64,000 nucleotides of DNA from Lepidodermella squamata (lineage: Eukaryota > Animalia > Gastrotricha). Below are positions 1 to 64,000 of this stretch, piece by piece. The DNA is taken from contig JBLDXI010000002.1 in the NCBI GenBank assembly GCA_047495785.1, positions 2,852,001 to 2,916,000 on the forward strand, read 5' to 3'. Each line of letters opens with the position of its first letter. Within the stretch, counting starts at the first letter, position 1. Below the pieces are notes generated by a model. It searched no databases. It was not told the DNA's origin and saw only the letters and a program-made list of their open reading frames with translations. The position numbers were made by a program, and so were the translations under genes.

Positions 1-3000
1 GCATCCTCTAAATTTTGAATTCCCACCCGCCCCAAATTTTTCTTAATACAGTCGAGCCACCTTAGCTTAGGTCTGCCTCTAGGCCGTTTCCAACCCTCCG
101 GCACGTTCCAATACCGTACTCGGTGGGTTAGCCGTTCGGGGTCCATGCGAGCAACATGGCCGTACCACCTAAGTTGATGTCTTGCTACTATCGAAGATAA
201 TTTTTGAGTTTCACATTTCTCTCTAATATAATCATTCCTAACTCTGTCTCTCAGAGTGACACCGCAAATGCTACGTAGGCATCGCATCTGACAAACGTTC
301 AGTCGCCGTTCATCCTCACTGGTCATCGTCCAATTTTCACCCCCAAATTTCGCAACCGGTTCTACTGTACCTCGAAGACACTTCATTTTTACGCTAATAG
401 GAATAGATTTATTTCCAAAAATATATTTTTTCAAGGCACCGAAAGCTTTGCAGCTTTTCTCTATTCTGGCCCTGATGTCGCTTTTTGAAGCTCCATCTGA
501 GGTAATTATACTACCTAAATATGTGAAGCTACTAACTTCTTCCAGTCGTTCATTGTAAATAATAAAAGGCTCAACAATTTCATCTCCTTTGTTAATAACC
601 ATGAATTTGGTTTTTGGTACATTTATTTTGAGCCCTAGACTCTGGCAAGCCTCAACAAAAATATCGATAAGAAGTTGCATGTCGTTCCTATGCATGGCTA
701 ACAGCCCAGTATCGTCAGCAAAAGCCAAAACATTGAGCCACTCTTCGTCAGTGAGCGGTACTCCGCACTTTTCTAACTCAACTCTCTGGCATACAACGTT
801 GAAGACGCAAATAAATAACAACGGTGATAAAGGGCAGCCCTGTCTGAGCCCTTTTGTGACCCTGAAAGGCTCGCAAGCAACACCACCAACCCTAACCGTT
901 GCTATGCTGTCTCTGTACAAGGCCTTTATGTTTTCGATGAGATTTTGTTCTACTCCCAGTCCCTCTAGCGCTTTCCACACTTCTTCGCGGTCAACAAAGT
1001 CGTAGGCTTTCTCCAAGTCCATAAAAGTAATAAAAAATAATTGCTCAAACTCAACAAATTTTTCTATTAGCTGTTTTAGCATCGCCTATGCCTTTACCTT
1101 CCATGAACCCGTGCTGGTTGTCTTCTAAAATTTTCCGAACTTTTAATCGAAGTTTGCGTTCCAAAATACGAGCGTAACATTTCGCGACTATGCTTATTAA
1201 GCTAATTCCTCGGTAATTCGCACATTTTTTCAAGTCACCTTTCTTGGATATCGGAATCAAAATTAGATTAAGAAAATCGTCAGGAACTCGCCTTTCCGTC
1301 CAAATTCTGTTAAACAGTACATACAGCCACTCTGTTCCTATTTCCTCTATTGCAATTAGCATCTCTTTACGCACCTCGTCTTGACCCGGTGATTTTCCAA
1401 GCTTTTCTTTTTTAAGGGCTTCTACTATTTCGTCGCGCGAGATGTTTTCCATGGCTCGTGCCGGTTCATTTACGTCGCATTGATTTTTGAAACCTTGCTG
1501 AGATTCATTTTCTACTTTTGTGGTCAGTTCAACGCCATCTACTACTCCCATGAAATGTTGCCTCCATCTCCCCGCTACTTTCCCTGCTTCCGTCAAAATT
1601 TCACCGTTCTCCCCTTCAATTACCAACCGTTGTTCCAAACTGCCCGAACCTTTTCTAGCATTTTCAACTATCCGCCTCTTGCGGTTTATCTTTTAAGGCA
1701 TAAAATCCGTCTGCAATCTCGACTTTTGCTTTCTTTTTCGCCTTTTCAACCACAATTTTTTCTTCATCTCTGCACAAGGCATATTCGTCGTATAAAGCTT
1801 TGACTTCCTCGTTATCCACATCCCCCTTTTCCTCCGCCACCCTTCTAGCTTTAGTGAAGGTTTTGAACTTGCGCTTCTTTTCCTTGACTTTATTTTTCAC
1901 CTTATTTTTCCACCAGCGGGTTCTTTTCCCTTTTTTTCGAACTCGCTTGCGCCCGCAAATCTTCTCTGTTTCCTCATTAATGCTCTTGAACTCGAGCCAA
2001 ATTTGCTCAGCGTCAGTCGAGGAGGTTATTCTTTTCAATTTTTCAGCCATTATCTGTTTTAGTCGGCGCGCGTTTTTACCTTTGGCCAAATTTTCATGAG
2101 CGACCCGCGTGACTTCTTCGCTTCCTTCTAAGACTTTCGTCCCGTTGATTGCTAAATTAGCCACTACTAGGTGATGATCAACTCCTAAACATGCCTCTTC
2201 GGCGATATGTGAATCTACAACAAATTTGCGCGCATACTGTGGAATTAGTAGATAATCTATGAATGATCTGCAAAAATAGCTTTTTGTTTCCACCTTCTTC
2301 CTTTTCTTATTAGGTTCCATTTTTCGAAAATAAGTAAAACCACAGTTCGGGTAAAAAGTGTTGGCAAAATATAACTGATTTCTGCATGCAAAATCGAACC
2401 ATCTTTCGCCTTTAGTATTTCCGCTAAGCCCAGCATACTTGCCCACCGTCTGGCTATTTCCATCGTCACTTCGTTCAACAACTCCATTAAGATCGCCGCC
2501 AATCAAAACAATATCATTTTCGGCCCGTGATTTTTCGATTTTTTCAAGTACACTCTCAACTTTTGAAATATAAATATCTAATTCGTCTACATCAGATGAC
2601 GCTGGCGCATATAAATTTACGAAAGAAATTTTTCTTCCAGCCACCTTAATTTCAAGTGTTATTATTCGTTCATCAATTTGTTCGTAGCTCGTGATAACGA
2701 TGTTCGGGTCATCTAAAATACAGAATGCTACTCCAGCCCGGTTAACTTTGCTGCTCGCATCGACCCCGGAATAAATAATAGTCACGCCATCTTGGTGCTT
2801 CTCACCCTTGCCCTTCTTACGAAATTCCTGTAATAAAAGAACATGAATTTTTCGTTCCCTCATCTCCTCCGCAATAGAGGGAATTTTGTTTTTACCCGTT
2901 GATAAATTTTGCGAGCCGTAAGTCAGCATAAAAATTGCCTCTAATAAATCAAGATTTTTCGATTGTTTTTTATGTTTTCGATTTTTCCGCCTTCTTCTCT

Positions 3001-3178
3001 TTTTCCCCACCAATTTAAGACTTTGATTTTGGTTATGATTTCGACCTGACTGCGTATTCTGCAAATCAGACAAATATTTACAAAATTCATTTTTTTCAAC
3101 AAGAATGGCATCATAGTTACTATTTACAAAGTTTTGGATATCATCATTATCAACAATTTCAAACCGGTTATAGTTCAA
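1..3178 (-). pseudogene. LINE ORF2 (endonuclease + reverse transcriptase), frameshifted
   Basis: Split into 1664-3178, 1051-1638 and <1-~1050; the motifs are in the expected order. Confidence 0.9.
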
Positions 3179-3196
3179 GCAGTCAGGCCCGCCCCA

Positions 3197-4342
3197 TCAA
3201 CGTTGTCGTCTGGTTGCGCCTTGAAGCAGTTCACATACCAGAGCCACGAGCTGCGCCTGCCCATGCGCCCCGCCGTCACGTGATTCAAATCCTTGTGGTA
3301 CGTAGCCACGTGATTGATGCCCACGTGACTGATGGCCCCGTGCCTGGTGGTCAAACCGCCTTTGCACTTCGGACTTGCACTCGTTCGCGTAATGGCCAAA
3401 CTCTTCACAGTTGTAGCACTGAATGGTCGCGAGCCGCGTCGGGCAATGACGCCGCAGATGTTGGGTGTCGCCGCAATCGTGACACTCTTTGACCCTTGGC
3501 CTTTGACCTTTCTTGACCTCGTTATCCTTGTCCGTTGTTCCCGTTACCGAGACATCCGGGACCGGCGGGGGTTTTATCGACGCCCGGGTGTCGTTGCCCC
3601 GGCCGCCACGTATCATCGACGGAGGTTCATCCTCTTCATCCTCGCTCTCCACCTTGGCTTCCGTGTCGATGATTTGTTTGATCGAAGACTCATACCGTTT
3701 GAACGGCTTACCATTTTTTAAAATTTCAGCCCCTCGGCGTTTCAGTTGCGATTTTTCCGGGTGACTGTCGATAAAAGAATCGCATATGATCCGGAATTCC
3801 CGTTCGTGTTTCGACTCCCACCAGTCGCACTTAACCTTGTTATCCTTCATTGTTTTCAAGGCTGCGGCTGCTTGTTCTCGGGTGACGAACTTGAATTTCG
3901 CAACGTTGCCCTGCGGTAAAAATACGACATCGGCAACTCCAAAGCCGCTCGCGTCCAGCTTGCGCTTGGTGTCGTACACACTCTGGCGGTCTTTCCCGAA
4001 CACAGCTAGTGACACGCGGGCATTCTCTTTTTGAACGAGATGTAGCTCCGCTTCGACTTCTTGAAAACGTTTCTCCGGTGGCACCCATTGGGCTGTTTTC
4101 ACCGCCTCCTTCAATTCATCATGAAGTTTGAGACAATTAGCTCGCGATTCCAGCAGATCATCCTTCAGCGATGACAGCTCTGCCAGAACTCGCCGATGTT
4201 TTGATCGTACTGCCTCGATTCCGTCCAGTAAACTCGCCTCATCGGTCCCGAGTTCTTCAAGAATCGCCGTGTCGGTGTTTTTGACCAACTGAATCATGAT
4301 GTGAATCGCGTCTTCCGTCTCCATCATTTCAATATTTTTCAT
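3197..4342 (-). CDS. LINE ORF1, gag-like nucleic-acid-binding protein
   Basis: 381-aa open frame with N-terminal coiled-coil-like region and knuckles CHDCGDTQHLRRHC and CYNCEEFGHYANEC, directly upstream of the endonuclease ORF. Confidence 0.88.
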   Translation of the reverse strand: MKNIEMMETEDAIHIMIQLVKNTDTAILEELGTDEASLLDGIEAVRSKHRRVLAELSSLKDDLLESRANCLKLHDELKEAVKTAQWVPPEKRFQEVEAELHLVQKENARVSLAVFGKDRQSVYDTKRKLDASGFGVADVVFLPQGNVAKFKFVTREQAAAALKTMKDNKVKCDWWESKHEREFRIICDSFIDSHPEKSQLKRRGAEILKNGKPFKRYESSIKQIIDTEAKVESEDEEDEPPSMIRGGRGNDTRASIKPPPVPDVSVTGTTDKDNEVKKGQRPRVKECHDCGDTQHLRRHCPTRLATIQCYNCEEFGHYANECKSEVQRRFDHQARGHQSRGHQSRGYVPQGFESRDGGAHGQAQLVALVCELLQGATRRQR

Positions 4343-4349
4343 AAAAAAT

Positions 4350-4382
4350 CTCAGAAAATTTAATATTCAATCGCAGATATTT
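4350..4382 (-). other. Copy of the spliced-leader exon (SL-A) at the LINE 5' end
   Basis: AAATATCTGCGATTGAATATTAAATTTTCTGAG is identical (33/33) to 58614-58646. The match stops exactly at the GT donor of the IGS gene and lies 7 nt before the ORF1 ATG. Confidence 0.85.
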
Positions 4383-4939
4383 CAATCGTGTATGAAAACG
4401 AACCAATTGTTAGCGACTCGGAAAAGGCTGAAGTTTTCAGGAAACAGTTTGCTGGTGCGTATAACAAAGAAAAATTTGAGCCTACTAGTAATTTCAAGGC
4501 TGTATCGGATTGTTTACAGAATATTGAATTTTCGCCCGAGTGTGTTTATGCTGTGTTGTGTGGAATGAAAGAAAAGCCAATAGGCGGGCCTGATAATCTA
4601 CCGGCGGTTCTAATTAAGAAACTTGCTTGTTCTATATCGATTCCTGTTGCTTTCATTTTCAGCCTCTCGTTAAACAGTGGGGAAATACCCTTAGTTTGGA
4701 AACACGCCAATGTTACACCAATTTTCAAGCGTAACGGTGATGCTTCATGTGCTGGAAACTATCGCCCAATTAGTCTGACTTGTATTCTTTGTAAAACGCA
4801 GGAAACTATTGATAAGGAACATCTTCTTCTATATCTATACAGAAATAACCTGATCTCTAAAAACCAGTACGGCTTCTTATCCCGTCGAAGTTGCGAAACG
4901 CAACTACTATCATGCATAGCAGACTGGCTGAAAATTCTC
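4383..4939 (+). mobile_element. CR1/L2-group LINE ORF2 fragment (upstream part)
   Basis: WKHANVTPIFK...NYRPISLT...NQYGF...RSCETQL motifs. Confidence 0.9.
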
Positions 4940-5800
4940 AACCAGATGCTGGATGTTTAGGCGCACATTTGTTCCGATAGGAACGAAAGTTCCCACCCCA
5001 TTGCCATTTTCCGCGCCCTTTCCCCTTTCTTTCATTACTTAAATGGAAGACCCCCCCAATTCCAAAAGGGCAGGGTTTTTCATCCGATTTCCTTGCAAGT
5101 TATATCAATCGATAGCCCTTGACGAGAATAGCTTATAAAAGATTTTCCAGCTGTTTTCGCCGGACCATTTTGGAGAAATTGGCAAAAAACTGCATTTTTT
5201 CTACTTTTCTGGGGACATGACCCAATTTAAACTAGGTCAATGCGTTGCTATTTTTAGCTGCGCAATCACTAATATATGGCCAATACTGCGCGCATCACTA
5301 ATAATAGAGATATACTGATCGCGTTTTGGCCTTGGCCACTGTTACTCGGGCTTGCATACAATTTGGCCTCCCTCCTCGGGGAGGGAGGCTTTCGATATAT
5401 AATTGCTTACTTCCATTTCCTTAAAGATGTAAATTCGCGCAACAAAGGCTTAATTGAGATTTGATTGAGGAAAATTTAACGATGGATTATTATCGACATA
5501 TAATCAATGATTATAATCATTCCATCGACATAATTGCTACAGTTGTTTGGTTTATTATGTTCCGGATGAAGCTTATTACCTGCTCTGATTTGGACATTTC
5601 ATACTGCATTCGATAACCGGCGACCGCTTTATATTGCTCTATATGATACTACCAGAAGAAAGTTTATCTGGAAACGTGGCGAATTCCTTGGTTTTTTTAT
5701 TGGCAGAATCCGCTGGTTACGGGGTCTTGCCGTTTTTCCGTCTGTCCTCATGTCGGAGAAAAAGGTCGAAAGGTGTGATATCTGATTCCCGAATTCAGAC

Positions 5801-6202
5801 CAGAGATGAGAATGGGTCAAAGAAATCGACCCAGGACCAGAGGAGACCCATGCCGAGAGGACCCAGGACCCAACTTTTATAGCCCAAGTGACTCATAAAT
5901 CTAAATTTCGTAATTTTGAAGCGGATGACTCATGACGTTGTTTTTATGCATATCACGCTTTATTCTCATCGGCAATCGTCAAAAATCGTCAAAAATTCAC
6001 TTTTACATGTCTTCTAGCTCAGAAAACACAGACTAAATCAAAAGTGGACACTTTTCATGGCTTGAAACAACAAAACTTGCGCCTGCAAAATTTCGGGCTC
6101 TCTCTGTCAGGCGTGGGTGATTGAAGGACCCAGGGCAATTTGTGGAAAAAGGTGACCCAAATTACCCATTGACTCATTTAACCCGACCCATTCTCATCTC
6201 TG
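5801..6202. mobile_element. hAT-type MITE
   Basis: 18-bp TIR CAGAGATGAGAATGGGTC; 8-bp TSD ATTCAGAC/GTTCAGAC. Confidence 0.85.
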
Positions 6203-6427
6203 GTTCAGACTACTTGCCACCAGGAGAATGGGATGAACAGTAGGCTAATGACAAAGCTCATATGGAATGTTGATGGCCAGTGAAAGTAAAATTGATAAAG
6301 ATGAGCCTTCCGGAAATGTTTTTGAAAACCATTAGTTCTGGAGCAATCTTCGAAGGCTTGCGCGAGCTGATGAATATTAATGTAAATTACATCATGTTAA
6401 GGTGTCGTTTTCTATGTGTATAGAATA

Positions 6428-6852
6428 CCGTACTGCCCGTAAAAAATGTCAGCCTCGAACAAATGGCAGCCTCAAATAAATGTCAGATGTCAGAGGTTAG
6501 AGGTCGTTCGAAAAATTAATTTCAGGCCCGAAATACATGTCAGGTCAATCGCGGGTACAATACTGAAGATCACTAGAGGTCAGGGACCAATTTTTTTTGC
6601 TGGATCACTAATAAGGTAGTTTTAGCCATTCTGATTGGATATAATTTCTACTCTTGGCACTTGGAAAGGTCAGGGACCAATTTTCTGGGTCAAAATACGT
6701 AGAATCTCCGGGAAATCTATGCCATTTAGGTTACATATGCAATTATTTATTGGTTCGGATAACTATGTCATTCCCTTTTCCCTTTTTCCTTTTGAATAGA
6801 ATTGTCCTCAAAAATATAGGTCGAGTAGCTTGGCCAATTCGATATTTTACGG
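6428..6852. mobile_element. Possible Tc1/pogo-type MITE
   Basis: TA-CCGTA...TACGG-TA termini, like 33566 and 46742; the TIR match is short. Confidence 0.35.
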
Positions 6853-8160
6853 TAGGTATTACATTCGTAAATCGTTTATATCTGAACTCGCCGCACTCGA
6901 TTTACTCATCTCAACTCGCCTCCGGCTCGTTTCGATTCGTAAATCTCGGTCGGTCGGTTATACCATACAAATGTCAGGGGTTCATCAACGTTTGAATAAA
7001 TATAAGTGCCATGGTTTTTATCCCTGGCAGTACAGTAAGTGCAAAATAAAACGATAACATGTTGGCCATAGAGAAAAAGTGACCAGAGTAAGCACTCAAG
7101 CTAAAATTTTGATCTGCATTATTAAATCGAGTGCTTCTTAAAACGGATATCTCCGTTGTACACCAAATTTTGCATGCATATAGAACGCGAGCTGCTCTTT
7201 CACGTGGTATAAGATTTGAGGTGGGCAATTGCTGCAATGTCATCAAAATAAATGAAACCATAGTGAAAAAGAGGTTTGATGTTGACTTGTCCCGTAATAA
7301 ACTAGCCTCAATCATGAGAATCGCCACTTGAGGAAAACATCTGGCCAATCTCACTCGCTTGCAAAAAAACGTGACGTTAGTGGCGGTTATGCCGCTCGAT
7401 CAATCTGTGATTCAAATGAATTGTCAATTTTTTCCTTTATGAAGCGAGGTTACATCCTCCACAAATCCACAATGTGGATGAAAACATTTCCACCATCTCA
7501 GCAAGTAAGTGTAGGAAAGAAAGAAAGTCCTGAATTTCTCGGGTTCCTTGTAGGGAGATTTTTCCACCTTCCAAGAAATAAAACGCTAAGATGCTGGAAA
7601 ATCTACTGATCACAGGCTTCAGCTTTTTTTAACCCATGGCGTTATCCGGATCATAGTGGAAAATACGCCGTAAAACAGCCCGGAATATTTTCTGCTATCG
7701 CGGGCTGTTTGAGACAGGATATCATGCTATCCGGGCTGATTTAAACTCAGGTCATGGCTTGAAATTTTGGCAGCATTCACCCCTATTTTCGGGGTTCCGT
7801 AATTGCGAGAAAATTAACAAGGTTAAAGAATATGCAGCAAAGACACGGGAACAAGTGGGCCGATGATTCGCCTGGGTCAGGTTCGATTCAGCAGAAAATC
7901 CAACGGAGCCGAGAATCATCGCCGATCGCAACTTGCGCTCGATCTTGCTCTGGGGCGGGCTCAGATCAACTCGAGAATCAGTGTGGCGCCAAGAGAGGAT
8001 GTTAGAGCAAACAAGTCGCCAGCCGACACCGTTTCGTTGCCATCATCGCTGGGTGACTGGCTGGTTGACTGGGAATTCTTCTTGCGTACTAGCAGGCTTT
8101 TAAGATTGAACAGCTGAATTCGCGATTGAATACGCGGATAGGTCAAATATTCGCCTTCAG

Positions 8161-8210
8161 GCCGCTATTCCGCTATCCGCTATTTTCCGCTATTTTCCGC
8201 TATCCGCTAC
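8161..8210 (+). repeat. Short tandem repeat (CCGCTA[T]n)
   Basis: Six CCGCTA units. Confidence 0.8.
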
Positions 8211-8303
8211 AAAGCTCCCAGATATTGTATAATATTGCGAATTCGTTATATTGTATATACTCTATTGTATATACTCTAAGTTATGAGTATATACATTAGT
8301 CAC

Positions 8304-9416
8304 CAGGGTAGGAAAAAATTTTTTTTTCCCCAATCCCACTTTTTTCATGGTCTCAATTTCCCCACAAAAAGTGCCTTTTTCGCCGAAAAGCTGTTTCAAC
8401 TAAATTCCCAGAGTGTATATTAGAGTCACAAGTTTATTATCAAATTATCAAACTGAGCTGGAAAAACCTGAAAAACAGACGTGGCTGGCGCATAAGAAAT
8501 TTATGAAATTACGGAATTTTCATTTTTGAAAAATTGAAATTTTGCATGAAAATTGACAATTTTTTGCTAGGAAAATTCCCGTTTCCCCGGTTTTTCTGAT
8601 AGGTTGTTAGGCTATTTCAGCGGTGTTGAAAGATGTGCTATAAAGAAACATTTTCCTTTCGTCAATAATTAGACAACCTTCATTTCAAAATGTCTTCTCA
8701 ATAGTGGTTACAGAATTCAAAACTTTTGAAATATGGGGAATTTCGAAAAACAATTCTCAATCAGATATTCTGAATCAGCGCGAAAAGTTAGGGCAGGGTG
8801 CAAATTTGCGCACGATTATCTTCCAAAATGGGGAAATAATAGGTTAAAGAAAATCGTGTGCGTGCGTGCGCGCGCGCACTGCGCAAATAAGCGCTCGCTC
8901 GCAGTTGCCGTTTACCGTTGTACTCTTTACACTCGTTGTAAGCGCGCAGTCGACGTCCCCGCGCGCGCATACACAAACGCACACACAACAATCGCGCGCT
9001 GAACAACTTCACCTTCTCATTTCTTCCCCATTTTGGAAGATAATCGTGCGCAAATTTGCACCCCGCCCTAACTTTTCGCGCTGATTCAGAATATCTAATT
9101 TGTTTTTCGAAATTCCCCATATTTCAAAAGTTGAATTTTACGCATGGGCATCAATAAGGCTTCCCCAGCCGAAACAATTCGAACTTACAATGCGGGGAAG
9201 GATAGAATATGGAGAAACGAGATGGTTTTTTAGCCAAAATCGTTTCATTTCCCCATCTCGAAAGAGATGATGAAGGGGAATTTTGTGTAGCTTTCCCAAG
9301 GCAAAAATTGACAAAAAAGACCAAAAATCGCCCCATTTCCCCACATTTTTAGGTCACAGAAATATGTTTTTCCCCAATCCCATTGGGATCGAGGGATGGC
9401 ATTTTTTCCAACCCTG
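8304..9416. mobile_element. hAT-type non-autonomous DNA transposon
   Basis: TIR CAGGGT(A/T)GGAAAAAA; perfect 8-bp TSD TTAGTCAC (8296-8303, 9417-9424). Confidence 0.9.
8721..9132. mobile_element. Foldback element with ~110-bp inverted arms, nested in the hAT element
   Basis: 8721-~8835 is the near-perfect reverse complement of ~9022-9132; mirrored GT/GC microsatellites lie inside. Confidence 0.85.
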
Positions 9417-9687
9417 TTAGTCACTTTAAATACTCTATTTAACTTTAACTCGTCAGTCCCCATCCATCACCCATAACATCACAGAATCAACTCCTAATGT
9501 CAGGATTGATGATTCGCTGGCTGCAATTGATTAAACATGCGGTTTATTGGAGGGTGGGGCTCAGGCCCTTCCTTATTAAGGGAGGGCGTTTTGGGAGAGT
9601 TGGTTTAACCTCTAAATTCGATTATCCCTCATCATTTACCTTTTTACATTGAGCTAGCACTTTACTAGCACAAAAAGCTGGATATAA

Positions 9688-10876
9688 TAGTGATATATCT
9701 CGATCTATCAAAAGCCTTTGACGTTGTTCCGATTGTTTTATTACTGTCTAAGCTATGCGATATCAACATATGTGGCAAGCTTCACGATTGGATTAAAGCC
9801 TTCCTTTCCGATCGTTTCTTCAGAACTGTTGTTAACTCAAGCGTCTCGGACTGGTCATCTGTTACCTCTGGCGTGCCTCAGGGCTCGGTTTTGGGCCCAC
9901 TGCTTTTCCTGATTTTTACTGCCGATGTCAATGAGCTGATCAAGACGTCCCTTGCAAAATTCTTCGCAGATGACACGAAGCTCTACCACGCCATTCGCAG
10001 CCTAGCCGATTGCATTGAGTTGCAGCGGGACCTGGACAAAATCATCGAATGGTTTGAAGAAAACGGCCTATCCGTGAATTCAAAGAAGTGTGTTGTACTT
10101 TGGCTTGGTAGCAGAGGTCTCTCCTTTAAATTCAGGATAAAAGGTGTCGAACTAAATGTCGTTGAATCTGTGAAGGATCTTGGAATAATTCTTGACAAGG
10201 ATTTGAATTTTTCTGAGCATTGTGAAGCACTCGCATTAAAGTGCCATCGTATGAACGGCCTAATCTGTAAATCATTTAGTTCCAAATCCCTTCGCCTCAA
10301 GGCTTATAAGACCTACACAATGTCAAGACTCGACTACTGCCCTTCTGTGTACTCTCCATATCTGCTCAAGGATATTCAGGCATTAGAATCTGTACAAGCC
10401 CGTTTCACGAAAAGATTATTATATCGCAGCTCATACTACTCGACAATTGAAGGTGCCTCATATGAAGAAAGACTTGGGAAATTAGGAATGTTATCCTTAG
10501 AGATGCGTCGTTTTCTGCACGATCTAGCTCTCTGCCATAAGCTTTATCTGAATATGGTGGACGAACAATTTTCTCGTTTCTTCACTATATCGAAAAACGG
10601 TCGCTTGCCAAATCATGCGGTTGTGATGGAGAAGTTCAGAAAAATGAACTATGTATCAATATTCATTTGTGCGACGTTTGCGTGCGGCGTGGAATTCTAT
10701 ACCCTCCGAGGTCGTAAATAGCTCTCATTTTAATTTTGTAAAATATACGAAAAACATTGCCTGTGAACTAGAACAATATACTATATCGGTGGTGAGGCGC
10801 CTCGACCCTTTTTAATTGCTAAACGTCGCGAGACAAATTGCAACAATAAATCAGTGTATCAGTGTGTATCAGTGTA
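9688..10876 (+). mobile_element. CR1/L2-group LINE RT and 3' end
   Basis: IYLDLSKAFD, GVPQGSVLGPLLF, FADDTK, KDLGI; AATAAA followed by a (TATCAGTG)n-like tail. Confidence 0.92.
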
Positions 10877-10963
10877 GTATATATTTAACGAGATTAAAAT
10901 GAGAGCTATTTGCGACCTTGTATGGTATAGAATTACCACTGTCGACCTTCGGCCTTTGACAAT

Positions 10964-11072
10964 TGACGGGGAACACCGGGTGCGTGGGTCGTTTCGATAC
11001 GTGTGCGCGTACGTCAAGGAGGATATGAGTGAGTTATGAGTGCCCGCTTAAAAAACGGGGTGTTCCCCGTCA
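10964..11072. mobile_element. Tiny MITE, same family as 12572-12705
   Basis: 14-bp TIR TGACGGGGAACACC; internal CGTCAAGGAGG. Confidence 0.7.
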
Positions 11073-11299
11073 TTCCACGCAGCACGCACACGTCGCACAA
11101 ATGAGTATCGATAGTTCATTCTTCTGAACTTCTCCATCACAACCGCATGATTTGGCAAGCCACCGTTTTTCTCAGTTGAACCTTAACTTTAAGGTCGAGA
11201 AAGATGCGGAGATCAAGGCACATCACGGAGATCAAGGAGAAGGTTTGTTCGAGAAGATCGGGAATTGTTTTAACCCGATCGAAATCAGGGAGATTCACG

Positions 11300-11535
11300 T
11301 GAAAGTAATAATCTCATGAGAAGCGCGGTGCGGCGTTTGAATCTCAAGGCTCTAGGGCGCGATGAGATCTCGAGCGTTCTCATCAGGAAGGCGCTCCAGT
11401 GCTTTGGGCTTATTTGCGGCATTTGTACAAGCCTGGCTTGTGGGTTCGTGTCGGAGAGGTGGAAGGTGGCAGTAATTGTCCCGCTTCCGAGGTCAGGGAA
11501 GAACTTGTCGAAACGGTCAGTTTACCGTCCCGTGT
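11300..11535 (+). mobile_element. Degenerate LINE RT N-terminal fragment
   Basis: ERWKVAVIVPLPRSGK...YRPV. Confidence 0.75.
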
Positions 11536-11539
11536 AGCT

Positions 11540-12300
11540 TTTTCCGACAGTTGAATTGTCGAAATTGAAATGTCGAACATCAATCTGGTGTTTTTGCCTC
11601 CTAATTCCACAAGTGTGAAGCCCAGCCGTTCGACCAAGGCCTTATTCACAATGGTAAATTGCACTTTCACAAGTGTTTGCTTCAGCGCCGAGTTTCTCGC
11701 ATCGACAGCTTCGAGACGGCTTCGGATTTCAAGAAAAGGATCACTTTACGACGCCGTAAACTGGATAAATGCGTCGTGGAATTTGATCAGGCAGGAAACA
11801 TTCGTAAAGTGTTTTACGAAAAGCGGCATATCGCCCGCCAGTCAGCTGCATTACGACGCTGAGGACGAAATCCTGCTGTCAAGCCTTGTAGTTGGCCTCG
11901 ATCAATTACTGACCGCGATTTCCGGTGATTTAAATCTTGAAAACGTCGACTTCGACCATGATTTGCCAGTTCATTACGAACCCGAAGGTCAAACCGCTGA
12001 TGATGTCGCGCGTTTCGTGCTCGAACGTCGAAAAGAAGAAGCCGCTCAAAGCGTCGCGGAAAACGCTGGGGCTATCGAAGTGCTCGAAGAGACAATAGAC
12101 GGCGTTCCTGTTCTCGAGCCGCCTACGCTCGATGACGCTTTGACAGCGATTGATACAGCGCTTATCTAATCCTTCCGGAATTCAGCTGGGCGATACTCTC
12201 ACGTGAAAATCAAATTCACCAAAAGCGCGCAGCTTGCCTTAGGCAGCCTAGCATCACCCACTATTTTAAATCCAGCGCTAGCATTCATTATGTGAGGTTG
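11540..12300 (+). mobile_element. Tigger/pogo (DDE_1) transposase C-terminal fragment
   Basis: LVFLPPNSTS...SLYDAVNWINASWNLIRQETFVKCFTKSG. Confidence 0.8.
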
Positions 12301-12571
12301 GTCTCTAGCCAAGCGTATTTTCTCACCCTGACCAAGATCGCGTGCTTCGGAGATCGCGTGGAGTGATTGTTATTATGAATAATAATGGCGGGAGTTAGTC
12401 CTATTTAAACTGCTGTCAATAAGGAATAAAGTGTTCAGTCTCGGTTAATTCAGTCTTTTAATCTCAACTTATTATTTTTTTGGCATATTCTCAGTTTAAT
12501 AGCTCATAGCGAACCAGGTCATTCCCTTTACATTAAAATATTGATTGTATTGATTATCGTTTTGAAACCTA

Positions 12572-12705
12572 TGACGGGAAACTCCCCGTTGTCGTGGAGC
12601 GAGTTTCGTCCATCCGTCCGTACGAACGTCAAGGAGGTAATGCGCGTAAAATAACGTCAAGGAGGATAAGAGAGGACGCATAAAATACGGGGAGTTTCTC
12701 CGTCA
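12572..12705. mobile_element. Tiny MITE
   Basis: TIR TGACGG(G/A)AAACTCCCCG; internal CGTCAAGGAGG twice. Confidence 0.7.
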
Positions 12706-12779
12706 CTTTCAAGTGTCGTCAGGCCGTCAGTTTGTAATTGCCGATGAAATAAACGCGTGGGGCTATTTCATGAGTAGCT

Positions 12780-13690
12780 ACGTCTCGTGATTTCCTATGT
12801 TTTCTTCGGTCTCCCTCTATCTCGAATCTCCCTGGAAGTCGAAAAGGGGTCGAGTCGCGCCGTGAGCCTTCGAGCTTGGAGATAACAGGTTTTACTGTAC
12901 GCCGATCGACGAGCGATCAAACATTCCGATTCTCGCAGGTCACAGCGATGGCACGGCGTCGTCGAACGAAGATGGTGATGATCGCGGCACTGCTGCACTT
13001 CGAAGGAGCCTTCAACGCGGTGGTCACAACTCCCTGCGCGCGTGTGCGTCGCAGTACCAAGGCTTATGGTGCGCCGGGTCTCATCCTTCCTGACTGGCCG
13101 AAAGGTGCGTAGTTGTTTCAGTCAGACGGCAGATATCGGCTCAGGGCTCCCTCAAGGGCAAGGGGCAAGGGTCCTCATTAAAGCTCAATACTCTTTGCCT
13201 TTTTACAGCGGACCTAATGCCGGATAACAACAGGGACGAGCGCAAGGCCTTCATCGCCTAATTTGCTGACGACGTGCTAGTTTGCTGTGGCTTGCTCGAT
13301 TCACGGGTATGGCGAAGCAGCGGGTGCAGACGGCACTGATTCGGGTTTCTTGGTGGAGCCGACTCTGGAAGTTGCCGCTTGGCCAGCCGAAGCGCCAAAT
13401 GCCGCGGTTTGGAGGACAAGTCAACGACGACGACCGGCTGTCCGTTGGAAACGAGAAGCTGCCGAAGGTTGCAACGGCGAAGTACCTTGGCGTGGCGCTT
13501 GACGCAGAAGCTGCTGTACTTGACGATGGTGAGGCCGGTTCTGGAGTACTGTTGCGTGACCTGGTTGGGCGCGTCGTATGCGCAGAAAAAGCGCTTCATC
13601 GTTCTGCAGAACAACCGTTTGCGGGTGATCATCGGCACGTCTATCTTGGACGTGCAGGACGAGCCAGAGCAGGAGGCTCGCCCGTAGCGG
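12780..13690 (+). mobile_element. Degenerate LINE RT (Jockey/I-group-like)
   Basis: ALLHFEGAFNAV, GLPQG, FADD (13262), KYLGVALD and LYLTMVRPVLEYC, spread across frameshifts. Confidence 0.8.
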
Positions 13691-14619
13691 GAGCAGGAGA
13701 CGGCCGCATCATCGCCTGGACAAGGCCTGTGAGCTCAGCTAAAGCGTTTTCAAGCCGGAGAAGACGGTGGCTGTAGAAACCTCTTTTTCCTCGAACAGTT
13801 CAGACAGGCGTCCCTCACAGTAAAAAATTGTTCGTGTCGCGGAAGGACAAGCACTTCAAGCCGATTATGTACAGTTTGATGAAACCTTGACGAATCCATT
13901 GTCCTTCTATACTTGAGCTTTCCAACGTGCTCTACAAACGGATTAAATAAATAAGCCAGCCCTGAGCCCTGCCTGCGTGACGAGACGTGCCAGGACGCCG
14001 GGGCTTTAACCAAAATCTCTGCGTCACGTGTCGGACTAGTCATGAGCTGATCGCATTGATTTGATGCACGAGTTCGGCGAAAAATAACGTTTTTTGCTCA
14101 TTAAAAGATAACCTGAGGATCTGGCTGGCCACGACAGTGAACACGGAAGGCGGAGTCACGGTTAGCCTCAGAGTCAAACCCATCGCGGTCGAAAAGGCGT
14201 TGAGAATCGGCAGAAGTCTTGCCGCCATTATCAGTGAGTAAAGTTTTCGGAATGAAGCCGAGCGACAGCCTAATTGAGTTGGGGTTCCGGTCGGGTAAGA
14301 ACCGGTTGAGATTCCGACGGACATTGTCGATCATGACGGTACGGTATGTACCAGTGTTGGTTGCAGTCTTTCGCTGTGTTTTTGCACCCGCAGGAGAAAT
14401 TCTTCAGGTCGGTGGATGGGGACACGGGGGACATTGGCTTGCTGGGTTTGGTGATGGCGACGTAAGCAGAGTCACCGAAACTCAAAACCGAAACATTTTT
14501 CAAAAATACATGCGGCAAAACAATACTTAATCTTGTATCACTAACTTACAAAATTTATTTATACAATTTTTTGTTGCAGAAATTTTACAATATTAAAATT
14601 TGCTGCTGATAGCTTTGAC

Positions 14620-17600
14620 ATGGCGTTTTCTGAACTTGCGCGCGCTGCTTCTTCATATGTTCAAAATGGTACCTCAACTCAACCTAAGAGACAGCCCTGG
14701 CTCCCCAGCCCTCCGGTGAATTGCCACAAAGACCTCGTCCATCTGGGGGAGCTGGACAGCAACAGAATCTGGTGGCGAGAACTAGTCGAAAGAATTTGTG
14801 CCTCTACTGTGCAAGCGGCAAAACCGTGAACGGGATGGAAAGCCGTCATCATCATCATCACCTCCACTCAAGGGGAAGCTAGATGTTGGGACCTAGGCTG
14901 TTCACTTGGACCAGTGTGAAGCTATTCTATCGACTGCTACTTACTTCTGCTATGTGGCAGAACGCAGAACTAGTTATACGTCATTCGTGTCTCGGCATCG
15001 TTTCTTTCATTTGAAGCAATTGAGGCAAAACGTTGACGACGGACTCATTACTCCGGCACGACAATAGCTAATTGGATTTAAAGCCAATTAAGCGATTACG
15101 CGTTGACTCCTTTGTCCAGTTTATACTCCGACGGTTGACTCGAGATTTTGCGAGCTTTGACCCCACTGATTTGAAGTACACGGTGCAAAAAATTCCTTCC
15201 GCTGTCCACCTTCGGCGCCTCTTGTGCCTCCTGTGCAAATATGGGCTCTTATCAGCTTTCATCTCCATGGTTAACTTCAGACTTCGAAGTTCTGAGCTTC
15301 ATTGCATCAAATGGAGGCTTCTAGGGATTATCTACGACCCTCTTTACTCACGTTGCCTCGCAGATATTTCGCAGATCTGAAGCCCAAAGGAAATTGTCGC
15401 TGCAACCGTACTCGGCTCATCTATCTAATAGGAATTTATGTCGGCCATGTCGTTGAAGCTAGGTGCGGCAACCTTGGCCTTTGTTACATGTTACTTGTGT
15501 ACCGATCTATATTACGGAATTACCATCGACCACCACCACCACTGCTTTTTTTATATTTTATGACATCGCAACATGCGCGATTTTATCAACACTGAAGACG
15601 CGAAACCTGTTTTTCGAACAGCAGCAATGCAATACTGGAAAAGGATTGATGGATTTTTGACTGTGCGATCATTACTGGTGAATATTAGGACTTGGAAGAA
15701 ACCAGTCGCCTCTGAATTGGTGTTTTGTGTATAATGGTTGTCAACTAATTACTTATCTGAAGTTTAACGAGAAATGGCAAATGCTTAATTCTTTTGGTCC
15801 GATGACTGCGAAGTGCGTGTTCGTTGGACCTCATCCATCAAGCGTGCACTCCAGCTATGCATTGCTCACAACCTTGCACATGGACCTCCTTTTAATTGGT
15901 GTCTCGTGAGTTCCCGCATGAAACTCCTTAGTTCCACGGGATTTCTCGTCGTTGTCATCAATGACCAGTTATCACTTGAGGAAATGAAATTGGCTTTACA
16001 GTGTCTGATGTCAACAGCTGCAATGCTGAAAGAGTGTTATAGACGCTGAGCTACCGGCTGTCGATGTGAGCGGAACATGAAACCAAGCTTATCAAATAAT
16101 AATCAGCCTAATTGGAGTGCTGAAGACTCGATGGTGAATGGATACATTGATCATGTTGTTTCTCCATCTGCAACCGGGTTGGCGCTTGGAACTACAATCA
16201 CTCGATCACCGATCTATTGAATGCCCATAATACGGAATTGAATCGCCAGTCGCTAATGTCGCTACAGCTCCCAAACAATCGAAAAAGCGATGGAGCAGTG
16301 GAACATCGCCATGAAAAATGAATACCAAGTACTGCGTAATATTTTAGCCGACAGCTGCCTGGGTTTCGAGGAACACGGAGGATTTGTCCACAGTAAATGC
16401 AGGTAGCGGGTACCACGCCCTTCGTACCTAGCTAATAATGTTACTAACTGAATTTAATGCTGTATTAAACAGCCTTGTAAACTCGCAACTCAATTACTTC
16501 TGACTTCATTCTCGACTTAGGCTCTGCTGCAATAACTCGAATATATCTGTGTCCTGTCGACAAGAGATCCGGATGAAGTAGGGTGGATCAAATTGAAATG
16601 CTCTTTCAATGTCTCCATTGTAATCGGTCTACGCTGTGTTGCAACAACCCGGAGCGGATCAGAATGATCGTGATCACTCTTTTGAGCGCAACCTGAGAAT
16701 AGAAATAATGTGCGACAGATTATTTGATCGTTTTTCATCAAGTTGGAATTCAACGGCCTCCGATCAAAAGTTTCCCATCATATTCGGCACATTTTGTTGC
16801 GGCAGAGCTTCAACGACTAGTAATGGCGCGAGAGAATGTTACCTGTTTGATTTTGCTGCCTCGCAACTTTGCGAATCAACTTTTCTACGGCAAATATTAT
16901 AGTTGTTCTGTTATATGATTCTAGAATTTGAAGATGTTGAAAATGGAAATTCCGAATTCGGCATTGAAGTAATATTGGAAACTCGGTGATGTGTTTTTCT
17001 CGACCCTGGTCAGTCGCCGTAGAATGAATCTCATCCGTTCATCGGAGCAACGATCTGTGTTGACTGGTCGTCTCCTCGAAATATCAAGAAGCGCAAAACA
17101 ACGGAATGTCAGGCAGCGAATTCATCCGGAAGATTCAAGCAAAGCTGAGTCAAAATGGCTTATGCTACAAGTCACATAGCTGGAAATCAATTAGTTACTA
17201 TACCGTTCCTCTAATGCTCACAAGTTTCGACTCGAATTTTTTTGTCGGCCACAGCTCTCACTGTTCTAAAATTAGGGATATTGCCGTCGAAATTTGTGGA
17301 TCAATTATCCTTCAGCTGGCGTTTGACCGTTTCAATTGGTCGACTTCAAGCGAACTTCGCTCCTGGTAATTACGATTCTTATCTTGGGATCGGTGAAAAC
17401 ATCGCCAGACCTAAAGCAGATTCTGATTCTGGGCGATACTCGAAGGAAACTTAAATCGAGGTGATGGGGTATCATTATTTGATATCTAATCAATTGCCAC
17501 ATGTTCACGTCATTTTGGAACTCGTTGTTGGAAAGATGGACCGCGCTGATTTGCCATTGATTCTCAACTCCTTCAATAACTATTTGAAATGGCGCTCAAT

Positions 17601-17900
17601 TCGGACTGGAGCTAAGCGTCAATAATGATTTTATTCGACTGGGGACGAAGATCATCTTGAGTACTGCCACTATTCGTAAGTCTAGCAAATCAATTTTCGG
17701 GTTTTAAAGAATGTTTTTCGCTAATGCGTTTAAAAAATCCACGACGCGATCAAGATTTTGAACAAAATTTAATTTAATTTGATTTAAGAATAAAGTGCTG
17801 CTTCGTTCTTCATCCTATTGAAGGAGAATTGCAAACAGTTAAAACGGTCCTCGATGATATCGCGTACGCAGCAAAAATTCTAAAAATTTTCTAACGCGAC
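14620..17900 (+). pseudogene. Decayed long intron-poor coding region, unidentified
   Basis: Run of protein-like + strand reading segments broken by stops and frameshifts; no recognisable motif. Confidence 0.3.
14683..14859 (+). mobile_element. 5'-truncated RTE-like LINE 3' end
   Basis: NRIWWRELVE C-terminal motif; (CAT)n tail; 12-bp TSD ACCTCAACTCAA/ACCTCCACTCAA. Confidence 0.8.
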
Positions 17901-18179
17901 CACGGGAGGAATGTCTTGTTTTATTGCTCGAAAAAGTTCAACAATCACCCAGCTTAGCACGTAGCGCGTAGGCTAAATGCGGGCGGCAACAGATCGAGTT
18001 AGGAAGCAGATCCAGTGTAATCCGACAACAATTGAAAATTATTATCTAAAAACGTCAAAACAGCCTCTCATAAGCGACACCCGTCGCCTAAACCATAAAG
18101 CAACCGCAGCACACGGGCCACCGATAAAATCTGCTTCTTCGTAATTTGCTGAGACCAGGCATTATTAGAGTATTGAAGA

Positions 18180-19786
18180 GGAACTCCAGAAAATGGCCGT
18201 TGAACGTGAGCCGGTTGATGGTTGAATTTTGACTGAATCTACAAGGATTGTGCCCTGTGGCAGTCGTAAGTCTCGTCGAGGCGTTGACTTCGCAAGCTAG
18301 TAGCTCAACTGCAAGCCACTCGCCTCTAGAGCTGGCGTAAACTTCACTTCGGCAAAATCTAATATTGGCTTTTGCTGACTAATAAAGATTGCGACGCCGC
18401 CACAATTTGGCCCGTACGCACCTAATCTATCAACTCGGAAAGCATTGATGCCCTGGCAATTCCACTGCACTACTGTGATTCTACTCTTTTTGAACTTACT
18501 AAGACTAGGCATTACTGGAGTATTGGTGGGGCACTCCAGTAAATTGTCGCTGTGCTAAGGAAGGCTGATGGCTAAACTGCGATTGAATAATCATCGGTTT
18601 GCCTAGTTGACCAACGTCCCATTGAAAGGGTGGTGAAGTTGGATTTTCGATGCTACCTACAGTGTGACGGTGACACGACGGCCATGTTTGACAAAGCCAT
18701 CATGGCTGGCCGATCAATGACTTGCTGTGGAAAAGCTTAGGCCCGCATATGGCCTGCGGTCTTGGCCCGGCTGAAGGCGTCCATTATCCTAGCGAGCAGT
18801 CGATCCTCCATCTCTTGGATTGGAAACGGCTGCGCTGGTGCACCCTGACTCAGCAGTCTCTCCAGTGCGGCTGTTAGACGTTCGACACCTGTTACACATT
18901 TCTACCTCAGGGTCCGAGCGCCACACTCTTGCGGCTATCCGAAAGCCGAGGAAATCACGCCCTCTAGCCACGAGCTCTTCGCATATTCGCACCGACTTGC
19001 ACCCCGAAGCACGTCGTAGTGCCTTTGATGGGCCAGACCTGGTCTACGACGTCTTCCCAGCCGTCGAGGATGTCGTCGACAGAGGCTCCGTCAAAGAAGT
19101 GGATACACACAAGCTTTACGCTTGTCTTCGTCGAGATGTCTTGCTCGCGCTTTCATGCGTGCCGCTAGGTCGCCGCTTGGAACTTGCGCCTCTACTACTG
19201 CCTTGGCACCTGGTGCCTCATCTACCTCAACCTTGGAAGGTCTATGTGGTCGGGCTTTACCACCAAAGGCATCGTCATGCCAGTTAGCCTTGCTTAGAAC
19301 GGCATTCACGCTTGCGAGGTCGTTACAGAGCATTCCAAAAGCACCTCGGGGATATACCCAGACGCGAACATGTTTCACGTCCGGGGCCACGCGATTCAGC
19401 TCTCTCAGGCACATGTAGATCGTGCTGAACATCGGCGATATACCGTCGACTATTACGATGCGGAACTTGGACTTGGACGTGTCGTTGACAGTTTGCCACT
19501 CCATTTCCCCATCTTCGTCATCGTCGCCGTCGGTATCGGGGTCGCTGTCACTGAGATCGCCAAGTGGGTCGACGACCGGGGTCACAGACGAGATCATGGT
19601 TTAAATCAGGAGCCACGCGAAAGAACAAAATTTGACAGATATTCAACTCAGAGAAAACGTACACTGCTGTTAAAATTGAAGCAAAGCCAATCCAGAGTCA
19701 AATCGGAACAAACTGAAAAGGAGAAAATTGTTCATGAAATACAATTCCGCGCTGCAGAGTGCACTATAGACAGGTACCGATACTGA
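18180..19786 (-). mobile_element. 5' part of a Jockey/I-group LINE (ORF1 and start of the endonuclease)
   Basis: TCAGT initiator-like 5' end at 19786; gag-like ORF remnants; ITVVQWNCQGI...FRVDR...GGVAIFI. Confidence 0.75.
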
Positions 19787-21749
19787 GTGGTGGCGGCGGT
19801 GGAGCTTGTGAGCTTCACCCTCCTGTAGTCCTGCTTAGTCAGAGATTTTTCGTTAATCAAGCGACGATTAACGACGTTGTATCACGGCCATCTCGAGCGG
19901 GCTTATTATCGCTTGAATCTTCACATGATTGATGGTCGTCAGGGTTAAATACGGGCGATGGTGGGGGCATTGTTGGCCATTCATCTCGATCAGAATTTGA
20001 TTAAGACTAATTTTTAAATAAATTTTGAAGATGGGCATTCAAAGATGAAGATATATCATACATCCTCCTATCAAAGTATTGCGTGCCGTTATAATCACGT
20101 GCTCAGCAATGGAAAAATTCTAGTTCAGGAGGAAAATAAGTATCATTTTTATCTCATTTTGAGTTTTATGAGCTGCTCGAGTTGAGTTTCAAAAGCAGAA
20201 CGTCCAGAGGATAATGGAGTTGGAGAAAGGTCAACTCAGACGAAGCAGCCGAATCGTAGCTGAAAGCGGCGTAATGAATTGCTAGGACCGCGTACTTGCA
20301 AAGTATTTACAATTTTTCATTCGCTATTAGCCAGAATTTCTAAAACTACTGCTGATTGAAAAACGAGGAAAAATTCAAAAATGTATCGAATAGCTTTTTC
20401 CAACTTTAAACTCAGTTATTTCTATTAATTGAAACGAGCCATGGTACTAATTTTTATTTTTTTAATTTAGAATCGAACCACCAGTCTACTTCTCGAGTCG
20501 TTTCTTTTCCGTATGTTGCTGTCTGTTCAAGCTACTGCGAAGTAAGCGAAATTTGTTGGTTTATAAGATCTCATTCATCAATATTTGACTATTTTAGGTG
20601 GACAGCTTGGTCTCAGCTCAAAAGAAAATGATATTCCAGAAAATTTGATGCGAATTTGAGCCCGGCGAATTTGGGTGTCAAAGCGATCTCCAGTTTCGGC
20701 CGGTATCAAGTTGCAATGCAGCGGCTGTTGATGCGAAGGCGCCTGCTTCTGGTGATCACACAGTCATCAGCGAGTCTGTGAGTTCGATCCGCCAATCTAC
20801 CTCTGCAGGAATTGGTAAGCTATAACCCTCGACTTTTTACTTTGTTTACCGTGATGATTTCTCGTTAGGACCGACCTGACTCGCTCAACCCGGTCTGCCA
20901 CCTCGAAGTTAAACGAACCCGGTATGCAAATCTTGCCTCCGCTCAGCCACATTTTCACTGTTCTTATTGTTTGCAAGTTCACCCTTTTTGTATAATACAA
21001 AATTAACCGGACTAGAGGCCTCGCCGCCTCGCGAAAGCAATCCTTCTTCCGACATCAAGCGGTTCCTCGCGCTGACGTTGGCGCCACCCTCGAATGGGTT
21101 ATTGCTCACGAAGATATTGGATGGGTTATTGCTTGGCCGGGAGATGTCTTTCTAAAATCTGATCGGCGTTTGGTGGCGCAGAGGCTCCGCGGACCCTGCC
21201 CGCAAAAACGGCCCCGGCCGAGACCTGCTCTGTCTCTTGCCGCAGTGGAATTGGTCAAGCTAATAGGGCAAAAGGGTCACGTCGACGCTTATCCAGTTTC
21301 GCCCTGTCAATCATCATGGTTTTATCGACACCGGGGCAAATTTTCGGTTATCTCACTCGAGCTTTGGGCTAGCCGTTGAGCCGCTCTTGTCAGGTGTCTC
21401 AATGCTCAATACCGCCTTGTCGACGTCGGCTCCACTTCGGGCACTGTGTTCGTACCATTAACTTACCCTGGGGTCGAGCTCATACCTTGGGCTTTCGTTC
21501 AATACTGGCTGTCAACTGCGAGAAAGAAGAGAAAGGCAGTGTTTGCTATTCACGAATCGAGCGGAGCATGATATCGCCGGTTGATCGTTTTCCTTCTCGC
21601 CGCCAATTCCTTCAAGTCTGACGGCGTCAGCAGGGCGAGTACACGGTAAGCCGATCTGTTTAATTCCTTTGAACTTTCCTCTAAACATTTGCTTTGTACA
21701 GAGCCTTACCTTTGCATAATAAAAGGACGAATACGGGACGTGAGTCTCT

Positions 21750-23560
21750 TCATTGTTGACCCAATCATCCCCGTTACACTGGTGCATCGGCCGGGAAATT
21801 TCAATTGGCAGAACAACTCGCAGCGGCAAGGGCGTTCCGTCGCCGTGGTCGCAGAGGATCCCGAGGCAGCGCTCGCGGGGTCGTGGTGGCCTCCGAGGGC
21901 CAGGTGCTGCGCTACCATCGCCTCTTAGATCTTCAGGAACGAAAGACGAGGCCCTAGACCGCGAGCTTCTGGGGCGGGTGCTCGCCATTGACACGTTGGA
22001 TCGGCAATATCGCGACCTTTCGCCTCAACGGCCACGATCCAGTTCGCTGAAATCCGGATTTTCAACCCGACATGACTCAGCCTACGACTCAGCTTCGAAC
22101 GCAACCATCCCGTCGTCTCGGGTCCACTTCGCCCCGTCGAGCATTTCGTCGGCCTTAGCGGCGCCGATCAAGCTGAAGGACCTGCTCGAGAAGCAGGGGG
22201 TGAACGAGCCGTTACTCACTTTCGCACCTCGATGCCGGAGACCCTGAAGGATCTTGACCCGGAATCGACCCCGGTGGTAATCAAACAGATTCATGGGCTG
22301 CTGAATGAGAAGTGCACGGCTGCATGTAGTAGCGTTCTCGCCGCATCTCGAGTGCCTTTAACCATCGACCAGTTTTTCAAGGAGCTTCAACGGCGCGATT
22401 TTTCCCGTCTACAGCCCTCGGGGAACGGCCGAAACGGGGCACCGAAAAATCGGTTGTTATCTTCGACGACACGTGCGGGCGCCACATGAAGCAAACTCAC
22501 CCGAAACTCCCTGAGGAAGCCGTCGACGAGTTGGCCGCCCAGCTTTTCATCGATGGGCTTCGCACCGGCGAATCCCGGAACCGAACTCTTCAACGGTTCG
22601 AGGAGTTTAAGGCGGACTTTGGTTACCCGCCGCAGCTACCGGTACTGGTCAACTGGGCCGCAGCCGTTGAACGAGCCGAGTTGCGTCTCAAACGCGCCGA
22701 CGATACGAAGACATAGTCGAAGCCGACCATCAACATCGCGCCGGTAGAAGTGGCGCCCAGCGAGAATGTAATGAGGCCGCTTCGGCACAGGGGCGCAAAC
22801 CAGCCTAAGCAGCGCCAGTCGCAACAAAGACGGCCGCCACACGCTCAACAACAGTTTGCCGGATCGTTTCAGCCCTACCAGCCGGGTTCCTCACAACCGC
22901 CGCCTCCAATCTACGGGCAAAGCCAAGCCGCGCACGCCCAGCATCCGGCGATACAGGCGTTACAGCAGCCGCCCAATTTCGCCCATCAACCTGGCATGGC
23001 CGAGGGCTACAACATGCATGCGTTCCAGGAACGACCGCCCTCGTTACGGCCCATCGTTACGCCGGAACTCTGCACCTTTCTCGGTCTATCCATACAGCCG
23101 CTGGTACACAAAGTCGTTAAGCGCACTGCCGATGGGCGTCTTGTCGATCCTCGGCACTGCCTCGCTGCCACTCGCCGTTTCCTCGGGCCGAATTCCAGTT
23201 TCGCCGCGTCTTCGTACTGTCCAATTCTAGCCACCACCTTATCTTGGGTCTGGACTGGCTTCTCCGGCACCAGGCGATCATTGACCACGTCGCCTCATGT
23301 ATGTGGGCTAAACCTGTGAGTTGCCCATCACCCTTACGCCGCCCGCCGGTCCTCGCTTGTCCTCCGTCTGCGTCGAAAACCTGTCCGGCCTCGATACCGG
23401 AGTACTCTCCAACGGACACATGACTGTCGCTCGAATCAGCACCAGCGCGCCGACTTCGACGGCTACCCCGGCGTGCTTGTCAATGCTGAGTGCTACCTGG
23501 GCGCCTTTCGAGCCCGACTCTTCGCCTCGCTTGTCCTCGCCGACCGGCCGCGTCACGCCT
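21750..23560 (+). mobile_element. Ty3/gypsy gag-protease remnant
   Basis: Gag-like QLFIDGL and Q/P-rich region; protease-like KRTADG...LILGLDWL across frameshifts. Confidence 0.65.
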
Positions 23561-23659
23561 TTAGACCTGGGCTTCGTCCGCTTTGGCGCGGTCAAGGTTC
23601 GACGAGGCATGCTGCCATTCCAGTGGGCGCGTCGATTGGTCCTGTTTGCGGGCCGGCGA

Positions 23660-24240
23660 GCAGCTTGATAGCCGTGCGGGCCGGTCAGCCGTACATCAGC
23701 TCGTGCGGCGAGACGCCGGCCGTCTCATGAACTGCCGTCTTGTCGGCTCAGAGGGCACACAACACCTGGCGATGATATCAGCGAGGCGCGGCTATACCGA
23801 CTGGTTCGGAGCATCCCTATGCCGAGGCTGTCGCAGCTTCGAAAGGCGTCATACAGGGTTAGCAGCTCGGCTAGTAGTCGATCGGCTCCGCCAGATCCAT
23901 GCAAACCAGCGCGAACAGGTTCATCTGCGTGTCTGATCGGTACCAAGGGCACGGTCGTCGACTGATTCGCCGTCTTGCGGACCTTGCAGATATCACAATC
24001 TCGGCAATACCGCCGCACCGCGCTGTAGCAGCCCGGGAACCAGCAATAGTCTCGTATCCTCTCCAGCGCCTTGAACCGGCCGAGTTGACCAGACCAGGCG
24101 CGGCATGAACGAGGTGGATCACCTGCGGCACGTGGACCGCCGGAAGAATGAGACAAAGCCGAGGGAAGAGCCGGTCATCCACCGACATGTAAAACACGCC
24201 GGCTTGGTCCTTGAAGTTGGGATGAGACGCTTTCTTGGTC
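23660..24240 (-). mobile_element. Ty3/gypsy integrase remnant, inverted relative to gag
   Basis: GQLGRFKALERIRDYCWFPG...CRDCDIC, FALVCMDL, TAVHETAGVSPHELMYG. Confidence 0.85.
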
Positions 24241-24499
24241 AAATCTAAGCCTTGAAAACTTTCCTGGGTGCCTCAGACTAGGAACTCACTCCTAGATCAA
24301 AGTTCAACAACTGGATTCAAGCCCAAACCGCATGAAAATATTGTAGAATGAGGCACAACGGTGCACCAGTTGAAAATAGACGATAGCCGTGGCTGCTCGA
24401 GCAGGATGCCCGTCGATTGATCGCTGAAAAAGAGAGAAATGTTTTTTTGAGCGTCCAGTGCCACTTCCGACGGGGCCGTGGAGGCCTGGGACGAGTTCG

Positions 24500-24660
24500 A
24501 CGCCGGAAACGAGACCAGCTTACGCCGGTTCATCCACGGAAGTGTCGTAGCGGAATCCTCGACCGCTACCAACTGGTAGTCGTTGTTGGCCTCATTGAAG
24601 TTGGCGACTACGAACGGTCCTCGGTGTCGTGACGCCAACTTTCATTTGCGCTCGTGCTCT
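24500..24660 (-). mobile_element. Isolated GPY/F integrase-tail fragment
   Basis: LASRHRGPFVV...NDYQL. Confidence 0.55.
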
Positions 24661-27600
24661 TCCAGGAGAACCCCGACGGAACCTGGAAACGCTGAAATAA
24701 GGCATGGCGAGCTCTTCGTTGCTGTAATTGAGATGAAAATCGAGAATCAAAAATTATTGTCCCGAGCCCGAAGCGAATTTTTTCTGGTGTCAAGTTGAAA
24801 AAATCTGTATTCGACACAACTCTCGAAGCGATACGCCTATTTTCGAGCCGGATACAGTCTAGAATGGTGTCAATCCTTCCAGACAAGCATCGTCGGAAAT
24901 CCTGGCGTATATGGCGAGTCGTAGAAGCCGGCCTAAAATTCGTTCCCCTCAAATCCGGAAACCGTTTTGCATCCAAGACTTCAGTTACTGAGCGCGTTCC
25001 CAGCTCGGCTCATCTGCTTGCGTCAAATGTTTATATGTTCCCGTGTTTGACGATGCATGAAACCTCCGCTTTTGTATTATATCTGTGCCTTCACTAATTT
25101 TCTTACAAGTACCTTTCCCCCGCGTTCTCATGTTAAAAACACGTTTTGTATATAAAATCTGCGCGATAAAACATCTGCTACTGTGTTTGAATTATAAGTG
25201 AATATGCAATATTGATTTGAACTTTGAACTATTGAGATTATTCCTGTTTCAGACGGATTATTTGGTGTTCTATCGATATATTCAATCAGAAAGATTATTC
25301 CTGGTATTATTTGAATCATGGGTTTTGCTTGAATCACGGAAAATATGTTGAAATTTCGTTTGTTGGGCGTAACAATTGTTTGTTAGCGTTCATGTTCGGA
25401 AAAATGGTTATCTCTATGATCGGCCGCGTTTTAGTTTATTTAGTTCGTATATGTAGTTAGTTTGGGTGATGATGCGCAACTTGAATTTTACCGACTACCA
25501 TGAAGAACTAGGGAATTAGCGATGATACTCGCGATTGAAAAATTGATTGAAAGCGCTTTTTGTTGGATTTTTTCTAATTCGTTTTTAGCGCTCTTTTCTT
25601 GAGTAAAACCACCCATTTTTCGCCAACACTTTTAACCGGCTGTACTTCTTCGAAGCATTTTTATTGTAGCTAGATACGGGTTTGAACCATTCGAAAAGGC
25701 GGGTGTGTAACGGCCATTTGCTTTGGCGCCCTCCGGAAGCTGAAAAATTTTCGTAAAAAAAAATAACTCATTTTCAACCAATTTTTTCGTCAGGCGTTGT
25801 ATCGCCAATTTTAATGCCTTTTTTCTCTCTCCCTCTTCTGATATCTTTGTGACGGCGATTTTTACCGATGATTATAGCTGATTGTGAAACGAGCCGTCGC
25901 CTTGTTAAACTGGAATCAAGTTAAAAGTGGTGATGCCTGTATTGAAAATTTCTTGAAAAGTTGTGTTTGCTCCTGCAAAATTTTCACTATTCGAACCTAT
26001 TCGAAGGGTTCAAGGTCATTCGCAATGAGAAACTCGCAAGTTTAATTTTGGTTTCCGGTCACTTATCGAATATTTTTTATACGAAAAACTCGAATTATTC
26101 AATGTGTTATCTCGCAAATTTTCTTGATTTTTTTGTTGTGAATGTGAGCGGATACTGTAAGTTGGGAAAATAGAAAATTTGCTATTTTGGCGGAAGTCGC
26201 TATTATTGACTCGGGAGGTTTCAAAAATCCCGCAATCGTTGAAAATATTGACTTTTTCTCAGCTCATCCGTCTGCATAATTTAGCGCATCTCGTCGCTCA
26301 ATTTTACGAAGTTTTCGTTCGCTGTTGGCTGGCGAATTTTTTTAAAAAAAACAGCTTCCATCACTCAGTGAGAATTGTTGTCATTATTCTCCCGGTTTAT
26401 TTATTCTCTGATTTATTCGATTTATTTTATTCTCATGCCATTCTATAGCCAGGATAAACTTCTTCTTCTGGCTTTTTATTGCAAGAAATCGTTCGCAGCG
26501 CCCTTCAGAATTTATTTGATGTAAAAATGAGGTTAATGAGTTTGACCTAGTGCGGTGTGAGGTTTTTTTCTGTCTGCACGTGGCACAACGACGACGCAGT
26601 GCGTTTGATAAACACGCCGGCATGCTTAGCACGCTACGCAGTGGTGTGATCAAAACGCCGCGAGGTCAATTCGATAAACAGTTGCAATTATCGCATTCTT
26701 TTGCAGTGCTGTGAAATGTGATCATTGATCTCAGTTTTAGTTATTTCTCTCCTTGATAATGTTTCAGCAGTTCATCCATCATATAGTATCTCTTGTCTCG
26801 TCTGTTTGAAATCATCCATCGACCAGGCCATCAAGGAATTCTTATCCATAAGACTCGCCGCCTGACCCATCGCATCCGCCTGGAATTTTTTTAATTATTT
26901 ATCGTTGATAAATTTGCTGCTGCATGAAATTGATTATTATACAAATAACCTTTTCTTTTATAGATTTTTAAATTTCTCTCAGCGCTCGAATTGAATTCGG
27001 TCCATCCAGACTTTGCCATGCTCACCAGCTCAAACCCAATGCGATCTGAACTGTCGAAATTCGCAATGCCAGCCACATCTAAGCACCTATCGGCAAGCTC
27101 ATTTGATACTTCGTAAGTACCACTTTGTCTAGCATTTTAAAGTCTGGGAAATAAAGTTATCGAAAAATTAATAATTCCGCCTTTTCCCTTCAATTTGAGA
27201 AACGGCTTCATTGCTGTTGCTATATTATGAAATCGTTTTCGAACCAACAGCCCGATTCTTATTCGCGTCAAGCCTCGGTTGTTATTTTGCCTTTTTACCA
27301 AATTTGTTTCCTTACAGGGCTCCAGAGCTGACCTGGATGGTTCTTTTGTTTCGTTTGCCTGGGCCGTTGTCGGAGCTTCTAAACATACAACGGCACCCTA
27401 CTTGGGAAATCAGTCAAGCACACTCGCCAGCGTTCAAAATCGTGCACAAAGACAGCCAATGGTCGATTTGCGGAGATATGCTATGAGGAGCAAGCCCACT
27501 CGGTCGAGGCGACATCCGAGTGCGATTTCCCCAAGCTGATGGCTCTTCCTTGGTATCGAAGCGCCTCTATTTCGTCCGCTGATGAAGATTTGTGGCGATG

Positions 27601-28499
27601 ACCATCTCGTTTATCGTGGTCACGGTTTCGCACAGCTTTTTCAATGCTCAACATGGATCGGCTGTAAAGCCGGCGGACTCGAATCACTACTTCGAACTTC
27701 ATATCTGCTGCCCGAATGGACACGGAATCGAATACCGTGGCGAACTCGACGATGAACGAGGTCAATAATTATTTATTTAATGAAGCTGTGGGAAATGATA
27801 TTAAGGTTGGTTTATTTTCGCTTATGAACGATGAACGATGATTGGTATCGTGCGAATCAAAATTTTTCGTTCAATATTTTCCGATTTTCGCTAAATTTCA
27901 TTATTTGATTGTTGCAGATCAAAATTTGATTTTTTAAAGCACTAATCTCAGAATCTGGATTACCATTTTTCGAATAACTTGACGGAATAGCAAAATCATT
28001 CGTAATTAGTAGAATATTTTTCTAATTTTCTGAATTTTCGAATTGAATAATTTCAAAAATAAGTTGTGCGCAAAATTATCGTCACTGGTCATATTCTTGA
28101 CGAATGTGGCGGAGATCTTCGTTTTCATATCGATTGTCGACGGCTTGCTCCAAGCTTGAGCTATACTGCGGCCGCGACGAAGTCTTCCGCTTTAAACTAT
28201 GGTGATACGACAAGCCCATCGGCTTCTTACCCGGAGAAACGCCTGATATGAAGACAAGACAACCGAGCAAGGTTTCGATTCCGCCTTCACTTCAGCGAGT
28301 TCAGCTTCTAACACCTGCTGCGATTCATCGAGAAATGATTGACTCAGTGGCTGAGTCCTCCTCGACGCTCCAAGGCGAACCTCGACCGATCAAAATCTTC
28401 ATCCGCCGCCTCAGCCCGGGCACCTCCAAGCGTCGAGTTTGTTCTTCTAGCGACGGAACAGGTTCAGGCGGAGTTCACTTAGCCTGGTACTGAACCCAG

Positions 28500-29290
28500 A
28501 TGTCCGCTGCTTCATTTGCCGCCTGTGCAGCCACGCGGCCGAGCCTCTCGTGCGTCTCCCTCAATAATGCCACTTCTTCGTCAAGCACCCGTTGGCGGGC
28601 CATTACTATTTCAACATCCCTCCGTCAGCTATTGCCGGCTGTCTCGCCACGCGGCCGAGTTCGGTGTGCACCTCCCCCAACCTGGCAACTTCCTGGTCCA
28701 GCTCCCGCTGACGGGCCCTCGCTACCGCCACATCTCTACGATTTAGGTATGCTCCGCGGCAGTAGCTCAGAACTGCCCGGCGGGTTCTGCCGCGCCGGTC
28801 CAGAAATCGCACAGGCAGGAGGCCTCTCATACTCCTCGCTCATTATGGCCACTTTTGTTGAGAACAAGTTTTGTTGAGTTTTTGCGAACAAGTTACCGCC
28901 TAGGCTGTAATGCTCGGAGTCGAGCTTGTACTTCCAAGCGGCGTAACAGATTGAAACGGTTTTAACTGGGAGTAGCCTGGAACTGGGCACAAGCGTCCTC
29001 CGCAGCACGTGCCGCCTCAACAGCCACGCGGCCGAGTTCGGCGTGCATCTCCCCCAACCTGGCAACTTCCTGGTCCAGCACCCGCTGACGGGCCCTGGCT
29101 ACCGCCACGTCCCTACGATTGAGGAATGCCTCGCCGCAGTAACTCAGAACTGCCCGGCGGGTTCTGCCGCGCTGGTAAAGAAATCGCACAGGCAGGAGGC
29201 GAAGGTCGGCCTCCCTCGGCCCTGGCGCTCGGCGACACATCGAGCGATGATCGGCTCGACATCTCGCCTCTCCTCGTTAGTCGATGGTCG
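28500..29290 (-). repeat. Tandem, partly degenerate copies of a GC-rich coding-like unit
   Basis: Repeated RLLPVRFL.RRGRTRRAVLSYC..A.LNRRDVAVARARQR.LDQEVARLGE.H.ELGRVA; further copies at 31180-32140. Confidence 0.8.
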
Positions 29291-29348
29291 ACCTAGTAGA
29301 ATATGTACAGTAGCAATCAATTGAATGATGAATACCAGAAAAACTTAC

Positions 29349-29450
29349 GGACCAACGGCTGGTCGTCGCCTTCGCCGTCGTGCAAGTAATTTTCCATTTA
29401 AAGGACCAACGGCTGGTCGTCGCCTTCGCCGTCGTGCAAGTAGTTTTCCA
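29349..29450 (+). repeat. ~54-bp tandem duplication
   Basis: GGACCAACGGCTGGTCGTCGCCTTCGCCGTCGTGCAAGTA twice. Confidence 0.9.
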
Positions 29451-29579
29451 TAACGAAAATTTAATACGAAAAATAACCAAAACGAAAAATAATAGTCCAG
29501 GAATAATATATTTATAGGAATATATATTAATTCATCAGACAAATTAATATCATCTCATTTAATTGTATTTTTATTTTAG

Positions 29580-30430
29580 CCCATTCCTGTCGATTTGGCA
29601 AATTTTTTGGCAACTGCGAGAAGGACTGGTTCGACCTGCGGTTGGGCGAGCGTTCTGGGGCTTCGTGCAGCAACACGTCAGCGACTACGTTGTACCCGAT
29701 GTACAACCGGGACAACGAGGCGATGGCGACTCGCCGCCTGCGAAATACGTGATTCGGCGCAAGTTGGCCCCAATCCACCCAATCGGCCCTTCAATTATCC
29801 CAGCTCTTCCCGTCATCTTTCGGCCTGTCCAACTCGATGACTGCGAGTGCGTCGCTGGCCTTGTCGAAACTGGAAAGTATCACCGAGCGGCAGAATACGG
29901 TGTATGACGACGACGACTCGCCTGGCGGTGAGTATTACGACGGCGATCGTGAGTCGGACGAACCGCAGTCGCCCTCGATCGAAGCAGTGGTCGATTCTTC
30001 GCAACAGCACCCGCTGATGGCGGAAACGAGGTCGAATGAGCAACGCCTTAACGGGGCTGGCTCGAAAACGCCGTCTCTCGACTTGGAGTCAGCCGCCAGT
30101 TTGCCCCTGCCGTCGCCTACTGTTTCAATGCCGACAACCATGCCGACGCCGACAAGTGGACCGCCCTTGGCAGTCGAGTGGCAGAGTCTACGCAAAACTG
30201 TCGCTTGTCGATCGTGTCGCGTCCCATTTCATGATGCTGAACGCAAGGTACGTGTTTTATCCCTGATTCGCCGTGAACTGTTATGCGAAAATTTCCATTT
30301 CGATTTTTCAAAATTATCTTTATTTTTCCTTGAAATTTTATTTGAAATTTTTTACCTCGCGATTTTATGGCCCAAGATAAAATTCGCCAAATTGCAAGTT
30401 TACCTTCGACGCGGTCACTTAATTTTTTAA
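29580..30430 (+). pseudogene. Probable RING-finger gene remnant
   Basis: TTTTAG acceptor; S/P-rich exon ending CRSCRVPFHDAERK|gtacgt; downstream VYLRRGH resembles xLxCGH. Confidence 0.4.
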
Positions 30431-31179
30431 TTATACAAATTTGTACCCGAAATTTTAATTCACTTAATTTAATTGGTAACATTTTCACCTATTCGAATTG
30501 AAATCCTTCTAACGTTTTGAATTTTTGCGCACGCATTTTTGTTTGAATGAGAGCACGGGCATATTTTGCTCGTCTTCAAGTACAAATTTAAGAAGGAGTT
30601 ATTGGTTGAATCCCATCCGGGTTTTGTCCTAAATTAAGGCTCAGAAATAATTATTGGGTAGTGAAGTTAGAACCAAAAATTGCAAAAGCTGTTGAAAACT
30701 CCACGTCTCGCTTCGTGGCACAACCTGATTTTTGTACCGAGTACCGATTAATGTCTCCTAGCCATCGTGCGCGCGCCTTTTTCATGGGCGACTTCCTCGG
30801 TTAGCTATTTAACTACGCTTGCGAATTTGAGCCGGCATTCGATTTCCGTCTTTCCGTCGCCCGCAGTCACGTAATTCAATAAACCTGGACAGTTCCGTAA
30901 AATCTGGCGAACGGCCTTCTTCGAACCTACTTCTGCGCACACTAGGTGCAACAAGTTGCTGCCTCGGAAGCGGGTCCTCTGGTCAGCCCCCCTCTTAAGC
31001 CATTTCGGGGCGGCTCTTGCCTCTGGCCGACAGGCCGAGCCACCATTGGTTCCCGCTTGTCGACCGCAAAAACTTGATGGTTGGGCGCCGTATTTATTGT
31101 TCTCGCGTCTCTTGTTCGTCCCACTCGACATGATTCACATCGAACCTGGCGCATTCTTCCATCAGATCACAATAATTCT

Positions 31180-32430
31180 ACAATAAGCGGTTCGGCAGGA
31201 GTTCATCGAGATCCGCTAGGGTAGGTCCTCGGCGCTCTGCGACGCATCGAGCAATAATAGGCTCGACGCGTTGCTTCTCCCGGCCGGTACAGGGACGCCC
31301 GTTGCGGACCCGACCTATTATGAAACAACGGGTATGAAAAAAATCGTGGTTTCTAAAGGGCAAAATTTATAAAATTTATTTAAAAAAAAGAGATCTTGGT
31401 GGAGCTTGTAGCCCGCCCTATTAAGTTTTGTGGAGAACAAGTAGCTGCGTGCAGCCACGCGGTCAAGGCTCTCATACTCCTCGCTCATTATGGCCACTTC
31501 TTTCGTTGAGAATAAGTTTTGTTGAGTTTTTTGCGAACAAGTATCCGCCGAGGCTGTAATGCTTGGAGTCGAGCTTGTTCTTCCAAGCGGCGTAACAGGT
31601 ACAGACGGGTTTAGCTGGGATTAGCCTGGAACTGGGCCCAAGCGTCCTCCGCAGCATGTGCCACCGCATCGGCCACGTCACCGAGTTCGGCGTGCTCTGC
31701 CGCCAACCTGGCGACTTGCTGGTCCAGCTCCCGCTGACGGGCCCTGGCCACCGCCACGTCCCTACGATTGAGGAATGCATCGCTTCTCCTCGTTAGTCCA
31801 TGAACGTGCGACCGGGGACGGCTGAATTTTTCTGGAGTAAAAATTAAATATATATATATATATATTGGTGGAGCCTTATTAAGTTTTGTTGAGGTTTAGT
31901 AGCTTAGCTGCACCCGAAGCGCACAGGCTAGAGACACTCGTCGGTTGAGATAAGCTTCGCGGCAGTAGCTCAGGACTGCCCGACGGGTTCTGCCGTGCCG
32001 GTCCAGAAAGCGCACAGGCAAGAGGCGAAGGTCGGCTTCCCTCGGCTCGAGCTCATTGAGATCCGCTAGGGTAGGGCCTCGTCGCTCTGCGACGCATTTA
32101 GCAATAATAGGCTTGACGAGTTGCTTCTCCCGGTCGGTCCAGGGAAACAAATTAAAACAAATAAAATTGAACAGCTTGGTGGAGCTTGATGCCCGCCTTA
32201 TCAGGTTTTATATGGTCCCTAAATTTCCACCACAGACTGCTTCGTTTTTTGTTTTTCGATGTTCGATTTCAAAAATTCAAATGTTAAAATTTAAGCCATA
32301 TCATCTAATTATATATATTTTTATTTTAGCCCAGTCTTGTCGATTTGACACATTTGTTGGCGGTTGGCGCAACTGCGAGAAGGAGCGGTTCGACCTGCGG
32401 TTGGGCGAGCGCACGCACTCGTTCTAGGGC
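31180..32430 (-). repeat. Further copies of the 28500-29290 unit and of the 29570-29660 exon start
   Basis: Direct similarity, e.g. 31472-31780 to 28830-29130 and 32325-32410 to 29570-29652. Confidence 0.8.
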
Positions 32431-33565
32431 ATTGTGCAGTAAGTAATACGTCAACCCGATCTCTTATCTCTCTCGCGACTTGCTCGTCTGGAGTGCATTT
32501 CAAGCGAGGCTCTGTCGACAAATCGGCAAGTCTGAAGAAGTGATTCGGCGAAAAGTAACATCTAAGTAAGATTCAAGACTTTCTTCGAGAAGTTTTCTTT
32601 TTGGTATACTGTTATTGAAAATTGAAAATGGGAAATTTTGAATTTTGAATAATTTAAAAGCCACTTATTAATTTGTATATTTTTCATTTTAGCTCATTCG
32701 TCGATTTGGCACTCGACTCGGGAGGTGGATTTTTCGACTCGAAATGCATTTCATGGTAACTGCTGAAAGTGGCGTTTCATTCACAAATCCCGGCTAAAAT
32801 TGAGAACTTGCCAAACTTTCTGGAGATAATCAAAGCGAAGCCGTCTGGGAACGCGCCCCTTTGAAATCCGATGACTGTTCAATATTGGAATTCTCCGTTT
32901 TCTGACCGCATCCATACTGCTCAACTGCTTGGAAGAATGTGCGAACTAAAAGCCTCATTTCTCTTGGTTTTTAATGTTGTACCTAGAACAAACATTTTCG
33001 CGTTTTAAACGCCTGTGTTGGCCTACTGAATTCGCAGCAAAGATGAAATAATATTCGAAATATTTTTGACGTGACCTCCTTCGAGAATTGTGAAGCCATG
33101 GCTCTCTTTTCTTACTGTTTTTGTAATTTCGTGTAGTTTTGGCTGTAGTTGATGAGGGAATTTTCACTTGATAATAAAAGGCTCAATTCGAAATTATTTT
33201 TTTACTCTAAAATCGCTCAGGTGCGCGTGTCCAAAATTTATCTGAAAAATGCATTTTTAATGAAATTCTCAATTGCTGTAAAAATGACGAAAGAAATGAA
33301 GGAAGTCGTTCTCCCTCGAAATTGTTATCGAAATAACCTTCGAAAGATTGAGTGTGGTGGTATCCTCTATCCTTTATTTTGTGTGATAACGCGTTGAAAA
33401 TTATTTTATTTTAAGTTCAAATCGAATCTTATTGTGCTCGCAAGACCTCGAATGTATCCCTGTTTTCTTCTTTTTCGATGCTCGATCTTTTCGCCGTTAT
33501 TTCTTGATCGCCTAGCTTGTAAACTTGCTTGTCCGTCATTTGCGTACGTACTGTCTTAGAGTATA

Positions 33566-34037
33566 CCGTATTTTATTTTTATCGAATTTTATCGAATAAT
33601 ATCCTAGGATACTATTTGTTTCCGAACTCGGTGGAAATGGTGGAAAAAATCGGGCTATTATTCGAGGGGGCTTTTAATCTAGGCAGGCTATTATTCATCC
33701 TGGAACTCACATCATCACTTGAACACCTTAATCACACGACATTGATAAAATATGCACACATTATCTGCGTCGCTGCAGCCAAGCTTGAATTTGCTGTCGC
33801 TATCGTTTTTGTTGCCGCAGTTTTCCTGTCTTTGTCCTTTTAACATCTTTTTAAACGCTAGACGCCTTCCCCATTTTATCCATCAGCTGATCATGGGCCT
33901 ATCGCTATTGTTATGTGGCTATTATTCGAGGTGGGCTATTATTAACCTCTAGACTCAATATTTCAGTGAATTTTTGGGGCTATTATTCGAGGGCGTTATT
34001 ATTTGAGGTTGGATACTACTTATTCGATAAAATGCGG
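33566..34037. mobile_element. Tc1/pogo-type MITE
   Basis: TA flanks; TIR CCG(T/C)ATTTTAT..TCGAATA; internal GGGCTATTATTCGAGG repeats. Confidence 0.75.
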
Positions 34038-35554
34038 TAGATCACGTTTGGTTGTATTTTTGGCGACGGCATGATATTCGTGCGTTTAACTTGACACTTA
34101 ACTGCGGCAAAATGCAGGAATTTCTCTGTCGTTTATATCTCTATTCTGTTTAAGCTGGGAGAAAGTAAAAAACTGCCGATTTTTCCACCGTATCCTCTGG
34201 CGCCGAGCAAATGTCACCGAGAATTGAACCACGAAGAACGAATTGAGGCTAAAAATTGCGCTTCGACTGGGAAATCTGCCCGCCGAGGCACTCAATAATT
34301 GAGAATTCGGTGAATACTAACTAGGCCTGCGTGTATTGAACATTTTCTTTCGAATGATGGAAAAATATTACCAATTTTCGAAATACAATTGTATTAATAG
34401 CGAAAATCAGGTTTCATCCGAAGCCATTTTTGTATTAATTTTCTTAAATTTCGAATTTCGCATTCCCACTTCCCACATCCACCTCAAATTTAATTTTCCA
34501 TGATGATATAATGATATAATTTTTTGGTTTTTTTTCGCTAAATTCCTGCTTACAATGAGATATTTCATTGGTTCTCGAACTATTCAGCTAACCGGCCAAA
34601 TTTAGGGCCTGTCAATTGCAAATTACGGTTCCATGCCCTCGGCCGTATGTAAATTAATGTAAATTTACTGGTTTGGTAAATGTAGGTTTTATGTTTTATT
34701 AACCCTTTTATTAATAATAATAATAATTCATCTTTATAATTCAAAATGTTGCTTTTGTATCTTTCATCGAAGATCGTACCTCGATTGTTGTCCTTTCGAC
34801 GCATGAAGACGCAAAATCTCATAAGTAAACTGGGCCCCGTTTTCGTCAACGTAGACGCCAAATTCTTGAGATAACCGAATTAAGTAATTAGTATTGATTT
34901 ATTATTTGGACTCGTGCAAAATAATTAATAATCACCTGTAGGCGGTAATCGGCGAACAATTCCAACATCAACCACAATTCTACCACCTGCTCAAAACCAA
35001 GTGATTTCCAGCATGCGGGTCGTTTTCACCGCGATAGACTGTTACTTCTCGAGCCTTGGCCAGCAAATAATTTCGCGCCTCGCGCTATCGCTCCATGTGG
35101 CAAAGATATAGCTCTACCGGTACGACTGTCGGGATTCCATTATCCGCTGGTCGCAAGTCGCAACTCTTTCCTGTTCCTAATTTGCAGAAAAATATGGTTC
35201 AAACTCCGCTGAATGTCAGAAGTTTGTTGTCAACTTAGATTCGGATCAGATTCAATCGATCAGCAATGATATGAAGCAGCTGTTATCGAAGGAAGGAACT
35301 TCTGGGATGTTCCAGCTTTTGGATGCCGTAAGTATATGTCAGAGGAATTCGGGATTTTTTCATTATTTTCCCTTGGATTTTAGCTGTTGAAGGTGCAGGG
35401 ATTTCCGAAAATCTTGTAGTGGGAGCCCATCGTTCGGACTCGTTTCCAACTCGCCCGTGCTCTGGAGAAAGAGCGCTACAACATCAGTTCAGGGAATTGC
35501 GACCCGTTCGATATCGGCGATCAGGACTCCCTTGATGTGCCAAGTAACCGGACC

Positions 35555-35650
35555 GATGTGATCACGAAATTCGCCTCTCGCTACAAGGGTCCCTATCCCG
35601 TCGTGGCTCGGGTTTCGCCTGTTACCTACGATATTCGCTTATTCGACTTA
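35555..35650 (+). mobile_element. Isolated gypsy GPY/F fragment
   Basis: KFASRYKGPYPVVARVSPVTYDI. Confidence 0.7.
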
Positions 35651-36284
35651 TCCGCCCATGATATCCTTGCCCTTAGCAACCGCCTCAAGTTGACCTGGTT
35701 GCGCGATTCGCGATGGTCGCATTTGACCCCCTGGTCGGCCCAGAGCGCTGCCAAGGTTACTGCGCCGGCCATTACGGCGCCTGCTTCATTTGCGTCGCGG
35801 CCGCCCGCCGCCATTGCCTGATCTTCGCCAGACACCCACCACAACACCGACTACTACAACGACCGCAAGTACAACGCCGTCGACTACAACGCCGGTACCG
35901 CGAAAACGTACCCCAAGCACGTCAGGCTTGCCCGAATCGTTCAGAATCGCTTCACCGCCAATAAACCGGACCAGCACCGTCCACATCCGACAAAGATAAC
36001 CGCCACTCGAACATCAATCAATTCAGCCCTATAATAACGTCAACGCCAGACCACAAATTTCGAATGCAAAATACCGACCATTTTTGACGGCATCGCAGTG
36101 TTTTGCTTTCAATGAAAAATTTCATCTTGATCCAATGGCTGTATTGATCATGCTTTGATATGATTATTCCATGTCAATTATTGATTGAAAATCACCTCTT
36201 GAATATTTGCTGTGAAACGGTTGAAAAGAACCACTTTGATTTCAAAGAAAATACTGACTAGTTAAGATTTTGATTTTTTCTTAG

Positions 36285-39200
36285 ATGGCATCAAATATTA
36301 ATGAAGCATTTAACGTTGAAGTCGAAGAAGCAGTGTTACCCCGGGCGAAAGCATTCAGTGAAAACGTCGATTTGATGCGAAGGTTGCTAGGAGACATCGT
36401 ATCGAGCTCTGTGGTTGACCTGGCTGAGATTCAGTCTCGGGCGCGCGTCCTCCTTAAAATGCCGGTTTCGCTCAATTTCGTCGCTCAAAAATCCCCGTCG
36501 GAAGCTAAGAGAAAACGATCGAATGAAAGCCGTTCTGGACAGAAATCGACAGCAAAACGGAAAAAGTCGATCATCATCAAGTTTGATGGCCTCAGCTTCG
36601 ATATTACCAATTCTGACGCTCTCATGGGCTTGCTGAACGCAGCTCGTACCGCTCTCATTCAGGGTCGTATCGAGACTGCTGCTGATCAAATCGAAAACTC
36701 TGCCTCCACAAATAGCCTGTTGTCGGTCAACGAAGAAGAAAACGAAGAGGAAAGCGAAGCGGAAGAAGAGGGCGAAGGTTTGTTATATTTTCGTTTGATT
36801 ACGATTAATCCAAACAGAAAATCCTATTCAGACCTGAATTCTTCCATCCTCCAACAGAAAACTAGCAATCACTTTAATCACTTAAGCTGGATCTTTCGTT
36901 TCGAGATATCTTTCAAATAATAAGGAATTGATAACATCAATGGAGATTCGATAGAATTTAACTTTACATCGAAATAATATCTGACTGCTTCGTTTTTGTC
37001 TCGACGTTGTCCCTGTTCACAAAATTGAAACCCAGGCTCGGAGATATCCTCGGGTCCAAAATTGCGTACCCAGACCGGTCCGTGCTAAGAAAACCAAACC
37101 CAGGCCGGGCTTGTTAGAGTTTCCATCGAAAACGTGGCGAGCGGAAATTAACCCATATCGGCACCGTTTTGCTGAAAAAAGGTGTACAAAATGAAAAATT
37201 TCTACCGGGCTTAGGCACGGGAACTGTACACTCAACCCACATTTACAGCGTGTCCCATAAGTTGCAAAACTAATTTTTAATTGGGCAACTTTTTGTAGGA
37301 AATTCAACCAATTTCTATGTATTAAGCTTACTGACAGAATATTTTACCTTTTATTCGCGATTTAACCGAATAAATAATAAAGTTACCGGAGAAAACCCGG
37401 AAAAACCCGATGGTAACTGGCTCGGTAATCTGCGGAATTTTACCCTGAATGGAATAACATCCCGAGAGACGTCTTCCCTAACGTTGTTAATATAGAATTT
37501 TTTAACGGTCAGATGAACAATCTAGGCCACCACTGTTAACATCTGTGTGGTGCCGAAAATATGCTATAAATAAAACAAAACCCGGTTGGACCATATTTCT
37601 CCGAACTTTTTTATCCCATTCACAAGTGGCATACTTGATTACTATCCCTGGGGTGTATTTTTATATTCAGCCCGGCCTGCCTGAACGCAAAAAAGCCGGG
37701 CACTGCCCATGTACATTTTTTTATTCTGCCCGCAAAGCCCGACTCGCCCGTGTCTTCCGCAGAGCATTCAGCAATTGTCACTGATTTCCGGCACTTCCCG
37801 GCCAGCCCGTAACGCCCGGCCTTTTGAGACTTAGCGAAGCCGGGCGATGAAGCAAAAAGTAAATAGGCACGCGATTTCACAGAATAAAATGGACAAAAAA
37901 TCATATGAATAATACCGCGACGACTTTATAACTTGACCCGCGATGAATCATCAAAGCTACCTAGCTGTGATCGCTTGGTGATCAACGTATGCCGCATTCA
38001 AATTTGCGATGAATTAATATTCCGGGGGTACGAATAAGGGCTAATAACGCGGTGATCGTTATTCGAGGGTGATAAATTGAAAGCGCCAGTCAAGATCCCA
38101 ACCGAGCCAAAGTTTGATCGTCTTTTATCTTACACGAATTGCAGCAAAATGGGCAGATTTATGAATTTTAGTATCGTCAAAATCCGAAATTCCGCCCTAA
38201 AAATCCGAAAGAAAGAAAGAAACCGACTGGGTTGTTATTAGACGAACACTCAACATCGCCGTACTCGATTTACTCATCTCCACTCGTCTTCGACTCGTTC
38301 AGATATAGACTCTTTACTCGTGCTATATCATACAAATAGGATAGTTGATACCAAAATTGATATCAAAGATGATATTCACAGCGTTAGAAACAGCGTCTAC
38401 ACACCCGCCAACTTTTCTCCCGCAATCACCCAATAACATTCAATAGTAATTATTCCGCGTTTCCCCACTGTCCCGCGGGAGAGTTGGGCTGTATTGCTGA
38501 ATGCATTCGGGCGCCCGCGTTTCCTAGATTTTTTATTGCTTTTTTCTTGCGATTCCCAGAAAATCCTAGCTCATCCGCAAAAAACACGGGCGAATAAAAA
38601 ATGTGCTCATTGCCCGCCCAGCCCAGATTTTTTTTATTTTTTTTCCCGGGAAATCCGGCGGGCTGCCCCGGGCAAGGCGGAAATAAAAAATACACCCCTG
38701 TGATTTTTTTATTTGTGTACAATTTTTTGGCCATTAGATGTGACTTCGTCTCAATTTTAGAGTTTCTGAACCCTGTTCCGTGTATTTTTCTTTGCTTGCG
38801 TTACTTATGGGACACGCTGTACTTCAGATTTGTTAATTGTCAACATGGCTGTTTGTTACAACGGTGTCGGTATGGAATTTCGAACATTTTTACCGGCCAG
38901 CAACAACAACAGTCGCAAATACCTCTCACATTTTCCTTCATACTATTAATATTTATTTTAGGAGATGCTACAGAGTCAGGCGATGTCGATTCTGGCCGCG
39001 AAGCTCTTGTTGCCGAAACGCTCATCGTGCTTCAGCAACAGCATACATTTGCAGCGAGCAAGCTGAAGCAAGCTTTCGAAGTCGGCTGCCATCTGCAATC
39101 TATCAAAAGGACTTTCCCTGATTCAGCTAAAGGTTTTTACCCATTTTGCTTACAAAAGTTCGGCCTTAAGAAAACTAGGATATACCAATACACTCTATTT

Positions 39201-39338
39201 TCTGATTTCTACTCCAATTTTCAAAGATTGCTGTCTTTACCCCTGAATATGGAAATTATGCTCGATCTGATAAAGCCATTGAAAAAAATCAGGGAGACCG
39301 AAGCCTTCAAAAGTTGGTACGAGACCCAGCTACCTTAA
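36285..39338 (+). CDS. Predicted 2-exon gene, join(36285..36777,38962..39338), 289 aa; basic patch, acidic linker and DUF3102-like C-terminal region
   Basis: The GT donor at 36778 and TTTTAG acceptor at 38961 join in frame (G|GA), with no stops. Confidence 0.65.
37648..38700. mobile_element. TIR DNA element (hAT-like) inside the intron
   Basis: C(T/A)GGGGTGTATTTTT termini; CCCGG-rich subterminal motifs; no clear TSD. Confidence 0.6.
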
Positions 39339-40195
39339 CACTGCTCACCTTTTTTACTCGATTGTTGATTCTCAAATGGCGTGACATTATTACTCATCGT
39401 TTCTTGTATTCATGCTTATATTTTGGTTAAAGCGCCTTCGACATCGCTCAAAATTGGATTGTATTCTTCGAAAATTTGCGTATACTCCTCTTATGAAATT
39501 AGAGATGAAGTATGATTGATGAAAAATGAAATTTCGAGTGAAGGCTTTACATCTTCTGTTGCTTAATGTTTTGCCGACGATACCAAATTTCACACAATAG
39601 TTCATTCCATTGATGACTGTATTCTGTATTGCTCTTCAAGCTAGCGTTTGTGCGGCTAAAATTCCTATCTCATAGAGTGTTAATGATCAAAAGGTGTGAA
39701 CATAAAGTATTATTTTTTGCTTGCAATTTGTTCGAGTCATCACAATTTTTTGTCGTGATTGAATAATTTTTTGCGCTGCATATACCACTTCTGGTGCCCT
39801 ATTCGTATTCGTGCCATGGAGTTGAGCCTTTTCTGTGTGGAAAAAAATCGAGAAAATCCACGGGAGTAGAGATAGGACTTCTGATTCCTGGTGAATGCGG
39901 TTTTTAGTATATTGGCAGGCATAACAAATTATTTTTGCCGCGCTAAAGATGACTTTTTTTTAATTGAAGTACCTTTCAAGTCGTTGATCAATGAGAAATA
40001 AGCAGGAATGAATAAATGGATTGTGATATTTTTCTTTTGTCGGGTTTGGAGATATATATTGACGGGCCGGGTCAAGCCTCGATTTTTGGACCAGCGGACA
40101 TCGCTGGTCTAACAGCTTTCCAAGAAATGCATTGTGATGAGGATTGTCAAAGGGCCGGTCAAATTTGACTAAAAAAATCGGCGATGAGATTCTTA

Positions 40196-41409
40196 CTGTG
40201 GTCCTCAACCCAGCTTTTTCCGGCCGCATGTGGCCGGCGGGGCCCAAGCCCGACGCTTTTCCATAAAGCCCCATTTTAATAGAAAAATTCTAAAAATTTC
40301 CTTGCTTCAATAGCTGATTTCATGCTCTTTAGCTGAATTCTCCTCTATCACTCTCTGATATTGACTTTATTGAAAATGTGCAAGTTGAATTGACGAAGCG
40401 TTTGTTGTACTCTGGAAAAAATGTTTATCTTGATAACGGTTTCAACTACGAAGATAGACTGCAAAAATTGGGTCTCTAGAATCTTGAAGAACATCGCCTG
40501 ATTCGAAACTTGACTATGTGCCATAGAATGTGCTAAAAGCGTTGGACCTTGATTTTTCCAATTTTTTACTATTTCTACGTTGTTATCTTTCTTCGGTAGT
40601 GACGCGCCTAAACATTTGTTACTTAAAATAACACACATTATTTCTGATTGAAATGATATCTCGCCACTGCTGATCGCGAAGATTAAATATTGAAGATTGA
40701 AGAAAATACTGATAATATCTCAATGTCTTTTTTCATAGTTGCCTGACTTACGTAAAAGCACCCGTTATTGCGCACTTCTTGAGAATAATGCCCGCTGCTC
40801 TTGAAGAAAACAGCGAATCGCGATCACCACCTTGCGGCTCAATGCTAAATCCGGCTGTTCGGTAATAGCTGAAAGTCCCATTTCGATATTATCACCCGCC
40901 GCTCATTCAACATTCCGTTATCAGTTAGTGCCGATTTAAACTTGAAAATGATGATGAGCTTGGCACAGTGGGCACAGTTCTGAAACCCCGTTTTTTCGGC
41001 CACACGCGGCCGGCGAGGCCCACTTTGGCGACCGGCAGAGGTCCGCCTATCTCTTGCTTTGCGTGCGGCCGGCCGGCTCGTTCGAGGGTAATAGTCCCGG
41101 GTTTCACATAATTTGTGCACATTTCCAGCAAAATTCAATGTAAATGAATGATGAATAGCCACAATTTTCTGAAAAATTTCTCGCTGAATATGATATCATA
41201 ATTGAGCCATTCCATAGTTCATAAATTCAAGCTGTTTTTGGCGTCTATATCAGCTGCATCATTGGGTTTTTCGGACATTCTTGTAGGCCGAAATATTCCT
41301 ATTTTATCATTATCAGCGCCGGTTGAGGTTTCAAGAGGCAATGCGGCCGGAAAGCTCGCCGGCCGGCCGCCATTTTTGACCAGGAGCGAAAATAGTTGGA
41401 GAATCACTG
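40196..41409. mobile_element. Old hAT/Charlie-like element; related termini at ~47700-47718 and 48898-49149
   Basis: Termini resemble CAGTGGTTCTCAA; GGCCGGCC subterminal motifs; TSD not recovered. Confidence 0.45.
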
Positions 41410-42065
41410 GCTTGGCACATCAAATCTGAATGTCCCTCCCCCTTATTTTTCCTTTGCAAAAATTATCCATAAATTCGGGAAAACAAGGAAAATCGAATTG
41501 TAAGTCGTAGTGCTTTCAAACAAGCAGTATTACACGCCGGTTCTCGAGTTACTCAGTATAAGCCATTATTCTGCAATAAAATAGAGGTTTTCTTGTAATC
41601 ATAAGTTGATCCTTTGCAATTTTCCCTAGTTTTCTTCAGTCTGTTTATTTCAAGTTATTTTCATTTTATGTTTTTAAGGAGGGGTTGATATGCTGCTAAT
41701 CACGCTGTGGTGCTCATTGGTCATCAAGATGGAACCTTGAGTTCCGAATTCGTCGCAGACGTGCCGTGGCTGGGATTTGACTTCGGCTCGAAACGTGCTT
41801 GAAAATGGCAAGGAAACCTCACAAAATCCGGCGATTTCGGCCCACACGACTGGCTTGTTTGCGTCACGTTAGTTGAACTGAATTTCTCACACTTTGATTT
41901 TTCTATTTTTCTAACCAATAGATTAATTGGCCATTTGTTCAAAAATCATCTTGTGGATACTGTTTGTGAAGCTCATTAAGAATTAGGAAACTATTTAAGC
42001 CTTACTATGTATTGCTGGAAACAATATTCGCCATTTTATTTTGAAGGTTATTGATATTATATTTG

Positions 42066-43652
42066 ATGCCACCTCGCAAACGAAAAAATGTTGACCCAAT
42101 CGAAGATGCTCCGCCGACTGAAACTCGAAATTGCGACCAACTCACGAACGAGCTGTTATTCTCGTTACCGACTCAGATGACTAGGCAAATTTTCCTCTAC
42201 CTGAGAAATCGAGACTTATTTCTACGCTGCTCACTCGTTTGCAAACAGTAGGCAATTTTTAATTCGGCGATTCTTTGCTAATATGTTTGATATAGGTGGA
42301 AAGAATATCTTGATTGTGACTTCTTTTGGGAGGGTTTCATCCAACGAGAATTTCCGGCCGATAGATGCAGGCTATTTCTGTGTGATAAGGAAGCTCTTCA
42401 TCGATTTCAGTACGACCTGAAAACCAAGGCAATTTTCCGGGCTAGAAACCCTTTAATACGCGATGTGCCGATATACGTGCCCAATTATCGGGCTGGCCAT
42501 ACAGCTCCACCTCGGAGAGTCGACCCTGAGGCTGATGATAAACTTAGACGGAAGTCAAAAGTTGGCTTGGATGAATTTTTAAGAGCTGTACCGGTTGCAA
42601 TCCCGGAAATCATGGAACCTGAATGTAATTTCTCCAAATGCCCGACTTCGTTCGAGAAAAATTGGTGTTGTAGCTGCTGGCTTCTAAAACTGCCAGTTGG
42701 AAGCCTACCGGTAAGCTAGAGTCGAATTAGCCACTTTTTTTCAGGAAATTTTCTTAGGCTTTTGACATCTTGCGGATTCCGATCCAAATGTTCGTGAAAT
42801 GGGCAGAGGGCACTCATCGATCTGTTCTTTTTCTCGATTCCGAGCTACAGATCATCCACACTTTTGAGGTGGTGTTGCTAACTATTCGTCGCATACATTA
42901 CATTCAAGTTTCATTCCTATTTTATAGTTCCAACCAGCAGACGATGATTGCAATACGATTAAAATCGTTATGGTGGACGAGTACCCTGCCGGCGTAAGGT
43001 ATTTAGCCTCGAATTCCGAGCTTCTTGGTCTCGAAATCCGTGCCGTCTTTCCGAGCTTATTTAAAGCTAACAAACTTGTAAGTATTCATTTATTTATTTG
43101 GCAAAAAGGTGTAAGAGGAAATGACAGACATTTGAATTCCTTTTATTTATTGGCGTTTCAGTTTTAAAATTTAAAATTTAAAATTCAAATTGTGTACACT
43201 TTCCCGCGACTGAGCGTCTGTGTACCGTTTCGGGTTTTGAGGAGGGCGAAGACGAGGCAAACCAAAAGAATCAGTCACCCGCCCTCACGTCCGAGAGTAA
43301 ATTTTATTAATTTTTTTAGTTTTTAGGTTATGAATTTGGGCCTAAGTATCTGCCAGAAGAACATCGAGCAAGTCAAAGCGGTTTTTGAGCAAGATCCCGA
43401 TCTGCTGCGAGGCACTAAAGTCGAAAAACCAGTGTACGTTGATCATTGTGACGATCCAGAGACGTACCATCACTACGAGGGCCCAATGATGCACGCCCTT
43501 CGTCGTGTCGTGATAATCGGCAAATCATCAAAATTCTGCTGCAGAATGGAGCTCCGTTTGACCCGAGTTTCCTGACCTATGCGTTGAAATACAACCTCCG
43601 AAATGTCGTGAGAATGCTCGTGAAACGTGGTGTTGACCCGATTATGCCGTAG
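42066..43652 (+). pseudogene. F-box protein with C-terminal ankyrin-like repeats, one frameshift
   Basis: F-box LFSLPTQMTRQIFLYL...CSLVCKQ|WKE across a 48-nt intron; further short introns; ankyrin-like IIKILLQNGA...VVRMLVKRGVD reached via a 5-bp duplication at ~43502-43511. Confidence 0.8.
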
Positions 43653-44195
43653 ATAATATAGATTATGTCGTGATTATTTACAGTATTTTCGTATTATTTT
43701 GGTTATGGTTGCACGGCCCGACCTATGAAATGACGAAGATATATTGCTGACACGCTTAGGTGTAGCACGCTTCTTGACTTGCCAATCCTTCTTATAGGCT
43801 GGCCGGTTTTTAAAAGAAATGATACAGACCGTGTTATTTTAAGGTTGATGTTTTCATGTCTTCATGTCGTTCAAAAAATTGAAGTAAAACTGTCTACTGT
43901 CTAGGAACTGGTCGGCTCTTAAAAAGGAATAAAAAGCACGTCTTGTTATTTGTACTTTACTATTTCGTTCAAAATGGATGTTGAAATCTTGTGAAAAATA
44001 GTATTACTAACTGCTCATGAATGTTTCGATCTTCGGTGCTTCTGACGAAACAAATAAAAGTTTTTCATAATTATTTCCGTCTTTTTTGCGTAGAGAAGTT
44101 GAATCATTATTGAAATGCGAAATCAGAAGAGGAACTTGCCCAGGTTCGGATTTTTCATTTTGAAATGTAAAACTGCTATGGCTGTTCTATTCCAC

Positions 44196-44456
44196 TTCAG
44201 AGAGTTGTTGACGACCTATAACAAATTGGCTGATCATTGTTTCAGCGACTGCATTCACGATTTTACGAAACCAATGAAGAGGTATAATTTTGATACAAGT
44301 TGAAAATTTCGATTAAAAACTGGTTGTTTTTAGGAAAGTTGTGCGATAACTTGTATAGAAAAATACCGCAAGGCAACCCAGAGAATAGGACTGCGGTTCC
44401 AACAGCACCAAATGACTTTATATGGGAATGCTCTGGCAGCTCAAGATAAAAAATGA
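44196..44456 (+). pseudogene. TIM9: Tim9-like mitochondrial small Tim fragment
   Basis: FRELLTTYNKLADHCFSDCIHDFT / ESCAITCIEKYRKATQRIGLRFQQHQ twin CX3C; intron 44282-44333; exon phases do not match. Confidence 0.8.
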
Positions 44457-44494
44457 AGTGTCGGAGCTGTGTCACGAGAATTAGCCCTCGAAGT

Positions 44495-44947
44495 TTACGT
44501 ACCACCCTCGATCAAAAACGCGGATGAAATTTCGAAATCATCGTGAATAACACGATGGAATTCAACTGCGACGCCGAGGGCTTCCCATCGCCGAAAATCA
44601 GCTGGTTCAAAAACGACCGGCCCTGGCTTGGAACAACGACGTCACCCTGGCGCCCAGCCTAGTCGACGGCCGCCGGTTGAAAATCAGCCGAGTCGCCCGA
44701 CCTACGGCGATTTATGCCTGTCGCCGCTAACGCCGCTGGTCGGCTGGTTAAGCTGTTCAAACTCGACGTCCTAGTCCCGCCTGTTATCGACTCGATCGCA
44801 GTTGTGAAAAATGTGATGGTTATTGTCAATAATTCCGCTGTACTGCGATGCCCGGCTTCTGGTCACCCGCCGCCTGAAATTGTTTGGTACAAGAACGATG
44901 AAGTGCTGGACCAGGCGACGGATCCGAATATCAAATGGAGTGCGGAC
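44495..44947 (+). pseudogene. Hemicentin-like tandem Ig-domain fragment
   Basis: FNCDAEGFPSPKISWFKN...LDVLVPPVI...LRCPASGHPPPEIVWYKN; frameshifted. Confidence 0.75.
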
Positions 44948-45900
44948 TTCCTTCACCGACCGCGAATTCAGCTGCCGGGTAGGCAACGGCCATAGTAGCG
45001 TACGGCAAATCACCGGCGGTGTCCCGCAAGGTTCACCACTGAGCCCGATACTGTACTTTCTGTATACGGCCGACCTACCGCGGGACCTGCCGAAATCGGT
45101 GTCTAACTGCCTTTTCGCCGATGATATTGCACTTATCTCAAAAAGCAAGAAAGGCGAGGTCGCCCGCGCCAACCTTAACGAAGGCATGTCGAAAGTTTCG
45201 GCTTACTTCAAGAAATGGCGGCTGAAAGCGAATGCCGGAAAGAGCCAAGCGATTCGAATTTCGAACACGTCAAACCCCCCGAGTCAGCTATTGAGTTGGA
45301 TGACACAGAGTTGAAATGGCACAACGAGGTGAAATACCTGGGTGTGACAATTGACTCGAAGCTGCTATTCAAAAAGCAAATCGACTTGGCTATCGCAAAG
45401 GCGGCGCAGCGTTTCGTGGCACTGCATGCCGTCTGTAGGAGAAGTTTCGGCCTAAGCAAAGAAGCGGCCGTAACAGTCTACAAAGCCTGCATAAGAAGCG
45501 TGCTAATATTCGGCAGCCTTGCTTGGGTCGGTATCAATGGCTCGCCTCAAAACAAACTCGTGATACAAAACCAAGCTCTCAGAATTGCCCTGCGCCTTCC
45601 GCCGTGGCACAATACCGATGACCTTCGCAAACGGGCCGGTATCGAATCTATTTATTTCGGTCAGAGTTCGCTTAAGCCCGAACCCTAGCACTCCGTTTCG
45701 TGATGCTAGGGCGGGGCCTTAAACAAGTCCTTCCGGCGTCGCTCTGGATTCGGTTCTGAGATCGTTGACCAGTCTAGGTTACAATCCTTGGATGCCCGGC
45801 CCTAGATGATCTGCTTTTAGAGCATTCAGCGACGACCCTATAAAGTCCGCTTGGCGCCAAGTTGAGTGTGCTAAGGACGACTCGGAGGATACGATCAGGT
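44948..45900 (+). mobile_element. 5'-truncated Jockey/I-group LINE RT
   Basis: GVPQGSPLSPILYFLYTAD, FADD, KYLGVTIDSKL. Confidence 0.88.
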
Positions 45901-46429
45901 TTTATTGTTGAATGATGATTCTTCAGCTTAATTTGCTCAAAACTTTCACTGAAAAGACTGGACTTTGAACCATGAAATTAAGGCCGCATCCGATTAAAGA
46001 CCGCACCCAAATAATCGCCGCGTTTTTAGGCCGTTTTCAAATTCAGGAAAATAGTCGCCGCGGCCCTTATTCGAAAAAATACGGTATATAAATTTTGAAT
46101 TATTTTTTATTGACTTCGAATGTTTGACCTGATTTTTGTTTTTTTGTTAATATCTTCGTTTCAAAAAAATATTTTCAATCGTATTAAAAAATCGCTAAAA
46201 TCAGGTAAATTCAAAAGAAATTCAAAATCTGGAATTCATTGAGGTGGATTTTTCATTAATTTCGCGTTATGTTTCTCATTATAGTACCGCCAAGAATCGA
46301 GCGATCTGCGATTAAAACGGTGGTCCAGGTTGTTGTTAACCGATCAACGAATGTTTCGCATCCGGTATTCCGCTGCCAACTATCTCGTGGTTCTGCAGCC
46401 ATTTTACCTGACAGAAGCCCTCGCAAGAG

Positions 46430-46600
46430 AAAAGGTGGCAAGGTTCGGACGAAGCGGTATATCGGGCCGTATTGCATCGTGAAACTGGTCAACGACGGCC
46501 GAAATGCGGTGCTGGCGCGAGTCGACCCCGTCAACGTGGAAAGTAAGAAGACGGTGAGCTACAAGTCTCCTGTTCTACAACTCAAACATTACGTTGCCAA
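46430..46600 (+). mobile_element. Isolated gypsy GPY/F fragment
   Basis: KRYIGPYCIVKL...QLKHY. Confidence 0.55.
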
Positions 46601-46741
46601 AGGTAAATTGTTAAATTAGGAATTAATTAGACCTAGATTGTTTAGATTCGCTCTAGGTTAGGAATATTATGTTTTGTTTGGATGGTCATTTTTTAGAAAT
46701 TTGACATACAATACATTCGCCATTTTTGAGGTGCTAATATA

Positions 46742-46884
46742 CCGTATTTGTTCCACTGGTAGTAGCCCAGGGTTGAGGGGTCAACTCGGTTCGAAAACAT
46801 CAATAATAAACGATTCGCCAATTTTTTCAAATTTTCAAATTTTTGAAATTTTAGCAGTCCGGGCTGCTATATAAAAAAATACGG
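46742..46884. mobile_element. Tc1/pogo-type MITE
   Basis: TA flanks; TIR CCGTATTT...TAG(T/C)AGCCC. Confidence 0.65.
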
Positions 46885-47831
46885 TATAACCAAAAAAACC
46901 GCGCTTTATGAATACCGTAAAAACTGAAATTGGGTCCTAGGTCTATAATAGTGCCTCGCCTAGTCTAAGCCCCCAGTCTGAGCGATGATTGAACTAATAA
47001 TATCTTAGGCCTAAATTAGTGTCTTGGTTTCTTAATAATTTTTTTGCACTTCTCACATGACTGAAAAATATCAATTGCATTTCCGAATCCTTCTTAGCAA
47101 AAATTCAATTAAATTGATGCGAAGCTCAAATCTGATCTGGTGAGAATAAATGCCTGTTAGTTGAGATGATTTGTCATCATTTCTCGTCAGAAAAATGCCC
47201 CGATGTTGTTGATAACCGAGGAAGATTCCGAGGGAAATGAAAACGTTCTCTACGAAGAGGACATTTGACTGTTGTTTCATTTTTGAACGCTTTTCCAAAT
47301 TAATTTTGAATCTCATGAAGATATATTCAAATAAATAGTACCACATTGCCTCATTTTTTTAGGACAAAGCAGCAAACTCGTTGCTCGTCTACTGGAATGC
47401 GAAGCTGAGGAAAAGCGAAGCCTCAGCTTAGACGTGGAGTCTCCTGAACCGCCTGCGACAACAGCGCCTGCGAAATCGGAAAAAAACCTCGAGGGAGCCG
47501 CGACAAAAATCGATGAAGAAGCCAGCTGTTACATCGATCGCCTTAAAATCCGGGTTGAAAACGGCCTTTCTCTCAAATCGCCAGCATCGCCTACATTGCC
47601 AATCGCCGAATCGCCCGTTTTACACTAAACCGGTGGAGGGTTCAGGCGACAATGCGGCCAGAAAGGTGCATCCGGTCGCAATCTTTGGCTGGGTGCGAAA
47701 ATAGTTTGAGAACCACTGCTTTATTTCACTCGCCCATTTAGCGCACAACATTTCCGTTACGCAGGTCATAATAACGAATAATTATTCGTCGCTTTTTGAT
47801 TACTCGCAAAGTGAGCGAGTTTTTAACGGAC

Positions 47832-47894
47832 GCGTGCGGGTCAAAGTCCACAGCGTTCAGTCGGACTGAACGCTGTGGACTTTGACCCGCACGC
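47832..47894. repeat. Perfect palindrome, 31-bp arms and 1-nt spacer
   Basis: GCGTGCGGGTCAAAGTCCACAGCGTTCAGTC-G-exact reverse complement. Confidence 0.95.
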
Positions 47895-50800
47895 ACAGCC
47901 AATTTTTATTACGCGCATTTTATTGCTGTTGCTGTTTTATTGCTTTGAATGAGTGAACGTAAAGCACTGCACTTCTCAACGGCTTGTGCCAAATACTTGC
48001 GCCGCATTTGGCACACGCTCACTCCTCGATGTTGGTGTTCCACGTCGGATTAATTTGTTCAATTTATTTATTTTGCTAGAATTAATTTTTTATTTGCGTG
48101 AGTGGCGATGGCTGGCGAGTGGCCCATCGCTTGGTTTCGCCTACTTCCAAAGTTTTGCCATCGGTGGAAATATGGCCTAAAAACCAGAGCCGTCGACGAC
48201 ATCGCCGGATAAAACTGCCCGCCTCCGCCACGCGAAACGACTGAATCGACGAATTTCTGATTCTAATTCGGCAAAATTAGCACGGCTTTGGGCGGTGATC
48301 TGACCGCAACGACTATAAACGCTAAAATCGAAGTGAAGTTCCCGATGCGCTGGATAATCGAGGCTGATATGTCCTTATTTGGAAGCAAATCAGTGGCATG
48401 ATGCTGGGCGACAACGGCGCCCTGTTCAGAATTTTCTATGGATGAAGTTAGTCGGCCGATCGAGCCGCCCACGTCGTTGATCGCGGCAGCCGTTGTCTCG
48501 ACTGCCGGCAACGCATGCGACTGCATTTTATTCAGGTAGATATTACGGTCAGAATTAAATTTTTTTCGATAGTAATGATTTTGCGCTTTTGCGCTTTTTC
48601 GGTTTCTTTTTATATTTTTGCTGCCGGTTGCATGCATTCTCAAATTTTTCGAAGCCACCGTTGATATATTAGTATTTATTTCTATTCGACCACACCTGCT
48701 CAGCTGTTGGCCGGACGTGGATTTTTCGAGAATAAGAACAAGCAGTCAATCGCAGATGGGGAAATAAATACTGGCGAAACATTTAGGCGCGATTTTAAAT
48801 TTTTAAATTTGCAATTAAATCGCGAATTTTTTTAATTTTTCGCTATTATACGTTGACGCCAATTTTATACGTTGACGCCAAAATAACCCTTGTACGGCAG
48901 TGATTTGCAAGCCCAATTTTTCGGCCGCAAGTGGCCGGCTAACATCATTTTTGCGGCCGGCCGGGTCTCGTGCATTACCTGGTCTGATTTTTTAATTTCT
49001 ATCGCAAATTTCATCGAAGTTGGATTGCTAGATAAAAATTAAAAAAATTATTGGCCCTAATTATTCTTTTCCGGCTCAGACGCTATATGTGGCCGAAAAT
49101 CTCTCAGCCGGCCGCCGTTTTTGGCCGGGAGCTTGGCAACTTCCGCCTGTATCTGTTAGCACAGTTTTGATGTCATTCAACGCAGGTGCCAATTTTAATT
49201 TAGTTGGCGGTGTAAAAATCTATTTGATCGATCGATAGTTGATCGATAGCAATGTCTCAGTGTCTCGGTAGTACTTGCTTTGAAATACTTCTTAACCTCA
49301 TTTTTGTCTCGTTTTTGTTATACTTCAAATGTGCGCTGTTGTAAAATAATTTATTATTTTGCAGAAATTCGACCCGAACCGATAGTCTCAGGACTTCGAG
49401 AATTCAGCGCCTCTCCGAATTTTGTTCGCCGTAAATTGCTGCCGCTCCGCTCATGCCCGCTCACCGGAGGAAGACAGCCGATATGAAAAGCAGCAACGCA
49501 ACGGGCGCGTCGGTGGTGTAACGGTCGAATAACGGTCGAATAACCGAAGCAGTACGATGCAGTACGGTCACTCGACTCGATGTGAACAGCCTCGAGAGCC
49601 ATTCTAGCCCTAGCTCAACGACGCTGAATCGTCAGCTCTGACGAAAAGGTAGGCAATTGAAAATTTCTGTTCCTCGTTTATTTTGCGCAATTTTTGTTCG
49701 AAATTCCGATGAAAAAAATGCACCTTAATTATTTTCCCTCGCATTGGGATTTTTCTTTAAAAATCTTATCAGAAACTATTATGAGAGTGAGGTAAAATAA
49801 CCGGGTGAGGTCAGGTCAGCTACCATGAGTCAGACAGCAGAACCGGGTGGGGACAGCTTAATAATTTTTCGGTGTCCAATAATAGTGGGGGAATAATAGT
49901 GAAAATGAAATGATGAGCTCGTGACCTAAAAATCACCGAATGAGCGATAATAAAATAGAAGAGACACGAAGCCGACGTTATTATTATTATTAGCGAGCAC
50001 GTCAGCCAAAATTGGCACAAATTTATTACTATCCACGATGCACGATAGTAGGAAATGTATAATTATACAGTTGAAATAAAAAGTCTTGCCCTAGTACGGC
50101 GCGTGCCTTTCTACTTCATGTTTACTGTATAACGCTCGTCTGCTATTTTGATACCGATTTTGATTTATTACCTGACCAGTGTAAGGGGCTGCTTTTATAA
50201 TCGTGCCATTAGTAATTGCGTGAAACAAATTGAAAATTGATTTTCATTTCATCATAAACGTGATTTCTCTTATTTTTCAGCCGCCGTTTTCTTGTTGCTG
50301 GAAGCTGACCGCTGCTGCGTGCACACGAAATAGTAGGCGCTCACCTCTGTTTTCGGTTCGTTTTTTCGACAATGTTTCCGATATGACCCGAGGAACTAAC
50401 GCCGCTGTACTGGTAAAAGGCAAATAACGACACACTCGGCTGGTTACGACCGCTGCGACGTTTCGCGAAAATCGGCCGCTGTTTTCATAACGAGATTTGA
50501 TGATTATTAATGATGATGATGATGACATTTTTTTTATTATATTTTTGTTTCTTCAAATAATAAAAACGTGCACGTGGTTATTTTTCGACTTTTTTTCCCC
50601 GGCTGCGTACTTCGTGTGCTAAAGTTGATAGAAAATCAGATGGACAGGCGTGACAGGGTGAATACTTTCTCATTCCAGCCACCCTGGGCAAACTTGAATG
50701 CAGCAGGTGAGATACGCGGCAATTTTGGGACACTAACATGCCGCTTGGCACAAATAGCCGCATGCAGTGGCAGTAGCGTGAAGCAGCATGAAGTATTATA

Positions 50801-51499
50801 GGAAAACACATGCCAGGCAGCGGATGATACATGCTAGCGAATGATCTATTCCAACAGTCTCAGTAATGCTGACCTTGAGCATAACGCCGCGCTTTCCAAG
50901 TTGAGTAAAAACTTTACTCCGGCTAAATTTATAAATGTTACTCGGAATTAATAAACAATTAACAAATTTCACTGGAGATTCCGTGTCATACCACGGCAGG
51001 TTCGGCGAGCATTTTTCCTTTACTAGTCGAAGTCTCGCTAGGCAGGTTACGTGTGACCGTTTCCATTATATTTACTTCATACGTTCATACGAAGAAGGAC
51101 TGAGCCCTTTGTTCACGCTTAGCCATATTTTCAAGCCTTCGATCCTTCGCTTCCACTTCCACGATTCGGAAGTTTATTAAAACATGATAATTAAATATAA
51201 AATTTTGTCAGAAGCAGAAACACCACTTTTAGTTTCACAGTGCATTAAATTCTTTTTGTATGCAAATAACCCGGATCACAGGGGCGAATCAGTATATTAT
51301 AGTCTATAGTCACCAAAATCCCTGATCGGATTTATGGCCCACCGTTCAAGTCATGTCGGCCAAGTCATTGACAATCTTTCATTTCAGTCTGACTGACTTT
51401 TAATCTAAAACAGGATTGCCATTCGAAGATGCCACAAAGCTTGGAATAAACAGTATTCGGTGAGGTCACGGGATAGGTTATTATAAAGATAACAACGCC

Positions 51500-52432
51500 C
51501 ATGATCTGGATTTGTTTTTTCAGCGATATTCAGCGATATTCGTCCTAGGTGATGCAACCTGGTCGAGAAAAATCGAAAAATAAAAAAAAAATAAAAAAGT
51601 GATAAAATACTCCTAACAGCTCCCGGACTTGAACCTACGCCACACCACAACAGCCACACACCACACTCTCCACACAACCCAGCCTCTCTCACCACTACGC
51701 CACCTCCGCTCTTGTCAGCTGTGCGCGATTGTTAACCAAAGAGGATAATCGCACCTTCAACAACGACGACGAGACAGTACTTGCTACTAACGTGATTCGT
51801 GAATATTGCAGAATAAAATAAATTGCTGGGCGTGTGAGTAATGCGAGTCAGTTCAGCTAAGGCTATACACTGCAAGCTGCAGTCTGAGCCAAGCGGTGAC
51901 CTCTTTCTGACAGTAGCAATGTAATAATCTTGAAATGCCATTAGCCTGCGATCACTGTGCACTTAGACGGCTGTGAAGCTACAAAAACTGCCCACGGTTG
52001 CAATGGCTAATAATTTTGAAAAAATAAACACATGCGATCTCCGTGATCCGCCGTGTAAATTTTGAAAAAATAATACAGGATGAGTGCATGGAACGAAAAA
52101 AAAATAAAACAGATTGAAATATAATGGTGAAAAAGAGTTGGTGTGCTTTACAAGCTCAACGAACAAGCTGTTAAAGCAACCAGCCACCCCTAAAGCTGAC
52201 AGCCAATTAACCAGATCATGCCACCCGCAGCAACTATTATATAGGGTTTGTTGCTTAAAATTGGCAGCAAGCAATTAAGTGGTTATATGACCTACTGCGT
52301 AGTACACAGCAAGCGCATGACCCACAGCCACACACTAAGCACTAAGCACACCAAGCAATTAGCGCTCTCTTTCTCTCAACGCCTTTCACATTGGGCGTGG
52401 AGGGCGTGTTGCTCTTATATATAGTAAAGAGA
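51500..52432 (-). mobile_element. Possible non-autonomous Helitron; 5' end at 52432, 3' end not located
   Basis: The minus strand reads A|TCTCTTTACTATATATAAG, like Helitron 5' TC ends. Confidence 0.4.
51613..51712 (-). promoter_or_regulatory. tRNA-derived Pol III A/B-box segment (SINE-like, not a functional tRNA)
   Basis: A box TGGCGTAGTGG (51692-51702) and B box GGTTCAAGTCC (51625-51635), separated by a GT-rich spacer. Confidence 0.65.
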
Positions 52433-52458
52433 TACTGTGAGCCGAAAGAGCAAAAGGA

Positions 52459-52492
<34 letters not shown>

Positions 52493-64000: not shown

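Follow-up and report, generated by a model that had tools for sequence, protein, structure and literature searches.

Spliced-leader exons at the 5' ends of dispersed LINE copies in the gastrotrich Lepidodermella squamata, probable traces of reverse-transcribed, trans-spliced element RNA

A LINE on the minus strand at the left edge of the analyzed DNA (64,000 nt of contig JBLDXI010000002.1 of Lepidodermella squamata, hereafter "the window") starts with an exact copy of the exon of a putative spliced-leader RNA gene, SL-A, which is encoded in the rDNA intergenic spacer of the same window. The leader is part of the inserted unit, it alternates with a second putative leader, SL-B, among near-identical copies of the element at unrelated sites, and it is shared by the 5' ends of several other LINE families. 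The best overall explanation, which we regard as highly probable, is that LINE RNA tagged with a host leader was reverse-transcribed up to its 5' end; according to the DNA-level evidence presented below, the leader would have been added to this RNA by trans-splicing.

The features of the window copy and of its insertion site are as follows (window coordinates, with the strand in brackets):
1..3178 (minus): ORF2, with endonuclease-like and reverse transcriptase domains, delineated from the ORFs and from comparison with sibling copies
3197..4342 (minus): intact ORF1, encoding 381 aa and CCHC zinc knuckles (Pfam zf-CCHC at E = 2.3e-5, obtained with the ORF1 of identical length in the sibling copy L039)
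4343..4349 (minus): 7-nt 5' UTR, ATTTTTT, separating the leader from the start codon of ORF1; the putative trans-splice junction is at its first base and is common to the copies with SL-A and with SL-B
4350..4382 (minus): SL-A relic, an exact copy of the 33-nt SL exon that forms the 5' end of the LINE insertion (33/33 to 58614-58646), inside the insert bounded by target-site duplications (TSDs)
4383..4384 (minus): TG on the element strand, two additional bases that separate the TSD from leader base 1, as read at the junction
4385..4394 (no strand assigned): right-hand copy of the 10-bp TSD, ATCGTGTATG; its left-hand counterpart is found 330-339 bases ahead of the window start (L037 6661-6670)
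4385..4960 (plus): host of the insertion, ORF2 of a different LINE (RVT_1; Exo_endo_phos_2 on the upstream part)

The window contains exactly two copies of the 33-mer AAATATCTGCGATTGAATATTAAATTTTCTGAG, one at 4350-4382 and the other at 58614-58646, which are both minus-strand copies with no mismatches, in agreement with the 33/33 identity claimed in an earlier note on this DNA. The other particulars of that note were found to be accurate as well: the match starts at the sequence common to both spliced-leader candidates of the intergenic spacer (SL-A and SL-B have the same first 11 nt), it ends at a GT donor (GTTAGTATC directly follows the 33-mer at 58614-58646), and the 7-nt spacing to ORF1 corresponds to ATTTTTT, followed by the ATG of the 381-aa ORF. 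The LINE copy is accompanied by neither an SL promoter nor an SL intron, as the note had also stated: the flanks of 4350-4382, read and compared, consist of the ORF2 of the other LINE upstream, in place of the SL gene upstream sequence, and contain no SL intron sequence after the leader. A chance match can be discarded on account of the shuffling test (none of 100 dinucleotide-preserving shuffles gave a match, and 0 chance matches are expected), the genomic distribution of the 33-mer and the leader-headed loci described below. An unrelated dispersed repeat can be discarded as the source of the 33-mer as well, with the genomic matches falling mostly into rDNA units and the dispersed ends being the heads of different sequences. 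The 11-mer AAATATCTGCG has a fourth copy in the window, at 15359-15369 on the minus strand, with AGATCTGCG before it and AGGCAACGTGAGT after it, which could be a chance occurrence or a heavily shortened relic.

The putative SL-A and SL-B genes are located between two rRNA units, in the following arrangement:
53849-57568: LSU rRNA (Rfam)
57801..57919 (minus): 5S rRNA gene, on the same strand and in the same spacer as both putative SL genes (Rfam RF00001, 114 bits)
58146..58177 (minus): exon of the putative SL-B gene, 32 nt, with a GT donor directly after it and then AAUUUGA and a 3' hairpin
58614..58646 (minus): exon of the putative SL-A gene, likewise within the rDNA intergenic spacer; after it come a GT donor, a U-rich Sm-like stretch and then a 3' hairpin
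59722-61538: SSU rRNA of the next unit (Rfam)

The SL-A exon ends in CTGAG and is followed by GTTAGT, the U-rich GUAUUUUAG stretch and a GAAUGC/GCAUUC hairpin. The SL-B exon, AAATATCTGCGTATCGATTTTCGAATTCTAAG, ends in CTAAG and is followed by GTATGA (GTATGATC stands directly after the exon), AAUUUGA and a GAGGGC/GCCCUC hairpin. A U-rich Sm-like stretch is common to both genes, the 3' hairpin comprises 6 bp and the donor lies within the first stem-loop in both of them, and each leader contains a single AG, at its 3' end. The folding energies of the SL-A and SL-B genes were not better than those of shuffled sequences, the Rfam analysis of the whole window at gathering thresholds reported only rRNAs and no match to an SL family, and a full-text literature search with the 3' end of the leader and the term "spliced leader" found no paper. 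The anatomy of the genes, taken together with the retrocopies, suggests that SL-A and SL-B are genuine SL RNA genes. The SL-A 33-mer has 501 matches in the genome at up to 2 mismatches, most of them ~8.46 kb apart in rDNA arrays, and the SL-A gene is present in every rDNA spacer. SL genes inside rDNA clusters are mentioned in a chaetognath genome paper (PMC12460157). In the window, the first 5.8S and LSU genes come after two short SSU rRNA pieces (52708-53068; model positions 1160-1660 and 1667-1823), and hence the rDNA array starts within the window with a truncated unit, bordering a LINE-rich flank.

Comparison with four other copies revealed that the LINE unit encompasses 4.7 kb from leader base 1 to an (ATGTT)n tail, the window copy extending ~329 bases past the window start, where it ends in such a tail. 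Its limits (C2:2851671-2856384) are flanked by the TSD, and the two flanks, when joined, form one continuous reading frame of the different LINE that hosts the insertion. The joined 82-nt flank sequence is uninterrupted at C110 and C25 (82/82) and at C34 (95%), which represent three paralogous empty sites, while in C2 it is split into positions 1-44 and 34-82, ~4.7 kb apart. The TSD and the uninterrupted empty sites indicate that the leader belongs to the inserted unit and not to a pre-existing SL gene that was hit by the LINE. The G that adjoins leader base 1 at 4383..4384 may be a copied RNA cap. The ORF2 of the window copy is broken by deletions of 17 nt and 11 nt near 1677 and 1083, respectively. 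In the intact ORF2 of the sibling copy L039, the reverse transcriptase domain was identified with high confidence (Pfam RVT_1, E = 1.7e-32), and the endonuclease-like domain is suggested by a match to Exo_endo_phos of fitting position and length, with a score below the cut-off (E = 0.0056, 16.9 bits; cut-off 24.5 bits).

A full SL-B relic (L037 4461-4492, corresponding to C2:2849461-2849492, plus strand) also forms the head of the LINE that hosts the insertion, ~2.5 kb before the window start and ~6.9 kb upstream of the insertion. This relic is followed by ATAGGAGACGTGTAGTGCG, with a G before leader base 1 and a partial AAATATCTG 11 nt further upstream, and the SL-B head of the host LINE was found also at C110:59784. 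Another reverse transcriptase ORF is located at 9690-10721 of the window on the plus strand (RVT_1, E = 2.9e-20), possibly the host LINE continuing beyond further insertions located between ~4960 and 9690.

The first 300 bases of the element match six places in the 121-Mb genome, five of which are 5'-complete. These five copies have different flanks, each has its own TSD of ~8-17 bp (the duplication of the C7 copy is ambiguous), and all of them carry an (ATGTT)n tail. They start as follows:
window copy (C2): full SL-A
L038 (C7): full SL-A
L040 (C4:1.48 Mb): SL-A, the last 19 nt only
L039 (C4:1.68 Mb): SL-B without its first 4 nt, with an identical junction (leader, then ATTTTTTATG)
L041 (C23): near-full SL-B, then 37 extra nt, then ATTTTTGATG

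The leader junction of the window copy is repeated in three of its four siblings. Four copies differ by 0.2-0.5% and L040 by 1.4%, and the tree of the copies is a star, with no split according to the leader type. Near-identical copies at unrelated sites that exhibit one junction, two leader types and variable shortening are what the reverse transcription of trans-spliced RNA predicts. The alignment of the 5' ends of the genomic copies, which the earlier note had proposed, thus yielded full SL-A, shortened SL-A and SL-B heads, always as single relics, and no tandem truncated leaders were seen in this family. The opposite pattern named there, other copies with an SL promoter upstream and an SL intron downstream, was sought and is absent: no copy of the window family contains SL gene upstream or intron sequence. 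Together with the TSD, the empty sites and the other families described below, the sibling copies support the proposal of that note that the RNA of the LINE was trans-spliced and then fully reverse-transcribed, as judged from these DNA-level traces. Site-specific insertion into SL genes was rejected for this family, considering its five unrelated sites and the lack of SL gene upstream and intron sequences. Searches with the 3' end of the element identified ~8 young copies and some 35 older fragments, the 3' ends outnumbering the 5' ends.

The L041 copy (head at L041 1311-1365, corresponding to C23:253311-253365; counterpart at C34:177178-177231) requires a separate description, as it misfits the simple re-splicing model discussed further below. 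Its 37 extra nt are unique in the genome, and the first 32 of them match C34:177187-177218. At C34, these 32 nt are preceded by TGTTTATAG (TTTATAG), a standard 3' splice site, and followed by CAGCGTGTCC; they sit between two acceptor-like sites, ending in TTTATAG and TTTTTACAG, respectively. SL-B in L041 occupies the exact place of the AG acceptor at C34, which is the most direct DNA-level sign of the presumed addition of leaders at AG acceptors. The last 5 extra nt (AAATC) lie outside the match to C34. The interpretation of the 37 nt as the family's own 5' UTR was rejected, given the uniqueness of the 37-mer and the position of the C34 counterpart of its first 32 nt, directly after an AG acceptor. 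The C34 piece could have come either from read-through from a LINE insertion at C34 that is absent from the assembly, or from a template switch.

L041, with its succession of SL-B, 32 nt of a C34 transcript, 5 nt and the LINE, could also be viewed as a chimera generated by a LINE reverse transcriptase that jumps from the end of the LINE RNA to the SL RNA or to another leader-capped mRNA, in the manner of U6/L1 chimeras. Comparable L1 chimeras are known (bioRxiv 10.1101/2025.02.02.635956). As an explanation of the leader heads in general, however, such template switching is extremely improbable: the leader ends exactly at the exon end and the SL intron is never attached, while a switch onto the SL RNA would bring the intron along, and the junction on the LINE side is shared by four copies and does not vary inside any one of the other families, while a scatter of junctions would be predicted. 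The U6/L1 chimeras differ from the present case in that they comprise a whole small RNA joined to a variably truncated LINE, whereas here only the exon is found, at a fixed junction.

Reverse transcription of leader-tagged RNA is consistent also with the genome-wide distribution of the leaders. Dispersed leader ends that are not followed by G comprise 28 cases of SL-A and 34 cases of SL-B, which differ in their flanks and in the extent of 5' shortening. The dispersed SL-A ends stand before at least 14 different sequences, and most of these sequences encode ORF1-like proteins, followed by an endonuclease or a reverse transcriptase. Among the loci tested with Pfam, five exhibit an endonuclease domain a short way downstream, each in a different family (L054 weakly), and a sixth exhibits a zinc knuckle. 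At least six further LINE families, including that of the host LINE, start with SL-A or SL-B at fixed junctions, and in at least five families SL-A and SL-B are joined at the same base; the sequence of the SL-B-headed loci was read 20 nt past the leader, and the count of families is a lower bound. In the second family (ATTTGTTAAAC...), all six 5'-complete copies are leader-headed, five of them with SL-A and one with SL-B.

The exons that follow the leader mostly start with A (24/28 for SL-A and 33/34 for SL-B), and within the first 30 nt after the leader at loci L046-L068, unrelated families share the motif ATTTnTTAA...ATAATT in one group and ATAGGRGACG in another. The shared motifs and the initial A could represent a common 5' UTR signal or an acceptor preference. 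Two loci have odd heads: L061 (C25:1411838) combines an inverted copy of the leader start, a shortened SL-A and a repeat of its last 11 nt (TTTTTTCTGAG), while L058 (C20:3091415) starts with a full SL-A and has a partial TCTGCGATTGAA located 15 nt upstream of it. Such heads may go back to earlier rounds or to inverted 5' ends.

A separate set of LINEs was found in the SL genes themselves, behind the SL promoter, at the precise boundary between the SL-A exon and intron or 10-15 nt inside the intron: L065 (C47:68707), in which ORF1 and an endonuclease-like ORF2 come directly after the leader, and L010, L014, L015 and L021, located in rDNA units of C5 and C17. Such junctions could arise by pairing of a leader-ended cDNA with the genomic SL exon. 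The existence of these LINEs at the SL-A donor or shortly behind it speaks for an alternative scenario, in which a LINE inserted at the exon-intron border of an SL gene would be co-transcribed from the SL promoter, and the resulting leader-LINE fusion would spread with no trans-splicing involved. We nonetheless consider this very improbable, since no copy of the window family or the ATTTGTTAAAC family has an SL promoter in front of it, the window LINE is found at five unrelated sites, and exact insertion into both an SL-A gene and an SL-B gene would be required in each of at least five families. Moreover, the LINEs at the donor belong to different families, the donor family is not represented by dispersed leader-headed copies in the SL-A list, and in L041 SL-B stands in place of a normal AG acceptor.

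A G precedes leader base 1 in 7 of the 13 full-length SL-A relics (binomial p = 0.007 versus a base frequency of 0.2; the G content of the window is 0.22). An extra G at L1 insertions is a known trace of cap copying. The same first base in the 13 full-length relic loci, together with the conserved motifs that follow the leader in several families, could alternatively mean that the relic acts as an internal promoter or a determinant of the start site, with transcription initiated at leader base 1 and the leader simply inherited by the progeny; the SL exon is known to be an intragenic promoter element in the nematode Ascaris. This explanation also appears improbable, if somewhat less so than co-transcription, since the leader type changes between copies that are only 0.2-0.5% apart, shortened relics are found on copies with intact ORFs, and the upstream region of the SL gene is absent.

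The mechanism that we propose would operate as follows. A 4.7-kb LINE that encodes ORF1 along with an endonuclease-like domain and a reverse transcriptase, and that can insert at many sites, would be transcribed, and its transcript would receive the host SL-A or SL-B, encoded in the rDNA spacer, by trans-splicing at the AG directly before ATTTTTT-ATG. The leader-capped LINE RNA would then be the template for target-primed reverse transcription. Copying up to the RNA's 5' end would leave the leader as the initial 33 bases of the resulting DNA copy, in some cases with a cap-derived G before it, while an early stop would produce a shortened leader. Finally, the pyrimidine-rich end of the relic and its only AG could serve as the acceptor for the next round, in which read-through transcripts would be re-capped with a fresh leader.

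The last step is the most speculative one. The pyrimidine-rich stretch before the terminal AG of each leader (TTTTCTGAG in SL-A and ATTCTAAG in SL-B) resembles the acceptors at C34 (TTTATAG and TTTTTACAG). With the AG present only at the leader end, re-splicing would replace the relic without a trace, which fits the absence of tandem relics. The re-formation of an acceptor by the leader end TTTTCTGAG, as put forward in the earlier note, is consistent with these findings, and we regard the chances for and against it as about even. A broader hypothesis, to which we would assign slightly less than an even chance, is that the LINE families have no promoters of their own and that each insertion rebuilds the acceptor, at which read-through RNA would be trans-spliced, provided with a fresh SL-A or SL-B at random, and rendered translatable and competent for retrotransposition; this would constitute a self-renewing cycle common to many families.

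All eleven 5'-complete copies in two families (11/11) are leader-headed, and no leaderless master copy was identified in the assembly for either the window family or the ATTTGTTAAAC family. A leaderless master located outside the assembly (in an unassembled region or in the other haplotype) could produce the same pattern. The main rival of the self-renewing step, and of this step only, therefore invokes one or a few master copies, in which an extended 5' UTR would contain a promoter as well as a genuine outron with an acceptor, and whose leader-headed copies would be processed, non-propagating by-products. Comparable by-products are the spliced integrated copies of L1 (SpIREs). The star-like tree of the four copies that are 0.2-0.5% apart fits a single source, both leader types are found on near-identical progeny, and an ORF1 fragment with 89% identity at C36 is preceded by unrelated sequence before the ATG, all of which speaks for dead-end copies. 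On the other hand, the leader is found on 5/5 of the 5'-complete copies in the window family and 6/6 in the second family, the copies with intact ORFs are themselves leader-headed (L039 and L040, in which both ORF1 and ORF2 are intact, with an ORF2 of 1087-1088 aa), and a hidden master would be needed for each of the many families. On balance, we regard the dead-end scenario as rather unlikely, although it deserves much more consideration than the other alternatives discussed above.

Database searches revealed only remote relatives of the element. The ORF2 protein search reported sequences with at most 30% identity, whereas no match was found for ORF1, either in the homologue search or in the exact look-up in public assemblies. 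The LINE sequence is present in public sequencing runs, namely in a DNA-like contig set (with records up to 130 kb) and in a metagenome that contains three LINE reads, on ORF1, and a 36-nt leader-like contig; neither of them shows transcript starts. Scans of metagenomes with SL-A and with SL-B each returned no match.

LINEs linked to spliced leaders are known from several organisms. SLACS, CZAR and CRE from trypanosomatids and NeSL-1 from C. elegans are specific for SL genes, in which they insert at a fixed site with the aid of a restriction-like endonuclease, and their transcripts begin with leader bases. The window LINE resembles them in its physical linkage to a spliced-leader sequence, but it is dispersed, it has an AP-endonuclease-like domain and it carries the exon only. 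The SL-gene-specific group is mentioned in two publications (PMC4640811, PMC3636483). R2 and L1Tc are examples of LINEs with a 5' HDV-like ribozyme (PMC3185411, PMC4035085); here the similarity lies in a defined 5' end of the LINE, obtained from a read-through co-transcript with no upstream promoter. The difference is that R2 and L1Tc use their own ribozyme and gain an uncapped end, whereas in the present case the host spliceosome would act and the end would bear a capped leader.

A further analogy is provided by dinoflagellates, whose retrogenes carry relic spliced leaders that are spliced again at an AG within the relic itself (Slamovits and Keeling 2008, as presented in PMC3229502 and PMC6050394). 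The two systems are alike in that a DNA-encoded leader at the 5' end of a retrocopy marks a reverse-transcribed, presumably trans-spliced RNA, and in that the relic would be amenable to re-splicing. They differ in the cargo, which consists of host genes in dinoflagellates and of the autonomous LINE itself, in an animal, in the present case. The internal AG of the dinoflagellate leader gives rise to tandem truncated relics, whereas here the AG is found only at the 3' end and there are no regular tandem relics. In Hydra, ~30% of the Iso-Seq reads of transposable elements carry the host leader (PMC12220107). Hydra elements thus also make use of host trans-splicing, but this is an observation at the RNA level only, with no leaders reported as fixed at the genomic 5' ends of LINEs, in contrast to the TSD-bearing genomic copies described here. 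In Schistosoma mansoni, the leader is present in six gene models of transposable elements and the existence of trans-spliced, retro-transcribed elements was suggested, with the caveat of a possible assembly artefact (PMC5832876); unlike in the present work, this was raised as a possibility only, and TSDs, empty sites or family-wide junctions were not given. A full-text literature search identified no description of autonomous animal LINE families with systematic host-leader heads backed by TSDs and empty sites. The leader-headed LINE copies are a trait of several families in this genome and one that is barely documented in animals.

Copying of a LINE loses the sequence upstream of the transcription start, so that the acquisition of a promoter, or of a 5' end that is defined and capped, poses a central problem for these elements. 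The known solutions include internal promoters, 5' ribozymes and insertion into transcribed genes. If our interpretation is true, the LINEs of L. squamata would represent a further solution, in which the 5' end and the cap are taken from the host leader and the splice acceptor is possibly rebuilt with each insertion. The relics mark the exact 5' end of two new putative leaders in a poorly known animal. They also provide a sequence tag for recently retrotransposed RNAs in its genome, and offer locus-specific tests of re-splicing.
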